The notes under the pieces were generated by a model. That model saw only the letters and a list, made by a program, of their open reading frames with translations. It ran no database searches and was not told the DNA's origin. Positions 1 to 64,000 of a stretch of DNA of 64,000 nt are shown here, piece by piece; position 1 is the stretch's first letter, and each line of letters begins with the position of its first letter. Made by a program: the position numbers and the translations under genes. Origin of the DNA: an uncultured Bdellovibrionales bacterium (GTDB lineage Bacteria; Bdellovibrionota; Bdellovibrionia; Bdellovibrionales; JAEYZS01); contig CAYXYF010000005.1 in the NCBI GenBank assembly GCA_964469265.1, positions 26,518 to 90,517 of the forward strand, read 5' to 3'.

Positions 1-1
1 T

Positions 2-880
2 GTTACCGATCATTTTGCAGAAGATGATGAACACGCGCTTGAAATTTGCCGCCGTATTATCTCAACGTTAAATCGTAAGAAAAATATTCCCGTCGTTCAA
101 AGAGAAGCTAAAGAACCGCTTTATCCAGCCCACGAGCTCTATGGAATTTTACCAAAGGACACACGGAAACCTTTTGATATTCGAGAAATCATTGCAAGGA
201 TCGTAGATGGCAGTGAGTTCCATGAGTTTAAATCTCTTTATGCCAAAACTTTAGTGACGGGTTTTGCTCATATTTGGGGAATGCCAGTTGGTATTATTGC
301 AAACAACGGCGTGCTGTTTGGTGAAAGCGCTCTTAAGGCAACGCACTTTATTCAACTTTGCGAACAAAGAAATGTTCCCCTTGTGTTTTTACAAAACATC
401 ACGGGCTTTATGGTCGGAAAAAAATATGAGAACGAAGGAATCGCCAAAGATGGCGCTAAAATGGTCATGGCAGTCAGTAATGCAAAAGTTCCTAAGTTCA
501 CAGTTATCATTGGTGGATCTTATGGTGCTGGCAACTACGGAATGTGCGGAAGGGCCTACCAACCGCGGCAGCTCTGGATGTGGCCGAATGCAAGAATCTC
601 TGTCATGGGTGGCGAGCAAGCGGCTAACGTTTTATTAACTGTAAAGCGTGACCAACTTCAGGCTGCGGGAACAGATATGTCTGAGGAAGAGCAAATAGCG
701 TTTAAACAACCTACTCTTCAAAAATACGACAAAGAAAGCTCTGCATATTATTCTACGGCCCGATTATGGGACGATGGAATCATTGATCCTGTAGACACTA
801 GAAAAGTTTTGGCACTTGGAATTTCTGCTTCCTTCAATAAACAGTGGGAAGATCCAGGTGTGGCTGTATTTAGAATGTAA
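2..880 (+). CDS. liuB: Methylcrotonyl-CoA carboxylase beta (carboxyltransferase) subunit, 5'-truncated by window edge
   Basis: Frame is open from position 2 ([13 protein letters not shown]...). Carboxyltransferase motifs [11 protein letters not shown] and [16 protein letters not shown]. First gene of a leucine-catabolism cluster. Confidence 0.9.
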
Positions 881-894
881 CAAAGGAATCTATC

Positions 895-1674
895 GTGAGT
901 ACTTTAATTGTTAAACAAGAAGATGGAATTTTATCGATCTCTTTAAACCGTCCTGAAATACACAATGCATTTAATCCCGACATGATTTTGGAATTAACGC
1001 GCCTGTTTTCTGATCAAAGCTTCTCTGTAAAAAATCGCGCTGTTATCCTTCGAGGTGAGGGCCCGAGTTTCTGTGCGGGCGCAGACCTTAACTGGATGAA
1101 GTCGATGATGAAATACAACTTCGAAGAAAACCTCTCGGATGCTCAAGGTCTTTATACGATGTTTGAAGTTATGAAAAACTGCCCAATCCCCGTCATCGGT
1201 CATGTGCACGGAAATGTGTTTGGTGGCGGCTTAGGCTTAGTGGCAATCTGCGATATTGTTGTGGCAGAAAAAAATACTAAGTTCTGCTTTAGCGAAGCTC
1301 GCCTCGGCCTTGTACCCAGCGTAATAAGCCCTTTTGTAAAACGAAAGATGAGCCCGCAGTTTCTACGCGAAACATTTCTTACAGCCGAAGTCTTTAGCGC
1401 CGATGACGCAAAAGAAGCAGGATTAGTGAACTTTGTTGGCGGCGCGGGCGCGTGTGAGAAATTTGTAAACGCAAAAATAAAATCCATTAAAAAGTGTGGC
1501 ATGGGCGCTTTGATTTCAACAAAGAAGTTATTAAACTCCTTGGATCACATGAGTCCACAAGAAATTAAAACTGAAACGACTACGGTGATATCAAGAAGAA
1601 GGGTCAGTGAAGAAGGCCAAGAGGGCTTGAGGGCGTTTTTAGAAAAAAGAAAGCCAAGCTGGCTAGAAGAGTAA
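895..1674 (+). CDS. liuC: Enoyl-CoA hydratase family, probable methylglutaconyl-CoA hydratase
   Basis: Crotonase motifs LNRPEIHNAF, FCAGADL, GGGLGLVAICD, FSEARLGL; lies between MCC subunits. Confidence 0.85.
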   Translation: MSTLIVKQEDGILSISLNRPEIHNAFNPDMILELTRLFSDQSFSVKNRAVILRGEGPSFCAGADLNWMKSMMKYNFEENLSDAQGLYTMFEVMKNCPIPVIGHVHGNVFGGGLGLVAICDIVVAEKNTKFCFSEARLGLVPSVISPFVKRKMSPQFLRETFLTAEVFSADDAKEAGLVNFVGGAGACEKFVNAKIKSIKKCGMGALISTKKLLNSLDHMSPQEIKTETTTVISRRRVSEEGQEGLRAFLEKRKPSWLEE

Positions 1675-1677
1675 GTT

Positions 1678-3165
1678 ATGTCGATTCGTAAAATAAAAAA
1701 ACTGGCAATAGCAAACCGTGGAGAAGTGGCGGTGCGCATTCATCACGCAGCTCGTGAGTTGGATATCCAAACAGTACTCTTACACTCTGAAGCCGATATG
1801 CAAACCAAAGCCTATCGCATTTGCGATGAAACAGTTTGTATTGGTGGATCTCCAGTTTCAGAAAGCTATTTAAACATGGATCGAGTTATTCAAGGTGCCC
1901 TTAGCAAAGGCTGCGATGCGATCCACCCTGGGTTTGGATTTTTGTCAGAAAACTCGGCCTTCGTGAAAAAGTGCGATGACGCTGGGATAATATTTGTTGG
2001 ACCCTCGGCAGAAGCTATCGAGAAGATGGGAGATAAAATCTCTGCAAGAAAGTCTGCAATGAAGGCAGGTGTTCCTGTCGTTCCTGGCTATGAAGGAGAA
2101 GATCAATCAGAGGATGTTTTGCTCAGTGAGGCAAAGAAAATTGGTTTTCCGCTAATGATTAAAGCATCAGGCGGTGGAGGCGGACGCGGACTTAAAATTG
2201 CAAAAGACGAGTCCGAGTTTTTAGATCAACTCTCCTCTGCTAAGCGTGAATCTCAAAGTGCCTTTGGCAACGACAAAGTGTTTTTAGAAAAATATCTTGA
2301 TCACGCAAAACATATTGAATTTCAAGTTTTTGGAGATGCAACAGGAAAAGTATTTCACCTTTTTGATCGTGAGTGCTCTGTTCAAAGAAGACATCAAAAA
2401 ATCATTGAAGAAGCCGTTTCACCTCTTTTGCCTGAGGACACTCGCAAGAAGATGGCCGAATGTGCCGTAAGCGTGGCCCAAGAAGTCAATTATCGCAACG
2501 CGGGAACAGTAGAATTTATTTTTCAAGATAACGAGTTTTATTTTATGGAGATGAATACTCGCTTGCAAGTAGAACACCCTGTCACCGAATGTGTTACAGG
2601 AGTGGACCTAGTCAAAGCCCAACTGCTCTGCGCTCAAGGAATTTCGGTGAATTGGGAGCAAGAAGATATAGCTCCGCAGGGTCACGCCATTGAATGTCGT
2701 CTTTATGCCGAGGACCCTTATCAACAGGGCATGCCGTCCGTAGGACTTCTTGGAAGTTGCATCTTTCCTGAGGCGCCAGGGCGCAGGTTTGAAATTGGTT
2801 TTGAAAAAGGTGACACTGTTACATCATTTTATGACTCGATGATTGCAAAAATTATTGTATGGGATACGAACCGTGACAGTGCTATTGAAAAGATGATTAA
2901 GACTCTTGAAGACACGGTCATCTTTGGTGTTCAGACGAACATACCATATCTTATTGAAATTTTAAAACATCCAGAGTTTAGGTCTGGAGAAATGACGACT
3001 CAGTTTATTGCAAAGAATTTTTCTGAAAGCATTTCGCCGTTAGAGCTAGATGATATTGAAAGAGAATTTGCAAGGTATGCAAAACAGCAAACGCAATCCC
3101 AATCGCCTTCTGTTTCAGAAAAGAAGATAGACTCACCTTGGACGCATTACTGGAGAGGCGTATGA
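1678..3165 (+). CDS. liuD: Biotin carboxylase (MCC alpha subunit, N-terminal part)
   Basis: IANRGE, HPGFGFLSEN, GGGGRG, RECSVQRRHQK, EMNTRLQVEHPVTE. No biotinyl domain at the C-terminus. Confidence 0.85.
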   Translation: MSIRKIKKLAIANRGEVAVRIHHAARELDIQTVLLHSEADMQTKAYRICDETVCIGGSPVSESYLNMDRVIQGALSKGCDAIHPGFGFLSENSAFVKKCDDAGIIFVGPSAEAIEKMGDKISARKSAMKAGVPVVPGYEGEDQSEDVLLSEAKKIGFPLMIKASGGGGGRGLKIAKDESEFLDQLSSAKRESQSAFGNDKVFLEKYLDHAKHIEFQVFGDATGKVFHLFDRECSVQRRHQKIIEEAVSPLLPEDTRKKMAECAVSVAQEVNYRNAGTVEFIFQDNEFYFMEMNTRLQVEHPVTECVTGVDLVKAQLLCAQGISVNWEQEDIAPQGHAIECRLYAEDPYQQGMPSVGLLGSCIFPEAPGRRFEIGFEKGDTVTSFYDSMIAKIIVWDTNRDSAIEKMIKTLEDTVIFGVQTNIPYLIEILKHPEFRSGEMTTQFIAKNFSESISPLELDDIEREFARYAKQQTQSQSPSVSEKKIDSPWTHYWRGV

Positions 3166-3527
3166 AAAGCTTGAGTGTCGAAATTAATGGTAAAAACATT
3201 ACGGGTTTTTTTGAGGTTGTCGGGAAAAATCTCTGGGTCCGAGTGAATGGAAAAACTTTTAAATTCGAAGATGAATCAAAACGCAAGGGTCGATCATCTA
3301 AGCTGAACGTATCAAATCCCAATGAGATTACAGCTCCTATGCCAGGTAAGATCACTGCCGTAAAAAAGTCTCAAGGTCATGTTTCGGTAGGTGATGTCGT
3401 TATAATGATGGAAGCAATGAAGATGGAATATAGTTTAAAGGCCAATAAGGACGGAAAGATAAAAAGAATTTGCGTCCAAGATGGTGATCAAGTTACTCAG
3501 GGTCAATTGTTGGCTGAAATTGAGTAA
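3162..3527 (+). CDS. Biotin carboxyl carrier protein (stand-alone)
   Basis: APMPGKI and MEAMKME biotinylation motif. ATG at 3162 overlaps the upstream TGA (ATGA), with GGAGAGG as RBS. Confidence 0.9.
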   Translation: MKSLSVEINGKNITGFFEVVGKNLWVRVNGKTFKFEDESKRKGRSSKLNVSNPNEITAPMPGKITAVKKSQGHVSVGDVVIMMEAMKMEYSLKANKDGKIKRICVQDGDQVTQGQLLAEIE

Positions 3528-3541
3528 AGTAGGCAGTAAAT

Positions 3542-4453
3542 ATGGCTAAGATTAAAATCGTTGAAGTGGGCCCAAGAGACGGGCTCCAAAACGAAAAAAA
3601 ATTTATAGACGTTAACACTCGAGTGCAATTTATTCGGCAGTTAGTCGATGCAGGGTGCTCAACTGTCGAAGTTGGAGCTTTTGTTTCTGCTGATAAAATT
3701 CCTCAGATGGTGGGATCAGACGAAGTGCTAAGTGCAGTCAATAAGGCGTTTCCAGATAGAAAACGAAAAAATCTAAGCTTCCCAGTCCTAGCACCCAATG
3801 AGCGCGGAATGTTAAATGCAATAGAGGCTGGTGCAGAGGAAGTAGCCATTTTTGCTGCAGCGTCGGATTCGTTCTCTAGGGCCAATATCAATTGCAGTAT
3901 TGAGGAGAGCTTTGAGCGCTTCGAACCCGTTTTAAAACTTGCGAAGGAACATAAAATTAAAGTTCGAGGTTATCTGAGCACATGTTTTTATTGTCCCTTT
4001 GAAGGAAAAATTAAATCTCAAAAAGTCATCCGACTTGCTAAGCGTTTAGTCGCTATGGGTTGTTATGAAGTCTCCATTGGAGACACCATCGGCGCTGCAA
4101 ATCCAAAAGAAGTCAAAGTTCTTATTGAAGGACTTATAAAAGTGATCCCAGTAAAAAAAATTGCGATGCACTTTCACGATACACGCGGAACCGCACTTGC
4201 TAATATTTTAGAAAGTCTAAAATTGGGAGTAACAACATTTGACTCAAGCCTTGGTGGGCTCGGAGGTTGCCCTTATGCTCCTGGGGCGCAAGGCAATGTT
4301 TCTACCGAGGACGTCGTCTACATGCTTCATGGAATGGGCTACAAAACTGGATGTGATCTTTCAAAGTTAATTAAAGTCAATCGATGGATGTCTGAAGTCA
4401 TTGGCAAACCTCTTCCTAGTAAGGTCGGACAAGCTCGAGAACCTAAGGTTTAA
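3542..4453 (+). CDS. liuE: Hydroxymethylglutaryl-CoA lyase
   Basis: EVGPRDGLQNE, HFHDTRG, GLGGCPYAPGAQGN. Confidence 0.93.
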   Translation: MAKIKIVEVGPRDGLQNEKKFIDVNTRVQFIRQLVDAGCSTVEVGAFVSADKIPQMVGSDEVLSAVNKAFPDRKRKNLSFPVLAPNERGMLNAIEAGAEEVAIFAAASDSFSRANINCSIEESFERFEPVLKLAKEHKIKVRGYLSTCFYCPFEGKIKSQKVIRLAKRLVAMGCYEVSIGDTIGAANPKEVKVLIEGLIKVIPVKKIAMHFHDTRGTALANILESLKLGVTTFDSSLGGLGGCPYAPGAQGNVSTEDVVYMLHGMGYKTGCDLSKLIKVNRWMSEVIGKPLPSKVGQAREPKV

Positions 4454-4459
4454 ATTTTT

Positions 4460-5863
4460 TTATTTATGTCCGAACATTTTTTGATCTTTAATGATCTTAA
4501 GAACAGATGATGGAACTTTGGTTTCCCACCTTTTGTTTTTTGACGCGATATCTTTTATTATCGTCTTCGTATCGATATCCAAACACGCCTTATCAATGGC
4601 ATCGATACCTTCAATCATTTTATTTTCAATTAAATACTGATAGATATGTTCAAGATTTTTTGTGGGTTTAAAACTGCTCGCAGTGATGGTGCCGTTGTTA
4701 TCTTTGTAAGGGTAAACTAGGATTTTACAGTTGCTCTTAAAGATGTCGCCAAGTCCTTCTAGAATGCCGCCCTGTAAATCTTCATAATACTTTTCATTAA
4801 AAATCTCTTTAAGCATATTAGCGCCCATTAAGATCCTAACGTCGTTGTGCTTTATTTTATTGAAGTAAATTTTTAGTTTATAGTACTCGGCAAAGCTTGA
4901 AATCATGACGGGAATTTTTTGAGCTGCAAGAGTTTCCACGCGGTCTAAGAAATCTTTAATATCAATTCTCTCAGCCGTCGTAAGATTGTTTAGAGTCAAC
5001 TCCGCTAAAACGATGACATCTTTTTTTGTGATATTCTTATTCTCTTTTAATGTGTGTTTGAGTCCACTTTCAATGATGTCCATATGAACATTTGTTATTG
5101 GACGGTATCTTCCTCGCAACACGACAACATGTTTTCCGTAAAGCAAATCTGTGGGCTCGATGATTTGACCGTGGTGGTCAAATACGACAGCATCGGTAAA
5201 CCCATTTTGGACAAGCTGAAGATTTAAAATATGGTTATCGTGTTTTTCAAACTCAGGACCAGTGAAGCGTATAAAATTAATCTCAGCTCTTCTGGAATCT
5301 AAACCATCCATTAGTGAATCAATAAACTTTGTAGGATTTTTCCAGTTATGAAAAGCGGCATGGATTAGGTTAGTACCCACAATGCCTAAGGTTTCCTGTT
5401 GAAGAAGGTTTCTTGGGTCTTTTAATTTGACGTGTAAAACGATATCATGCACAGGCCCACGGGGCTTGATTTGATAACGTATTCCGATCCACCCGCGACC
5501 TTCGCCAACGCCCTTTGTGCTTTTTGCAGCAACCGTATTTGCAAAGGCAAAGAACTTCGTATTTTTTCCTCTTGGTTCGCCGAGCCTTGCTTCTACGAGT
5601 TGATACTCTTTATCAAGCATTTTCAAAAGTCGACTTTCACAAACGTAGCGCCCGTTTTTTTCTTTTCCATAAATGGCATCGCTAAAAACCATGTCATAGG
5701 CAGACATTGTTTTTGCAATAGTTTGAGAGGCTTTCCCAGCTTGGAAGAAGAAGCGTGTGACCTCTTGGCCCGCGCCAATTTCAGCAAAAGATCCGTAAAT
5801 ACTGGCGTCAAGATTGATAGTGCGGGCCTTGTCTAAGGTGGACATCTGTTTATCTGTTTGCAT
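4460..5863 (-). CDS. Uncharacterised nucleotidyltransferase-like protein (CinA/PncC-like N-terminus, HIGH-like C-terminal domain)
   Basis: GSFAEIGAGQEV...AS...SAYD N-terminal region; RGRYRPITNVH resembles GxFxPxTxxH; WETKVPSSV tail. Start uncertain (5863 or 5845). Confidence 0.6.
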   Translation of the reverse strand: MQTDKQMSTLDKARTINLDASIYGSFAEIGAGQEVTRFFFQAGKASQTIAKTMSAYDMVFSDAIYGKEKNGRYVCESRLLKMLDKEYQLVEARLGEPRGKNTKFFAFANTVAAKSTKGVGEGRGWIGIRYQIKPRGPVHDIVLHVKLKDPRNLLQQETLGIVGTNLIHAAFHNWKNPTKFIDSLMDGLDSRRAEINFIRFTGPEFEKHDNHILNLQLVQNGFTDAVVFDHHGQIIEPTDLLYGKHVVVLRGRYRPITNVHMDIIESGLKHTLKENKNITKKDVIVLAELTLNNLTTAERIDIKDFLDRVETLAAQKIPVMISSFAEYYKLKIYFNKIKHNDVRILMGANMLKEIFNEKYYEDLQGGILEGLGDIFKSNCKILVYPYKDNNGTITASSFKPTKNLEHIYQYLIENKMIEGIDAIDKACLDIDTKTIIKDIASKNKRWETKVPSSVLKIIKDQKMFGHK

Positions 5864-5962
5864 GTAAAGAGTTTCGCTTATTTCTGTGAAATTGTCTACA
5901 AACTCATGGTCAACAAAAGAGGTCAAAAGTCGGGGCCTGATTCTTGCTATGTAATGAGCCGT

Positions 5963-7306
5963 ATGAAGGTCTTAAAAATAGTTGCTCTAATCTATCTGTT
6001 TTCGTTAATAGGTCTGCTTATTGTAGCGACTCGAGAGCAAGGGTGTATTAATTCCATTACTGTTCAAAGTATAAACATCGAACGACAGGGATCGAGTGTC
6101 TCTGTGCCGAGCTGTTTTTTTGAAGAAACTCATTCGGGTACACCTGTTTTAGAGGACCAAAAAATTATTGAAAGCTTCTCTGGTGTCATTCAAAACTTTG
6201 AGCAAATGGCCAAGATAAACAAGTTTTTTTATAAACCAAATTCTCTTCGAATTTTAATTAAAGAAAATTCAGATCTTCAAGTTTCTTATAACAAAATCAT
6301 TATGGATATTGAGTCTGCTAAGGACTTATCTCTCGTGCGCCGAAGCATTGCTCAAGCCTGGATGTTAAGTTATGCAACACCAGAACTGCGATCCAACAAT
6401 TTTTTACAAGAAGTCGTAACAGATATCTTAAGCTTTGTATTTTGGAATGACCTTTCGTGGGAAAAAGAGGTGAACTTTAATCGGTGGTTGAAATACGTTT
6501 ATTCAGACCGAGACATTTGCGAGACCAAGTATTCACCAGCAAGTTATGCTAGCGTTTGTAAACTTATGAAAGATTCCGATGGAGCTGAGTTCGATCAGAT
6601 TTCTATGTGGTCTCTGCGCCCCTTAGTGATCAATCGAGTGCTAGATCTTTACGACAGAATGGATGTCCCAGGAAAGTCTGACTTCCTAAACTACATGATT
6701 GCCTGGGTTTTGACCTACGAAGGTGATTTAAACATACAACCCCTGGACCTTAAAAGTATTTCATCGGTTTACAATCAGACGATGAATGCTCTTATCGGTG
6801 ATATCTATGCTTTTGACGAAGCCTTAAGCGTTGATTTTGTATTTGAATTCGTAGGACCTCAGCCATACTCAATGATGAACCAAAAAAATGACCTTCCGTT
6901 CTATCTCACTCAAAACATATTGTTTGGTTACGATGATAATGTGTTTATTAACCTTCGAAACGGCTCTCGTTTTGCTTCAAAAGAGAACTTTGTTCGCCAC
7001 TGGGTGAAAGTACAAGATACATTCCCGACTTTAAGCTCAGCTAAAAACATTCCAGCTGAGTATTTAACTATACTTCAGGCTAAGGAGCCCTATGATGTTT
7101 TTCAATTTTTTAAGAAGATTGATGAGATTTCAGACTTTCCTTGGCCCGAAGAATTTGATTCTTTGACCCTATATGTCCCGTCATTGGAGCTTCTAGGCCG
7201 TCTTGCGCCCAAAGAGCTTCTATCTGCGAAGGGTGATCTCAAAAATTTGATGTTAAATCCTAATATTGAAAAAATATTAGGCTGGAGTCCTGTACAAGTT
7301 TATTGA
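5963..7306 (+). CDS. Membrane-anchored/exported hypothetical protein with a degenerate zincin-like motif
   Basis: Long ORF with N-terminal hydrophobic segment MKVLKIVALIYLFSLIGLLIVA; RSIAQAW-x-E pattern. Confidence 0.6.
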   Translation: MKVLKIVALIYLFSLIGLLIVATREQGCINSITVQSINIERQGSSVSVPSCFFEETHSGTPVLEDQKIIESFSGVIQNFEQMAKINKFFYKPNSLRILIKENSDLQVSYNKIIMDIESAKDLSLVRRSIAQAWMLSYATPELRSNNFLQEVVTDILSFVFWNDLSWEKEVNFNRWLKYVYSDRDICETKYSPASYASVCKLMKDSDGAEFDQISMWSLRPLVINRVLDLYDRMDVPGKSDFLNYMIAWVLTYEGDLNIQPLDLKSISSVYNQTMNALIGDIYAFDEALSVDFVFEFVGPQPYSMMNQKNDLPFYLTQNILFGYDDNVFINLRNGSRFASKENFVRHWVKVQDTFPTLSSAKNIPAEYLTILQAKEPYDVFQFFKKIDEISDFPWPEEFDSLTLYVPSLELLGRLAPKELLSAKGDLKNLMLNPNIEKILGWSPVQVY

Positions 7307-7319
7307 CCCGTTCCGATAA
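7293..7319 (+). promoter_or_regulatory. sigma28 (FliA)-like promoter
   Basis: TACA-N15-TCCGATAA versus consensus TAAA-N15-GCCGATAA, 23 nt before the SpoIIE-like gene. Confidence 0.5.
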
Positions 7320-7342
7320 TAATCTTTAGACTTTAAGGACAC

Positions 7343-8260
7343 ATGAAAAAGGCACCTAAGAAAAAATCTCGCAGTTCCGATACCCGAGTCCTCGAGGACC
7401 GTATTGATAGCCTTGAGGATCAACTCGAACAAAAAGAATCAGAGATTAAAGCATTTAAAAAAGAGCTGATTCATATGAATCACCACATTGAGAGCTTAAT
7501 TGAGCGTCTCAACAATCAGCTTAAGATCGCCTATAAAATTCAAGAAAAGCTTGTTCCTACCGAGTTTCCAAATATTCCAGGCTTTGAATTCAGTACCAAG
7601 TTTCAGGCAAGCTATGTGTCAGGCGGTGACTATTTTGATATTTTTGAAATTGAAGATCGATTTCGCTTCTCATTATTACTTTCAAGTTGCAGCGGCTATG
7701 GCATCTCGTCTTTATTTTTATCGGTGTTATTGCGCCTAACCTCACACATTGAAACAAAGCGTGGTGCTCCGCCAGAGAAAGTCTTTTCGATGATCACAAA
7801 AGATCTTATCCCGCAGATTTCATCTCAAGACTCTGCAAGTCTGTTTTATGCGGTTATCAACCGAAGGAACTACGAGATGCAGTATTCTCACTACGGAAAT
7901 AATTTGGCTTATATTTACCGGGCCAATGAAAAAGAAGTTCAAGAGATTGAGCCCATGGGAAACGCCTTTGCAAAGGGCTTTAAAAGTAAAATAAAAAGCG
8001 AGACGTTATCACTTAATCCAAAAGACTGTCTTATTCTTATTACCGACGGGATCAACCAAGTTAAGAACGCAAAAGGTGTTGCTTTAGACATGACTAGGGT
8101 CAAAAAGTTGATTGCGGAAAATGCTAAGAAGACTCCCCATCAATTAAGAAACGAGATTTTTTATCAGATTGAGAAATGGAGCGGGAAAAAAGAATTGCCA
8201 AAAGACGTTACGGTCTTGGTTGCGGAAGTGAAAGACCGTGTTCTTAAATTAGCCAAATAG
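7343..8260 (+). CDS. SpoIIE/RsbU-family PP2C domain protein with N-terminal coiled coil
   Basis: GGDYFD, ITDG and KDVT motifs; N-terminal EDRIDSLEDQLEQKE coiled coil. Confidence 0.8.
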   Translation: MKKAPKKKSRSSDTRVLEDRIDSLEDQLEQKESEIKAFKKELIHMNHHIESLIERLNNQLKIAYKIQEKLVPTEFPNIPGFEFSTKFQASYVSGGDYFDIFEIEDRFRFSLLLSSCSGYGISSLFLSVLLRLTSHIETKRGAPPEKVFSMITKDLIPQISSQDSASLFYAVINRRNYEMQYSHYGNNLAYIYRANEKEVQEIEPMGNAFAKGFKSKIKSETLSLNPKDCLILITDGINQVKNAKGVALDMTRVKKLIAENAKKTPHQLRNEIFYQIEKWSGKKELPKDVTVLVAEVKDRVLKLAK

Positions 8261-8334
8261 GACCTGGCGCGGCGGGTCGTATTGGTAGTTCTCAAGTCTT
8301 AAATATAGTATTAAAACAATTGACCCGCTAGGAG

Positions 8335-8363
8335 TTGTCCCTAGTCGCAGAGCGGTTTACAAT
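8335..8363 (+). promoter_or_regulatory. sigma70-type promoter of citrate synthase
   Basis: TTGTCC-N17-TACAAT. Confidence 0.55.
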
Positions 8364-8402
8364 AGTCTGAAAACCAAACCTTAAATCAGAAAGAAACATG
8401 TC

Positions 8403-9719
8403 ATGGAAAAATTAAAAAATCTATTCAAGCAAAAGGCTGAAGAGTTAGCAGTTCAAAATAAAGAAATTTTGAAGGAGCACGGTAAGCGAGTAATCGGTGA
8501 AGTCACCTTAGCGCAGGCATACCAAGGCATGAGAGGCATCAAAGGAATGATCTATGAAACATCATTGCTTGATCCCAACGAGGGAATTCGGTTTCGTGGA
8601 TATTCTATTCCTGAATTACAAGAAAAACTTCCAAAGGCAAAGGGTGGATCAGAGCCACTACCTGAAGGGTTGTTTTACCTTTTACTCACAGGAGAGCTTC
8701 CATCAGAAGCTGATGTTGAGGAGCTCAGTAAAGATTGGGCAAAAAGAAATAAAATCCCTAAGCATATCTTTGAAACTTTAGATGCATTACCACTTGATAC
8801 GCACCCGATGACCCAATTTGTTGTTGGAATAATGGCGCTACAAACAGAGTCTGTGTTTCAGAAAAAATATGCTGAAGGTGTAAATAAAAAAGATTATTGG
8901 ATGTACTATTATGAAGATGCGATGAATCTTATTGCGCGTCTTCCAGAGGTAGCGGCCTACGTTTATCGTAGAAAATATAAGGGTGGGAAAAAGATCGACT
9001 CTAAACCTGATTTAGATTGGGGCGCAAACTTTGCTCATCTTTTAGGTTTTGAAGGCGAAAGCTTTAAAGAGCTTATGAGAATGTATCTCACGATACACTC
9101 GGATCATGAGGGTGGAAACGTTTCTGCCCATGCGGTTCACCTTGTTGGTTCAGCGCTCAGTGACCCTTACCTCGCTTTTGCAGCTGGTATGAATGGTCTG
9201 GCGGGTCCGCTTCACGGTCTTGCAAATCAAGAAGTTATTAAATGGATTCTTGAAATGAGAGAAGCCCTTAAAACTGAGAATCCAACAAAAGAACAAATCG
9301 CTGAATATGTCCAAAATACGTTGGCTAGTGGAAAAGTTGTTCCAGGTTATGGTCACGCCGTACTCAGAAAAACAGATCCACGATTCACAGCTCAAGAGGT
9401 GTTTGCCAAAAAGCATATGCCAGATGACCCAATCGTCAACACAGTTTGGAATGTTTTTGAGGTTGTTCCACCGATCTTAACTTCTTTAGGAAAGGTTAAA
9501 AACCCATGGCCAAACGTAGACGCCCACTCTGGTGCTCTGCTCATCCATTACGGTATGAAAGAATATGAGTACTACACAGTCTTATTTGGTGTGAGCCGGG
9601 CGCTTGGCGTATTGGCTGCAGGAATCTGGGCGCGTGCACAAGGCCTACCGATTGAAAGACCTAAATCCATGACCAGCGCAAGCGTTAAAGAATGGATTGA
9701 CGGAAAAGGCGAACTTTAA
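8403..9719 (+). CDS. gltA: Citrate synthase, eukaryote-like type
   Basis: [61 protein letters not shown]. Confidence 0.93.
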
Positions 9720-9734
9720 TTCTTTATATCTGAA

Positions 9735-9821
9735 AAGAGTCTCAAAATAAGACATATTTTGAGGAGAACTGTTGATACAGTTATCACTCCATAAGAAATT
9801 TTTTTTCAAACTGAGACTCTT
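9735..9821. repeat. Nested inverted-repeat element downstream of citrate synthase
   Basis: AAGAGTCTCA (9735-9744)/TGAGACTCTT (9812-9821); CTCAAAATA/TATTTTGAG (9741-9763); GGAG-AACTG...CAGTT-ATCA-CTCC (9763-9790). Confidence 0.55.
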
Positions 9822-9888
9822 ATTATTTAAATCCCGAAATACTCCGATTGTTATTATATAATTAACAATGTGTGGAGTAATACGTTCA

Positions 9889-10578
9889 ATGAACCCAAAA
9901 ATTCTATTAGTGGGCACCTCTGCGGAGGGGTCCGAGGAAATAAAAAATCTCTTATCTCTAAACAACCAGTACACAGTAACTCTTGTCACTTCCATTAACG
10001 GTGCTGTTGCAAAGCTTGCTCGCGATACATACGGACTTGTGATTTTTGATCATGAAATTCTAACGATGGATAAATTCCTTGTTGCTAAGAAAATCAGAGG
10101 GCTAGGCTATTCCCTTCCGATCCTGTTGCTTGCAAAAGGAGTTGTAAATCAAGTTCGCGATAACATTAAGACTGTCGCAAAGTCTGTTATTTTAGAAAAG
10201 CCCTTAGAGCATAAGCACTTCTATGGCGTGACAAGTAAACTTCTTGCTGGCCGTGAAGTTCCTCACCAGACACACAAGCGCTTTTATACCAATCAAGTTA
10301 CAGTTGTTGAGCAAATGGGTAAAAACATGAAATTTGAAGGAGCCATGCTAAACCTTTCTAAAGGCGGAGCTTATCTTGAGTTAGCGGATAAGGGCGCTGC
10401 GAGTTTAAGCGGTATTATTAAGATGAAAGTAAGCTTAAATGAAATGGACAAACACTATGAAGTGAATGCTCGTGTTGTCTGGAACTCTAAAGGATCAATT
10501 TGGGGTAAGGGCAGTGGAGTTGGTGTAGAGTTTATCCAGGCAAAAGACGTTTACCGAAACTTACTCAATAATCTCTGA
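9889..10578 (+). CDS. Receiver-like plus PilZ domain protein
   Basis: KILLV...LVIFD...PILLL receiver pattern; NLSKGGA and ARVVW...GVGVEF PilZ motifs. Alternative start at 9868. Confidence 0.75.
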   Translation: MNPKILLVGTSAEGSEEIKNLLSLNNQYTVTLVTSINGAVAKLARDTYGLVIFDHEILTMDKFLVAKKIRGLGYSLPILLLAKGVVNQVRDNIKTVAKSVILEKPLEHKHFYGVTSKLLAGREVPHQTHKRFYTNQVTVVEQMGKNMKFEGAMLNLSKGGAYLELADKGAASLSGIIKMKVSLNEMDKHYEVNARVVWNSKGSIWGKGSGVGVEFIQAKDVYRNLLNNL

Positions 10579-11267
10579 TGTTCGGTGTTGAGCCACAAAC
10601 TTTCAAAAATCTTTTGTTCGTTTTTTGAGCCCAATTTTTTAATTTTTTCAAAAGGAATCTGCGGAAGATTCCTTTGTTTTTTTATATAGTCCTGTGCCCG
10701 CTCAAGAAGTTGCTGCGTTGGCAATACTTCATCAACTAATCCGATATTCTTAGCGGCATAACTTGAGAAGCATTTTGCTTCGAGCATTAGCCTTATAAGG
10801 TTTTTGTGGTGGATGCGTTTCACTAAGCGAGATCCTCCGCCCCAGCCCAAGGACAATCCGATTTTTCTTTGCCAGAATCCAAAAAGTGGATGGGGAGCTG
10901 CAAGAATAAGGTCAAACGCCGAAATAAGTTCTATGCCGCCACCAAAACAATCGCCAGATATACAACAAACTGTCGGAAAAGGGGCGTTCTCTAGGCTTTT
11001 AAGAGCCGCTGAGATTTTTTTATTGATTTCGATTCCTTGTTTTTTTGTTTTTAGTTTTGCGTAATCTGATAAATTTCCACCAGAGCAAAACGTTTTATCC
11101 GAAGAGGTGAAAATGAATCCGACACATTTTTTCTTTTTTGCTAACTTAAGAATTTCTATTAGTTCTTTGGCACAAGCTAAGCTAAACGCATTTGCTGATT
11201 TTGAATAATGAAAATCAGCAATGAGTATGTTTTGGTTGATCGTCGTCTTGAAAAACTGAAACTTCAT
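10551..11267 (-). CDS. Enoyl-CoA hydratase/isomerase family protein
   Basis: FCSGGNL, GDCFGGGIELISAFD, IGLSLGWGGG. Confidence 0.85.
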   Translation of the reverse strand: MKFQFFKTTINQNILIADFHYSKSANAFSLACAKELIEILKLAKKKKCVGFIFTSSDKTFCSGGNLSDYAKLKTKKQGIEINKKISAALKSLENAPFPTVCCISGDCFGGGIELISAFDLILAAPHPLFGFWQRKIGLSLGWGGGSRLVKRIHHKNLIRLMLEAKCFSSYAAKNIGLVDEVLPTQQLLERAQDYIKKQRNLPQIPFEKIKKLGSKNEQKIFESLWLNTEHQRLLSKFR

Positions 11268-11272
11268 AAAGT

Positions 11273-12094
11273 TTAATTGTGATTGGGCGGAGGTGGTTCT
11301 TTTCCAGGGATAAAGTTAATAAGCTCTCGGCAAACCTCTGCTGGGTGCTTACTGCCCTCGACCTCAAGTAGAATATTGTAACAAGTCTTAATGTTAGAAG
11401 CGAGGTAAGGGAGTTCTCCTGAAAAAGAAGTCACATAGTGGACCCTTTGAGTATCGCCGTTGGCATCTTTTCCAATCATGTCATATTCAAGGTAATTGAC
11501 ATCAATCTCGCAGTTTTCAAAGCCATAACAGCGACCTTCTTTAATAAGGGCTGCAGGTAATTTTTCTTTCTTCGTGTATTTGGCCAATGAAAAGAAAATA
11601 TTTTCTTTAGGTTCTTCAAGGCCTGAAAAGAGCCAAAAGTTTTGTTCAGGTGGAAGCTCACAGTCGCTATACCAAAGAAAATAAGGCGGCGTTATAAATC
11701 GGCACTTCCATTCTTTTTGCAGGCTAATGGGCGGCTCTTCTGTTCCCGTAGGCTCATCGTAATCTGTGACCAGTACACTGAGATCACGGGTGTTGTAAGA
11801 GTTTCCCTCAAGGGTTAAAACTTCATTGGCGGCATCCAGAACCTGTGCTGCTTGATATCCTAATCCTTGAAAGCTTCCAGTGTATAAACGAGCTGAGATT
11901 CTAAAAAGGGCCCACTCATCCTGACCCATTTCCATGGGAGTAATCCCGCCAGTGGCTTGGACAAAAGCATTTTGAATTCCACTCAGACCTACAGCAGTGC
12001 CAGGAAGATCATCTTGTAAGGGTTTTTCTTCCAAACATGACGTGAGTACCAGGGCCATTAAAGCCACTAAAGAAGCTAGTTTAAGTGATTTCAT
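11273..12094 (-). CDS. Hypothetical lipoprotein
   Basis: Signal peptide with lipobox MKSLKLASLVALMALVLTS-C. Confidence 0.7.
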   Translation of the reverse strand: MKSLKLASLVALMALVLTSCLEEKPLQDDLPGTAVGLSGIQNAFVQATGGITPMEMGQDEWALFRISARLYTGSFQGLGYQAAQVLDAANEVLTLEGNSYNTRDLSVLVTDYDEPTGTEEPPISLQKEWKCRFITPPYFLWYSDCELPPEQNFWLFSGLEEPKENIFFSLAKYTKKEKLPAALIKEGRCYGFENCEIDVNYLEYDMIGKDANGDTQRVHYVTSFSGELPYLASNIKTCYNILLEVEGSKHPAEVCRELINFIPGKEPPPPNHN

Positions 12095-12096
12095 AA

Positions 12097-13218
12097 TTAT
12101 ATTGAATCCCAACCACCAAGCCAAAAAGGAATGGGGAATATTTTTTCAAGTTGTTCAGCAGCCTTCGGATCAAAACCTTTAACCTCTGAGAATCTGCGCG
12201 GCCCAAATATTAATGGGATGATATCAACGGGGCTATCGGATTTGAGATACTGTTCTGTTGTGCCGATTCGATATTCATCGCCTTCTTTTTCTAGCACTAA
12301 GTTTGTCATTCCAAGATCTCCACGGGCATGGCGATGGATTTTCTTAAAGAATGCGTCTTCATTGAGAAGCTTAATCATCCCAAGAAAGCCTTCATTCTTT
12401 TGTGCTCCTCGCTCAACAGACTTCTCAATAAGGTTTGAAGCGTGGGCTGGTGCAATAATAGTAATGGGTTTGTTTTGATCTTGTTGAATATACTTTAGGA
12501 GCTCAAGGATCTTAGAAACTCCTCCGCCCCATTCATGGATATAGCCGCCAAGGTCCGCTCCTTTGCCCTCAACACAGTAGGCACCCAAGGAACCGTCGGG
12601 ATTCCAAAGACTGTAGACATTAGAGTTTGGAATATTTAAGTACTTTTTGACCTCATCGGGATTTCTAAAGGTTGATACTGTATGTTTACTCATGAGCTTA
12701 TGAAGAGCCATTGGGTCAATGTGGGGCGATTTTAAAATTTTACATTGGGGATCAAGGGAGACCTTAAACGTCTCATCAATCAGTAAGCTAATCTCATAGC
12801 CTGCAAGTGCAAATCCTATTTTTTGGTAGAAGTCATAGAGGTTCGTCCAAAGAATTGCGATATCGCAGTCCTGTTTTTTCGCAAGATCAAGGCAATCATT
12901 AAGGACCGTGCGAGAGAGACCCTTATTGCGGTATCCTTCATGAGTGACTACGCTTCCGATGGCGCCAACCTTCAGAATCGCAATGGGAGTTTTTACTATG
13001 TGCGGTTTTAGTGCCGCATGTGAAAGAACGGTTTCTCCTTCGGTAATAACCCTCAGGTTATGAATGTTCTCTTTGCTTAAAGCAGTCGGGTATTCTGTTG
13101 CAATGGACCAATTGCTTTTAGGTCTTAGAGAGTGATCTAAGAACTGAACGACACTTGGGTACTCGTCAGCCGTCGGTGCATGGGCGCTTGGGGGGCTATT
13201 TTGTTGTAGTTTATCCAT
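12097..13218 (-). CDS. GNAT family N-acetyltransferase (Eis-like)
   Basis: IGSVVTHEGYRNKGLS acetyl-CoA-binding motif, FYQKIGF; 373 aa multi-domain length. Confidence 0.8.
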   Translation of the reverse strand: MDKLQQNSPPSAHAPTADEYPSVVQFLDHSLRPKSNWSIATEYPTALSKENIHNLRVITEGETVLSHAALKPHIVKTPIAILKVGAIGSVVTHEGYRNKGLSRTVLNDCLDLAKKQDCDIAILWTNLYDFYQKIGFALAGYEISLLIDETFKVSLDPQCKILKSPHIDPMALHKLMSKHTVSTFRNPDEVKKYLNIPNSNVYSLWNPDGSLGAYCVEGKGADLGGYIHEWGGGVSKILELLKYIQQDQNKPITIIAPAHASNLIEKSVERGAQKNEGFLGMIKLLNEDAFFKKIHRHARGDLGMTNLVLEKEGDEYRIGTTEQYLKSDSPVDIIPLIFGPRRFSEVKGFDPKAAEQLEKIFPIPFWLGGWDSI

Positions 13219-13285
13219 AGGTTAAGTATAGCAAAGAACCTAATTGCATAATCTACTTAGCAGATGAATTTAGACTATAGCCTGT

Positions 13286-13314
13286 TTGACAGCCCTAAAC
13301 GAAAGTCCTATAAA
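13286..13314 (+). promoter_or_regulatory. sigma70-type promoter of ferredoxin-nth
   Basis: TTGACA-N17-TATAAA. Confidence 0.65.
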
Positions 13315-13323
13315 TATGGCCTT

Positions 13324-13563
13324 ATGGCCGATAAATCAGACAAATGGGAAGAAAACAAACCAGGCAAATTCTATGTCGATCAATCCTGTATTTCTTGTGA
13401 TGCTTGTGTTTGTGCTGCACCCGATAACTTTACAATGAACGATGAAGACGGCCATGCCTACGTCATTAAACAGCCGTCGACGCCTGAAGAAGAAGAAGCT
13501 TGCAAAGAGGCAATGGAAGGCTGTCCTGTAGAAGCTATTGGTAACGACGGCGACAAAGAGTAA
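13324..13563 (+). CDS. Ferredoxin (single-cluster 3Fe-4S/4Fe-4S type)
   Basis: CISCDAC...CPVEAI. Confidence 0.88.
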   Translation: MADKSDKWEENKPGKFYVDQSCISCDACVCAAPDNFTMNDEDGHAYVIKQPSTPEEEEACKEAMEGCPVEAIGNDGDKE

Positions 13564-14216
13564 TGCCTAGGTCTTTTAAAGAAACAATTCCTGAAAAAAA
13601 ACTTCGCGCAAAAAAAATCGTCAATCTTTTAAAGAAGCATTATCCAGATGCTCATTGCGCCCTTGATCACAAAAACGCATTTCAACTTTTGATTGCCACC
13701 ATCTTGTCGGCTCAATGTACAGATCAGCGAGTAAACCTTGTCACCCCAGCTTTATTTAAGAGGTTTCCAAAACCTCAGAGTTATATTGGTGCAGACGTCG
13801 AAGAGATCGAAAATCTTGTTCGCACGACAGGATTTTACAAAAATAAAGCAAGAAACATCAAGGCCTGCGCAGAGCAGCTGGTAGAGCTGCACAAAGGAAA
13901 AGTTCCGCAAACAATGGAAGAGCTTTATGCTCTTCCAGGTGTAGGGCGCAAAACCGCGAACGTTGTTTTGGGAAATATTTTTGACGTGCCTTCAATGGTT
14001 GTCGATACCCACGTGACCCGAGTTTCGAATCGTTTAGGTTTTGTTAAAGGTACTAATGCGGTGAAACTTGAAATGGACTTGCAAAAAATTATTCCAGAAA
14101 AAGATTGGACGATGTATTCCCATTACATCATTACCCATGGTCGTACGATATGTAAGGCGCGCAAGCCAGATTGTAAGAACTGTTTTTTAAACTATTTGTG
14201 TCCGCAATTGATTTAA
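13563..14216 (+). CDS. nth: Endonuclease III
   Basis: LSAQCTD, LPGVGRKTANVV HhH motif, VDTHV, CKARKPDCKNC Fe-S motif. Confidence 0.95.
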   Translation: MPRSFKETIPEKKLRAKKIVNLLKKHYPDAHCALDHKNAFQLLIATILSAQCTDQRVNLVTPALFKRFPKPQSYIGADVEEIENLVRTTGFYKNKARNIKACAEQLVELHKGKVPQTMEELYALPGVGRKTANVVLGNIFDVPSMVVDTHVTRVSNRLGFVKGTNAVKLEMDLQKIIPEKDWTMYSHYIITHGRTICKARKPDCKNCFLNYLCPQLI

Positions 14217-14261
14217 TTATTTCTACGTCTTTTAAACAGATCCAAAAACCAATTTGATTTC

Positions 14262-15257
14262 TCAGTTTTTCTCTGCAAGTTGCCGGGGTCGGTCCTGCAG
14301 CTGGTAATTGATGAAAACCTTCAGACCTTTTTCCATTTTTCCGAAGTAAACAGGAGCGAGCTGTGAGTTTGTTGTGGGGAGTTCAACAGTGAGAGTAGGT
14401 ATACCCTTATGCTTGCCAGCGTAGTTGCCAAGGCTTCCAGGGAATGTACCCCAAGGATAAAATGTTAAGCCCGTTGCAGACTTATCTAACTGTTGTTTTA
14501 AAAGGTCACAGGATTCAATGTAGCTTCTTGTAAACTTCATTGCGGCAGCCCCACTTGTTCCGTGGGAAGGGCCGTCAAAATCCAAGTGATTAAGAGGCGA
14601 GTGAACGCTTAAAATCTTTGCGGGTTTAAATTCATCAATGAGCCACTTTTGAAAAATAATTTCAGGCTCTGAGGCGGCTCGGTCCCCTGGATAATAACGT
14701 CTCTGCGATCCGTATCTTTCTTTCCAGAGCTTAAGTGCCTTCTCATCCCATTCTGGCGTATCAAAATTCCGATTCAAATCGACCTTGTTGTAATTGGTTC
14801 GGGTCCCATTGCGATATCTTAAAAAGCCATCGGGGTTTACGATAGGAGCTACCACAATAAATGCATCTTTGCAGAGTTCTGGGCGAGCTTTGAGCCACTC
14901 GACAAGACGGAATCCAAAATAAACTGGGGTGACTTCATCACCATGGACCGCAGAAAGAATTAAAGACGAATTGTCACTTTTAGGATCACCACACGTCCAG
15001 TAGACGAGCGGTAAGCCATTTACGCTTCGGCCGTTGTGTGACCAGCCAGAGCTAGTGAATAAACTCAAGTCCCACGACCACTTCTTACTAGTGATACGAC
15101 TGCGTAATTGATTTATGAGGTCCTCTATTGTAGCCTCAGGTGCCTTAGAGATCTTCGATGGGGTTACTTTGTTTTGCTCAGCGTAAACTTTGCCATCGTT
15201 TTTGTTCGCATTTATCAATGTAATTGTTAAGATTGTAACCAAAATTAGAAACTTCAT
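14262..15257 (-). CDS. M14 zinc peptidase, murein tripeptide amidase MpaA-like, with signal peptide
   Basis: HGDE, NPDG, RTN...VDLNRNF, SVHS, PGSLG, TVELP; hydrophobic N-terminus MKFLILVTILTITLINA. Confidence 0.8.
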   Translation of the reverse strand: MKFLILVTILTITLINANKNDGKVYAEQNKVTPSKISKAPEATIEDLINQLRSRITSKKWSWDLSLFTSSGWSHNGRSVNGLPLVYWTCGDPKSDNSSLILSAVHGDEVTPVYFGFRLVEWLKARPELCKDAFIVVAPIVNPDGFLRYRNGTRTNYNKVDLNRNFDTPEWDEKALKLWKERYGSQRRYYPGDRAASEPEIIFQKWLIDEFKPAKILSVHSPLNHLDFDGPSHGTSGAAAMKFTRSYIESCDLLKQQLDKSATGLTFYPWGTFPGSLGNYAGKHKGIPTLTVELPTTNSQLAPVYFGKMEKGLKVFINYQLQDRPRQLAEKN

Positions 15258-15308
15258 AGATACATCTAAATTTGACATTCAGATGAATAACTTGCAAGGA
15301 ATATAACA

Positions 15309-15791
15309 ATGTTAGCCGCCTTTTTTGAGAGCATAAAATATGTTGGGCATCTGTATCCTGTTGCTTTTTTAAGAATTTATGTGGGTTATCATTGGCTGAA
15401 TCAAGCACTAAGCGACTATCAAACTGGACTTTTTACCTCACAAATCTACATCCAGCAGGTCGCATCTTCTGATTACGTTTATAGTTTTCCTGCTTGGTAC
15501 AAAGGACTCTTTGATGCGATTGCGCTTCCGTATTGGTCCATCACAAGTCATGTCATTTTAGGAATGAGTTTCCTAGTGGGCCTTTCATTTGTATTAGGAT
15601 TTATGATACGGCCACTCGGAATAATTGGAATTTTAATCTCATTTCACCACATCGTATTTAGTATGGGTTATCATAATCTGCTTCACTCTACTTTTGTGGC
15701 ATTGTTTGTTACAATGGTAGCTATCGGAGCTGGCCGCTGTGTTGGTTTTGACTATTACTTCTACAAAAGAAATCGCGGCCTTTGGTGGTAA
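15309..15791 (+). CDS. DoxX-family membrane protein
   Basis: AFLRIYVGYHWL and GAGR..GFD motifs; several TM segments. Confidence 0.7.
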   Translation: MLAAFFESIKYVGHLYPVAFLRIYVGYHWLNQALSDYQTGLFTSQIYIQQVASSDYVYSFPAWYKGLFDAIALPYWSITSHVILGMSFLVGLSFVLGFMIRPLGIIGILISFHHIVFSMGYHNLLHSTFVALFVTMVAIGAGRCVGFDYYFYKRNRGLWW

Positions 15792-15792
15792 T

Positions 15793-16809
15793 ATGCGAAA
15801 GTATTTAGCGATTATAGGAATACCGACGGTTCTTATTTCGCTTTCAATATATATCTACTACGAATCATCTGAAAACGGTCCTGACAACCTGACTGTTTAC
15901 ACGTACTCAAGCTTCTCAAGTAGTTGGGGGCCCGCCCACGAGTTAAGACGAGAATTTAAAAAGTGGTCTGGTTTTAGTGTAGAGTTTGTTGATGCTGGAG
16001 AAGCTGGCGTCATTATGCAGAGACTAAGCTTAGAGCAAGATAAACCAAAAGCCGATATAGTCCTCGGTCTTGATCAATTTCAAATCAACGATCCAGGAGT
16101 CAGAAGTTTTTTCAACCCTTTACCCGATTACGAGTTCGATAAAAATCCGAAGATCTCTGACGATAAAATTAGAGACTCCCACTTCATTGCTTACAACTGG
16201 GCACCAATGGCTTTTGTCTATCGCCATGCCGAGATCGAAAATCCACCACGTGAACTCGACGATTTTACTAAAGAAGAAAGAACACGGAAAATTATCTTGC
16301 TTGATCCTAGAACCAGCAGTCCAGGTTTTATTTTTTTTAGTTGGTTACTCCAAGAAAGAGGAGAGAAGGGCGCTAAAGATTTTTTATCACAAATACGCAG
16401 AAATGTTTACACCGTGGCGCCTTCTTGGAGTGCGGGATACGGGATGTTTAAAAAAAAGCAATCCTCATATATTTTCTCTTACGTAACATCTCCCATATTT
16501 CATTGGGTTGAAGAAGGCGATCCAGACTACCGAGCGCTAAAGTTAAAAGACCCAATGCCCTATCACATCGAATATGTCGGCGTTGTTGCTTCTTCTGGAA
16601 AAAAATCTCAAGGACAGCGCTTTATCGAATTTCTTTTAACTCCGCCCGCGCAAGAAATTATAATGAATAAAAACTATATGCTTCCCGTGGTGAGCGGTGT
16701 CGCAGAGAATACTCCTTTTGAGAATGTGGACGATATTGAGTTGATAGATTTAGATACAACCATTCCAGTCCAGAGCGTGCTTGACGTGTGGAAAGCCCTC
16801 ACATGGTAA
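15793..16809 (+). CDS. thiB: Thiamine-type ABC transporter substrate-binding protein
   Basis: LTVYTYSSFSSSWGP, ADIVLGLD, DPRTSSPG, WSAGYGMF, SYVTSP. Confidence 0.8.
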   Translation: MRKYLAIIGIPTVLISLSIYIYYESSENGPDNLTVYTYSSFSSSWGPAHELRREFKKWSGFSVEFVDAGEAGVIMQRLSLEQDKPKADIVLGLDQFQINDPGVRSFFNPLPDYEFDKNPKISDDKIRDSHFIAYNWAPMAFVYRHAEIENPPRELDDFTKEERTRKIILLDPRTSSPGFIFFSWLLQERGEKGAKDFLSQIRRNVYTVAPSWSAGYGMFKKKQSSYIFSYVTSPIFHWVEEGDPDYRALKLKDPMPYHIEYVGVVASSGKKSQGQRFIEFLLTPPAQEIIMNKNYMLPVVSGVAENTPFENVDDIELIDLDTTIPVQSVLDVWKALTW

Positions 16810-18239
16810 GAGGGGTATTTCTTTTTCTTATATTCTCTTTAATGCTCTCCCCATATCTTTTTTTAATCGATGAACTGCGAGCAATCTCTTTAAATTTGAG
16901 TGAAGTATGGCCTGCATTTCTAAATACGTTTATTCAGTCTGCCCTTAGTGCAATGTTTGCAATACTGGCGGGCTTTGCCGCGGGAATTAGCCTTTGTGTG
17001 ATTTCCTCTCGTGTTTTAAAAAAATCGCAGAGTTTTATGGATATGTACTGTTTGATTCCCTCCTTTATCCCAGCACTGTTTTTTGTAACTGCGGCCTTGC
17101 AAATCCTGAGGCCATTTCCCTTTGGGTTAGTTGGGATAATTATAATTCATACGCTAATGTATGTAGGAATCGTAGCGCTGTTTTTTAAATCCATCATCCA
17201 GTCGAAGTTTATATCTATAACCGAGCAAGCTTACGTTGAGGGTGCATCCCAAAGACAGTTAGCTTGGGCGCTGTTTAAGAGTATGAAGTTTGAAGTTTCA
17301 GTGATTTTTTTATTTGTTTTTGTTCAGTGTTTTACGAGCTTTTCTGTACCGCTACTGGTAGGGCATCAAACACTAACCCTTGAAACCTTAATCTACGAAA
17401 AAGTCCGAACGCTGGGTGAAGTTTCCGATGCAATATTTATTAGCCTTATTGAATCCATTTGCGTGATTGCAATTCTTCTTATTTATCGTTCTCCAAGCAC
17501 AGAATTTGGACAAAAGAAGGAGGGCATTCAGGTCTTTAGGTCGATTTGGCCGATAGCATTTATTCTTCTTCCTGTCGGTTTGTTTGTTATGGGTGCGCTC
17601 TATGGTTCCGCTCAAGGAATCACACAATTAACTCAGTTTCCTGGAGGCATCGCGAGCCTAATGCCTTTAATCATTAAAAGTATTGCCGTCTCCGTGTTTA
17701 CTGGAACTTTTCTGATCTTGCTTTTACTGATTTGCACTTACCTTGCGGGAGCGCGAATACTTCATAAATTTTTAATGGGATATATTCCCTTAAGCACAGT
17801 ATTGGTAGCACTAGCCTTTGGAATTTCGAGTGCAACAGAAACTTTTCCGCAAGAACTTAAGGTTGTTTTGGCCTTATCTATTTTATTTCTTCCAGTTTTA
17901 TACCGATTTGAATTTGGAGCACGCATCCATCAATTGAGATCACAAATAGAGTCTGCAACACTGATGGGAGCAAACGATTTTTTGGTTTTTAAAAAAATAC
18001 TGCTCCCTCAAATGTACCCGACAATTTTATTTTTGGCAGGGCTTGGAGCATTCTGGGCGATAGGGGACTTTGCCATCTCTCAAGTCATTTTTGGAAAAGA
18101 GGCAACGCTTGCCCTTTTTATTCAAAACCTCGTGGGCGCCTACCGCGTTGAACTGGCAAATCTTTTGGTTATTTTGTTATTACTTATTGGCTCAGCTGTG
18201 TTTCTATTATTTAAAGAGTTAAACCATGTCTTTGATTAA
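16803..18239 (+). CDS. thiP: ABC transporter permease (ThiP-like, duplicated TMD)
   Basis: Multiple TM segments and two EAA-like loops (EQAYVEGAS, ESATLMGAN). Confidence 0.72.
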   Translation: MVRGVFLFLIFSLMLSPYLFLIDELRAISLNLSEVWPAFLNTFIQSALSAMFAILAGFAAGISLCVISSRVLKKSQSFMDMYCLIPSFIPALFFVTAALQILRPFPFGLVGIIIIHTLMYVGIVALFFKSIIQSKFISITEQAYVEGASQRQLAWALFKSMKFEVSVIFLFVFVQCFTSFSVPLLVGHQTLTLETLIYEKVRTLGEVSDAIFISLIESICVIAILLIYRSPSTEFGQKKEGIQVFRSIWPIAFILLPVGLFVMGALYGSAQGITQLTQFPGGIASLMPLIIKSIAVSVFTGTFLILLLLICTYLAGARILHKFLMGYIPLSTVLVALAFGISSATETFPQELKVVLALSILFLPVLYRFEFGARIHQLRSQIESATLMGANDFLVFKKILLPQMYPTILFLAGLGAFWAIGDFAISQVIFGKEATLALFIQNLVGAYRVELANLLVILLLLIGSAVFLLFKELNHVFD

Positions 18240-18879
18240 GAATATTGATATTACCATTCAAGATTTTTCACTCAAGATTGAATCCTTAGAGATTCCTGAT
18301 CATGGCATTACCGTAATTCAAGGTCCATCAGGCTCAGGCAAGACCACATTTCTAAGGGTATTGATGGGACTTATCCCCGCAAACTTTGAATGGAGTTTTA
18401 AAGGTGAGAACTTAGCAAAACTTGCACCTTCGGAAAGACGCTTAGGTGTTGTATTTCAAGGAGCGGATTTGTTTCCGCATATGAGTGTGAAAGAGAATAT
18501 TTTGTTTCATGCACGCGCTCGGAAAATCCCCAAGACGGACTATACTCAGAGCCTAGAGAGACTGCTTAACATTGCAAAGCTTCAGGGTAAGGCTCAGCAA
18601 AATGTATCAACTCTTTCGGGGGGGGAAATGCAGAGGGTCGCTCTCCTACGAGCACTTAGTGGAAAGCCTAGGATATTGTTATTAGATGAACCCTTCTCGG
18701 CTTTGGACCCAGAGTTAAAGAGTGAAATCAAAGACTTCGTGAAAAAAATCGTTCAAAAGGAGCAAATCCCTTGTCTAATGGTCAGTCACGATCAAAAAGA
18801 TGCTGAAGATTTGGCAGACTTTGTTATCCTCTTTAAGGACGGAAGAGTGACTAATACAACAAAGAGGAAAAAAATATGA
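18226..18879 (+). CDS. thiQ: ABC transporter ATP-binding protein (ThiQ-like)
   Basis: GPSGSGKT, LSGGEMQR, LLLDEPFSALD. Confidence 0.75.
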   Translation: MSLIKNIDITIQDFSLKIESLEIPDHGITVIQGPSGSGKTTFLRVLMGLIPANFEWSFKGENLAKLAPSERRLGVVFQGADLFPHMSVKENILFHARARKIPKTDYTQSLERLLNIAKLQGKAQQNVSTLSGGEMQRVALLRALSGKPRILLLDEPFSALDPELKSEIKDFVKKIVQKEQIPCLMVSHDQKDAEDLADFVILFKDGRVTNTTKRKKI

Positions 18880-19379
18880 TCAAAAATATTTTAATAACAG
18901 CAGCTCTGTTCTTCGGGGTGAATGCTCATGCGGGAATGATTTTTAATCCTTCGGTTTTTTATTTCCACAACGCTGAAGAGCAAGGCACTTCAAAAGCGGA
19001 ATCAACAACTCAGGTGCTTAATTTTAAGTTAGGTTACGGTGCAGCCTCGGGTCTTTATTTAGGTGCTACCTATGATATGGAAAACCGCGATTATGGATCT
19101 TCAGATAGTGACCGTAAATCTTTAGGAGCGTCCATCGGATACTTAACTGGCGGCTGGCAGTTCCTAGGAACCTATTTTGTCACATCCGATTTGGAAAAAA
19201 TGGAAGGCTCAGGGTACGCGGTGGAAATCGGATATGTATTTAAGGTGGGTAGCATTGGTATCGGTCCATTGCTCAGCTATAGACACTGGGAATATGATAA
19301 AAACGACGGTGTTTCAATGGCAGAAAAGTTCACGCAGACAAATATCTATCCGTCTGTTCAGTTTCAATTCACATTCTAA
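18876..19379 (+). CDS. Outer-membrane beta-barrel protein
   Basis: Signal peptide (AHA), alternating aromatic strands, C-terminal QFTF; ATGA overlap with the thiQ-like gene. Confidence 0.7.
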   Translation: MIKNILITAALFFGVNAHAGMIFNPSVFYFHNAEEQGTSKAESTTQVLNFKLGYGAASGLYLGATYDMENRDYGSSDSDRKSLGASIGYLTGGWQFLGTYFVTSDLEKMEGSGYAVEIGYVFKVGSIGIGPLLSYRHWEYDKNDGVSMAEKFTQTNIYPSVQFQFTF

Positions 19380-19402
19380 AAATTGAATTATTAAATTCAA
19401 AT

Positions 19403-19435
19403 AAAAAAGGGGCTGCGATTTAAAGCCCCTTTTTT
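19403..19435. terminator. Bidirectional intrinsic terminator
   Basis: AAAAAAGGGGCT-N9-AGCCCCTTTTTT between convergent genes. Confidence 0.85.
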
Positions 19436-19438
19436 ATT

Positions 19439-20434
19439 TTATTGATCCCAAAACTTGGACTTCATTTCGTTGGGAATAAAACACGCCTCATAAGCCATTT
19501 GGTTGCAACGATTGAACTCTTCAAGGGTAAAGCCATGAAGGTCTTTTAAAACCTCATAATCATCAAGGATTGTCGTTCCAAAAATTCCTGGATCGTCAGA
19601 GTTAATTGTCACCTTCACTCCAGCTTCCATGAGTTGTCTAAATGGGTGCGCTTTAAGACTTGGAAGTGCATTTGTCAGATAATTGCTAATTGGGCATAGC
19701 TCTAGGGTCACACCTTTGGATTTTACATAATCGATCATCTCTTGACTCTTATAGATTTGAACTCCATGGCCAATTCTTTCTGCATACAAATACTCAATGG
19801 CATCTTTAACAAAGAATTCTCCTCCAGGAACTTCACCAGAATGAACGGTAATACGAAGGCCAGCTTCTTTTGCTTTTTCAAAAAGTGGTGCAAACGGTTT
19901 ACAATCAAATCCTTCTTCGTTATCTGCAAGGTCAATTGCAAGAAAAGAATCTTTATTTTCAATGATAAAATCCGCAGACTTTGCAGCCTCAGCAACAGTT
20001 TGAATCCGTCCTAAAATGCCCACCATTCCCACGGCCATGGGAAATGTTTTTTGTGCTCGCTCCACGCCCTTAATGATGCTTCGGTGAATTTTTTCAAAAG
20101 TCATTTTAGGGTGGTTCAGTGCCGCAAAGCTGGGAGAGTAACGAAGCTCTAAAAGAACAATGCCTTCATTGAATGCGTCTTCGCAGGCTTCATAGCCAAG
20201 ACGTTCCCATACTTCCTCTGAATCTAAAACAGATTGGGTTGTAAAGAATTTATCTAAAACGGATTTTAGATCTTTCATGGGCGAATGCACGACTAAGGAG
20301 TCATGAAGCTTTTTATAGTTGTTATAGGGAAGATCAAGGCCCTTATTTTTTGTTAACTCTATTAGCGTGGAAAAACGCACAGCGCCTTCAAGGTGTCTGT
20401 GAAGTTCAACTTTAGGTATATTTCTTAGATTCAT
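19439..20434 (-). CDS. add: Adenosine deaminase
   Basis: PKVELHRHLEG, TVHSGE, AERIGHG, LELCPISN, NSDDP. Start taken at MNLRNIP rather than the longer ORF. Confidence 0.9.
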   Translation of the reverse strand: MNLRNIPKVELHRHLEGAVRFSTLIELTKNKGLDLPYNNYKKLHDSLVVHSPMKDLKSVLDKFFTTQSVLDSEEVWERLGYEACEDAFNEGIVLLELRYSPSFAALNHPKMTFEKIHRSIIKGVERAQKTFPMAVGMVGILGRIQTVAEAAKSADFIIENKDSFLAIDLADNEEGFDCKPFAPLFEKAKEAGLRITVHSGEVPGGEFFVKDAIEYLYAERIGHGVQIYKSQEMIDYVKSKGVTLELCPISNYLTNALPSLKAHPFRQLMEAGVKVTINSDDPGIFGTTILDDYEVLKDLHGFTLEEFNRCNQMAYEACFIPNEMKSKFWDQ

Positions 20435-20522
20435 TTTCTGCCCTTCGTTATTCTTAGCAGTATCCTTGAAAAACTCTCGAAAGTCTTGACCAAGAGTAGC
20501 AAAAATCGGACAACATAAAGCT

Positions 20523-21359
20523 ATGCAAAACTCATTAAATTTACCCGTCGCGGACCTCAAAAAACAAGCAACCCAAAGTCGTAAACTCATATTAGAAATG
20601 TTAGAAAAAGCTGGTAACGGCCATCCAGGTGGCTCTCTTTCTGCCATCGACATCATTACGGCATTGGTATTTCATGAAATGAAAATGGACCCTAAAAATC
20701 CTGAATGGGCGGATCGAGATCGATTTGTCCTCTCAAAGGGTCACGGTGTTCCTGCCCTCTATGCCTCTCTTGCATATCGTGGATACTTTAAACCAGAAGA
20801 TACATTTACACTTCGACAACTGGGTTCAAAGTTTCAAGGACATCCAGACAGAGTGCGTATGCCTGAGGTTGAAGCCTCAACCGGATCTTTGGGTCAGGGC
20901 TTAAGCGTTGCTCAAGGCATGGCGATGGCAGGAAAGTTGGATAGTAAAGAATACCGAGTGTACTGTTTACTTGGGGACGGAGAAACTCAAGAGGGCCAAG
21001 TGTGGGAAGCCTTAATGTCCTGTGGAAATTATAAACTCGATAATCTCTGCGTGTTCTTAGATGCAAATAAATATCAAATTGATGGTTCGACAAAAGAAGT
21101 CATGGACATTGAGCCTCTTGAAGAAAAAATAAAAGCCTTTAAGTGGAATGTCTTACGAATTGATGGTCATGATATGGACCAAATATTAAAAGCGCTTGAA
21201 GCGGCGAAGGCGACCAAAGGAATGCCGACAATGGTTGTTGCAGATACCATAAAAGGAAAAGGCGTATCTTTTATGGAAAACGTCAATAAATGGCATGGAG
21301 TTAGCCCTTCAGGCGAAGAGTTAAAAAAGGCTCTCGAAGAATTGGAGAAATTGTCATGA
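20523..21359 (+). CDS. Transketolase, N-terminal subunit
   Basis: GHPGGSLS, LSKGHG, STGSLGQG, LLGDGETQEG TPP-binding motif. Confidence 0.92.
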   Translation: MQNSLNLPVADLKKQATQSRKLILEMLEKAGNGHPGGSLSAIDIITALVFHEMKMDPKNPEWADRDRFVLSKGHGVPALYASLAYRGYFKPEDTFTLRQLGSKFQGHPDRVRMPEVEASTGSLGQGLSVAQGMAMAGKLDSKEYRVYCLLGDGETQEGQVWEALMSCGNYKLDNLCVFLDANKYQIDGSTKEVMDIEPLEEKIKAFKWNVLRIDGHDMDQILKALEAAKATKGMPTMVVADTIKGKGVSFMENVNKWHGVSPSGEELKKALEELEKLS

Positions 21360-22300
21360 GTATCGGTGAATTAGGAAGCGCAACAAGAGCAAGTTTCGGT
21401 GAAGCTTTATCGGGGATCGGTAAAGAGTTTAAAAATGTCGTTGTCCTTGATGCGGACTTATCCAAAAGCACAAAGTCTGAGAGCTTTTCAAAGGTCTCGC
21501 CCGAAAGATTTTTCCAAATGGGAATTCAAGAAGCAAATATGATCGGAGTTGCAGCGGGGTTAGCGTTTTCAGGAAAAATTCCGTTTTTATGTTCCTTTGG
21601 AGCTTTTTTAACTGGTCGTTTTGATCAGATCAGAGTGACAGTAGGATACGCTAATGCCAACGTACGGTTAGTCGGAACGCACGCGGGTGTAGGTATCGGT
21701 GAAGACGGTTGCTCTCAGATGGCCCTAGAGGATCTTGCGTGTATGAGGACTCTTCCTGGAATGGCAGTGTTACAGCCAGCTGATGATATAGAAACAAAAG
21801 CCATGATGAGATACTTAGTTGATCACAATGGCCCAGCGTACATTCGCCTCACAAGACAAAACGTAATTAATGTTCATGATTCAAAATACCAATTTAAGTT
21901 TGGTAAAGCGGATCAAATCCTCGACGGTAAAGATGCTGTTGTATTTGCAACTGGTGGAGTTGTCGGAAATGCCTACGCAGCTCTTAAGAATCTTGAGGCG
22001 GAAGGCCTATCTGTAGCTTTGGTGAATATTCACTCTGTAAAACCATTTGATAGGGAAGCTGTAATGGCGTGGTCTGCGCGAGTGAAAAACATTTTTACTC
22101 TTGAAGATCATAACGTGATCGGTGGACTAGGCGGTGTGGTTGCAGAAACAATGGCTGAGATAGGAAGCCCAGCAAGATTACATCGCTTAGGTGTTCACGA
22201 TGTCTACGGTGAAAGCGGTACGCCAGAAGCTCTTTATGAAAAGCATGGCTTAGATCCGCATGGGATCGCACGCTCCGTGAAGTCAGTCCTGCGTAATTAA
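21356..22300 (+). CDS. Transketolase, C-terminal subunit
   Basis: DADLSKST, GIQEANM, GEDGCSQ, EDHNVIGGLG. Confidence 0.92.
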   Translation: MSIGELGSATRASFGEALSGIGKEFKNVVVLDADLSKSTKSESFSKVSPERFFQMGIQEANMIGVAAGLAFSGKIPFLCSFGAFLTGRFDQIRVTVGYANANVRLVGTHAGVGIGEDGCSQMALEDLACMRTLPGMAVLQPADDIETKAMMRYLVDHNGPAYIRLTRQNVINVHDSKYQFKFGKADQILDGKDAVVFATGGVVGNAYAALKNLEAEGLSVALVNIHSVKPFDREAVMAWSARVKNIFTLEDHNVIGGLGGVVAETMAEIGSPARLHRLGVHDVYGESGTPEALYEKHGLDPHGIARSVKSVLRN

Positions 22301-23088
22301 AAAACCGCGATGGAAAATAATTGATCGATTGTTTTTAAAGTTTTGCCGTTGGCGACGGAAGCATCGATGGCGTGTTGGATAAAGTATCCGCCTGCGCTGA
22401 GGTTTGGATTCTCGCTGATTTTGTCAACTCGGGTCCATACTGGTATACCTTTAATTTCAGAATAAACCCAACTGTCCATCTCACTGAACTTTTTAAAATG
22501 ACTGCTGTCTATACATGCTGATGGGTTTGCAAGGTTCCCGTTACAAGTCATAGCGTTCGGGCCTAAGCCATACCATCTACGAATAAGCGTATCGTTGACA
22601 GTAAAAATATTATTGAGCTGTGGCTGATTATTTCCATTTAAAACTTCTAGTTTCACCGTGTGTAAATCACTTCCATAGAGAGTAGTCACGGTTGCTCCAG
22701 ACTGATCTTGGCAGTTGTTAGTTGGAGTAAATTGGCCTGGAGAGCCTACTGCTGCAGCGACGATACATTGACCAGCCGAAGATGAACCTGAATATGAATA
22801 AGCGCATCCACCTAAAAGAACCATGGTGTCTGTTTCTGTTTGAGTAACGGGTAAAACTCCATTGCGATTGAGCCAGTACTCACAAGATTCAGCGTGATGA
22901 GCATTGGACGAAACCTTATTGGCGTTGTTATTGATAAATTCTTCGAAGAAGAGATCTAATCGATCATTAAGGCTTGTGCTTCCGCTTAAAGACTGATGAT
23001 CAAGAGGTTGTATTTGTCCGCAATTTTGAAATCCAATAATGAGTACAAGCGTGGCTAAAATGCCTAATACCAACTTTAAATAACCCAC
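22297..23088 (-). CDS. Hypothetical lipoprotein with 'FQNC' lipobox
   Basis: GTG start, AGGGG RBS, signal ...LIIGFQN-C; Cys/Asn/Ser-rich mature part. Confidence 0.7.
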   Translation of the reverse strand: MGYLKLVLGILATLVLIIGFQNCGQIQPLDHQSLSGSTSLNDRLDLFFEEFINNNANKVSSNAHHAESCEYWLNRNGVLPVTQTETDTMVLLGGCAYSYSGSSSAGQCIVAAAVGSPGQFTPTNNCQDQSGATVTTLYGSDLHTVKLEVLNGNNQPQLNNIFTVNDTLIRRWYGLGPNAMTCNGNLANPSACIDSSHFKKFSEMDSWVYSEIKGIPVWTRVDKISENPNLSAGGYFIQHAIDASVANGKTLKTIDQLFSIAVF

Positions 23089-23126
23089 AATATATCCCCT
23101 TGTTCATAAAGCATTGTCTATGAATT

Positions 23127-23154
23127 ATATCGGTATATAGTTGCGCTATCTTGA
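23127..23154 (-). promoter_or_regulatory. Possible sigma28-like promoter of the FQNC lipoprotein
   Basis: TCAA-N16-ACCGATAT on the minus strand; spacer is 1 nt longer than canonical. Confidence 0.3.
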
Positions 23155-23170
23155 GACGTTTGTTGGTGTG

Positions 23171-23353
23171 TTAAGCTTTATCGTTGTCTGGTGCAGATTC
23201 GATTTTTTTAGAATCATCGTCTGATGAAACACCTTTTTTGAACCCACGAATTGCAGAGCCAACAGCCTTACCCAAACCAGGCAGGCGACTTGGACCGAAA
23301 AATAAAAGTACGATGACGATAAGAACGACTAACTCTGGAATTCCAAGACTCAT
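23171..23353 (-). CDS. tatA: Twin-arginine translocase TatA/E subunit
   Basis: LGIPEL...LLFFGPSRLPGLGKAVGSAIRGFKK. Confidence 0.93.
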   Translation of the reverse strand: MSLGIPELVVLIVIVLLFFGPSRLPGLGKAVGSAIRGFKKGVSSDDDSKKIESAPDNDKA

Positions 23354-23560
23354 ATTGCTCTCCTAGGGATAAGCAAGTTTTAAACTGAATTAAAACAGTT
23401 GGCAAGTCTGAAAGTGTCTCAAAAACAGACAGTTTTTCCCAAGTCTCTGCCACAAAATCGCATTAAACCTGCGGATTTACTTGATACTGTAAATAATATT
23501 TTCACCTCTATGCGGATATAGACAAGTCGTTAGTTCAGATCGAAATACTTCTGGTTTAGG

Positions 23561-23576
23561 TGGCCCTCCTATTGCA
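23561..23576 (+). promoter_or_regulatory. sigma54 (-24/-12) promoter
   Basis: TGGCCCTCCTATTGCA with exact GG-N10-GC spacing, 30 nt before a PilZ gene. Confidence 0.6.
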
Positions 23577-23605
23577 CTTATAGAAGGAGTGTAGGAGAGA
23601 GGGAT

Positions 23606-24259
23606 ATGTATCAAATTGGGATTTTAGCAAAACAAGGCAAAGCGCTAAACATCACCTTAGGCGAAGTGAAAAGAAGCACATACTTTAATCCGACAGTGTT
23701 TAATGATTCGTTTAGTGTGGTTCGGGCATTAAAGAACAATGTTTTTGATGCTTTTGTGATAGTGACAGATGAGTTTAAACCAAGCCATATGAAGGTCATT
23801 AAACAAGTTAAGAACCACTTTAAAGAATTGCCAGTCATCGTGGTGACAGAAAACCCGAACCAAAGGGCAAAGATTCATCTTGTTGACCATCGTAAAACGA
23901 TGCTTTTGAACCTTTATAGCGAGATTAAAGATATTAACGGCATCATCGTAAAGCTCATTCACAATATCCATGTCATCCCTCGCCTGGCTAGCCGTCATAA
24001 AACAGCTCAGCCAGCACGATTTAAGGTAGAGCCAACACGATCACATTCTGCATTTATGTTGGACCTTGCTAATGATGGTGCATGTTTTAGGTTGTTTAAT
24101 AAAAGATTAAAACGAGGCGACAAAGTACTGATTGAAGTCCCGTTACCAGATTTAAAGAAAACACACGTTGTTCAAGGTGAAATAGTTTGGGAACAACTAG
24201 AAAAATTAAAGAATGAAGCGACTGCATCTTCACAGAGGGTAGGAGTACGATTTTTATAA
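23606..24259 (+). CDS. Degenerate receiver plus PilZ domain protein
   Basis: RLASR (RxxxR), DLANDGA, GEIVW...RVGVRF. Confidence 0.72.
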   Translation: MYQIGILAKQGKALNITLGEVKRSTYFNPTVFNDSFSVVRALKNNVFDAFVIVTDEFKPSHMKVIKQVKNHFKELPVIVVTENPNQRAKIHLVDHRKTMLLNLYSEIKDINGIIVKLIHNIHVIPRLASRHKTAQPARFKVEPTRSHSAFMLDLANDGACFRLFNKRLKRGDKVLIEVPLPDLKKTHVVQGEIVWEQLEKLKNEATASSQRVGVRFL

Positions 24260-24312
24260 AATAGAAATTACCTAATTTATTAAAAGTATGTAAGTTCTAA
24301 TTGGGGGCCATT

Positions 24313-24933
24313 ATGAATAAGATAGCTATACTTGCAATTGCACTTTTGGTTGCAGACCTTGCTATCGCAGGGGACCGAGACAAGGAGAAGGCGAAGTTTG
24401 ATTTGATCTCATCTCTTGAAGAACTCATCAATATCGATGAATGCCGAAAGAGTGTGAAAACAAATTCTTCAGACTTAGACGATCTTCCAAGGCCATGTAA
24501 CAGCCTTCCGACACTCTCTAAGTTTTTCTTTAATAAGCAACCTAAGCTTGCAGACGTCCTGAAGTATCTAACGAATGAAGAGGCGCGCGTTTCTGAGGCT
24601 GCTTTAGAGGTTATGGATAAATACAAAATCCAGTCGCTTGGAAAAATGATTTTGTCGCCAAAGTGTGTGATCAATAACCGACCTGTGAATCTTGATATCT
24701 ACTTAAATAGATTGCGAGGCGTTCCTATAGCTGAAGAGCAAAGTGATGCAACCGTGCTGGAAGCGAAGTTTGAAGAAAACCTGAAAAAGAAAAAGCATAA
24801 CAATGATGACTTGATTCCAATGGCAACTCCTTCTGAAGCTCGGATACCAGCAAGGCTTCCCGACGCAACAAAACCTGAGCCCGAAAAACCTATAGGCGAA
24901 TTTGAAAAAGAATTTGCAGCGTTTGAAAACTAA
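24313..24933 (+). CDS. Secreted hypothetical protein
   Basis: Signal peptide MNKIAILAIALLVADLAIA; low-complexity Pro/Glu/Lys tail. Confidence 0.6.
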   Translation: MNKIAILAIALLVADLAIAGDRDKEKAKFDLISSLEELINIDECRKSVKTNSSDLDDLPRPCNSLPTLSKFFFNKQPKLADVLKYLTNEEARVSEAALEVMDKYKIQSLGKMILSPKCVINNRPVNLDIYLNRLRGVPIAEEQSDATVLEAKFEENLKKKKHNNDDLIPMATPSEARIPARLPDATKPEPEKPIGEFEKEFAAFEN

Positions 24934-26528
24934 CGGAATAAACCTTTAAAAAAGCCTTTCACCTTTTGAGTAAGACTCGGTGTGGGCTTTGCTTGTTTGA
25001 AAGACCTACGCTTTTGCTGAGGTGATCTCTTAGTATTTCGAGCAGGAGCTGTAGACTTGTTATGGGTTTTCGGCTTATGAGCGTGCTGAGGTTTTGGCGC
25101 AGCTCCGTTCGTAAAGTGTTGCTCTTGATTGTTTTTATGTCTTCCAGATTTACGGTCTCGGTGTTGCTCTGGACCGCCGTCTCTTCTTTGTCTATGAGGT
25201 TTTCCGTCGTGTTTTGGACGTCGTTCACCGTGGTCATTTCGCGTATCTCTGCGTGGCGCTTGTGCTTTCATTGCAGCAAGCCCTGTCTTCTTTACGCGGC
25301 TTTCTTTTTTGAAGTTTGATCTCGTAAATTCTTTAAAGTCTTTTACTAAAAATTCTTCTTCAAGCCATCCAATAGAGAGTTTTGTTTTCGTATAACCTTC
25401 AATTCTTGATAGCGCCATAACATCACGGTCACTCACTAAAGAAATAGCATGCCCCTTGGCGCCAGCCCTTCCGGTTCTGCCAATGCGGTGGATGTAGTTT
25501 TCCGCGTCGTCGGGAAGATCATAGTTAATGACAAGATCGACACCTTTAATATCTAAGCCTCTTGCAGCAACGTCGGTTGCAACCAGGGTGTTTCGTTCGC
25601 CCTCATTTTTAAATTGTTCTAGTACGCGTTCTCGCTGACTCTGAGTCAGAAGACTTGAGATACCAACAGCAGGGATGCCGTTTGACGATAAAAACTGAGC
25701 AATCCTGTCCACATTCATTTTAAAGTTACTGAAAATGATAGTTTGTTTAGGCTTTATTTTATTAAAAAGTGATAAGAGGTAGGCAGGTTTTTCAGTTTCA
25801 CCCACGTGAAAGATTTCATCTGTCACGTCTGCGGCTTTAGCCTGGTCGCGACTCACGTTGATTTCGACTGGGTTGGAGTCAAAGCGATAAACCGTGTTCA
25901 TGACATCGAAATTTAAAGTAGCGCTAAATAAGAGAATTTGTCTTGCCTCTGGAGCACGCTGAAGAATGTAGACCATGTCGTCTTTAAAGCCCATATCAAA
26001 CATACGGTCGGCTTCATCAAAAACGATGGCCTTAATTTGCTTAAAGTTAATATGATGGTTTTTATAAAGATCAAGAAGTCTGCCTGGCGTTCCTACAACA
26101 ATGTCAGCACCATTATTGATCGCTGCCGTTTGGGCTTCGTACTCAACACCACCGTAAACTAATGCGGATTTTAATCCTGTTTCAGGAGTACAGATTTTTA
26201 GAATTGCTTTATGAATTTGATCGGCAAGTTCGCGAGTTGGTGCAAGAACTAAGATATAATGACCCCTATGCCAAGAATCAAAAGCTCTGCTTAAATCGAG
26301 CTCAGTGGGATTTCCTTTTTCTTTGTTTTTAGTTCTCAAAATTCGTTCAATCAGCGGAACTAAAAATGCAAAAGTTTTCCCAGTTCCTGTTTGTGAGAGA
26401 CCAGAGATATCTTTTCCTTCTAAAACCAGTGGAATTGCAGATTCCTGAATCGGAGTGCATTCGGATATTGAGGATTGACGTAAGGCGTCCATTATCGAGG
26501 GGTGTAAGTCTAATTCTTCAAATTTCAA
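24930..26528 (-). CDS. DEAD-box RNA helicase
   Basis: SQTGTGKT, APTRELA, GTPGR, DEAD, FSAT, TDVAARGLD, HRIGRTGRAG; basic C-tail; TTG start. Confidence 0.95.
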   Translation of the reverse strand: MKFEELDLHPSIMDALRQSSISECTPIQESAIPLVLEGKDISGLSQTGTGKTFAFLVPLIERILRTKNKEKGNPTELDLSRAFDSWHRGHYILVLAPTRELADQIHKAILKICTPETGLKSALVYGGVEYEAQTAAINNGADIVVGTPGRLLDLYKNHHINFKQIKAIVFDEADRMFDMGFKDDMVYILQRAPEARQILLFSATLNFDVMNTVYRFDSNPVEINVSRDQAKAADVTDEIFHVGETEKPAYLLSLFNKIKPKQTIIFSNFKMNVDRIAQFLSSNGIPAVGISSLLTQSQRERVLEQFKNEGERNTLVATDVAARGLDIKGVDLVINYDLPDDAENYIHRIGRTGRAGAKGHAISLVSDRDVMALSRIEGYTKTKLSIGWLEEEFLVKDFKEFTRSNFKKESRVKKTGLAAMKAQAPRRDTRNDHGERRPKHDGKPHRQRRDGGPEQHRDRKSGRHKNNQEQHFTNGAAPKPQHAHKPKTHNKSTAPARNTKRSPQQKRRSFKQAKPTPSLTQKVKGFFKGLFR

Positions 26529-26590
26529 GTACGCTCTCCAAACATAATATAATTAAGCACGGTCGAATCTAATGAGTTGCCCTTTAAATG

Positions 26591-27388
26591 TCAAAATTTA
26601 GCTTTGAAAAACTTCCCCAGAGCATCAATAAAAGCGTCGGGTTGATCGAAGTGGACCCAGTGTCCAGAGTCTTTGATGATAATACCCTCTACTTTAGGAT
26701 TTTCTGACAACATTTTTTCATAAACTCCACTGGGTAAATCTTTTGAATTTTCTCCACGAATAAGAAGTGTGGGCACTTGAAGAGATCGCCATGCTTCCCA
26801 GCTATTTGCCCCTCGTCCCAGTCGTACGCTATCTAAAATTCCTGATTTGGAAAAGCGCCAGTCGACGAGACCGTCTTCGCCTTCAACGAGGTTGGAGTAA
26901 AAATAATTACCTAAAACAGGGTCTCCAAAGTCATTAAGAAGAAACTCTTTAGCTTCTTTTTTGGTTTGAAAAGGAGTGGGCACCCGATTTAGAAGTTTTT
27001 CATATCTTGCTACGTCGCCAGGATTACTTTCGGGAGAAATATCTTCAATAACCAGCGATATGACTCTCTGCGGAAACATTGAGGCAAAGCTTAATGCATT
27101 TCTTCCACCCATGGAGTGCCCTACAAGATGAATCTTTTGCCATCCTAATTCATCAAGAATTTTTTCTAAGTCTTTTGCATAATCTGAAGGGGCATAACCT
27201 GAGTCAGGTTTGAAAGATCGGCCGTGTCCACGTTGATCATAAGTCAGAATTTGGAAGTCTTCTTCCAAGGACGAAACTATTCTCCGCCAGTTTGCACCGA
27301 AGCCCATTAGACCATGTAGAAATACAAGCTTGGGAGCGTCCGAATTTTTCCCATTTATTTGATAATGGAATTGCTTTAGAAAATTCAT
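26591..27388 (-). CDS. Alpha/beta hydrolase (YbfF-like esterase)
   Basis: FLHGLMG, DQRGHG, GHSMGG nucleophile elbow, SGHWVH. Confidence 0.88.
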   Translation of the reverse strand: MNFLKQFHYQINGKNSDAPKLVFLHGLMGFGANWRRIVSSLEEDFQILTYDQRGHGRSFKPDSGYAPSDYAKDLEKILDELGWQKIHLVGHSMGGRNALSFASMFPQRVISLVIEDISPESNPGDVARYEKLLNRVPTPFQTKKEAKEFLLNDFGDPVLGNYFYSNLVEGEDGLVDWRFSKSGILDSVRLGRGANSWEAWRSLQVPTLLIRGENSKDLPSGVYEKMLSENPKVEGIIIKDSGHWVHFDQPDAFIDALGKFFKAKF

Positions 27389-27408
27389 GAGCCTATCATA
27401 AACCCGTT

Positions 27409-28605
27409 ATGACGGAAAATCAAAGGCCGCGCCTAGCGCCCGAGTACATTCATCCTGAGGCCTACAGAATCACAGAGCGTTTACAAAAGGAAGGCTTTGA
27501 AACTTATCTTGTGGGCGGCTGCGTGCGTGATCTTTTATCAGGAGTGGTCCCTAAAGATTTCGATATCGCCACATCTGCAAATCCCAGACAGGTCAAAAAA
27601 GCCATTCACGATGCCTATATTATCGGTAAGCGTTTTCGTCTGGTTCTCGTTAAAAGAGGTAACGACCTCTTTGAGGTCGCAACCTTTAGAAGAGAAGCTA
27701 CCGCAGAGGAACTTGAGGAAATTAAAGAGGGGGATAAGCCGTTAGGAGATAACCTGTTTGGGACCCCTCAGGAAGACGCCCTACGAAGAGATTTTACTTT
27801 AAACGGTCTGTTTTATGATCCTGTCGAAGATAAGCTTATCGATTATTGCAATGGCCTTATTGATATCCAAAACCACACAGTGAGAATGATCGGTGATCCT
27901 CAAGTTCGTTTAGTCGAAGATCCCATTCGTATATTAAGGGCTCTTCGACTCTCTCACAGATTGGATTTTATCATCGAACCTCGTTTGCGAAAGCAGATGA
28001 AAATTCATGCCTCAACTTTAAAAAACTCTGTGCTTCCGCGCAGAAGAGAAGAAATCTTAAAAATTTTGCGGCTACGAAACCCATCCATTGCGCTCATGGA
28101 AGCCCATGATCTTAACATTTTAGAACATGTGTTCCCAACCATTGATAAAGTCTATAAAGACCCAGTTCGAATCATTGAATTTAACTCTTATCTCAAACAG
28201 ATGTATAGATTCGTGATTGATGTGGAGAATCCAGCGGAGCTTTTTGCTTACCTCATGCTGGCTTATTATCGCTCAACTATAGAGCCGGATCCTTTTAAAC
28301 GAGTTTTCGCTGCTGATGTCTTAAAGAATGAACACTTAAAAAACCTCATGGCCAATGAATTGGGAATGTATAACGTTGAGCAATCACTTTTTGCTAAGGC
28401 ACTTGAGTTCCAAAATAAACTTAAGAAGATCGATCACGAAACAAAAAGAAACGAAGCCATTCCGTTAGCTGTTATGATGGCCAAAGCAGACTATGTTCTT
28501 TCCTCTGAAAAACTCCTCGAGTGGGAAAAGACTCTCGATAAATTTGTTCCGAAGCCCCATAATCCCTATAAAAAAAATCGGTATAAGAAAAGGCGTAGAT
28601 CTTAA
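27409..28605 (+). CDS. pcnB: Poly(A) polymerase
   Basis: LVGGCVRD, KDFDIAT, IIGKRFRLVLV signature, RRDFT, EDPIRILR. Confidence 0.85.
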   Translation: MTENQRPRLAPEYIHPEAYRITERLQKEGFETYLVGGCVRDLLSGVVPKDFDIATSANPRQVKKAIHDAYIIGKRFRLVLVKRGNDLFEVATFRREATAEELEEIKEGDKPLGDNLFGTPQEDALRRDFTLNGLFYDPVEDKLIDYCNGLIDIQNHTVRMIGDPQVRLVEDPIRILRALRLSHRLDFIIEPRLRKQMKIHASTLKNSVLPRRREEILKILRLRNPSIALMEAHDLNILEHVFPTIDKVYKDPVRIIEFNSYLKQMYRFVIDVENPAELFAYLMLAYYRSTIEPDPFKRVFAADVLKNEHLKNLMANELGMYNVEQSLFAKALEFQNKLKKIDHETKRNEAIPLAVMMAKADYVLSSEKLLEWEKTLDKFVPKPHNPYKKNRYKKRRRS

Positions 28606-29162
28606 CGGGTCAGCTTTTCAGCAGTTGGATGTGTGCTTTCATTCCAGGAGAAGGAATGGATAAGTTCATTACATGGTCTTACGGCTTTTTTAAACGTATG
28701 CGCTTGGTCCATACAAGTGAGAATCACTGCCTTGGAATTTTTAAAAAAGATAGCCTGTCTCATTTTTTTCTTTGAGGTGGAGTTTGTGATGTCGACAAAA
28801 AAACCTAGTTCGTTATTTTTGTTCTTAAAATATTTGTGTCCCATAATTTCCAAACCAAACTGACCAAAGCCTTTTAGCCATTTTCCAGTGTACTCTTTAA
28901 GAGACTTCTCGGTGATGTCTTTGTCGATGCGTACAGTAAACGTCGGACTTCCATCTGATGGGGATTTCATCCTGAAAAGAACTTCCACCTTACCTTTTAG
29001 ATCATTGGGAACAGAAGATCGCAGCCACGCTGTCTTTTTTGGATTAATCGTAAAACCTTCATCTGAAGAATAGAGACTTTGGTTTAAACTCTCTGGCACT
29101 CGCATAGCTGATGCAGAGGCAACAAAAAATACTATTAAACCAAAAACTATAAGGGCTCTCAT
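28602..29162 (-). CDS. Secreted hypothetical protein (possible PsbP/DcrB-like fold)
   Basis: Signal peptide ...ASASA; alternating strand pattern ending ILTC...HSFSW. Confidence 0.55.
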   Translation of the reverse strand: MRALIVFGLIVFFVASASAMRVPESLNQSLYSSDEGFTINPKKTAWLRSSVPNDLKGKVEVLFRMKSPSDGSPTFTVRIDKDITEKSLKEYTGKWLKGFGQFGLEIMGHKYFKNKNNELGFFVDITNSTSKKKMRQAIFFKNSKAVILTCMDQAHTFKKAVRPCNELIHSFSWNESTHPTAEKLTR

Positions 29163-29182
29163 ACTTCTATTGTATACATCCG

Positions 29183-30229
29183 TTAAAGCGGTTTGCAAGG
29201 AAGCTCAGGGCGAATAAGTGTCGAATAAATCTGATTAACCTGAGACCGATTGGACACAAAAAACAGCGAGCGGCCCTCGGGACCAAAGGCGGGGCTTGAT
29301 TCATCGGCTTTGTGAAACGAGAACCTAGTTGCGCACTTTTCACCAAGATCGATTTGGTAGACGTCCTTATTTTTTCTGTCTTCAATGTTGGTGATAACGA
29401 GAAATCTGTGTTGCGTGGGGTGGAGTTCAACATCGGAATAGCTGAGATCGTCAGACCCAAGAAACACCGTTTCGTTTTTTCCGCGCTTTTTAATAATTAA
29501 TTTCTGTTTTCCGTCTTTCGTTAGGGTTGTCCACGCAATGAACTGTTCGGATGCACTTAAGGACTGAATAATATTATTTTCCGAATGGTAGTTTGCCTTT
29601 TTCCCTGTGACGAGATTGAGTTCAACGATGGTGCTTTTTCCATTTTCTCTACGAACATAATAAAGTGTTTTACCATCATTTGTAATGGCAGGCATACCAT
29701 CATAACCGCGGTCCTTAGTGAGCCTCTTTGACTCCGAGCTTTTCTGGGATTCGATATAGAGTTCTAGAGGTTCATAAGCTTCGGGGATATTCTTTGTATT
29801 CAATCCAAACTCTGTCAGAGTGGGATTTAAATTAAGGTTTTCTATTATTTCATCGGCACTACTAGAATAAATGATCCAGGGTTTCTGCGGATGGTATCGC
29901 GGATGTTTATTAACGCCAAGATTGTGCGTGACCCTTCTTTCAGTTTTCGTCACGAGATCTTTTTCAACAATCTGCGGAGTCTTGTGTTCATGGGGAAAGT
30001 CACGGACAAAGACCAACTTGTTCGTCGAAGTTGAAAAATGAACACTCGTATTTTCACCCTTTGTTGTCATCTGGTGAATTTCGCCCTCAAGAGAATCGAA
30101 ATAAACCAGCTCTCCAGATTTTTCTTTTGAGGAGCAAGCTGATAAAAAAAGTATAACTAAAGATACTTTAATGCTTTTTGTATTAAAGAGGTTGGATTGA
30201 TGCGTTTGATTTGATCTACGGATACCCAT
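29183..30229 (-). CDS. TolB-like PD40 beta-propeller lipoprotein
   Basis: Lipobox LSA-C; repeats HPRYHP, MPAITNDGK, SPAFGPEGRSLFFVSNR. Confidence 0.75.
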   Translation of the reverse strand: MGIRRSNQTHQSNLFNTKSIKVSLVILFLSACSSKEKSGELVYFDSLEGEIHQMTTKGENTSVHFSTSTNKLVFVRDFPHEHKTPQIVEKDLVTKTERRVTHNLGVNKHPRYHPQKPWIIYSSSADEIIENLNLNPTLTEFGLNTKNIPEAYEPLELYIESQKSSESKRLTKDRGYDGMPAITNDGKTLYYVRRENGKSTIVELNLVTGKKANYHSENNIIQSLSASEQFIAWTTLTKDGKQKLIIKKRGKNETVFLGSDDLSYSDVELHPTQHRFLVITNIEDRKNKDVYQIDLGEKCATRFSFHKADESSPAFGPEGRSLFFVSNRSQVNQIYSTLIRPELPCKPL

Positions 30230-31122
30230 TGAAACTGATCCCCACTACAATTAGATTTTCTTTGAATGTTTAGCTTAACATAAATCTCATGATGAGTAAT
30301 GTTGTGCTTAAAATTATATTCCTTGGGTGGATTTTTTAGTCTTTTTACCCGTCCAGGAAATATCATTTTCCCTTTAAGAAACGGAGTGTACGAATTTGGC
30401 ACAAGTACCACCTTGTCTTTTTTTACAAAAATATCAGGTCGCCATTCCCAGACTTCCAACTCGCGGCGTTTCTTTTTGAGCGGTAGCATTTCTTGAAGAT
30501 TTTGTCGGAACCCGACGCAGGTTTTTTGTAGTGGACAGATCAGACACGAAGGTGATTTTGAAGTGCAAAGTGTTGCTCCTATCTCTATAAGTGCTTGGTT
30601 CATAATGGAAGAATCAACGCCTTTGACCCATTCGTCGGCAAGAGTTTGTAAGTGATTGCGATGAGGAGTTTCCCACCACGCAATACTCAACCCATAAAAA
30701 CGTGAGAGAAATCGTATGACATTTCCGTCTAAGACTCCGGCTTCGTTTTTAAATGCAAAGCTGGCGACCGCACGAGATGTATAGGGACCAAACCCTGGTA
30801 AACTCAAAAGCTCTTGATGTGTTTTTGGAAATCCATTTTCTTGAATGATCATCGCCGCTTTATGAAGGTTGTTTGCACGTGAATAATATCCGAGCCCCGC
30901 CCAGTAGGTATAAAGCTCTTCAAGGGAGGACTGACTAAGAACCGTCACCGTCGGATAGCGCTTAATAAAACGATTATAAAAGGGTATGACAGCTTTAACC
31001 GTAGTCTGCTGGAGCATGACTTCTGAGATCCAAATCTTGTATGGATCTTTTGTATTGCGCCAAGGGAGGTCGCGTTTATTTTTAGAATACCAATTTAGAA
31101 GACTCTTCTGATCTTGCCCCAT
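30157..31122 (-). CDS. mutY: A/G-specific adenine glycosylase
   Basis: RDLPWR, SEVMLQQT, GLGYYSRA, LPGFGPYT, DGNV, CTSKSPSCLICP. Confidence 0.95.
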   Translation of the reverse strand: MGQDQKSLLNWYSKNKRDLPWRNTKDPYKIWISEVMLQQTTVKAVIPFYNRFIKRYPTVTVLSQSSLEELYTYWAGLGYYSRANNLHKAAMIIQENGFPKTHQELLSLPGFGPYTSRAVASFAFKNEAGVLDGNVIRFLSRFYGLSIAWWETPHRNHLQTLADEWVKGVDSSIMNQALIEIGATLCTSKSPSCLICPLQKTCVGFRQNLQEMLPLKKKRRELEVWEWRPDIFVKKDKVVLVPNSYTPFLKGKMIFPGRVKRLKNPPKEYNFKHNITHHEIYVKLNIQRKSNCSGDQFQWVSVDQIKRINPTSLIQKALKYL

Positions 31123-31216
31123 GGCACTTCATAGGCCACGTTGTTGAAAAAATCAAAAAAGAAATAAAGAATCAAAATTCTTGTGAAAGCCTTCGGGCCG
31201 CGCTACATTACCGCTT

Positions 31217-32149
31217 ATGGAATACAAACAATTATCAGGACGTGAGTTTCCTCGTTTTTCATCGATTAAAACATTTTTCCGCATGCCGTATGTCGAGATG
31301 GACAACGATTATGATGTGGGTATTTTTGGTATTCCATTTGATGGCGGGGTCAGTTATCGCCCTGGAGCACGCTTTGGTCCAAGTGCGATCAGAGAGGCTT
31401 CTTCTCTAGGAAGAGGTTACCATTGGACTCGTGGCATAGACTTTACCAAATTAATAAAGGTCGCTGACATCGGCGATGTTTCAACTGTTCCTGTGTCTTT
31501 AGAAAAGACTTACGAAAATATTGAATTTCACGTCATGAAAATGTTGGCCTTAAAAAAGCGTTTTATTTCTGTGGGTGGCGATCATTCCACCACTTTGCCA
31601 GTTCTTCGTGCCCTGAAAAAATCCATAGGCTCTCCAATAAACTTTATTCATTTTGATGCCCATTTAGATACTTATCCCGCAGCATGGGATTTTGAATATC
31701 ATCACGGATCTTTTGCAAGACATGCCGTTGAAGAGGGGCTTATTGATCCAGCCAATACACTTCAGATCGGCATCAGAGGACCTCTTGCATCGGGTTCAGA
31801 TTTAGACTTTGTTAATAAACATAAAATTACAGTAAAGACGGTGGACGATGTTCGCTCTGTGAGTCTTTCAGATTTTTGTAAAAGCCTTCCGAAGTTTGTG
31901 GGTCCGACTTATCTTAGTTTTGATATTGATTGTTTAGATCCAGCATATGCGCCAGGGACGGGAACTCCAGTTCCAGGCGGGCTTACGACCTATGAAACCC
32001 AGCATATCCTTCGCGCTTTAAAAGTGGATGAATTAGTTGGAGCCGATATTGTTGAAGTCTCTCCGCCTTATGACAATTCACAGATCACAGCAATGGCTGC
32101 TGTAGATACCATGTTTGAAATTCTATGTCTGATGGCCAATAAAAAATAA
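31217..32149 (+). CDS. speB: Agmatinase (ureohydrolase family)
   Basis: GARFGP, GGDHS, DAHLD, SFDIDCLDPAYAPGTG. Confidence 0.88.
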   Translation: MEYKQLSGREFPRFSSIKTFFRMPYVEMDNDYDVGIFGIPFDGGVSYRPGARFGPSAIREASSLGRGYHWTRGIDFTKLIKVADIGDVSTVPVSLEKTYENIEFHVMKMLALKKRFISVGGDHSTTLPVLRALKKSIGSPINFIHFDAHLDTYPAAWDFEYHHGSFARHAVEEGLIDPANTLQIGIRGPLASGSDLDFVNKHKITVKTVDDVRSVSLSDFCKSLPKFVGPTYLSFDIDCLDPAYAPGTGTPVPGGLTTYETQHILRALKVDELVGADIVEVSPPYDNSQITAMAAVDTMFEILCLMANKK

Positions 32150-34780
32150 TTACTGAATAAGGGCTTCGATTTTCTTTTTGGCAGAATCAAGCCCTTCCAG
32201 CGTTGGTACAGAACCCTGTGCAAAGTCTGGCCTGCCGCCACCTTTTCCGCCAAGAGCCTGAGCCATTTCTTTTAAAATTGTCCCAGCATTAAATTTACCA
32301 ACAAGATTTTTTGTCACGCTCACAATAACTGCGTGACTGCTTGAGCCCTGTCCGATGGCAACGACAATACCTGATTGAATTTTATCTCGAATCTTATCTG
32401 AGAAATCTGACAGTAACTTTCTGTCATCCGTTTCAATTTTAACGAACACAAAAGTTCCGTCAGAGAATTTCTTCCCAGACTTAATGTAAGAATCAGCATC
32501 CAAGCTTTTTGCTTTGATACTTTGAACAGTTTTTTCAAGCTCACGGTTTTCTTGTTTCTTATTTTCCACCCAGTGACTGAGCGGCGTACTGGGTTGCACT
32601 TGAGCTGCTTCACGAGCTTGCATGAGTTCTTTGTGATTTCTTAAAAGGTAATCAATGGCTTTTGTTCCAGTAATAGCTTCAATACGCCGAACGCCGCGAG
32701 AAACCCCGCCCTCTGAAATGATCTTAAATACTCTAATCTGAGAAGTATTTGAGACGTGGGTGCCGCCACAGAGTTCTGTTGAGAAGTCTCCCATCTTAAG
32801 AACTCGAACAGTATCACCATACTTTTCCCCAAATAATGCAATGGCACCAGCGTCGATCGCTTTTTTGTAGGACATAAGCTCTGGTTTTAACTCATGTGAA
32901 AGAGCAATTTGTTCATTCACAAGATTTTCAATCTTTTCAATCTCTCGCTCAGTGAGCGGTTTATCGTGAGTAAAATCAAAACGCGTGCGTTCAGCATCAA
33001 CCAGTGATCCAGCTTGGCTCACATGACTTCCTAATACGTTTTTAAGAGCAGAGTGCATGAGATGTGTTGCTGAGTGATTGCTTTGAACGTCTCGTCTCTT
33101 CGACTGATTCACTTGAAGGTCGAGTGTATCACCAATAGCAATCGTACCTTCACTCACGTGAACTTGATGTAAAAAAAGCTCTCCATTTTTTGTACAGTCA
33201 GTCACATCAACATGGACTCCAGCTTTGGATAGAGTTCCAGTGTCACCAACTTGTCCGCCGCCTTCAGCGTAAAAAGGTGTTTTATCAAGTATAACAAGAC
33301 CGCTTTCGCCAAAAGATAGTTTTTCAACTGCTTTATGCCCATCTGAAAGCGCAAGAACTTTGCCTTGGCCACTAAGAGATGAGTAACCAATAAATTCGGT
33401 CGGTTTTACTTTTTGAGAAAGTTCAATGAGGTGCCCTTGATCTGTGTTTAAGGCTTGGCCCTTCCAAGACGCCTGCGAGCGCTTGCGAGCTTCCTCCATA
33501 TGGGAGTCAAAGCCTGCTTCATCTACACTGATGTTTTGTTCTATGGCCATTAAGCGAGTGAGATCAACGGGGAAGCCATAGGTATCATAAAGTTTAAAAG
33601 CAACTTCTCCTGGAATGGTTTTGCTTTTATTCTTTTTTAGTTTTTCAATTTCTTGATTAAGAATTGCTGTTCCTTGATCAAGGGTTTGCAAGAAGGATTC
33701 TTCTTCAGATTTGACGGTCTTTACAATAAGGTTTCTTTGCTTTTCAAGTTCAGGGTAAGCCTGACTCATGCTTTGAATTACTTCTTCTACGACTGGTAAG
33801 AAGACAGACTCCGTCGTTGAAAGGTTTCGCGCAAAACGTATAGCGCGCCTTAAAATGCGTCTTAAAACATATCCTCGTCCTTCATTACTCGGAAGAACTC
33901 CATCTGCAATGAGAAACGCCGTTGCTCTCGCGTGATCTGCAATAACTCTTAGTGCAGTATCGGTTTTATTGTCGATATTATATTTTTTGCCAGTGATCTT
34001 AGCCGCTCTTTGAATCAGCGGCTGAAAGAGGTCTGTGTCATAATTCATGTACACACCTTGCATAACGGCAGCAACACGCTCTAATCCCATTCCTGTATCA
34101 ACAGATGGCTTCGGAAGAGGAGTTAATGTTCCTGCTGGCTCCTCGTAGTATTGCATGAAGACCAAATTCCAAATCTCAACATAGCGTTGCTCATCTTCAC
34201 CAAATTTTGCATTTGGATTTCCAGTAGATCCCGCAGACGGCCCGTGATCATAAAAAATCTCAGAACAAGGTCCGCAGGGCCCAGTGTCTCCCATCCGCCA
34301 AAAGTTGTCTTTTTCGCCGTAACGAAAGATTCTATCTTTTGGAACGCCTTCTTGCGTGTGCCAAATTTCAGCAGCTTCATCGTCGGTCTCAAAGACTGTG
34401 ACATAAAGTTTATCTTTCGGGATTTTGAGTTCGACGGTGAGAAATTCCCAAGCAAAGCGGATAGCCTCTTTTTTAAAATAATCACCAAAAGAAAAGTTTC
34501 CTAACATTTCAAAGAACGTGTGGTGACGAGCAGTAATACCTACTTGCTCAAGATCGTTATGTTTTCCGCCAGCACGCACACACTTTTGAGAAGTCGTCGC
34601 TCTTGTGTAGTTTCTTTTTTCATATCCCAAAAAAACGTTCTTAAACTGGTTCATTCCCGCGTTCGTAAAAAGGATTGTGTTATCTCCTTCGGGAACGAGT
34701 TTAGAGCTTTCAACTATTTCATGCTTATGTTTTTCAAAATATTTAAGAAACTTCTCTCGAATCTCAGAACTTCTCATCAA
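32150..34780 (-). CDS. alaS: Alanine-tRNA ligase
   Basis: FTNAGMNQFK, HHTFFEMLGNFSFGDYFK, DTGMGLER, HSATH, ELCGGTH, GGKGGG. Confidence 0.98.
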   Translation of the reverse strand: MMRSSEIREKFLKYFEKHKHEIVESSKLVPEGDNTILFTNAGMNQFKNVFLGYEKRNYTRATTSQKCVRAGGKHNDLEQVGITARHHTFFEMLGNFSFGDYFKKEAIRFAWEFLTVELKIPKDKLYVTVFETDDEAAEIWHTQEGVPKDRIFRYGEKDNFWRMGDTGPCGPCSEIFYDHGPSAGSTGNPNAKFGEDEQRYVEIWNLVFMQYYEEPAGTLTPLPKPSVDTGMGLERVAAVMQGVYMNYDTDLFQPLIQRAAKITGKKYNIDNKTDTALRVIADHARATAFLIADGVLPSNEGRGYVLRRILRRAIRFARNLSTTESVFLPVVEEVIQSMSQAYPELEKQRNLIVKTVKSEEESFLQTLDQGTAILNQEIEKLKKNKSKTIPGEVAFKLYDTYGFPVDLTRLMAIEQNISVDEAGFDSHMEEARKRSQASWKGQALNTDQGHLIELSQKVKPTEFIGYSSLSGQGKVLALSDGHKAVEKLSFGESGLVILDKTPFYAEGGGQVGDTGTLSKAGVHVDVTDCTKNGELFLHQVHVSEGTIAIGDTLDLQVNQSKRRDVQSNHSATHLMHSALKNVLGSHVSQAGSLVDAERTRFDFTHDKPLTEREIEKIENLVNEQIALSHELKPELMSYKKAIDAGAIALFGEKYGDTVRVLKMGDFSTELCGGTHVSNTSQIRVFKIISEGGVSRGVRRIEAITGTKAIDYLLRNHKELMQAREAAQVQPSTPLSHWVENKKQENRELEKTVQSIKAKSLDADSYIKSGKKFSDGTFVFVKIETDDRKLLSDFSDKIRDKIQSGIVVAIGQGSSSHAVIVSVTKNLVGKFNAGTILKEMAQALGGKGGGRPDFAQGSVPTLEGLDSAKKKIEALIQ

Positions 34781-34794
34781 TCTTTCTCATTCGG

Positions 34795-35235
34795 TTAAGG
34801 GTTCTTTGAGTTTACTATATCGTTGATCGTCTGATCGGCAAACCCTCTATTTGTAAGAAATCGGTAGATAAGTTGTTTTTCTGAGATGCTAAAGGGAGTG
34901 CTCTTATTAAATTTCTTTTCAACGAGTGTTTTGGCTTTGCTAAGCTCCAGCTCCCAATCTGGGTGAGCGCAGGGTAATTCTTTACTTTCTAGGTATTGGT
35001 TGATGTAGAGGATACCTTTATTTTTGCGATTGAGTTTTTCAACAATCATCTGTGATAGCTCTTCAGGACTCAACATAAACCCATTTTCGAAGGCAAGCTC
35101 AAGACCGCTTTCAATCTCCTCAGGGGCAAAGTCTTTTTCATCGAGTTTGTTACGGATTTCGGCCTCGGAGTGATCTCTAATAGCAAGGTAATCAATGATT
35201 TTTTCGAATGCGGATTTTTTTGGTTGTGCGGCCAT
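34795..35235 (-). CDS. recX: Regulatory protein RecX
   Basis: YLAIRDHSEAEIRNKL and FLTNRGF; adjacent to the recA operon. Confidence 0.8.
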   Translation of the reverse strand: MAAQPKKSAFEKIIDYLAIRDHSEAEIRNKLDEKDFAPEEIESGLELAFENGFMLSPEELSQMIVEKLNRKNKGILYINQYLESKELPCAHPDWELELSKAKTLVEKKFNKSTPFSISEKQLIYRFLTNRGFADQTINDIVNSKNP

Positions 35236-35299
35236 ATCCTTATTTTTCCATAGTTTTTCTTTGATTTGGGTGAGAATAACGTAATACTTTGATTCTAGT

Positions 35300-35761
35300 A
35301 TGACAAAGCCAAAATTAATATCTTATTTAGCAACTTTTTTCGGAGCAGGTCTTTCGCCAAAGATGCCTGGAACCGTAGGAACGCTGGCCGCAGTTCCACT
35401 CTGCCTTTTAGTCGGACGCGCTGGGCCCTATGGTTACATGGTTATTACGTTAACTTTAACCATAGCCGCGATTTATATTAGTGACCTTTACCAACAAGAT
35501 TTTGATGAGCACGACCGCCCAGAAATTGTTATAGATGAAGTTGTTGGTTTTTTAATTACAATGACGTGGATTCCATTGGGCTGGAAGTATCTTGTGGTAG
35601 GATTTATACTTTTTCGAATACTTGATATTTTAAAGCCATTTCCCATTAGCCACCTTAACAATAAGGTGAAGGGTGGACTTGGAGTTGTTATTGATGACGT
35701 GGCGGCAGGGCTAGTTGCGAATATCGCATTGCAGATATTGACGCAAGGCGGATATCTATGA
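35300..35761 (+). CDS. pgpA: Phosphatidylglycerophosphatase A
   Basis: G.SPKMPGT.GT, EIVIDEVVG, FRILDILKPFP, GLGVVIDD. Confidence 0.93.
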   Translation: MTKPKLISYLATFFGAGLSPKMPGTVGTLAAVPLCLLVGRAGPYGYMVITLTLTIAAIYISDLYQQDFDEHDRPEIVIDEVVGFLITMTWIPLGWKYLVVGFILFRILDILKPFPISHLNNKVKGGLGVVIDDVAAGLVANIALQILTQGGYL

Positions 35762-36228
35762 ATGAAAAAGTCCAAGAATTATTCCAAATTCTAAAATCTA
35801 AGAATGCGACCATCGGAGCCGCCGAAAGTTGTACAGGCGGACAGCTTTCAGCAAAGATCACAGCAGTTCCAGGTAGTTCTGAGTTTTTTATTGGGTCTGT
35901 TGTCTCCTACTCTAACTCAGTAAAGCAGGAGCTGCTTAAGGTTTCTGAGAATGATCTTATAAACCACGGTGCCGTTAGTGAGGTTGTGGCAGAAAAAATG
36001 GCAACAGGGGTGCGGCAACTGTTGAATTGCACCTTTAGCGTTAGTATTACTGGAGTAGCAGGTCCGGGGGGCGGAACAGAAGTAAAACCAGTCGGCACTG
36101 TATGGTTCGGAATTAGTGGCCCAAATTTTGTAAAGACAGAAAAGAAACTATTAAAAGGTGACCGCGCACAGGTGCAACTTGGTGCTGTGGAACATGCCTT
36201 AGAGCTACTTATTCGCGAAATACGGTAA
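35758..36228 (+). CDS. pncC: CinA C-terminal domain / nicotinamide mononucleotide deamidase
   Basis: AESCTGG, VPGSS, YSNSVK, GAVSE, TGVAGPGGG. Confidence 0.88.
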   Translation: MNEKVQELFQILKSKNATIGAAESCTGGQLSAKITAVPGSSEFFIGSVVSYSNSVKQELLKVSENDLINHGAVSEVVAEKMATGVRQLLNCTFSVSITGVAGPGGGTEVKPVGTVWFGISGPNFVKTEKKLLKGDRAQVQLGAVEHALELLIREIR

Positions 36229-36283
36229 GCCCAGTCCCAACTAGGCTTTTTATAAAAAAATTAAATCCATAAGGAGTACGGTA

Positions 36284-37405
36284 ATGGCAATGCAAACAAC
36301 AAATTCAGATAAAACAAAAGCTCTAGAGTTAGCGCTTTCTTCAATTGAAAAGCAATTTGGAAAAGGCTCTATCATGAAGCTTGGTGGGGACAATAAGCTC
36401 AATGACGGAATCTCTGTTATTTCAACAGGCTCTCTTGGCTTAGACGTCGCTCTTGGCATAGGCGGGATTCCTCGCGGAAGAATTATCGAAGTCTACGGGC
36501 CAGAAAGCTCTGGTAAAACAACAATCGCTTTATCAATTATCGCTCAAGCGCAAAAAACAGGTGGCGTTGCTGCATTCGTTGATGCCGAGCACGCATTAGA
36601 TATTGGTTATGCAAAAAAATTAGGTGTGAAAGTTGATGATCTTCTAGTTTCTCAACCAGACACAGGAGAGCAAGCTTTAGAAATCACTGAAACGCTTGTT
36701 CGTTCAGGTGCTGTTGATGTTCTCGTTGTGGACTCAGTTGCAGCGTTGACTCCAAGAGCGGAAATTGAAGGTGACATGGGTGATAGCCACATGGGTCTTC
36801 AAGCAAGATTAATGTCACAGGCTTTAAGAAAACTAACTGCTATTATCAGCCGTTCAAATACAACTGTAGTTTTCATTAACCAAATTCGTATGAAGATCGG
36901 TGTTATGTTCGGTAACCCAGAAACTACAACTGGTGGTAACGCTCTGAAGTTCTACTCGTCTGTTCGTCTCGATGTCAGAAGAACTGGCGCAATTAAAAGT
37001 GGTGATGAAGTAACTGGTTCAAGAACAGCTGTAAAAGTTGTGAAGAACAAAGTTGCTCCTCCGTTTGCGAGAGCTGAGTTTGACCTTATGTACGGTGAAG
37101 GGATCTCATTGACAGGTGAGGTTTTAGACCTAGCTTCTGAAAAAGGAATCGTTGATAAGGCAGGAGCTTGGTATAGCTACAATGGTGAAAGAATCGGCCA
37201 AGGTAGAGATGCTTCAAAAACTTATCTTAAAGAAAACCCAAAACTTCTAGAAGAATTAAGAACAAAAGTTCTTCATGCTTATGGAATCGGAGTAAAAGCA
37301 AATGAAGCAGCTGCTCCGCAAATCGAAGCTAAAAAAGAAGACGCTCCAGCGGGTGCTGCAATAGCAAAAGCAGTTGCAGCTAAAAAGAAAACAGCTCGAA
37401 ACTAA
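36284..37405 (+). CDS. recA: Recombinase RecA
   Basis: [41 protein letters not shown]. Confidence 0.99.
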
Positions 37406-37418
37406 TCTTAACTTTATA

Positions 37419-37452
37419 AAGTTGTTGTCGGTCTTGGTATCGACAACAACTT
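37419..37452. terminator. Hairpin/terminator between convergent genes
   Basis: 12-bp stem AAGTTGTTGTCG/CGACAACAACTT with a 10-nt loop. Confidence 0.7.
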
Positions 37453-38046
37453 CTATCTGACTTTCTTTTTCTTCTTCCTTCTACGGCGCCAAGCAAACCA
37501 GAAAAGCGACCCGAACGCAAAAGCCACAACAGCAGCAAAGATCAATTTGTTTCTTGGCGAATCGTCTATGGAAAGCTCTCTTCCGTACCAGACAATCAAA
37601 GACTTTGTAAGAACCATTGAACAAAAGACTGGCCAAAGATAAGAAAAATTCTCAGAGAAGCTCACCTTCTCAAGAGGTTTTTTAGGAATTTGAGCAAGAG
37701 GGGTTAGAGGGAGATTGACCCGTTGTGGAGAAGCAATAGTGCCATTTTTTTCTAAGAGTTTTTGGAATCCCCAATATTTTTTAGAAAATCGGTCTCGAAC
37801 CTGTCCCCATAAAAACCGAAATTGTTCGCCATCGATCTCTTCATCATCTAAATCCGTAAGTTCTTCAAAAAACTCTGAGAGCGCGCGAGATTTAATTTTA
37901 TCAAAATCCTCAGCCGTGAAATATCCGTAGGTCGGATGCAGATCAAACTCATAATCAACTAATACCTGCTTTAGAACTTCGAAGTCCTGAGGGTGGGCCG
38001 TTTTTTGAAGCTGAAGATAAACGGGATGGTTCGTGATAAAATCCAT
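37453..38046 (-). CDS. Hypothetical membrane protein
   Basis: Acidic N-terminal domain, two C-terminal TM segments and an RRRRKKKK tail. Confidence 0.6.
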   Translation of the reverse strand: MDFITNHPVYLQLQKTAHPQDFEVLKQVLVDYEFDLHPTYGYFTAEDFDKIKSRALSEFFEELTDLDDEEIDGEQFRFLWGQVRDRFSKKYWGFQKLLEKNGTIASPQRVNLPLTPLAQIPKKPLEKVSFSENFSYLWPVFCSMVLTKSLIVWYGRELSIDDSPRNKLIFAAVVAFAFGSLFWFAWRRRRKKKKKVR

Positions 38047-38090
38047 GCCGAAAAACTATAATGAAAATATCGCAATGGCCAACAGAAATT

Positions 38091-38684
38091 TTAGTTCATG
38101 TTATTGATAGAGACCGAACAATTATTTCCTGTCTGGAAGGTGTCAGCTGCAGCATCTTGAGATTTTAAATATTTCTCATTGATAACGACAGTTGAAAAGC
38201 TCTTTGCATCAAGGGCTGCAATTGAAAAATTATTCTGGTCAAAGGTACTTTCCAAGCCCGAGAACAAGAAAAGTTGCTCTGGGGCGTGCTGAGGATCGTT
38301 TAGCGGGTAAGTCATCATCGTAAATGGAGATGTGTAATCGCCAAAGTACTCTACGGGAAACCCAGTTTGACGGACGAGTTGAGCGACCATGGATAAGTCC
38401 TCAAGAGTCGAAACACGAATAATTCTTTCTGAAATATTATCAACGAAGAAGTAAGTGGACGTCCAAGTGTCACTACTGTAACTGCAAATCAGGGATTTGC
38501 TTTCGGGATCAATTTCGTGAGTTGGGTTAAAATAGTTTCCGATATGGCTTATAAGCTGCAATTCTCGGTTGGATTTTTGGCATTCAATAGCAATTGAAAT
38601 TTGATCAGGGCAATGGAAGTTCTCGGCAATAGCAAATGCGCTCTCAAATAAACTAAAAATAAGAACGAAAACGAAAACTTTCAT
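38091..38684 (-). CDS. Secreted hypothetical protein
   Basis: Signal peptide MKVFVFVLIFSLFESAFA; GAGGAG RBS. Confidence 0.6.
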   Translation of the reverse strand: MKVFVFVLIFSLFESAFAIAENFHCPDQISIAIECQKSNRELQLISHIGNYFNPTHEIDPESKSLICSYSSDTWTSTYFFVDNISERIIRVSTLEDLSMVAQLVRQTGFPVEYFGDYTSPFTMMTYPLNDPQHAPEQLFLFSGLESTFDQNNFSIAALDAKSFSTVVINEKYLKSQDAAADTFQTGNNCSVSINNMN

Positions 38685-38840
38685 CAAACAACACTCCTCA
38701 ATGTCAGCGGTTGCTCTACTATATAGCCAGCAGCTGTTATTTTGAATGTCTATTGCCAAACTTGATGAAAATTACACAGTGCCTATTTGGGTCTTTTTGA
38801 TTACATATTTGAGATTTAGTAGCTAAGATCAAAACATCAA

Positions 38841-39866
38841 GTGAGCAACGTAACTGAATCAAACAATTTAGAGCAAGACAAGATCCGCCTTAAGATCGCG
38901 TGGCTTTCTTTGGTCATCGGCGCGATTTTGCTGATTTTCAAATTTTGGGCTTACGAAATAACAAGCTCAAAGGCAATTCTCTCAGATGCCCTTGAGAGTA
39001 TCGTCAACGTGCTAGGTGCAATGATTGCCCTATTCACAATTTCCATTGCCGCAAAGCCTGCAGATAAGGATCATCCCTACGGACACGGCAAGGCTGAGTA
39101 CTTCTCAGTGGCTTTTGAAGGTGGCTTTATCACCTTTGCTGCGGTTTTGATTTTTTACGAGGCGATTTCTTCACTCATTACAAGAAACGAGCTTCAAAAT
39201 ATTGATATTGGTATCTACGTGACGGCAGGGGCGGGTTTAGTAAACGGCTTATTTGGGGCGTACCTTAAAAGAAAAGGTAAGACCCTTGATTCTTTAGCGT
39301 TACAAGGAAGTGGCGATCACTTGATTTCAGATGCCGTGACTAGCGCATGTTTGATTGTTGGTTTAATCGTCGTGCAAATGACGGGAGCTTTTTGGATTGA
39401 TGCTGTCCTTGCGCTAATTTTAGGTATTTTCTTAGCTAAAACAGGCATCGGTCTTGTTAAAAAATCACTCGACGGCCTCATGGATGCTGAGGACTTAGAT
39501 GTTATTCGAAGAATAGGAAAAGTTTTTGCAAAAAACGTCTTCCCTGGCATCATAAGAATACATTACACACGAGTTATTCGTTCAGGAAGATACCACCATA
39601 TTGATGCGCACCTAGTGGTTCCTGAATTTTGGGATGTCACTAAAGCCCATGCCGAGGCTGGACGTTTTGAAAAATTGGTCTTTAAGGAATATCCTAACGA
39701 AGGCGAATTGCACTTTCATCTTGATCCATGTCGTAGGGCTTATTGCGAGGTCTGTGATCTTGCCGACTGCCCCATAAGACAAAAGCCGTTTAAAAAACGG
39801 CTTTCGTTTACACTAGAGGAACTCACTAACCCCGAAGAACCAGAACCTTTTAGAGAAGAGAAATAA
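38841..39866 (+). CDS. Cation diffusion facilitator transporter
   Basis: SDALESIVN, PADKDHPYGHGKAE, HLISD; C-terminal HLDPC. Confidence 0.92.
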   Translation: MSNVTESNNLEQDKIRLKIAWLSLVIGAILLIFKFWAYEITSSKAILSDALESIVNVLGAMIALFTISIAAKPADKDHPYGHGKAEYFSVAFEGGFITFAAVLIFYEAISSLITRNELQNIDIGIYVTAGAGLVNGLFGAYLKRKGKTLDSLALQGSGDHLISDAVTSACLIVGLIVVQMTGAFWIDAVLALILGIFLAKTGIGLVKKSLDGLMDAEDLDVIRRIGKVFAKNVFPGIIRIHYTRVIRSGRYHHIDAHLVVPEFWDVTKAHAEAGRFEKLVFKEYPNEGELHFHLDPCRRAYCEVCDLADCPIRQKPFKKRLSFTLEELTNPEEPEPFREEK

Positions 39867-39867
39867 A

Positions 39868-40317
39868 TTACTCTTTTGTCTCTGAGCTAGTAGTTGCAGC
39901 TGGTTTTTTGGAAGCTTTTTCAGCTGGCTTATCTGTTGCTGTCTCTGCTGGAGCTGGTTTTGCAACTTTTGCCGTTTTAACCTTAGTATCAAGGATATCT
40001 TTTCTTAGTTTTTCAATATGCTTCATGATCGAAGTGTCTTTAAGCTTTAACTTCGTATTTAAAACGTCAATGGCTTTATCAGCAGCTTCAGATTCAGCTA
40101 ACGGAACGATACTTTCGTTAAAAAACTTACTTTTCTTGGTTTCCGTAACAAGATGCTTAGCTTGGGCCTCAACAATTTTGCCAGCGATCGTGATATTTTC
40201 CACCACTTGCTCTTTAATCTGCTCTTTGTTCTGAATCACGTGCTTTACTTGATCGATAAAAGCTCTTTTAGCGTCTTGTTGCGTTCTAGTCGATTTGGAT
40301 TGGTTGTTTTCGCTCAT
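39868..40317 (-). CDS. Hypothetical charged/helical protein
   Basis: GGAGG RBS; Lys/Glu-rich with an Ala/Pro/Thr tail. Confidence 0.6.
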   Translation of the reverse strand: MSENNQSKSTRTQQDAKRAFIDQVKHVIQNKEQIKEQVVENITIAGKIVEAQAKHLVTETKKSKFFNESIVPLAESEAADKAIDVLNTKLKLKDTSIMKHIEKLRKDILDTKVKTAKVAKPAPAETATDKPAEKASKKPAATTSSETKE

Positions 40318-40438
40318 CTTTCCTCCTTGGTTTGGAAAGACATGGTAGCACCACGGTTCGGTTAATACCTAGGCAATTTTTATAATTTGGACCCATTGCT
40401 TGAACAATTGAGTTCCATTTGTTAATCCATTTTTCTCT

Positions 40439-41131
40439 ATGCGTAACATCTTTAATCCAGCTTCAAATATCATTAATAAGGAATACACCCTTAATCCATA
40501 TCTTCTAAAACTACGTGGCGAGTTTAAAAACGTTTATTTTGATTTAGAAGACGCAAAAAAATTGAAAGGGAAATGGAAACAAGATTCATTTAACGTGGCG
40601 CAGGACGTTCCTATGGACCTTGAGATAGGAACGGGCAATGGTTTTTTCTTTGCGCATCATTGTTTTCAAAATCCAGAACGCAGGGTAGTTGGTCTTGAAA
40701 TTAAATACAAACCACTTCATCAAACATTAAAGCGAGCGCAGTCTCTGGGTGCGACAAACGGCCGCGGTATTCGAATGCACGCCTCTGAAGTGGATCAGAT
40801 TTTTGAGCCCAACGAAGTCGAGAATGTTTACATTTATTTTCCAGATCCGTGGCCAAAAAAAAGACACCATAAGAACAGATTAATTCAGCTGGATTTTCTA
40901 CATCGCATTTATGATCTTCAAAAACAAAGTACGTTCTTTGAATTTAAAACTGACAATAAAGAATATTTTGATTGGACGGTGGAACGATTAAAACAGAGTC
41001 CATACCGTATTGACCGCCTGACATATGATCTTCATAACTCCGAATGGGTGAATGAAAATTTTGAAACTCATTTTGAAAAGCTATGGACGACAAAAGGTTT
41101 AAAAACCATGCTCGTGCGCTGTTACAAATAA
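40439..41131 (+). CDS. trmB: tRNA (guanine-N7)-methyltransferase
   Basis: DLEIGTGNG, GLEI, YFPDPWPKKRHHKNRL, KTD, THFE. Confidence 0.95.
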   Translation: MRNIFNPASNIINKEYTLNPYLLKLRGEFKNVYFDLEDAKKLKGKWKQDSFNVAQDVPMDLEIGTGNGFFFAHHCFQNPERRVVGLEIKYKPLHQTLKRAQSLGATNGRGIRMHASEVDQIFEPNEVENVYIYFPDPWPKKRHHKNRLIQLDFLHRIYDLQKQSTFFEFKTDNKEYFDWTVERLKQSPYRIDRLTYDLHNSEWVNENFETHFEKLWTTKGLKTMLVRCYK

Positions 41132-41145
41132 TCCTAAAGATTAGT

Positions 41146-42294
41146 CTATAAAAACTTATCTATAATTACTGGCGGTTGGGTTCCTATTTCTTGCAATGAG
41201 CGGTAGTTGTACTCAAGATCATAAGCCCCCGTGCCTTGAGGGTTGATGTAAGGAACAATACTATACCCCGCCATCACATTGCTAATCCCTTTGATTTTGA
41301 CATGCACACTCAGCTTATCGCCTGGATTTAAATGAATAACGTAAAGCTCTGACCCTTTAAACACCAGGGAACGATTAGAAAACTGAACCTCACCTTGAAA
41401 GGTTTGGGCGCGAGGTGGAATCTTGACTCGATCACAAGAACCTTTACAAACAGCGGGAAAAACAAAATCCTGCTTTTTGAGTGCAAAAGAAATTTTAGTT
41501 TGAAATGGATTTGAAAAATCCATTTTATAATCTAAAAGAAAAAAGGGTGCGGAGCCAAAATGAACCTTGAGCTGCGGCCTGATTTTTTGAAATTTTAGAT
41601 TTAAAACATAAGACCACTGGGTTTTATCAGAGCCTCTTAAAACGATCCGACACTTTTGGTGAGGATAATAGTTTTGGATAGGAATATCCTCAAACACAGT
41701 GTCATCACTTAAAACTAAATCATTAAGAGTGATGCCTCGGGGCGTGGGCACAGACACGACACTGCTAAATTTCTCACAATAGAGTTCAACCTGGGTCTTA
41801 GCTGACGTCGTTGTAATCAGGGTGTTTTGAAAATCAGTGTAGTTGATAGTTTGAGGGATATTTATTTCTGAAAGAAGCTCTTGAGATGAGATGCTTTTAC
41901 TAAAACGGAAGGTCTTAGTGGAATGATTGGGGTTTTTAAGAATGAGTTCAAATTCGCAGTCAGCCACGCTACCTATTAAAAAAATACGAGGAGATACGAT
42001 GGATTTAAACTGTAAAGGAAGGTGGGCCACAGGTTTTTCAAAAGTTGCACTTTCATTTGCAGTGACGCAAACCGACCTTCCTGTAATACGGACATTGTCT
42101 ATGGGGTTGGCGTTGTCATTGTCGTGGAAGTTGATGTAGTCATTAATTTTAAATTGGTTTTGGTTTTTCACCTCAACCAGCTCTTGACCTTCTTGTGTGT
42201 AAAATTGAATCGATGGGGCCTTCCAGTTGTCGACGATGTTTTCTTTATCGCAACCAAAGAATAACGGCGCTAGAAATAAAAATAAGAATTGCAT
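41146..42294 (-). CDS. Hypothetical lipoprotein
   Basis: Lipobox MQFLFLFLAPLFFG-C; beta-rich mature region. Confidence 0.65.
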   Translation of the reverse strand: MQFLFLFLAPLFFGCDKENIVDNWKAPSIQFYTQEGQELVEVKNQNQFKINDYINFHDNDNANPIDNVRITGRSVCVTANESATFEKPVAHLPLQFKSIVSPRIFLIGSVADCEFELILKNPNHSTKTFRFSKSISSQELLSEINIPQTINYTDFQNTLITTTSAKTQVELYCEKFSSVVSVPTPRGITLNDLVLSDDTVFEDIPIQNYYPHQKCRIVLRGSDKTQWSYVLNLKFQKIRPQLKVHFGSAPFFLLDYKMDFSNPFQTKISFALKKQDFVFPAVCKGSCDRVKIPPRAQTFQGEVQFSNRSLVFKGSELYVIHLNPGDKLSVHVKIKGISNVMAGYSIVPYINPQGTGAYDLEYNYRSLQEIGTQPPVIIDKFL

Positions 42295-42401
42295 AGATCT
42301 CCTTTTTGAAAAGTAGATATGCAAACTCAACATGCCAGTGAGGTATTAATAAATTCTCGGTCATAGAGAAGTCGGACAAGAGTTTCGGACCAATGTACGG
42401 A

Positions 42402-42689
42402 TTACCAGTAATCCGTATCGATAACGATATCGCCGAGGATCCGAGTTTGACAGCTCATGCGCATGGGACCTGTAACGTCGTGGATTTCCTTCATGTCAAT
42501 TTCAAGATCTTCTTCGGGGGAGAGGTTTTCTTTGCCTTCTATGATCTTTACCATGCATCGAATGCAGACGCCCTCTCCACCACAGGACGAAGCCACTGGA
42601 ATCCCGTTTTCATTGAGAACTTCGAAAAGATTCGCGCCCATAGGAACTTCGATCTCTTTTTGACTCTTTGCAAATCTGATCTTAGGCAT
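42402..42689 (-). CDS. 2Fe-2S ferredoxin
   Basis: SSCGGEGVCIRC...RMSCQ. Confidence 0.9.
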   Translation of the reverse strand: MPKIRFAKSQKEIEVPMGANLFEVLNENGIPVASSCGGEGVCIRCMVKIIEGKENLSPEEDLEIDMKEIHDVTGPMRMSCQTRILGDIVIDTDYW

Positions 42690-42822
42690 GGCCCATATTG
42701 AATATATTGGCTATAGGAGTCAACAAGAAGCTAAATTGCCGAGCTTCACTTGTTAAATTGTCATGCAATGCCATATTTGCTATATCTAACTATCCAATAT
42801 TTTTGAGTAACTTGAGGTAAGA

Positions 42823-43749
42823 ATGAGTATTGAAAAAGTGATTATTATCGGATCGGGGCCCGCAGGATATACGGCTGCAATTTACTCCGCGAGAGCAAAC
42901 CTTAAACCTGTCTTATTTGAAGGCGATGAGCCTGGTGGACAGTTAATGACAACAACGGACGTAGAAAATTATCCAGGGTTTGCCGACGGTGTCATGGGAC
43001 CTGAGATGATGCAGGTGTTTAGAAAACAAGCTGAGCGCTTCGGAACTCGTATGATCTCTAAGAGAGTAGACAAGGTCGATTTTTCAAAAAGACCTTATAA
43101 GGTGTGGGTCGACGGCCAAGAGTACCAAGCACAAACAGTAATCATTTCAACGGGTGCAACAGCTAAGCTTCTTAACATTGAATCTGAAAAAAAGTTCTGG
43201 GGAAAGGGTGTTTCTGCATGTGCAACATGTGATGGCGCCTTCTTTAAAGATGTTGAAGTTGCAATTGTGGGCGGCGGCGATACTGCAATGGAAGAAGCAT
43301 TATTCTTAACAAGATATGCCACTAAAGTTCATGTCATTCACAGACGCGATACCTTTAGAGCATCAAAAATTATGGCTGACCGAGTTTTGAACCATGAAAA
43401 AATCAGTGTGATCTGGAACAGTGAAGTTGAAGAAGTCTTCGGTGATCGAATTGTTCGTGGAGTGAAGATTAAGAATACAAAAGATGGTTCTATCTCTGAG
43501 CTTCCTGTTGAAGGTTTGTTTGTGGCAATCGGGCATAAGCCAAATACTGACATCTTTAAGGGTCAAATTGATCTCAATGACGTGGGCTACATCCTCACGA
43601 AACCAGATTCGACATTCACAAATGTCGATGGAGTATTTGCATGTGGTGACGTGCAAGACCCTGTCTATAGACAAGCTGTTACGGCAGCGGGCACGGGGTG
43701 CATGGCTGCAATCGATGCGGAAAGATGGTTAGAAAAAAATCACATGTAA
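42823..43749 (+). CDS. trxB: Thioredoxin-disulfide reductase
   Basis: IIGSGPAG, CATCDG, VGGGDTAMEEA, GDVQD. Confidence 0.97.
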   Translation: MSIEKVIIIGSGPAGYTAAIYSARANLKPVLFEGDEPGGQLMTTTDVENYPGFADGVMGPEMMQVFRKQAERFGTRMISKRVDKVDFSKRPYKVWVDGQEYQAQTVIISTGATAKLLNIESEKKFWGKGVSACATCDGAFFKDVEVAIVGGGDTAMEEALFLTRYATKVHVIHRRDTFRASKIMADRVLNHEKISVIWNSEVEEVFGDRIVRGVKIKNTKDGSISELPVEGLFVAIGHKPNTDIFKGQIDLNDVGYILTKPDSTFTNVDGVFACGDVQDPVYRQAVTAAGTGCMAAIDAERWLEKNHM

Positions 43750-43760
43750 AAGGCGAGGCC

Positions 43761-44255
43761 ATGTCGAAGAAAATCAATACGAAGTCTCTGATAGACAAAA
43801 TCGAAAAGCTCACAAAAGAGAAAATGACCCAACAAGAGGTTGTTTCTTTAGATCAATTTCGGTCTCTACAAAAGAAAGAAGATCCTAAAACGATATTAGT
43901 TATCGATGATGATGAAAGTGTGAGAGCCGCCCTTCGAAGACTTTTTGAAACCGAGGGCTACAAAGTTATTTCTGCAGCCGACGGAACTCAGCTGTCAGAT
44001 GTATTGGATGATTCACCCATTGACCTTATTGTGTTAGATATCGGACTTCCGTGGTTAAACGGCTATGAGCTTGCAAAGCTACTCAAAGAACATGAAGACC
44101 TTAAGAAGATTCCTTTGGTCTTTTTATCTGCAAAAACAAGTGAGCTAGATGTAAAACGCGGGTTTGAAGTCGGGGCAGACGATTACATCAAAAAACCTTT
44201 TGAAGTTGATCAAATCAAAAAGGCCGTCCAAACCCTTCTTAAACTAAGAGCTTAA
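43761..44255 (+). CDS. Single-domain response regulator with N-terminal extension
   Basis: ILVIDDD, LDIGLP, FLSA, DYIKKPF. Confidence 0.9.
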   Translation: MSKKINTKSLIDKIEKLTKEKMTQQEVVSLDQFRSLQKKEDPKTILVIDDDESVRAALRRLFETEGYKVISAADGTQLSDVLDDSPIDLIVLDIGLPWLNGYELAKLLKEHEDLKKIPLVFLSAKTSELDVKRGFEVGADDYIKKPFEVDQIKKAVQTLLKLRA

Positions 44256-45973
44256 AGGCTTAAGCTCTTAGGAATTCCCTTTGGAATAGCACTTAGAAGT
44301 TTTTTAGTATATTCGTGCTGCGGATTTTCGTAGATGGATAGGGCATCGCTCTTCTCAACGACTTTTCCGTTGTACATAACTGCAACTTCATCTGCGATGA
44401 ATTTTACAACCGCAAGATCATGCGAAATAAAGATATACGTTAAATCCATTTCTTTTTGTAAATCTAAGAGTAAATTTAAGATTTGAGCTTGAATGGAAAC
44501 ATCAAGTGCAGAGACAGACTCATCACAAATAATAAAGTCGGGCTGGACAGCAAGTGCTCTTGCAATACAAATTCTTTGGCGTTGTCCACCTGAGAATTCA
44601 TGGGGGTAACGGTTTAAAAACTTTCGCTCAAGTCCAACTTTATCCATGAGCTCAGCTGCCATTTCCATGCGCTCGTCTTTGTTCTTTCCAAGACCATGAA
44701 TAGCCATAGGCTCTGTGATGGCACTAGCAATTGTCATTCTTGGATTTAAAGAAGCATACGGATCTTGGAAAATGATCTGCATTTTTCTTCGAAGTTTACG
44801 TAGATCAGTTGAGTTTAGTGAAGGAATATTCACGCCGTTATACTTGATCTCACCAGAGGTCGGTTCAATTAATCTTAAAATGGTTCGTCCAAGAGTAGAC
44901 TTACCACAGCCTGACTCTCCAACTAGTCCCAAAGTTCTTCCTTTGCGGACTTCGAGGCTAACACCGTCGACGGCCTTTACGTGAGAGCGAACTTTACCAA
45001 AGATTCCGCCCTTAATCGGAAAATGTTTTTTAACATCTTTAAGTTCAAGAAGGACTGGATGCTCTGCCGAGATTGGCTTGATGATTTTTTCTTTAGCCAT
45101 CGCTGCCACATCAAAGGTTTTCGCAGTTCCATCAGCACTCATAAAGTCACTGACCGTTGGCAGTCTTAATGGATTTCTTTCAAGTGATGGTCTGCAAGCT
45201 AAGAGCCCTTTTGTATAAGGATGTTTTGGGTCTTTAAAAATCTGTTCAGTTGTTCCTTTTTCAACAATGTCCCCACGATACATAACAACGACTTCGTCAG
45301 CAATATCTGCAATCACACCTAAGTCGTGAGTAATGAACAGCATACTCATTTTATATTTTTTCTGAAGGTCATGGAGAAGCTCTAAGATTTGCTTTTGAAT
45401 CGTAACATCAAGGGCAGTGGTGGGTTCATCGGCAATAAGAAGCGACGGATTGCATGCAATCGCCATTGCAATCATGATCCTTTGTCTTTGTCCGCCAGAT
45501 AGTTCATGCGGATAAGACTTAATTCTTTTCTCTGGATCAGGGATTCCAACTTGATCCATAAGTTCTAATGTTTTTCCATGTGCCTCTTTTTTAGAAACAT
45601 TTTGATGAAGTAAGATCGTCTCAGCAATTTGATCGCCTACGGTGAAGACAGGGTTTAAAGAGGTCATTGGCTCCTGGAAAATCATGGAGATTTTATTTCC
45701 ACGAATTTCTCTCATCTTAGACTCTCGTAGCTTTAGAAGGTCGGTCCCGTCAAACGTGATGGATCCACTGGAGATGTCGCCAGGTGGATTTGGAATCAAA
45801 CGCATAATCGATAAAGAGGTCACACTCTTTCCTGAACCAGATTCTCCCACAAGCCCCACGGTCTTCCCGCGTGGAATGTTAAACGAGATATTTTTAACGG
45901 CCTTTACTATGCCGTCATCAGTTTTAAAGTCGATTGAAAGGTTTTTTATTTCTACGAGATTATCCGACACCAT
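44252..45973 (-). CDS. Peptide-type ABC transporter ATP-binding protein (two fused NBDs, OppD/OppF-like)
   Basis: Two GESG.GKS Walker A motifs, YPHELSGGQRQR/YPHEFSGGQRQR, HPYT. Start at MVSDNL with TGGGGGAA as RBS. Confidence 0.92.
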   Translation of the reverse strand: MVSDNLVEIKNLSIDFKTDDGIVKAVKNISFNIPRGKTVGLVGESGSGKSVTSLSIMRLIPNPPGDISSGSITFDGTDLLKLRESKMREIRGNKISMIFQEPMTSLNPVFTVGDQIAETILLHQNVSKKEAHGKTLELMDQVGIPDPEKRIKSYPHELSGGQRQRIMIAMAIACNPSLLIADEPTTALDVTIQKQILELLHDLQKKYKMSMLFITHDLGVIADIADEVVVMYRGDIVEKGTTEQIFKDPKHPYTKGLLACRPSLERNPLRLPTVSDFMSADGTAKTFDVAAMAKEKIIKPISAEHPVLLELKDVKKHFPIKGGIFGKVRSHVKAVDGVSLEVRKGRTLGLVGESGCGKSTLGRTILRLIEPTSGEIKYNGVNIPSLNSTDLRKLRRKMQIIFQDPYASLNPRMTIASAITEPMAIHGLGKNKDERMEMAAELMDKVGLERKFLNRYPHEFSGGQRQRICIARALAVQPDFIICDESVSALDVSIQAQILNLLLDLQKEMDLTYIFISHDLAVVKFIADEVAVMYNGKVVEKSDALSIYENPQHEYTKKLLSAIPKGIPKSLSL

Positions 45974-46149
45974 TTCCCCCAAAACTTTTTGAACATGGTT
46001 GAATTTGATTAATAGCCATTGTCCTACGAAATGGCAAAAACTCAAATCAAATCCAGAGCATAACTCTAATTTTCCCCTCCGCACTCGCCTTTCCGCGTTA
46101 TCGACGAATGGTGCAAAACAGCTCTACTCTGCGCTGAAAGAGTTACTGA

Positions 46150-46165
46150 TGCAAAGGTAGCGCCA
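46150..46165 (-). promoter_or_regulatory. sigma54 (-24/-12) promoter upstream of the ABC ATPase
   Basis: TGGCGCTACCTTTGCA on the minus strand, exact GG-N10-GC spacing. Confidence 0.6.
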
Positions 46166-46183
46166 ATATGCTATTTTTTAGAA

Positions 46184-46837
46184 ATGACATTAAGAGCAAA
46201 AACCGATTCAGAAAGTTTTATTCAAAAATTTTACGCACAAGATGAGGATCTCTTTCTTGAGATGAGAAGTAAGGCCCGAGAAAAAAAGTGCGAGCACATG
46301 ATGGTTGCACCCAGTGAGACAAGACTTTTGCAATCCTTAGTTGAAGTCCACGGCACAAAAAACCTTGTCGAGATTGGAACTTTATTTGGGTATACCGCAA
46401 TTTCTTTTGCTAAGGGAATCGGTGAGGGCGGAAAAGTTTGGACGTTAGAAAAGAGTCCTGAAAATGCTGAAATTGCTAAAGGTTTTATTAATCAAACGCC
46501 ATACAAAAATCGAATCGAAGTTGTTGTAGGCGACGCCCATGAAAACTTAAGTTCGCTTTCATCAGAGGGTCCGTTTGACTGTGTATTTATTGATGCAGAT
46601 AAAAGTGGATACGTCGATTACCTATTATGGGCAGAAAAAAATCTGAAATCAGGCGGTCTTGTCATTGCGGATAATACATTTTTAAGAGGTTCGGTGTGGG
46701 GAGCAGAAGTTAAAGGCTACTCTGAAAAGCAGTCCACCAAGATGCTAGAGTTTCATCAAATCTTTTCAGATCAAACTCGCTTTAAATCTACGATCTACCC
46801 AAGCTTTGACGGAATCGCGGTCGGCATTAAAGTTTAA
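46184..46837 (+). CDS. SAM-dependent O-methyltransferase (family 3)
   Basis: VEIGTLFGY, GDA, FIDADKSGY, GGLVIADNT. Confidence 0.9.
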   Translation: MTLRAKTDSESFIQKFYAQDEDLFLEMRSKAREKKCEHMMVAPSETRLLQSLVEVHGTKNLVEIGTLFGYTAISFAKGIGEGGKVWTLEKSPENAEIAKGFINQTPYKNRIEVVVGDAHENLSSLSSEGPFDCVFIDADKSGYVDYLLWAEKNLKSGGLVIADNTFLRGSVWGAEVKGYSEKQSTKMLEFHQIFSDQTRFKSTIYPSFDGIAVGIKV

Positions 46838-47919
46838 TATCTGTGCCATTTCTGCTTAACGACTCTACACATATTTGAAATCGCAGAAGATCTTGCACAG
46901 TGATCGCGCGCAGATTCAAACCCTGCAACGATATCGGCGAAGTCCAAATTCTCTGGGGGAATGATTTCAAGCAGGCGCTCGAGAGTTTCTAAATATACTG
47001 TAACAGCTGGTTCAAAAAGTTTCGCTAATTCGGGATTTGCGTAGTCTTGGTAAAAATCTAAATAATTATGAAGTTTTTGTATCGGGTAAAATAATCCAAC
47101 TAGTCCGTGAACATGCATGCGAACATTTGGGTTATCGAGATTTTGACTCAATACGAATAAGCGATCGTCAGTAAGGTTATGGCTCAAATTGAAAACAGAT
47201 TGTTTGAGTTTTTCGATACTGTTTTTGTCATAATCTTGGTGCAATTGGAATTCTCTAAGCGCTCTATTAAACCTTTGAATGTGCGCAATGGTAGAAAGTG
47301 AATTTGATGGCGTTACAACTTTTTTTGGATCACATCGATAAACTGAAATGAGGTCGTTATCCCAGCTGGAGCTTGCGGTCCATGCCGTTAAGATGTCTTC
47401 ATTTGTTGTGATTTCCCATTTGTTGGCAAGGCTTGGACCGTGTTTATTGAAAGCATACTTTTCAGTGAGGTAAATAAATGAGTGCCCTGGCTCTGGCCCT
47501 CCGATTGTTATCCAGTCTCCAGCTTGGATGCCGTCTTCTTTATTAATATTGCGGCAAAATGAACTCTCAGACGAAAGATATAAGTCAGTAAGCTCTTTGC
47601 CCATCGTCATGTAAAGAAACTGATTAAAACCAAGGATATTTAACGAAAAATTATGGCAGTTGGGTCCACCTAAGGAAGACCGTTCAGCCAGGAGTTGATC
47701 AGCAATCGCAGCGGGCAGGCAACTTTTAAGGTCGATTGAATAACCAAAGCCAGTTTTTACAATGGCAGCGGAGCAAGTGGTCTTAAAAATTTTTTGAGTG
47801 GAAGCTCTTATTTTATGAAGTTCACTACTATCTGGATCAGAGACTATGGTTGAGGCATTGAGGCGGGTAGTAGTTAACGCCAACAAAAATAGGCAGCCTA
47901 TTGTTAAGACCTTAACCAT
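46834..47919 (-). CDS. Secreted hypothetical protein with NlpC/P60-like Cys-His pattern
   Basis: Signal peptide MVKVLTIGCLFLLALTTTRLNA; GPNCHN...AGDWITIG...HSFIYL...FNKHG. Alternative start at 47952. Confidence 0.6.
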   Translation of the reverse strand: MVKVLTIGCLFLLALTTTRLNASTIVSDPDSSELHKIRASTQKIFKTTCSAAIVKTGFGYSIDLKSCLPAAIADQLLAERSSLGGPNCHNFSLNILGFNQFLYMTMGKELTDLYLSSESSFCRNINKEDGIQAGDWITIGGPEPGHSFIYLTEKYAFNKHGPSLANKWEITTNEDILTAWTASSSWDNDLISVYRCDPKKVVTPSNSLSTIAHIQRFNRALREFQLHQDYDKNSIEKLKQSVFNLSHNLTDDRLFVLSQNLDNPNVRMHVHGLVGLFYPIQKLHNYLDFYQDYANPELAKLFEPAVTVYLETLERLLEIIPPENLDFADIVAGFESARDHCARSSAISNMCRVVKQKWHRY

Positions 47920-47964
47920 TGTACTTCTTGTTAGTCCGCGGATGGGTTTCATGCCCGTAACTAA

Positions 47965-47980
47965 TGCAACCCCTAGTCCA
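47965..47980 (-). promoter_or_regulatory. sigma54 (-24/-12) promoter of the secreted protein
   Basis: TGGACTAGGGGTTGCA on the minus strand, exact GG-N10-GC spacing. Confidence 0.5.
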
Positions 47981-48175
47981 GCCTAAAATAGTTGTTAAAT
48001 TGTTGCCCCCAACTCATAAAAATGGGGACGGACCCCATCGTATGAGCGAAAAACGTCTCTGTGCTAAAACCCTAATCACGAGGGATAATTATTAGTAAAA
48101 TTAATAACTTGCTCTAGAGATGAGGCTCTGAGTGTCTGAATTCTGGAAAATGCGGGTGGTATGAGAGGCTATTAG

Positions 48176-48188
48176 AATCAATAAATTG
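48176..48188 (+). promoter_or_regulatory. IHF-binding site
   Basis: AATCAA-TAAA-TTG matches WATCAANNNNTTR, 20 bp upstream of a sigma54 -24 element. Confidence 0.6.
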
Positions 48189-48208
48189 CTTTAGAGTTTG
48201 GCCAGCGC

Positions 48209-48224
48209 TGGCATCAGGCTTGCT
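48209..48224 (+). promoter_or_regulatory. sigma54 (-24/-12) promoter with no downstream CDS
   Basis: TGGCATCAGGCTTGCT, close to consensus TGGCACG-N4-TTGCW. Confidence 0.75.
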
Positions 48225-48234
48225 CTATATATAA

Positions 48235-48297
48235 GTAACTCATTCATCCCCCTCCCCTAAGCGGTCTTGGTTCCCCCACCAGGACCGCAATTTTTTT
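48235..48297 (+). ncRNA. Candidate C-rich small regulatory RNA (~63 nt)
   Basis: Lies between a sigma54 promoter and a + strand terminator; no ORF; contains CATCCCCCTCCCCT and loop TTCCCCCA. The 5' end is inferred. Confidence 0.6.
48261..48297 (+). terminator. Intrinsic terminator, + strand
   Basis: GCGGTCTTGG/CCAGGACCGC 10-bp stem (G.U wobble only on +) followed by AA and T7. Confidence 0.8.
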
Positions 48298-48301
48298 GGG
48301 G

Positions 48302-49054
48302 CTATGAAGTCCTATTAGCAATACTCTTTAAGAACTCGGTGACCCTGGCTTTATACGTTTCAGGAAAGCTTTTAAGACCATCTAGATGTTTGCCTTCAGG
48401 TAGATTAAGAACTTCAAGATCAATGTGTGAATGCCCATGAAAGGCCTTCTCGATACAACTTGCTGGAACTAAGGGATCTTGCCACCCTCTAATAGATAAG
48501 ATCGGAAATCCTTTTGGAAGAGAGGCAAGATCGCGTTTGATTTGTTTTTCGTGACTGATAGTCCAAATACCGCGCGCAAAAGCATTAAAGCCGATTTTTT
48601 TAATCGGATTTTTTAGAGGATAGTAGTGAGTATAAAAGTTCCAGTTACATCTTAGTAACTCAAAAAACGGCCCGCCATCACAAATAAAACCAGTGATATC
48701 CTTCGTACCTCTTAATCGTATGGCCTCAAGTGCTGCAGAGGATGGATTTGAAAACCCGTAGAGTATTTTATTTCCTGGGATAGCGTCCAAAACATCAGTG
48801 ATTTCTTTAGACCAAATATGCTTAAGCCCCCAACCATTAGGAAGAGCTTCGGGCAATTGTTTGTAAATTTTTTTAAGCTTATAGGACAGATTAAAAATAA
48901 CAGAATCAAACCCAATCTCCGCCAAAAACTCCGCATGACGTTTCATATTCTGCTTCTTACCAAAAAAGAAGGGCACAAACACAACAGTCTCAGCATACTT
49001 TTTAACAGAAGCCTTAACAAGCTCCCCATTATTAATTAGTTTCAAGTGCGCCAT
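48302..49054 (-). CDS. Alpha/beta hydrolase fold protein
   Basis: YGFSNP elbow-like motif, ICDGGP, GWQDPLV, GKH; start at MAHLKL. Confidence 0.7.
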   Translation of the reverse strand: MAHLKLINNGELVKASVKKYAETVVFVPFFFGKKQNMKRHAEFLAEIGFDSVIFNLSYKLKKIYKQLPEALPNGWGLKHIWSKEITDVLDAIPGNKILYGFSNPSSAALEAIRLRGTKDITGFICDGGPFFELLRCNWNFYTHYYPLKNPIKKIGFNAFARGIWTISHEKQIKRDLASLPKGFPILSIRGWQDPLVPASCIEKAFHGHSHIDLEVLNLPEGKHLDGLKSFPETYKARVTEFLKSIANRTS

Positions 49055-49091
49055 AAAACGTTTCCCAAAGAACGAGCTTAATTTAACGAGA

Positions 49092-49217
49092 GAGTGAGAA
49101 AAATAAAATTTCTTAAAACGAGTTCCGCAGCTTTGCAATAACTTATGCCAGCTCCGCTGGCGTAAGTTTTGTTGGGAGGACTGTCTGAGGCTTTAAGAAA
49201 TTTTATTTTTCTCACTC
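49092..49217. repeat. 126-bp element bounded by a perfect 26-bp inverted repeat, with internal hairpin
   Basis: GAGTGAGAAAAATAAAATTTCTTAAA (49092-49117)/TTTAAGAAATTTTATTTTTCTCACTC (49192-49217); inner AACTTATGCCAG/CTGGCGTAAGTT (49140-49168). Confidence 0.85.
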
Positions 49218-49229
49218 GTACGTCGATTT

Positions 49230-52091
49230 TTAATGTTTCGTTGTGTTGGAAACGTTTTGTGGCCACAGCTCTTTCCAGTTGTTGGTTTGAGAAGAATGGT
49301 TTCCAAGTGACTCTAACAATGACTTAGAAACTTGAATTTCTTCAAGTGCTGTTTCAGACAAAACTTTTCCGCAAGCTTCAACAATTGAGTCACTATCAAT
49401 GTGGTGATACTTGTAAACATCAGATGGTCTTCCGCATTTGGAGTGTTTTTTCACCGCAAGAACTTCATGTCGAACGCCGATAATTGATCCAATGTTATCT
49501 AGTAATCCAGGCTCTCCGTCATGAACGCTAACAATAGGAACTCTGCGCCCAGATAACGTCACAAGATCACCTTGAGTTTCAACTTCAGAAGAATTCAAAT
49601 GAAGCTTTGAGTTTACACCCAGTCTTTCTCGAAGCTGATGGTACCCAGAATTTTCAGCGAATGTTCCGATGAGTAAATCATTTGAAGTTACAACAATCAC
49701 GTTGGCATAAATACCCTTTTCCAAAAGCTCATCAGAAGCTTTAATGGCTTCTGTGGTCGGCGAGCCCATCGAGAAAATATTTACAACATTATCACCAGGT
49801 TCATAGCCTGCATAACCCTCGTAATTGATCAGGTAATAGCCGCCATTGAGTACATCTTTTCTTACAGCGCTTAAGATTTCTTCATCACTTATAGCTTCTA
49901 TAGAGGATTCATCAACTGCACCGTCATAGTTCATACCGTTTGGAATAAGAGTTTGCGACTGATCAACCTTAAATACTCTTTGAGCTTTCAATCGCTTTAA
50001 AAATTCCTTTTGATCTGCTCCGCGAGTTACGCCTCTGATATGAAGGCCGCTTCGCTCATCATTATCAAAATAAAAATGTCTTCTTAAAGCATCACAGAAG
50101 ATCCAGTCGAGCTCTTGGCAAAAGAATGGTTCCCAAACAATTTGGTTTGGAATTTGGAAGTCACTCTTCCATCCATGCTGTGCTCCTTCTGGAGAAAGCG
50201 TCACACCAGATGGTGTTCCAACTAAAATGAAGTTTGATCTCCAGTAAAGGTTATAGAAGTACTGATCCAGCGCCCGTTTTACAAAGAAGTCATAGACTGT
50301 CATGAGTGGCATTAATGGAATTCCAAGCAAATCTCGCATTTGTCCGAAGGACCCTACACAAGACATCACGTTACACTCAGCAATTTCAAATCGGATAAAT
50401 CTGTCAGACTTCTCACTTCCAGGAACAAGATCAGGAAGCTTTGTGTTTTTTACGTCGTATTCCTTTTCGTAGTCTTCAATTTCCATTGCGCCGAAGACTT
50501 TTCCATCCATCGCAGGGTTTAGGTTTGTAGAAGTACCAACGTCTGGAGCCATAGAAACAAAAAGTTCAGATGGAATTTTAAATAGTTTCTCAAGATCGTT
50601 TAATGCAGTTTCACTTTCATTCGTATTGGAAATACGGGTTAACTTCGCGGTGAGCTGTCCTAACATCCACTGGGTGTGTGGATAGTTCACCATTTTAAGG
50701 TTGATTCCTAAAGACTCTGGGATTTCTCCGTATTGCTCGAGTTGATCTAGGAAGTACGCCTTATTTTTTTCTTTCAGTTCGTGTTGCGCTAAGATTTCTT
50801 TATAAAGCTCGTCGCCACGAGTTTTTAAGTATTTTGCTTCTTTAGAGTTTTCATCAAACTTCCCAAAAAGACTATCAGCACTTAAACCTTCTGCATCTCG
50901 TATTTTATCAATTTCTTCTTGATCAATGAGGCTTGAGTGGTTTCCTGGCTGTGCTGCCTCAGATAAACCCCAACCCTTCACGGTGTGCGCGATAATGAGA
51001 GTCGGTTGATTTTTGCTTCTCTTACTTTTTTCAAGGGCCTCAATGATCATTTCAAAGTTATGACCTGCAAGATCTCGTAAGGAATCATAAAGCTCAGCTT
51101 CATCCACTCCGCCAATAAACTTTTTCAGTTGAGGATGTTTTTCAGCGATTGTTTTTTTGAGCTCAGCTTTGTCTTTGATAAGCAGTAACGCTTGAAACTC
51201 GTAGTCTTGAAGGTCTTCATCTAAAAACTTTTGATAAGCATCGCCGCCAGCTTTTTGGAAAAGCTTTTGTCTTAGCGGTCCGTGTTTTAGCATTATAACT
51301 TCCCAGCCATTGGCCTCACCAGTTTTTGCTAAACGAATATCATCTGTGCTCCCTACAACATTTCTATTGGTGATGCGATGACCATCAAGGCTTTGTCGGT
51401 TGTAATCGACAATCCAAGTGACGTTTCCAATTTCTCTTTCAGCAAAGTCAGGCATTGCCTCATACAATGATCCTTCTCGAAATTCAGAGTCTCCGAGAAG
51501 GGCCCAGAAGTGTGCACCCTCAGGAACGTTATAGCCATGATCTTTGGCATAACGGTATGCAAGCGCCAAGTATCCAAGATTCACTGGCGGAATACCAACT
51601 GTCCCAGATGGTAAAAAGTTATGTCTGTCAGGGTCATACTTTGAGTGATAAGATTGGAATACAGGTTCACCCTCTTGTGAAAATGCTCTTAGACCGTGCA
51701 TTGCCTTTTCTTGGAGTTCTGGAGAAAGTCTTGCGTTATTCTCGTCGAGTAAAAGATCTAATAAATAATTGTAGGAGTGATCACAGGGAGAAGCGTGGGG
51801 CTTAATTGCCATATGGTCATAGCCGCTTTTTAAAACCATATGGATTGCACCTAACAGGTGAAGGGAGCTTGTGCTGGCCGATTGGTGTCCGCCGACCTTT
51901 GGGTCACCTTTTTCTTTATCTTTTCGTGTGTTGGCAAGATTCACCATTTGGACAGCGTAATAAAGTGCGCGTTTGGCAATCGAGTTTAAGACATTTACAT
52001 CATACGTTTTTTGAGCCGAGCTTTTCAAAACTAACCTCGCATTTTCTTTAAATTGAATCTGAATCCAATAGCTTATCTGTCGCCTTGCCAT
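49230..52091 (-). CDS. aceE: 2-oxoacid (probably pyruvate) dehydrogenase E1, single-chain AceE-like
   Basis: VGGHQ, KPHASP, QSY, GDSEFREG...YNRQSLD TPP-binding motif, HTVKGWG, EIAECN, TLSPEGAQH. Confidence 0.8.
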   Translation of the reverse strand: MARRQISYWIQIQFKENARLVLKSSAQKTYDVNVLNSIAKRALYYAVQMVNLANTRKDKEKGDPKVGGHQSASTSSLHLLGAIHMVLKSGYDHMAIKPHASPCDHSYNYLLDLLLDENNARLSPELQEKAMHGLRAFSQEGEPVFQSYHSKYDPDRHNFLPSGTVGIPPVNLGYLALAYRYAKDHGYNVPEGAHFWALLGDSEFREGSLYEAMPDFAEREIGNVTWIVDYNRQSLDGHRITNRNVVGSTDDIRLAKTGEANGWEVIMLKHGPLRQKLFQKAGGDAYQKFLDEDLQDYEFQALLLIKDKAELKKTIAEKHPQLKKFIGGVDEAELYDSLRDLAGHNFEMIIEALEKSKRSKNQPTLIIAHTVKGWGLSEAAQPGNHSSLIDQEEIDKIRDAEGLSADSLFGKFDENSKEAKYLKTRGDELYKEILAQHELKEKNKAYFLDQLEQYGEIPESLGINLKMVNYPHTQWMLGQLTAKLTRISNTNESETALNDLEKLFKIPSELFVSMAPDVGTSTNLNPAMDGKVFGAMEIEDYEKEYDVKNTKLPDLVPGSEKSDRFIRFEIAECNVMSCVGSFGQMRDLLGIPLMPLMTVYDFFVKRALDQYFYNLYWRSNFILVGTPSGVTLSPEGAQHGWKSDFQIPNQIVWEPFFCQELDWIFCDALRRHFYFDNDERSGLHIRGVTRGADQKEFLKRLKAQRVFKVDQSQTLIPNGMNYDGAVDESSIEAISDEEILSAVRKDVLNGGYYLINYEGYAGYEPGDNVVNIFSMGSPTTEAIKASDELLEKGIYANVIVVTSNDLLIGTFAENSGYHQLRERLGVNSKLHLNSSEVETQGDLVTLSGRRVPIVSVHDGEPGLLDNIGSIIGVRHEVLAVKKHSKCGRPSDVYKYHHIDSDSIVEACGKVLSETALEEIQVSKSLLESLGNHSSQTNNWKELWPQNVSNTTKH

Positions 52092-52122
52092 TCAAGTCAA
52101 GCTTGCCCGCCATAAGATTTTC

Positions 52123-52143
52123 TTTACACGAATTCGGTGTAAA
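52123..52143. promoter_or_regulatory. Dyad TTTACAC-N7-GTGTAAA upstream of E1
   Basis: Near-perfect 21-bp palindrome about 30-50 bp before the E1 start. Confidence 0.4.
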
Positions 52144-52166
52144 TAATGCCATGCAGAAGAGCTATT

Positions 52167-52643
52167 TCAAGCATCGAGAATAATTTTATTCAGAGCCTCG
52201 TCGCTCTCTAGCTCGTAAGTTGAATTTTTGCTTTTGAGATAAAGCGTCCCAGTAGGAGTGATGAGCCATGGATAACCTTCATTGGGGATAATCATGTGGG
52301 TATTGTTCATGTAGGGCAGTTGTGCCAAGTTTTTTTCTAAGGCCGACCACGTGGATTCTTCACAATAGGGTGCACCCATTGGAATATAAAAAGCACAGGT
52401 ACCTGCTCCGTGAATGCCTACGAAAAGGCCTTCGTTTTTTCTTAAACTTTTTTCTGAAAAAATTAAATCGCTATCTAAAAGATCTGGGATTTTTCTTAAA
52501 AGTTCATCACCATGTTCATTTAACAACACTATAGGATTGCGTTTATGCTCCTTTATTTTTGATATTAGCGCTGTTAACTCATTCACTTCAGTGTCAAGAA
52601 GGCTGAGATTTAATGAATCTACTATAACACTGCGAACTTTCAT
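52167..52643 (-). CDS. Hypothetical protein
   Basis: 158-aa ORF with GAGG RBS; co-oriented with E1. Confidence 0.55.
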   Translation of the reverse strand: MKVRSVIVDSLNLSLLDTEVNELTALISKIKEHKRNPIVLLNEHGDELLRKIPDLLDSDLIFSEKSLRKNEGLFVGIHGAGTCAFYIPMGAPYCEESTWSALEKNLAQLPYMNNTHMIIPNEGYPWLITPTGTLYLKSKNSTYELESDEALNKIILDA

Positions 52644-52678
52644 TGGATTTTTCCTCTTTGAACTTACATAATACGTCC

Positions 52679-53530
52679 ATGACTTTTGAGCCTCAAGGGA
52701 TTTATAAAAACGGATTTACTTATGATCACGGGAAGGTTTCACTTCTGGTGATTAAAGGTCCAGATGCGCCAGATTTTTTAAACCGTCTATCCACCGTAAA
52801 GTTTGATAAGACGGAGGAATCTATTCATGGTGCATTCTTAAACGGCCAAGGAAAACTGATTTCGCTTTTCACCGCATGGTTTGAAGGTGATGGAATCGTG
52901 TTTTTTATTGAAAAGTCTATGCTCAGTGAAACCGCTGCTTATTTAGAAAAAATGCACTTTGCAGAAGATCTTAGTTTTTCTCAAAGAGACTTTTATTGCG
53001 TTGAGACTCGGGGAGAGCAAAATCTCGAGGGCCCAATCAAGGTCCGTGCCTTCAACTGGGGCTTACCAGGGAGCTATTTTTTCTATGAAGAAAAAGTTCA
53101 GTGCCTCTCAATTAGTGAATATGAATTTGATGCGGTGAGGGCCTATTACGGAATGCCCAAGCCTCACCAAGATATTTCGCAAAACCATATCCTTATCGAA
53201 GCACCTCTTGAGGCATTGGTTGATCGAGACAAGGGCTGTTATCCTGGCCAAGAGGTCATTGAGCGAATTTATACCTATGGACGCGTAGCTAGAAAGATAA
53301 AGAAAATTTCATTTCATCCAGAGGCCCGTGGAATTTTAAAGCAACTTGCAGAGGAATTACCTTTTGATTTAGTGGTTAATGATAATAACGTAGGCACTTT
53401 GACCTCTTTATATGCTGAGGAGCAACCCTTTGGTCTTGCGACATTGAAGCGGCTCTTTTATGAGAAGAACGATTCTTTTGAGATCGAGTTTAAGGGGCAG
53501 AAAATAAGAGGGGATTGCGTGTCGCATTAA
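52679..53530 (+). CDS. ygfZ: YgfZ/GcvT-like folate-binding protein
   Basis: KGPDAPDFLNRLST, LNGQGK, DKGCYPGQEV signature. Confidence 0.88.
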   Translation: MTFEPQGIYKNGFTYDHGKVSLLVIKGPDAPDFLNRLSTVKFDKTEESIHGAFLNGQGKLISLFTAWFEGDGIVFFIEKSMLSETAAYLEKMHFAEDLSFSQRDFYCVETRGEQNLEGPIKVRAFNWGLPGSYFFYEEKVQCLSISEYEFDAVRAYYGMPKPHQDISQNHILIEAPLEALVDRDKGCYPGQEVIERIYTYGRVARKIKKISFHPEARGILKQLAEELPFDLVVNDNNVGTLTSLYAEEQPFGLATLKRLFYEKNDSFEIEFKGQKIRGDCVSH

Positions 53531-53617
53531 TAGCGCAAAGACTTGATAATTTTACAGGATTTCTTAAAAATCATTGATGTAACAAAAATCCAAAAACCTA
53601 AAAATAGGAGACAGCCC

Positions 53618-54388
53618 TTGAAAGCATTTAAATATTTTTTAGTTCTCGCTATCGCCGCAGGACTCACCGGATGTGTCGGTAAAGATTCTTTAAAGAAAAC
53701 ATTAAAAGAAAACCCAGACATTCTTGCTGAAGCAATTGAAGAAAATCCTGCGCAAATTATGGAAGCGTTAAACAACGCCGTTCGTAAAGCGCAACAACAG
53801 CAACTTGAAGATCGCGAAAAGGGATTAAACCAAGAAAGAGAAGACGAGTTTAAAAATCCAAAGAAACCTGAAATCGATGCTTCTCGCGCGTGGGGTAATA
53901 AAGATGCAGCAATCACTATCGTTGAGTACTCAGATTTTGAGTGCCCGTTCTGTAAACGTGGTTATGCAACTCTTGAAGAAGTTATGAAAAAATACGGCGA
54001 TCAAGTTCGCGTTATTTTCAAAAACCTTCCTCTTGATTTCCACCCGATGGCAATGCCAGCTGCCCAATACTTTGAAGCAATCATGCTTCAGAGCCCTGAG
54101 AAAGCAAAAAAATTCCACGACTTGATTTTTGAAAGCCAAGAGAAGTTGGGATCAGAAAAAGAGAAGTTCTTAGAAGCCTCAGCTAAAAAAGCTGGAGCGG
54201 ACATGGCTCAACTTAAAAAAGACATTGGTTCTGACAAAGTGAAAAAGATAATCGAAGCTCACATGGAAGAGGCTAGAAAGTTTGGCTTTAACGGAACTCC
54301 AGGATATTTAGTCAACGGTGTTTCAATCCGTGGCGCATACCCTGCAGAAGAGTTTACAAAAATCATTGATCGTCACCTTCAAAAATAA
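53618..54388 (+). CDS. DsbA-family thioredoxin-fold lipoprotein
   Basis: TTG start after AGGAG, lipobox LTG-C, EYSDFECPFC, GFNGTPG. Confidence 0.9.
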   Translation: MKAFKYFLVLAIAAGLTGCVGKDSLKKTLKENPDILAEAIEENPAQIMEALNNAVRKAQQQQLEDREKGLNQEREDEFKNPKKPEIDASRAWGNKDAAITIVEYSDFECPFCKRGYATLEEVMKKYGDQVRVIFKNLPLDFHPMAMPAAQYFEAIMLQSPEKAKKFHDLIFESQEKLGSEKEKFLEASAKKAGADMAQLKKDIGSDKVKKIIEAHMEEARKFGFNGTPGYLVNGVSIRGAYPAEEFTKIIDRHLQK

Positions 54389-54415
54389 CTAGAAACCGAC
54401 GTTCATTGAATTAAC

Positions 54416-54442
54416 AAAGGGCAAGTTAACAACTTGCCCTTT
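54416..54442. terminator. Bidirectional intrinsic terminator
   Basis: AAAGGGCAAGTT/AACTTGCCCTTT stem between convergent genes. Confidence 0.85.
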
Positions 54443-54454
54443 TTGTTTCTAAAC

Positions 54455-55192
54455 TTAGAGTTGCAGTTCAAGTTTAGTGGAAGTCATAGAAACCCCCTGA
54501 TGTGAAAGCGTGCAAAGATAGGGTGATATAATCACTCCGCGCTCGTGAGCTTTTTTCAAGAGGTCGGCGTACTTTGGATCAATATCAATTGCTGGTGCGA
54601 ATGTTTTACCGTCTGTTCTTTGAATGGTGTAGAGGATTTCACAAGTGTGACCCCAATCCATAAGTTGCATTAAATCCAGTAAATGTTTCTGCCCCCTTGC
54701 GGTGACAGCATCAGGAAATTTTGCTATTCCGTCTTCAACAAGAGAGACGTTTTTAACTTCTATAAAGTGAAACTTCTCTTTGCCGTTTTTCAAGTCCGTT
54801 TTTTTAAAGTCGACATCTGCATTTTTACTTAAAGCAAAATCAAGTCGTGACTTATCGTTAATCTTTGCTTCGCAAATTATATTTTTGTAGTCGCTTAAAT
54901 CTTTAAAGAGCCCACGCTCTAAACTGAGTTTTACAATTTTATTCGGGACTTGCGTGTTGACTCCAACCCATGATGTTGGCGTCCTTACCATCTCAAGAGT
55001 GTATTGAAGTTTTCTTTTGGGATTATCATCAAAGCTAACAAGACATGGCATGTCGGGAAGACTGCATCCCTTCATGCTTCCAGAATTAGGCACGTGGGCG
55101 ATGACAGTTTTTCCGTCGATGACAACATCTGCAAAAAATCTCTTATATCGCTTAAGAAAAATTCCTTCATGAATCGGTTTTGTGAATTTCAT
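54455..55192 (-). CDS. sfsA: Sugar fermentation stimulation protein A (DNA-binding nuclease-like)
   Basis: RYKRFFADV, AHVPNSGSM, SRLDF, IEVKNVSL, FPDAVTARGQKHL. Confidence 0.93.
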   Translation of the reverse strand: MKFTKPIHEGIFLKRYKRFFADVVIDGKTVIAHVPNSGSMKGCSLPDMPCLVSFDDNPKRKLQYTLEMVRTPTSWVGVNTQVPNKIVKLSLERGLFKDLSDYKNIICEAKINDKSRLDFALSKNADVDFKKTDLKNGKEKFHFIEVKNVSLVEDGIAKFPDAVTARGQKHLLDLMQLMDWGHTCEILYTIQRTDGKTFAPAIDIDPKYADLLKKAHERGVIISPYLCTLSHQGVSMTSTKLELQL

Positions 55193-55268
55193 AAACCCGT
55201 TATTGTCTATTTCTTATAAAAAGTCGACAATAACGTCCCGCGCAATGCCGCAGTTTGAATCCCGCAAG

Positions 55269-55297
55269 TTGCCAACTTAGCTAAGAAAGTCTAGAAC
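55269..55297 (+). promoter_or_regulatory. Possible sigma70 promoter of E2-E3
   Basis: TTGCCA-N17-TAGAAC, overlapped by two short palindromes. Confidence 0.35.
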
Positions 55298-55337
55298 TGA
55301 CTGACTAAGACATTTCAAAAATCAGTGCCAGGAGGAC

Positions 55338-56633
55338 ATGATGGCAACATTAGAGTTTAAGCTACCAGATATTGGTGAGGGTGTAACCGAAGGTGAATTG
55401 ATTCAGTGGCTTGTAAAAGCTGGAGATTCTGTGAACCAAGATCAACCTCTTGCTGAAATCATGACAGATAAAGCGACTGTTGAAATCCCAAGTCCTCAAA
55501 AAGGTACAGTGAAAGAGACCAAACACAATGCTGGCGATATTATTAAAGTCGGCACGGTTATGCTTGTGATGGAAACTGGTGGAGCGAGCGCGCCAAAGCA
55601 AGCAGAACCACCTGCAACTCCAGAGGCTCCAAAGACGCAAGCATCACCATCGTCTAAACCTCAAGCAGCTGCTGCAAAAAGCAATAACGGTTCTGGCCAC
55701 TTTGCTGATGTACAACCTCCAGTGGCACAAAGCCATGTTCTTGCGTCCCCAAGTACAAGACGACTTGCAAGAGAAATGGGTGTTGATATTAATAGCCTAA
55801 AAGGAACTGGGCCTATCGGAAGAGTCACTCGTGATGATGTTTCTGGGGCAAGCTCGGGTGGTGGCCTTGAGACCTACGCAAAATCAACGCCTTCTATTCC
55901 AAGAGCAGGATATCAAGGCCCCGTGGGTGCAGTTGAAGAAAGAGTTCCACTTCGCGGTGTAAGAAGATTGATCGCCGAGAGAATGCAGCTTGCAAAACAT
56001 ATCGTTCCACACTTTTCTTTAATGGATGAAGCAAACGTTACAGCGCTTGTTGAGATGAGAGAAGGTCTTAAAAAGAAAGCTGAAAAATATGGCGTTAAGG
56101 TCACTTACCTTCCGTTTCTCATGAAGGCTCTTATTGCGACAATGAGAGAGTTTCCGAAATTTAGTGCAAGCATTGATGATGAAGCCCAAGAAATTGTTTA
56201 CAAGAAATATTTCAATATTGGTTTTGCAGCAGACACAGATAACGGCTTAGTTGTTCCTGTAGTAAAGAACGCAGACCAAAAAACGATTCTAGAAATCTCT
56301 CGTGAAATCGTTGAGCTTTCATCTAAGGCACGCGCAGGAAAACTAGCACCAGATGATATGAAGGGCGGAACAATCAGTATTACAAACATTGGTAGTATTG
56401 GTGGCGCTTATGCAACTCCGATTATTAATCATCCAGAAGTTGCAATTTTAGGAATGTATAAAATTACTGAAAAACCAATTATCAAAGACGGACAGCTTGC
56501 TGCAATTAAAGTCATGAACCTATCTATCACCGCAGACCATAGATTAATTGATGGTGCGGAGGCTGCAAGATTCCTTCAGGCGTTCATTGAGCGCTTAGAG
56601 AACCCAGGCGTTCTAATGTTGGATTTGGTATAA
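55338..56633 (+). CDS. pdhC: Dihydrolipoamide acyltransferase E2 (single lipoyl domain)
   Basis: LPDIGEGVTEG, MTDKATVE lipoyl-lysine, ASPSTRRLARE PSBD, DHRLIDG. Confidence 0.88.
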   Translation: MMATLEFKLPDIGEGVTEGELIQWLVKAGDSVNQDQPLAEIMTDKATVEIPSPQKGTVKETKHNAGDIIKVGTVMLVMETGGASAPKQAEPPATPEAPKTQASPSSKPQAAAAKSNNGSGHFADVQPPVAQSHVLASPSTRRLAREMGVDINSLKGTGPIGRVTRDDVSGASSGGGLETYAKSTPSIPRAGYQGPVGAVEERVPLRGVRRLIAERMQLAKHIVPHFSLMDEANVTALVEMREGLKKKAEKYGVKVTYLPFLMKALIATMREFPKFSASIDDEAQEIVYKKYFNIGFAADTDNGLVVPVVKNADQKTILEISREIVELSSKARAGKLAPDDMKGGTISITNIGSIGGAYATPIINHPEVAILGMYKITEKPIIKDGQLAAIKVMNLSITADHRLIDGAEAARFLQAFIERLENPGVLMLDLV

Positions 56634-56652
56634 ACAGATTTCGGAGAAAACT

Positions 56653-58095
56653 ATGTTAAATTTTGATGTTTGCGTGATCGGATCAGGACCTGGCGGATAT
56701 GTAGCAGCAATTCGTGCATCACAGTTGGGTTTAAAAACTTGTATCGTTGAACGAGAAAAGCTTGGCGGTGTTTGTCTTAATGTCGGTTGTATTCCGTCCA
56801 AGGCAATGATCACGGCCTCTCATTTCTATCATAAAGTTCATAACGACGCTGCAACAATGGGAATCAAGATCGGCGGAAAGGTTTCTGTCGATATGCCAAC
56901 TCTGGCTGACTGGAAACAAAGTGTCTGTGACAGAATGTCCATGGGTGTAAACCAATTATTAAAAGGCAATAAAGCAGAAGTCATAATGGGTGAGGCATCT
57001 TTTGAGTCAAAGGACGTGCTTGTCGTTAAATCAAAAGATAAGACTGAGAAAATCAAAGCAAAAAACTTTATTGTTGCAACGGGTTCTAGACCTATTGAAA
57101 TCCCAGGATTTAAATTTGATGAAAAGACCGTGATGTCTTCCACTGGCGCGCTTGATCTTCAAGAGCTTCCTAAAAAGCTTGTTGTTATCGGCGGCGGTTA
57201 TATCGGGCTTGAAATCGCAGGCTACTTATCCAAGCTAGGAACTGAAATCACTGTTCTTGAAGCAAATAAAGATGTTTTATTTGGTGCCGCCGACAAAGAA
57301 TGCGTACAAGTTGTTGTGCGAAAAATAAAAAAACAAGGCGTTACAATTTTAACTGAAGCAAAAGCAAAATCCTTTGCAAAAAAAGGAAACGGCGTTGAAG
57401 TCGTTGCAGACATCAAAGGTAAAGAAGAAAAAATTGGAGCTGATAAAATTTTAGTTACTGTAGGACGTAAACCCAACTCTGATCAAATGAACTTAAAAGG
57501 CATCGGCATTCAAATTGATGAGCGTGGTTTCTTAAAGGTCAATTCAAAGCGACAAACCAGTATTGCAAACATTTATGCTATTGGTGATATCGCTTGCCAG
57601 CCAATGCTTGCGCACAAGGCTTCCCATGAGGGAGTTCTAGTTGCAGAAGTTATTGCAGGTAAGAATAGAGCATTCGATGTAAAGACAGTACCTGCCGTGA
57701 TCTTTACGGATCCAGAAATTGCTGCTGCGGGAATGACAGAAGACGAAGCCAAAGAAAAAGGGTTTGCAGATCTTAAGGTGGCAAAGTTTCCTTTCGCCGC
57801 AAACGGCAGAGCCGTTTCTATGATGGATACCGATGGTTTTATTAAGATCGTTGCAAACGCAAAAAACAACCTTGTTCTTGGGGTGCATATTGTCGGACCA
57901 GAGGCGAGCAACCTTATTTCTGAGGCGGCTTTAGCCATCGAGATGGGCGCAACACTTGAAGACATTGCGTTGACCATCCATCCGCATCCAACACTCGGTG
58001 AGACAATGATGGAAGCTGCAGAGGCCACTCTTGGTCACGCGATTCACATCATTCAAAGACCATTAAAAGAAAAACGACCAAGCGCTCAGGCTTAG
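56653..58095 (+). CDS. lpdA: Dihydrolipoyl dehydrogenase E3
   Basis: GSGPGGY, GGVCLNVGCIPSK, IGGGYIGLE, HPHPTLGE. Confidence 0.97.
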   Translation: MLNFDVCVIGSGPGGYVAAIRASQLGLKTCIVEREKLGGVCLNVGCIPSKAMITASHFYHKVHNDAATMGIKIGGKVSVDMPTLADWKQSVCDRMSMGVNQLLKGNKAEVIMGEASFESKDVLVVKSKDKTEKIKAKNFIVATGSRPIEIPGFKFDEKTVMSSTGALDLQELPKKLVVIGGGYIGLEIAGYLSKLGTEITVLEANKDVLFGAADKECVQVVVRKIKKQGVTILTEAKAKSFAKKGNGVEVVADIKGKEEKIGADKILVTVGRKPNSDQMNLKGIGIQIDERGFLKVNSKRQTSIANIYAIGDIACQPMLAHKASHEGVLVAEVIAGKNRAFDVKTVPAVIFTDPEIAAAGMTEDEAKEKGFADLKVAKFPFAANGRAVSMMDTDGFIKIVANAKNNLVLGVHIVGPEASNLISEAALAIEMGATLEDIALTIHPHPTLGETMMEAAEATLGHAIHIIQRPLKEKRPSAQA

Positions 58096-58096
58096 A

Positions 58097-58507
58097 TTAT
58101 TTTTTTGAAATACTGATTGCGAATTTGGTAACCCCAGAGGATTTCACAGAGTCGATCACTTCAATGACACGTCCGTGAGAGACATCGCTGTCCGCGGACA
58201 CGATCGCTTGTATCTCTGGGTTTTGACCCACTTGTGACTTCGTTTCATTACCAAGATCTTCTATTGTCGATGGTTTGCCGTTGAGGAAAATAGATCCTGA
58301 TTTATCAATGGAAATATTAAGGTGTGACGGAACAGTCTCATCACCGCTTGCAGCCTTTGGCAGATTAATTTGAACACTCGGATTCATAATAATAGGTGTA
58401 GTGACCATAAAAATTATGAGTACAACCAAAATAATATCAACAAACGGAGTGACGTTAATCTCAGATATTGGCTGATCATCATCACTTGAAGCCATTTTAG
58501 AAGCCAT
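58097..58507 (-). CDS. exbD: ExbD/TolR family protein
   Basis: ISEINVTPFVDIILVVLIIFMV, ADSDVSHG. Confidence 0.88.
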   Translation of the reverse strand: MASKMASSDDDQPISEINVTPFVDIILVVLIIFMVTTPIIMNPSVQINLPKAASGDETVPSHLNISIDKSGSIFLNGKPSTIEDLGNETKSQVGQNPEIQAIVSADSDVSHGRVIEVIDSVKSSGVTKFAISISKK

Positions 58508-58599
58508 CGTGCTTGTCCTTTTGGTTCAGATCTTTATTACTCTATAAAATTCTTGCGCCGTGATTTGAACCAGAATGCAGGCGCAAACTCGTTAATGAA

Positions 58600-59232
58600 T
58601 TATTTTTTCTTCGAATAAGCTAGGCAAAGTTCCTTTAATCCTTCCATGCTCTGTATCACGTAGCGGACTTGCTTTTGAAAATAGTTAAATGCAACGACCG
58701 CAGGAATTGCCACAAACAATCCCACTGCTGTCGCCACAAGAGCCTCGGCAATACCTGTCATAATCGCTGAGCCTGAAGACTGTGAAACACCTTGGCTTAC
58801 ACCCAAGTCGTTGAAGGCTTTCATAATCCCTAGAACAGTTCCAAGAAGACCAATAAACGGAGCGTTTGATCCAAGAGTTGCTAAAAAATTTAACGAGCGT
58901 TCCATCTTTTGGCGCTCAAAAATAATATGACTATTAATAATTTCTTCAAGCCCTTCTGGTCCATTCTCTTTAAGATGTCTAAACGCATGGGACAAGACAC
59001 GTCCTTCAAGAGTTTGTTTGTCTTTGCTTAAATCTTCAAGCTCTTCAAGGTTGTTTGATCGAAGTGCCTCTAGGAGTTGGTTTTTAACCTTATCACTTTG
59101 GGCCTTGTAACTCTTAAGAGTCCAGTACCGTTCTATGATGATCGCGACGCTAAGAATGCTGAGTACAAGCAGTAGCCATAGGATGGCTTCAGCTCCGTTT
59201 TGAGCCACTGTAAATATCTTTTCCGTTAGCAT
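58600..59232 (-). CDS. exbB: MotA/TolQ/ExbB proton channel protein
   Basis: LATLGSNAPFIGLLGTVLGIM, GIAEALVATAVGLFVAIPA. Confidence 0.88.
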   Translation of the reverse strand: MLTEKIFTVAQNGAEAILWLLLVLSILSVAIIIERYWTLKSYKAQSDKVKNQLLEALRSNNLEELEDLSKDKQTLEGRVLSHAFRHLKENGPEGLEEIINSHIIFERQKMERSLNFLATLGSNAPFIGLLGTVLGIMKAFNDLGVSQGVSQSSGSAIMTGIAEALVATAVGLFVAIPAVVAFNYFQKQVRYVIQSMEGLKELCLAYSKKK

Positions 59233-59264
59233 TTTCCCTCCAAAAGGAATGATTCTAGTGGTTA

Positions 59265-59293
59265 AGTATCAACTTATGAGCCTGATATGGCAA
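59265..59293 (-). promoter_or_regulatory. Possible sigma70 promoter of exbB-exbD
   Basis: TTGCCA-N17-GATACT on the minus strand. Confidence 0.4.
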
Positions 59294-59337
59294 GTCTTAG
59301 GCTGACACTGTCATAATATTTTGCTACTTTTTTTGCT

Positions 59338-61110
59338 ATGAGGTTTTTAATACTGGTGGCGTTACTGATCGTGGGTTCCGTGACAGCTTGTCAATGGGAC
59401 AATAAGCGTCCGTCTTTTCTTATCATCGCCATAGACTCCCTTCCGTTTGATACCATTCAATGTAACGAGATCGAAAAATTGCGTGGGTTCAAAGACGTCT
59501 GCGAAGGGATGATTCGTTTTACCCACGCTTATACACCATCAATTATGTCCCAGTCCGCTGTGGCATCTCTTCTCACAGGTAAGTATCCCTTTGAACATGG
59601 GGTGTGGAATAATGGCTCTTCTTTTTTAAGTGCAAAATTTAAAACCTCAGCTGAGGTAGCGTACGAGCAAGACTACCGAACGGCATTCATCTCAGGGGGG
59701 CCGCCAATCTGGCGTAAGTCAGGCTTTGAGCAAGGCTTTGAATTCTTTGACGACAATATCTTTGTCGACGTTGGTAAGTATTATCGTCCCGTCTTTGAAA
59801 ACTTAAGAGTATTGCAGAATTGGTTATCTGGAATTGGAAGAGATAATTTTTTTAGCTTCATCTATCTTCCAGACCTGCAATTTCCAGAAGTTCCCACAGT
59901 CGATAACGATGGCTATCCCAGAGAGGCAACTTATACAGGGCAGCTTCAAGAAATTGATGAATCCCTTGAAAGTTTTTTTGAATATTTAAAAAAGAACGGT
60001 AAGTGGAATAATACGTGGATTATTGTTACAGGTTTAAACGGAATTTCTCGTGAAAGCCGGCTTGATGACTTTCAGGGAACGAACCTCTATCATGAGAACA
60101 CAAACGTTGCCTTATTCATTAAGCCTCCGCAAAAAGAACATCAAGTTTTTAATTGGACAATTGATTTTAATATGAACTTGGTGGATATAGGTCGCACTCT
60201 TTACGACCTATTGGACGCGAAGTTTTACGATACCACTATGACACTCTTCCAAACCGTGAGTCTTAAACCCTCGCTTTTAAGTTCAGAAGATATTGATATT
60301 GATCGCGTATTGCTTTTTGAAAGCGGATGGCCGCAGTGGAGACGCTACGGAAGAACATTGTTTGCTCTTCAAAAAGACAACTACTTTATGCTCTATGAAA
60401 AACCTCCAAGACTTTTTAATACCTTCATTGACCGGAACCAAATTTATCCAATCGATATACAACAAGCGTCCATGCAGATTCTGACTCGCACGGCAAGTCA
60501 GCTTATTAGTTTGCTCAATTTCGAAGAGGGACAAAAGATTTCAAAAGATATTTCTGATAAGTACATTTTTGCAAAATCTTTTTTTGGGAAAACAAGACTT
60601 CGTGAAGATCCCGTAACCAGCCTTGAGCGCCTGTATGCGAAAACAAAAGACATTGAAGTTGCAGGGTGGCTCGCTCGATTTTATCTTGAAAATAAAAATT
60701 GGCAATCGCTCCTAAAGCTTGGAACAAATGCTCACCAGATGGATTGGGTTTGGGTCGCTTCACAAAATTTAGACCTTGTTTCTCCTGAACCTTCAAGCTG
60801 CTTAAGGCTTTTAACAGACGGCCCACCAGATATTTCTAATTACTACAGTGTCTGTAACGACAGCATGGTAATTCAATTTTTGGGTTGGGTTAAAAACAGA
60901 AATTCTGCTGAGGCTGCATCCTACAGAGAAAGCTTCTTTAAGCTCTATCGGTTTTTCAAAATGGATTTAGATATCCAAAAACTCAATATGCAAAATGGAT
61001 ATATCTGGGATACGGGCAAGGATAAGGCTGCAAAGCCCCACGATATTGAACTGCTCTTAGGCTTAAATAGAATGTCCCGTTACAAAGTCCTCATAGACAA
61101 ACGCTTTTAA
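59338..61110 (+). CDS. Sulfatase/alkaline-phosphatase superfamily lipoprotein with atypical active site
   Basis: Lipobox VTA-C; IAIDSL, F.HAYTP..SQSAVASLLTG.YP..HG, GFEQGF; helical C-terminal domain. Confidence 0.72.
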   Translation: MRFLILVALLIVGSVTACQWDNKRPSFLIIAIDSLPFDTIQCNEIEKLRGFKDVCEGMIRFTHAYTPSIMSQSAVASLLTGKYPFEHGVWNNGSSFLSAKFKTSAEVAYEQDYRTAFISGGPPIWRKSGFEQGFEFFDDNIFVDVGKYYRPVFENLRVLQNWLSGIGRDNFFSFIYLPDLQFPEVPTVDNDGYPREATYTGQLQEIDESLESFFEYLKKNGKWNNTWIIVTGLNGISRESRLDDFQGTNLYHENTNVALFIKPPQKEHQVFNWTIDFNMNLVDIGRTLYDLLDAKFYDTTMTLFQTVSLKPSLLSSEDIDIDRVLLFESGWPQWRRYGRTLFALQKDNYFMLYEKPPRLFNTFIDRNQIYPIDIQQASMQILTRTASQLISLLNFEEGQKISKDISDKYIFAKSFFGKTRLREDPVTSLERLYAKTKDIEVAGWLARFYLENKNWQSLLKLGTNAHQMDWVWVASQNLDLVSPEPSSCLRLLTDGPPDISNYYSVCNDSMVIQFLGWVKNRNSAEAASYRESFFKLYRFFKMDLDIQKLNMQNGYIWDTGKDKAAKPHDIELLLGLNRMSRYKVLIDKRF

Positions 61111-61129
61111 TGGCAGTTATAATTTTGAA

Positions 61130-61747
61130 ATGAAATTGATTTACAGCTTATTTGTAATTGCGGCATGTTTATTCGTCTCGTCTTCAGTATTTGCAAGGTC
61201 TGAAGGGTTTGCGGGTTTTACTAAGGGTCAAACAGCGACGTCATTTTTTGCAGGGCAACCGCTCTTTGTCCGCTATTCAAATTTCATAGACTGGAAAAAA
61301 GCTTGGAGTGTTGATGCGGGTTACCACTTTGATAGCTATCCATACTTTGCTTTAAATTACGCAAGCTATTTTTATAACGTTAAAGATCATCTCCGTCAAA
61401 AAAGATCGTTTTTCAACTCTTTACTATTCTATATCGGACCTGGGGTTTTTATTGGCCCAGACTTCGGCGAAGAAAAATCCGACGAAAAAATAAAAATGGG
61501 AATCCGCGCGTTTGGCGGAGTCGAGTATATCTTTAGAAATTCACCATTATCATTTACAGCAGAAATCGGCCCAGCCTTTTTTATTGAAGGGGATGATTTT
61601 GTTGGTTTCCAAGGAATGTTAGGGGTCACTTATTATATCGGCGGCATCAAACAAAGAGTCGTAAGAAGTAAAATCCGTTCTGTAAAGCCAGTGAAAAAAG
61701 ATCCATTAGACGATGTAGATGCGCGTGAATTTCGTGAGTTTGATTAA
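61130..61747 (+). CDS. Outer-membrane beta-barrel-like protein
   Basis: Signal peptide ...VFA; alternating strands (GIRAFGGVEYIF, AEIGPAFF, GMLGVTYY). Confidence 0.6.
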   Translation: MKLIYSLFVIAACLFVSSSVFARSEGFAGFTKGQTATSFFAGQPLFVRYSNFIDWKKAWSVDAGYHFDSYPYFALNYASYFYNVKDHLRQKRSFFNSLLFYIGPGVFIGPDFGEEKSDEKIKMGIRAFGGVEYIFRNSPLSFTAEIGPAFFIEGDDFVGFQGMLGVTYYIGGIKQRVVRSKIRSVKPVKKDPLDDVDAREFREFD

Positions 61748-62415
61748 AACTCAACAACCCCGAGCCAAAATGGTTGCTGCTTATCTTGGGCTAGCTCTTT
61801 TGTATAGGACTCAAACTCTTTATCTTTCAGCGTAAGAAACCCTTCAGGAATCCAAGATTTACTGAGAAGAATTAAGTGGTCTCCAGGCTTGAATTTGAAG
61901 TTATGCACTTGAATATCAAGCGGTGAGCTGACTCCAAGGAGTTTATCAGGAAGAGCGGGAAGAAGTTGGTCAGAACTTAAGTTCAGGGAGTGATCAAGGT
62001 TTACAAAAAGCGGTAAAATGTTTTTCCCCGGTCGATTTAAAAGAATATGGGGATGTCCCACAGTTGCAAAATACATATGTGAGTTCTTAATAACTCCAAC
62101 TAAAATTTCATATCCCGTAACAAACTCAGTTTTGTTTTTTGTCTTATAAATATGGTCGTTGGCCACGAGGATGGCTGTTCGTATAGAGTTAGCAGTTTTA
62201 TCGTAATGCTGAATAGATTTAAACGGCGATGTCATTTCTTGATCAAGTTTTGATGAAACAATAAAGTCTTCTATTTGCTTTACAACGGAATCTTTAGCTT
62301 TTGTCTGTCCCCATGGGGTTATCACAATTAATATGCCTTCGCTCTCATTCCAATGGATGGTGGGGCGGGGTCTATAGCTCTTATTTTGGACAAATGATCT
62401 TTCTTGGAATATCAT
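61744..62415 (-). CDS. PP2C-fold protein lacking catalytic aspartates
   Basis: AN..IY, ATVGHPH, DHS, LLG, PGDHLILLS align with the PP2C scaffold, but the DG motifs are absent. Confidence 0.6.
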   Translation of the reverse strand: MIFQERSFVQNKSYRPRPTIHWNESEGILIVITPWGQTKAKDSVVKQIEDFIVSSKLDQEMTSPFKSIQHYDKTANSIRTAILVANDHIYKTKNKTEFVTGYEILVGVIKNSHMYFATVGHPHILLNRPGKNILPLFVNLDHSLNLSSDQLLPALPDKLLGVSSPLDIQVHNFKFKPGDHLILLSKSWIPEGFLTLKDKEFESYTKELAQDKQQPFWLGVVEF

Positions 62416-63998
62416 AGGCCGTACTTTTTTAATTTAACTTTTGATTTTCTATGATATTCCCCGTGAGGAACATCAAGATCTTGAATTTTCTTCCATTTAG
62501 ATTTTGCAGATTCAATGTCACCTAGGTTTTCTTCTAAGACACTATCGCTATAAAGGTTTTTAACAATGCCTTGGAGCTCTCTTGAGTACTGTTTATGAGT
62601 TTCTTTAACATCACCGTCTGACGGATTTAGCTTCATGGCATCCTCAAGCTTTGCAATAGCGTCGCGGTAATTTTTTTCAGAGTAAAGACTTTCAGCAGAC
62701 TTTTTGAGGCTGTTGATTTCAGTATTTACTCTTCGTTGCAGTTCATGCATTTCACGTCTTGATCTTCTCTCGAGGTTTTCAGGGTCAGGAAGCGTCGATG
62801 CAATATGCCTTGAGTAGGCACTAATAGCGTCAAGGGCTCGCCCCTGTCTTTTCAACCTTTCCGCACTAAGAAATATTTGTTTTCTTTGTGCAACGAGGCT
62901 TCGGTGACGTGCTTGTTGTTCTGCAATCTGATCTTTTCTTAAATCAACTTGCGCCGCATGTTCTAGGAGTTGGGCCGCTTTAATGTTTTCAGGGTCAAGC
63001 TCAAGAGCAGGCGCGAGACAATCTTGAAGGGCCATGCTGTTTTGATTGCCGTTATACGACTTTTCACACTGATCTACAACTGCTGCCACTTGAGCGAACA
63101 TTTGTCTTTCTTTTTGTTCGCTTCGTTCAATTTCTTTTCGTGCCATCAGTGTATCAAGAGCATTTTTTGAATACTGTTCAAGTTCTCTTGAATCTTTATA
63201 ATCGGGCGCTAAAGCTTTAATTTTTTCAAGTTCAGTTAAGACCAGCCCATACTTTCCTTGGGTATAAAGCGTCTTCGCAAGATGATAGCTTTTTTCAACT
63301 AAATCCACTTGCTCTGGTGTGAGGGTGGCAACGGGATTAGCTGGTCCTTGCTGAGATGAAGATAGCTCTTGGTTTTGCTCACTGCTACTTCCAGAAAACA
63401 AGTACACAATAAGTAAAAAGACGACAGTGCCACCAATCATAGCAATTTTCTTTTTATCTTGTGCTTTTGATAATTTAATTACTCTCTGAGCAGAAGGAAA
63501 ATTGGCCGTGGCCTCAGCTGGCATTGCATGAGCTGAAGTCTCTACAGGTAAGCTAACAATTTTTTCGTTAAACAATGGATCTCTGATTTCAAATGTAAAT
63601 AAGTGCTTTCCAATTTGAATCTGATCCCCAGATTTAATTTGAATATTTGTGTCTGGCTCAATTTGTTTATAATTTACAAGAGTGCCGTTGGAGCTGTTTT
63701 TATCAGTTATATAATACTGATGTTGTTTATAAAGGATTTCACAATGCTCTCTGCTTGCTTTAGGGTCGTCGATATAAATGTCACAATCTTCATCACGGCC
63801 GAGTATCCAGTAATCACCTTCAAGCCGCATTGTAAGCGTTGAGCCATCCTCTTTACGCAGCAAAAGATATGGAACCCCAATGCTCCATTCTTCTGATGTC
63901 ATTTCAGGAACAAAAGTTTTTTCTTCTTGTGAAAGATCATGTGTGTCTTCTTGAATATCGTCAGAACCTGCATGCGGAATAAATTCTTCTGGGTTAGA
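62412..63998 (-). CDS. FHA-domain, TM, TPR/coiled-coil protein, 5'-truncated by window edge
   Basis: LGRDEDC...ASREH...NSSNGT FHA motifs, one TM segment, TPR-like ALELDPEN and AMKLNPSD. The frame stays open beyond the 63902 ATG to the window end. Confidence 0.82.
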   Translation of the reverse strand, partial: SNPEEFIPHAGSDDIQEDTHDLSQEEKTFVPEMTSEEWSIGVPYLLLRKEDGSTLTMRLEGDYWILGRDEDCDIYIDDPKASREHCEILYKQHQYYITDKNSSNGTLVNYKQIEPDTNIQIKSGDQIQIGKHLFTFEIRDPLFNEKIVSLPVETSAHAMPAEATANFPSAQRVIKLSKAQDKKKIAMIGGTVVFLLIVYLFSGSSSEQNQELSSSQQGPANPVATLTPEQVDLVEKSYHLAKTLYTQGKYGLVLTELEKIKALAPDYKDSRELEQYSKNALDTLMARKEIERSEQKERQMFAQVAAVVDQCEKSYNGNQNSMALQDCLAPALELDPENIKAAQLLEHAAQVDLRKDQIAEQQARHRSLVAQRKQIFLSAERLKRQGRALDAISAYSRHIASTLPDPENLERRSRREMHELQRRVNTEINSLKKSAESLYSEKNYRDAIAKLEDAMKLNPSDGDVKETHKQYSRELQGIVKNLYSDSVLEENLGDIESAKSKWKKIQDLDVPHGEYHRKSKVKLKKYGL

Positions 63999-64000
63999 AT

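Follow-up and report, generated by a model that had tools for sequence, protein, structure and literature searches.

The 349-bp gap between two minus-strand genes at this locus raises the question of whether it holds an RNA gene of its own and, if so, how that gene is switched on and what its product does. A preliminary description of this DNA had proposed a C-rich small RNA there, driven by a sigma-54-dependent promoter, with an IHF site in front of it and a terminator at its end. We conclude that the gap probably harbors a free-standing gene that encodes a small, ~60-nt regulatory RNA, which represents a new family in an uncultured Bdellovibrionota clade. To this whole explanation, including the proposed transcription and action, we assign a probability of roughly 0.62. 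We are highly confident of the narrower statement that the gap contains an RNA gene that is real and under selection and has a promoter of the sigma-54 type.

The window, i.e., the whole 64-kb stretch of DNA that was analyzed, has a G+C content of ~41%. The closest named relatives of its RecA and the neighboring proteins were found in uncultured Bdellovibrionota/Bdellovibrionales MAGs. The gap is flanked by genes coding for a secreted-looking and a hydrolase-like protein (Table 1). The latter gene follows a gene for a 953-aa E1-type thiamine-diphosphate enzyme, is convergent with the RNA gene, and has its stop codon 4 nt from the T tract. On the minus strand, the next terminator-like hairpin is located at 48039-48027. 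When the sequence was re-read, the IHF site, the sigma-54 promoter, the stem, the T7 run, and the C tracts were all found where the preliminary description had put them. Its statement that the interval is free of ORFs needs a qualification. None was judged real, but a 57-aa frame with a TTG start (48267-48440, plus strand) begins within the stem; we disregarded it since it is antisense to the hydrolase gene. Such motifs alone are weak, and the case therefore rests on conservation in relatives.

Table 1. Coordinates of the RNA gene, its control elements, and the flanking genes in the window.
Feature	Position	Strand	Remarks
Secreted-looking protein, 372 aa	46834..47952	-	No Pfam match
Motif A, two GCAACAAT-like half sites	47989..48006		Minus strand reads GGCAACAATTTAACAACTA; candidate distal enhancer element
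Block B, CGAAAAACGTC (48047-48057), then dyad-like TGTGC-N11-TCACG (48060-48080)	48047..48080	+	Candidate bEBP site
Conserved IHF-like site AATTAATAACTTG	48099..48111	+	Differs from WATCAANNNNTTR at one position; at ~-105, halfway from block B to the promoter
IHF site of the preliminary description, AATCAATAAATTG	48176..48188	+	Fits consensus WATCAANNNNTTR; 21-33 nt upstream of the -24 element
Sigma-54-type promoter TGGCAT-CAGGC-TTGCT (TGGCATCAGGCTTGCT)	48209..48224	+	Sole pattern match in the window
Predicted small RNA	48235..48297	+	~60-63 nt; covariance model score 94.7 bits
Unpaired 5' seed, C-rich tract CATTCATCCCCCTCCCCT (RNA CAUUCAUCCCCCUCCCCU)	48241..48258	+	Unpaired in minimum-energy and centroid folds
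Terminator hairpin, 10-bp stem, loop UUCCCCCA	48261..48288	+	Covariation, folding
T7 tract of the intrinsic terminator, after AA	48291..48297	+	T run of 6-9 in all copies, confined to the RNA strand
Hydrolase-like protein, 250 aa	48302..49054	-	No Pfam match; homologs named alpha/beta hydrolase or carboxylesterase

Conserved copies and the sigma-54-type promoter

Related loci were gathered from metagenome contigs and MAGs with the use of hydrolase homologs (57-71% identical) as anchors, and one locus (L010) came from a DNA pattern scan. This gave nine loci (the window, L001, L010, L029, L002, L022, L023, L025, and L030; L024 is identical to L023) with 11 distinct copies of the RNA gene, all from uncultured, Bdellovibrio-like Bdellovibrionota. 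At two loci, L002 and L022, two copies are arranged in tandem, and each duplicate has its own promoter, block B, and terminator. The promoter, the C tracts, and the stem, whose conservation in close relatives the preliminary description had left to be checked, are all kept in the relatives found through the adjacent hydrolase. Wherever that flank was readable, the RNA gene was located between the hydrolase and O-methyltransferase genes. In the window, L002, L022, and L010, the hydrolase gene comes next and is convergent. In L001 and L029, the next gene is a secreted-protein gene (236 or 283 aa) on the same strand, 10-20 nt past the T tract. In L023, L025, and L030, it is also a same-strand gene for a secreted protein (355-380 aa), and a separate sigma-54-type promoter precedes it 75-190 nt past the terminator. 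The downstream genes of L001 and L029 are weakly homologous to one another; overall, the downstream genes come from unrelated families. At five of the nine loci, another gene lies between the RNA gene and the hydrolase; promoter, seed, and hairpin remain together there. Since the flanking genes differ across loci, the hairpin travels with the promoter and the seed and not with the 3' end of the hydrolase gene.

The covariance model detected exactly one copy in the 64-kb window, and no further copy appeared there when the filters were switched off. Regular-expression and covariance model searches found no copy in the more distant syntenic loci L026 and L027 (hydrolase 43-46% identical) or in L028, a short contig that ends 280 nt past the hydrolase gene. 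A scan of GTDB genome contigs for the pattern CTCATTCATCCCC-N8-32-TTCCCCCA yielded one true match (L010) and eight chance matches, and when the scan was repeated on JGI metagenome contigs, it gave eight chance matches and no true one. Plasmid and phage collections contained no blastn match to the RNA gene. The DNA identity to the window copy amounts to 75-98% for the RNA, 60-68% for the hydrolase coding DNA, and ~50% for the 90 nt upstream of the promoter.

The promoter element carries GG at 48210-11 and GC at 48222-23 with a separation of exactly 10 nt, that is, GG-N10-GC within the sigma-54 framework TGGCAC-N5-TTGCW. It fits TGGCAY-N5-TTGCW, in agreement with its earlier reading as a near-consensus sigma-54 promoter. 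The pattern was matched once in 64 kb against 0.17 matches expected, and at least one match occurred in 16 of 100 shuffled sequences, which is marginal. In the promoter-to-terminator alignment, TGGCA and TTGC are unchanged in 11/11 copies. The 5-nt spacers between these two blocks (CAGGC, CGCAC, TCGAC, CGCGC, CGTGC, CCCAC, CGTGA, TTGCG, CGACG, and CCCTC) differ in nearly every copy, and not a single indel was found in the 11 copies between the -12 element and the invariant AGTA, which is the expected sigma-54 start. The fixed TGGCA and TTGC, the free spacer, and the fixed start register together indicate that a -24/-12 promoter, rather than a peptide or a sigma-70 promoter, is under selection. 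Based on the spacing typical of sigma-54 starts, the RNA would begin 12 nt past the -12 C, at G48235 or A48234. Sigma-54 promoters need RpoN and the hydrolysis of ATP by an enhancer-binding activator (bEBP). Transcription from 48235 and dependence on RpoN and an activator are predictions from the DNA. Sigma-54-type promoters (GG-N10-GC, TTGC[AT]) also precede neighboring protein genes at these loci, so the clade appears to use promoters of this type. The cultured phylum member Bdellovibrio encodes RpoN (bd0843) (PMC3464611), and RpoN is also present in Bacteriovorax marinus (PMC3526173). The 64-kb window contains neither an rpoN gene nor, as judged by the GAFTGA and ELFGH signatures, an activator gene.

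Structure of the RNA and its upstream control region

The plus-strand RNA (48235-48297) folds at -20.2 kcal/mol (z = -6.3), and none of 200 shuffled sequences was as stable. The minimum-energy structure makes up 84% of the ensemble and leaves the first 26 nt unpaired. The 10-bp stem and the T7 run described earlier are both present; the stem arms GCGGTCTTGG (48261-48270) and CCAGGACCGC (48279-48288) enclose the loop TTCCCCCA (48271-48278), which is the second C-rich tract. The two tracts had been called exposed, and in the folds the first one is unpaired and the second one forms the loop. Both are conserved: CAUUCAUCC and the C run of the 5' tract are kept in 11/11 copies, and in the RNA alignment the loop UCCCCC is invariant, as is AGTA at the RNA start. 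In the stem, 96% of the alignment cells are paired and 4 of the 10 pairs have changed on both sides, compared with 25-47% paired cells in slid controls. The covariation score of the stem was reached by none of 500 shuffles, and RNAalifold independently returned the identical stem with 5/11 pairs compensatory. These covariation statistics are modest, as they come from 11 sequences of a single clade.

A G+C-rich stem-loop followed by a U tract, the hallmark of an intrinsic terminator, was found on the plus strand, where the hairpin and U7 form the 3' end of the predicted RNA. A hairpin with a poly-U tail at the 3' end is also the feature through which Hfq binds the sRNAs that depend on it. On the minus strand, the hairpin is followed by UUAGGGGAGG (UUAGGGG) and no U tract, and it is therefore not the terminator of the convergent hydrolase gene. 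The preliminary description had argued the same from the G.U pair of the stem, which works only on the plus strand. This pair (T48267-G48282) becomes an A/C mismatch on the minus strand, and the gene inserted between the hairpin and the hydrolase at five loci also supports the argument.

The 300 nt upstream of each copy were aligned, and three conserved elements were found amid diverged sequence. In 8/10 copies examined, motif A is located ~170-240 nt upstream of the -24 element, in either orientation. It forms the dyad TGCAA-N5-TTGCA in several copies, is inverted in the window and L001, and is missing upstream of the second copy in the tandem pairs. Measured from the T of TGGCA, block B (CCAAAAACGTC-like) is found at -161/-162 in 8/10 copies and at -154/-155 in 2/10, and the dyad-like stretch that follows it has the family form TGTGA-N11-TCACA. 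The sequence from block B to the promoter is only ~50% identical. Block B precedes both tandem members, which defines a repeat unit of ~262 bp from block B to the terminator. The third element is the IHF-like site at 48099-48111. At the same aligned position, the consensus is perfect in 4/10 copies and has one mismatch in 3/10, the window included, and TCA-N5-CTTR is common to most copies.

The IHF site reported earlier at 48176-48188 does match the consensus, but the match is perfect in only 2 of the 11 copies (the window and L029). The consensus itself occurs at chance level, with 7 matches in the window against 6.0 expected, which is not significant. This site is part of a second A/T-rich stretch, has one mismatch in L001, is otherwise degraded to A/T-rich AAAATCA(A/T)T, and is less well conserved than the one at 48099-48111. 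The conserved upstream blocks at fixed distances agree with the enhancer/IHF/-24 layout suggested for the locus, with the caveat that the IHF site at 48176-48188 is only partly conserved. As far as can be read from the alignment, the upstream blocks fit an arrangement of a putative enhancer and a DNA-bending site, which is the classic one of enhancer-dependent promoters. The activator site of such promoters is typically ~80-200 bp upstream, and an IHF site often lies between the two. No known bEBP site was recognized among the conserved upstream elements.

Proposed mode of action and alternative roles

In the mechanism that we propose, RNA polymerase with sigma-54 would start at the -24/-12 promoter (48209-24), driven by an enhancer-binding activator bound ~160-215 bp upstream, at block B and possibly at motif A. 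DNA bending at the A/T-rich IHF-like sites between the activator site and the promoter would help. The transcript would run from ~48235 to its own intrinsic terminator (48261-97) and expose two tracts rich in C, namely, CAUUCAUCCCCCUCCCC as the 5' seed and UUCCCCCA in the loop. These tracts would pair in trans with G-rich Shine-Dalgarno/start-codon regions of mRNAs, and such pairing would keep ribosomes from binding and thereby repress translation. In the preliminary description, the complement of the seed had been read as a Shine-Dalgarno sequence followed by AUG; it does read as a G run plus AUGAAUG, and CAUUCAU beside the C run is conserved. Because of this resemblance, the occlusion of G-rich ribosome binding sites is the likeliest mode of action. 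Translational repression via Shine-Dalgarno pairing is, given the conserved unpaired C-rich tracts, the most likely mechanism, and we lean, with some reserve, toward anti-Shine-Dalgarno pairing as the way in which the RNA acts.

RNAduplex searches of the whole window, of translation-initiation regions, and of related loci (~160 kb) revealed no convincing mRNA target. The sole outstanding duplex was the one with the RNA's own antisense strand (-51.8 kcal/mol in the window). As the search covered ~160 kb of relevant genomes, this result carries little weight. Among ~55 genes in the window, a G5 Shine-Dalgarno sequence is found in only two, which we note as local leads. The first codes for a fused OppD/F-like ABC ATPase (start 45973); in three genomes, it is preceded by a conserved promoter of the sigma-54 type and carries the G5 Shine-Dalgarno sequence. 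The second codes for a lipoprotein (start 24313; start region UUGGGGGCCAUUAUGAAU). Pairing with the G-rich 5' UTR of the ABC ATPase gene was no better than with shuffled UTRs (p = 0.06, 0.40, 0.54, 0.24), and neither block B nor motif A is located upstream of its promoter in the window.

Other readings of the element are discussed below in order of decreasing probability. It is unlikely that the RNA, although real, serves as a sponge or decoy that titrates a protein or another RNA through its C-rich tracts. The lack of a target in the ~160 kb searched would suit such a role, and decoy RNAs with sigma-54 promoters exist, as described for GlmY in passages of PMC3045617 and PMC4152352 and for CrcZ in a passage of PMC5113210. 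However, the target search is weak evidence for the reason given above, and CAUUCAU with the C run complements a G run plus AUGAAUG, which resembles a ribosome binding site with its start codon. Moreover, we know of no bacterial RNA-binding regulator that recognizes C runs, and this also counts against a sponge.

Quite unlikely is a role in cis, as a sigma-54-driven leader or attenuator whose conditional terminator governs read-through and whose free-standing copies are remnants. In L001 and L029, the short distance of 10-20 nt leaves the downstream gene no room for its own promoter, so read-through and hence a cis role are possible there; the weak homology of these two genes agrees with it. 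On the other hand, four loci (the window, L002, L022, and L010) have no same-strand downstream gene, and at three loci (L023, L025, and L030) that gene has a separate promoter, which shows that a leader is not the general role of the element. The downstream genes are of unrelated families, the tandem copies follow each other directly, and no alternative anti-terminator fold was found besides the minimum-energy structure that dominates the ensemble.

We consider it improbable, even more than a leader, that the RNA is engaged, additionally or alternatively, in a cis-antisense interplay with the hydrolase/E1 operon of window-type genomes, where the read-through transcript of the operon would be fully complementary to it. 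The two genes are convergent with a 4-nt gap, the hairpin does not act as a minus-strand terminator, the next such hairpin being the one at 48039-48027, and the antisense strand gives the strongest duplex in the window. In window-type genomes, transcription of the hydrolase operon probably continues through the RNA gene, and an antisense interaction is therefore plausible as a side effect that is not conserved. The convergent layout itself is not conserved, since 5/9 loci have an intervening gene, so antisense pairing cannot explain the conservation of the seed across the family.

The promoter could also be read as a sigma-70 promoter, with CTGGCA/TTGGCA as the -35 element, a 16-nt spacer, and TATAAG/TATAAA as the -10 element, its likeness to sigma-54 promoters being coincidental. 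TTGGCA, which is present in L010, L029, and L030, agrees with TTGACA at 5/6 positions, and an A/T-rich TATA-like stretch lies at a fitting distance, which makes TTGGCA-N16-TATAAG/TATAAA readable as a weak promoter. Nevertheless, this is very improbable. TTGC at -15 to -12 would be merely spacer under sigma-70, yet it is invariant in 11/11 copies. The putative -10 element ends in G or A and not in T, and a sigma-70 scan calls no promoter there. The start would land within the conserved CUCAUUC, past the invariant AGTA. Finally, the GG-N10-GC, TTGC[AT] layout recurs before neighboring genes without a -35-like context.

A function of the minus strand was rejected as extremely improbable: a small ORF (GGAGG...ATGAATGAG..., MNELLIY...) with a readable Shine-Dalgarno sequence and ATG spans 18 codons in the window, but its frame length varies in relatives (13, 18, >20 codons) and its "peptide" is the complement of the promoter, with two invariant blocks and a free 5-nt spacer but no codon periodicity, and a 3' UTR or terminator of the hydrolase operon, in spite of the stop codon 4 nt from the T tract in the window, disagrees with the missing minus-strand U tract and with the other gene found between the element and the hydrolase at five loci.

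Comparable systems and significance

With Rfam 15 (4227 models), no match at the gathering score was obtained across the whole window, a result that extends to Qrr, GlmY/GlmZ, and RsaE as far as these are among the models. At E <= 10, the region 47900-48500 gave three chance-level matches (E 7-9), none of which overlaps the RNA. A hit to a known Rfam family would have spoken against the novelty claimed in the preliminary description, and the RNA gene matched none. As there is no Rfam match and the size, fold, and seed differ, the RNA belongs to none of Pxr, Qrr, GlmY/GlmZ, and the C-rich anti-Shine-Dalgarno RNAs. By analogy, it appears closest to Pxr, Qrr, and GlmY/GlmZ in regulation and gene organization, and to the C-rich anti-Shine-Dalgarno RNAs in its proposed action.

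The Pxr sRNA of Myxococcus and other myxobacteria has an apparent sigma-54 promoter, an upstream enhancer site, and a rho-independent terminator, and in some genera, paralogs are arranged in tandem under separate sigma-54 promoters (PMC5568312). The RNA described here is likewise a small RNA of a formerly "delta-proteobacterial" lineage with a sigma-54-type promoter, a terminator, and tandem siblings. It differs from Pxr in its length of ~60 nt, its one hairpin, and the lack of an activator gene in the window. There is no sequence or structure similarity between the two, and no Rfam family matches the RNA even at E <= 10. To our knowledge, Pxr is without a comparable C-rich seed.

The Qrr sRNAs of Vibrionaceae (LuxO/sigma-54) are short RNAs that act in trans by pairing at ribosome binding sites. 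They occur as one to several siblings, with a terminator hairpin and a conserved seed that is single-stranded. The RNA described here shares with them its shortness, the sigma-54-type promoter, the sibling copies, a conserved single-stranded seed, and the terminator hairpin. In contrast to Qrr, it is without an Rfam match, its seed is C-rich, and it belongs to a different phylum. The LuxO site is TTGCA-N3-TGCAA, and the upstream motifs found here (TGCAA-N5-TTGCA and CCAAAAACGTC) do not correspond to it. Control of Qrr by sigma-54 and a bEBP is stated in a passage of PMC10162802.

For glmY/glmZ of Enterobacteriaceae, a passage of PMC3045617 describes a sigma-54 -24/-12 element, GlrR sites >100 bp upstream, and IHF sites between them. 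This order of distal sites, bend site, and -24/-12 element is similar to the promoter layout found here. The RNAs themselves are unrelated, without an Rfam match here, and GlmY is a protein decoy and GlmZ an activator of glmS. The GlrR site is TGTC-N10-GACA, and no site of this type was evident upstream of the RNA gene.

RsaE/RoxS of Firmicutes have several exposed C-rich tracts, located in loops or single strands, that pair with G-rich Shine-Dalgarno sequences and repress translation, according to passages of PMC6158497 and PMC5419742. Exposed C-rich tracts are what the RNA has in common with RsaE/RoxS, RNAIII, LhrC, and RepG, and its mode of action would be similar. It differs from RsaE/RoxS in phylum, RNA fold, and transcriptional control, gives no Rfam match, and has CAUUCAU conserved beside the C run. 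RsaE/RoxS respond to SrrAB/ResDE and Rex and not to sigma-54.

Small-RNA regulation in Bdellovibrionota is almost uncharted, and the sole survey found in the literature searched is that of B. bacteriovorus (PMC3627812). It reported eight larger attack-phase RNAs; three were assigned a FliA motif, and none of the eight a sigma-54 promoter. No sigma-54 small RNA of Bdellovibrio was found in the literature searched. It is doubtful, though worth stating, that the RNA is the output of a bEBP/sigma-54 sensory pathway and a Qrr- or Pxr-like master switch in predatory Bdellovibrio-like bacteria, with a regulon that includes siblings and neighbors. If so, the regulon would consist of the sibling copies and the sigma-54-driven genes for secreted proteins and peptide transporters, and the anti-Shine-Dalgarno-like seed would silence a set of mRNAs with G5-type ribosome binding sites, e.g., at a life-cycle or nutritional transition.

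The small-RNA family is undescribed in Rfam 15 and in the literature searched, and so far it is found in uncultured organisms only. It would provide the phylum with an example of an enhancer-dependent small RNA that is supported by comparative genomics. Two designs that recur among small RNAs, sigma-54-driven siblings (Qrr, Pxr) and the C-rich anti-Shine-Dalgarno seed (RsaE/RoxS), would each gain a further, independent case. Because the promoter is defined and candidate enhancer elements and a seed are at hand, the activator and signal that drive the gene and the mRNAs that it silences become directly testable questions.

Small-RNA copies and the downstream gene in relatives

Among the related loci from uncultured Bdellovibrionota, two (L002 and L022) carry tandem sibling copies of the small RNA, spaced by ~262 bp. 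In the upstream ('a') copy of both, an uninterrupted C6-C10 run replaces CCCCCUCCCC, the stem differs by compensatory changes (G-C to A-U), and the T tract is longer. In three other relatives (L023, L025, and L030), the gene of a 355-380-aa secreted protein lies directly downstream of the small RNA. This gene has a sigma-54-type promoter of its own, with the same TATATA-rich stretch behind it in all three, so that small RNA and protein gene make up tandem sigma-54 units. An upstream enhancer may be common to both units.

Location of the features at the small-RNA locus, elsewhere in the window and in related loci
Feature	Location	Strand	Remark
Tandem small-RNA copies	L002 3752-4102	-	
Tandem small-RNA copies	L022 3750-4103	-	
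Secreted-protein gene, own sigma-54-type promoter	L023 4897-4912	-	CGGCAC/CGGTAT-N5-TTGCT
Same	L025 3878-3893	-	CGGCAC/CGGTAT-N5-TTGCT
Same	L030 2813-2828	-	CGGCAC/CGGTAT-N5-TTGCT
ABC ATPase, sigma-54-type promoter	window 46150-46165	-	TGGCGC-TACCT-TTGCA, near-consensus
Counterpart	L002 4995-5010	+	conserved in relative
Counterpart	L029 5524-5539	+	conserved in relative
Start region of putative lipoprotein gene, 206 aa	window 24303-24320	+	UUGGGGGCCAUUAUGAAU
372-aa secreted-protein gene	window 46834-47952	-	
Weaker sigma-54-like site	window 47965-47980	-	TGGACT-AGGGG-TTGCA, directly upstream of 372-aa gene
Terminator-like hairpin	window 48027-48039	-	GGGGTCCGTCCCC + ATTTTTA, between motif A and block B
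Listed hydrolase ORF (278 aa)	window 48302-49138	-	TTG start
E1-type thiamine-diphosphate enzyme gene, 953 aa	window 49230-52091	-	co-oriented with hydrolase gene
E2-/E3-like ORFs	window 55338-58092	+	translations judged by eye

Genes that could pair with the small RNA

A fused OppD/F-like ABC ATPase gene, whose real start is probably 45973, lies ~165 nt downstream of its promoter. In the window, L002, and L029 (3/3), its Shine-Dalgarno consists of five consecutive G and is complementary to the C tracts of the small RNA. The predicted pairing of the small RNA with the ABC ATPase UTR did not exceed that with shuffled UTRs. Apart from this gene, only the putative lipoprotein gene has a G5 Shine-Dalgarno within the window. 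It is a possible target: allowing for a bulge of 5 nt, its start region fits the complement (G run ... AUGAAU) of the seed, the unpaired C-rich 5' tract of the small RNA.

Neighbouring genes and the upstream gap

The hydrolase is probably a 250-aa protein starting at MAHLKL, as judged by homolog lengths. The E2-/E3-like ORFs, ~3 kb from the E1-type gene, look like genes of a 2-oxoacid dehydrogenase E2 (lipoyl acyltransferase) and E3. With these genes nearby, the small-RNA locus adjoins genes that appear to serve central metabolism. The hairpin between the candidate enhancer elements may end hydrolase/E1 read-through transcripts past the small-RNA gene; in L001 the corresponding position is occupied by another, different hairpin. 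A DapZ match overlapping the hairpin was at chance level (E = 8.9).

The 372-aa neighbour showed no Pfam domain, and its counterpart is absent from the related loci. It likely starts at the second Met, which gives a signal-peptide-like MVKVLTIGCLF... N-terminus. The sigma-54-like site upstream of it points away from the small RNA. Under the looser pattern GG-N8-TTGCW, the window contains 29 matches vs 18 expected. Should this site be real, the 230-bp gap would act as a control region for two divergent sigma-54 promoters that share block B.
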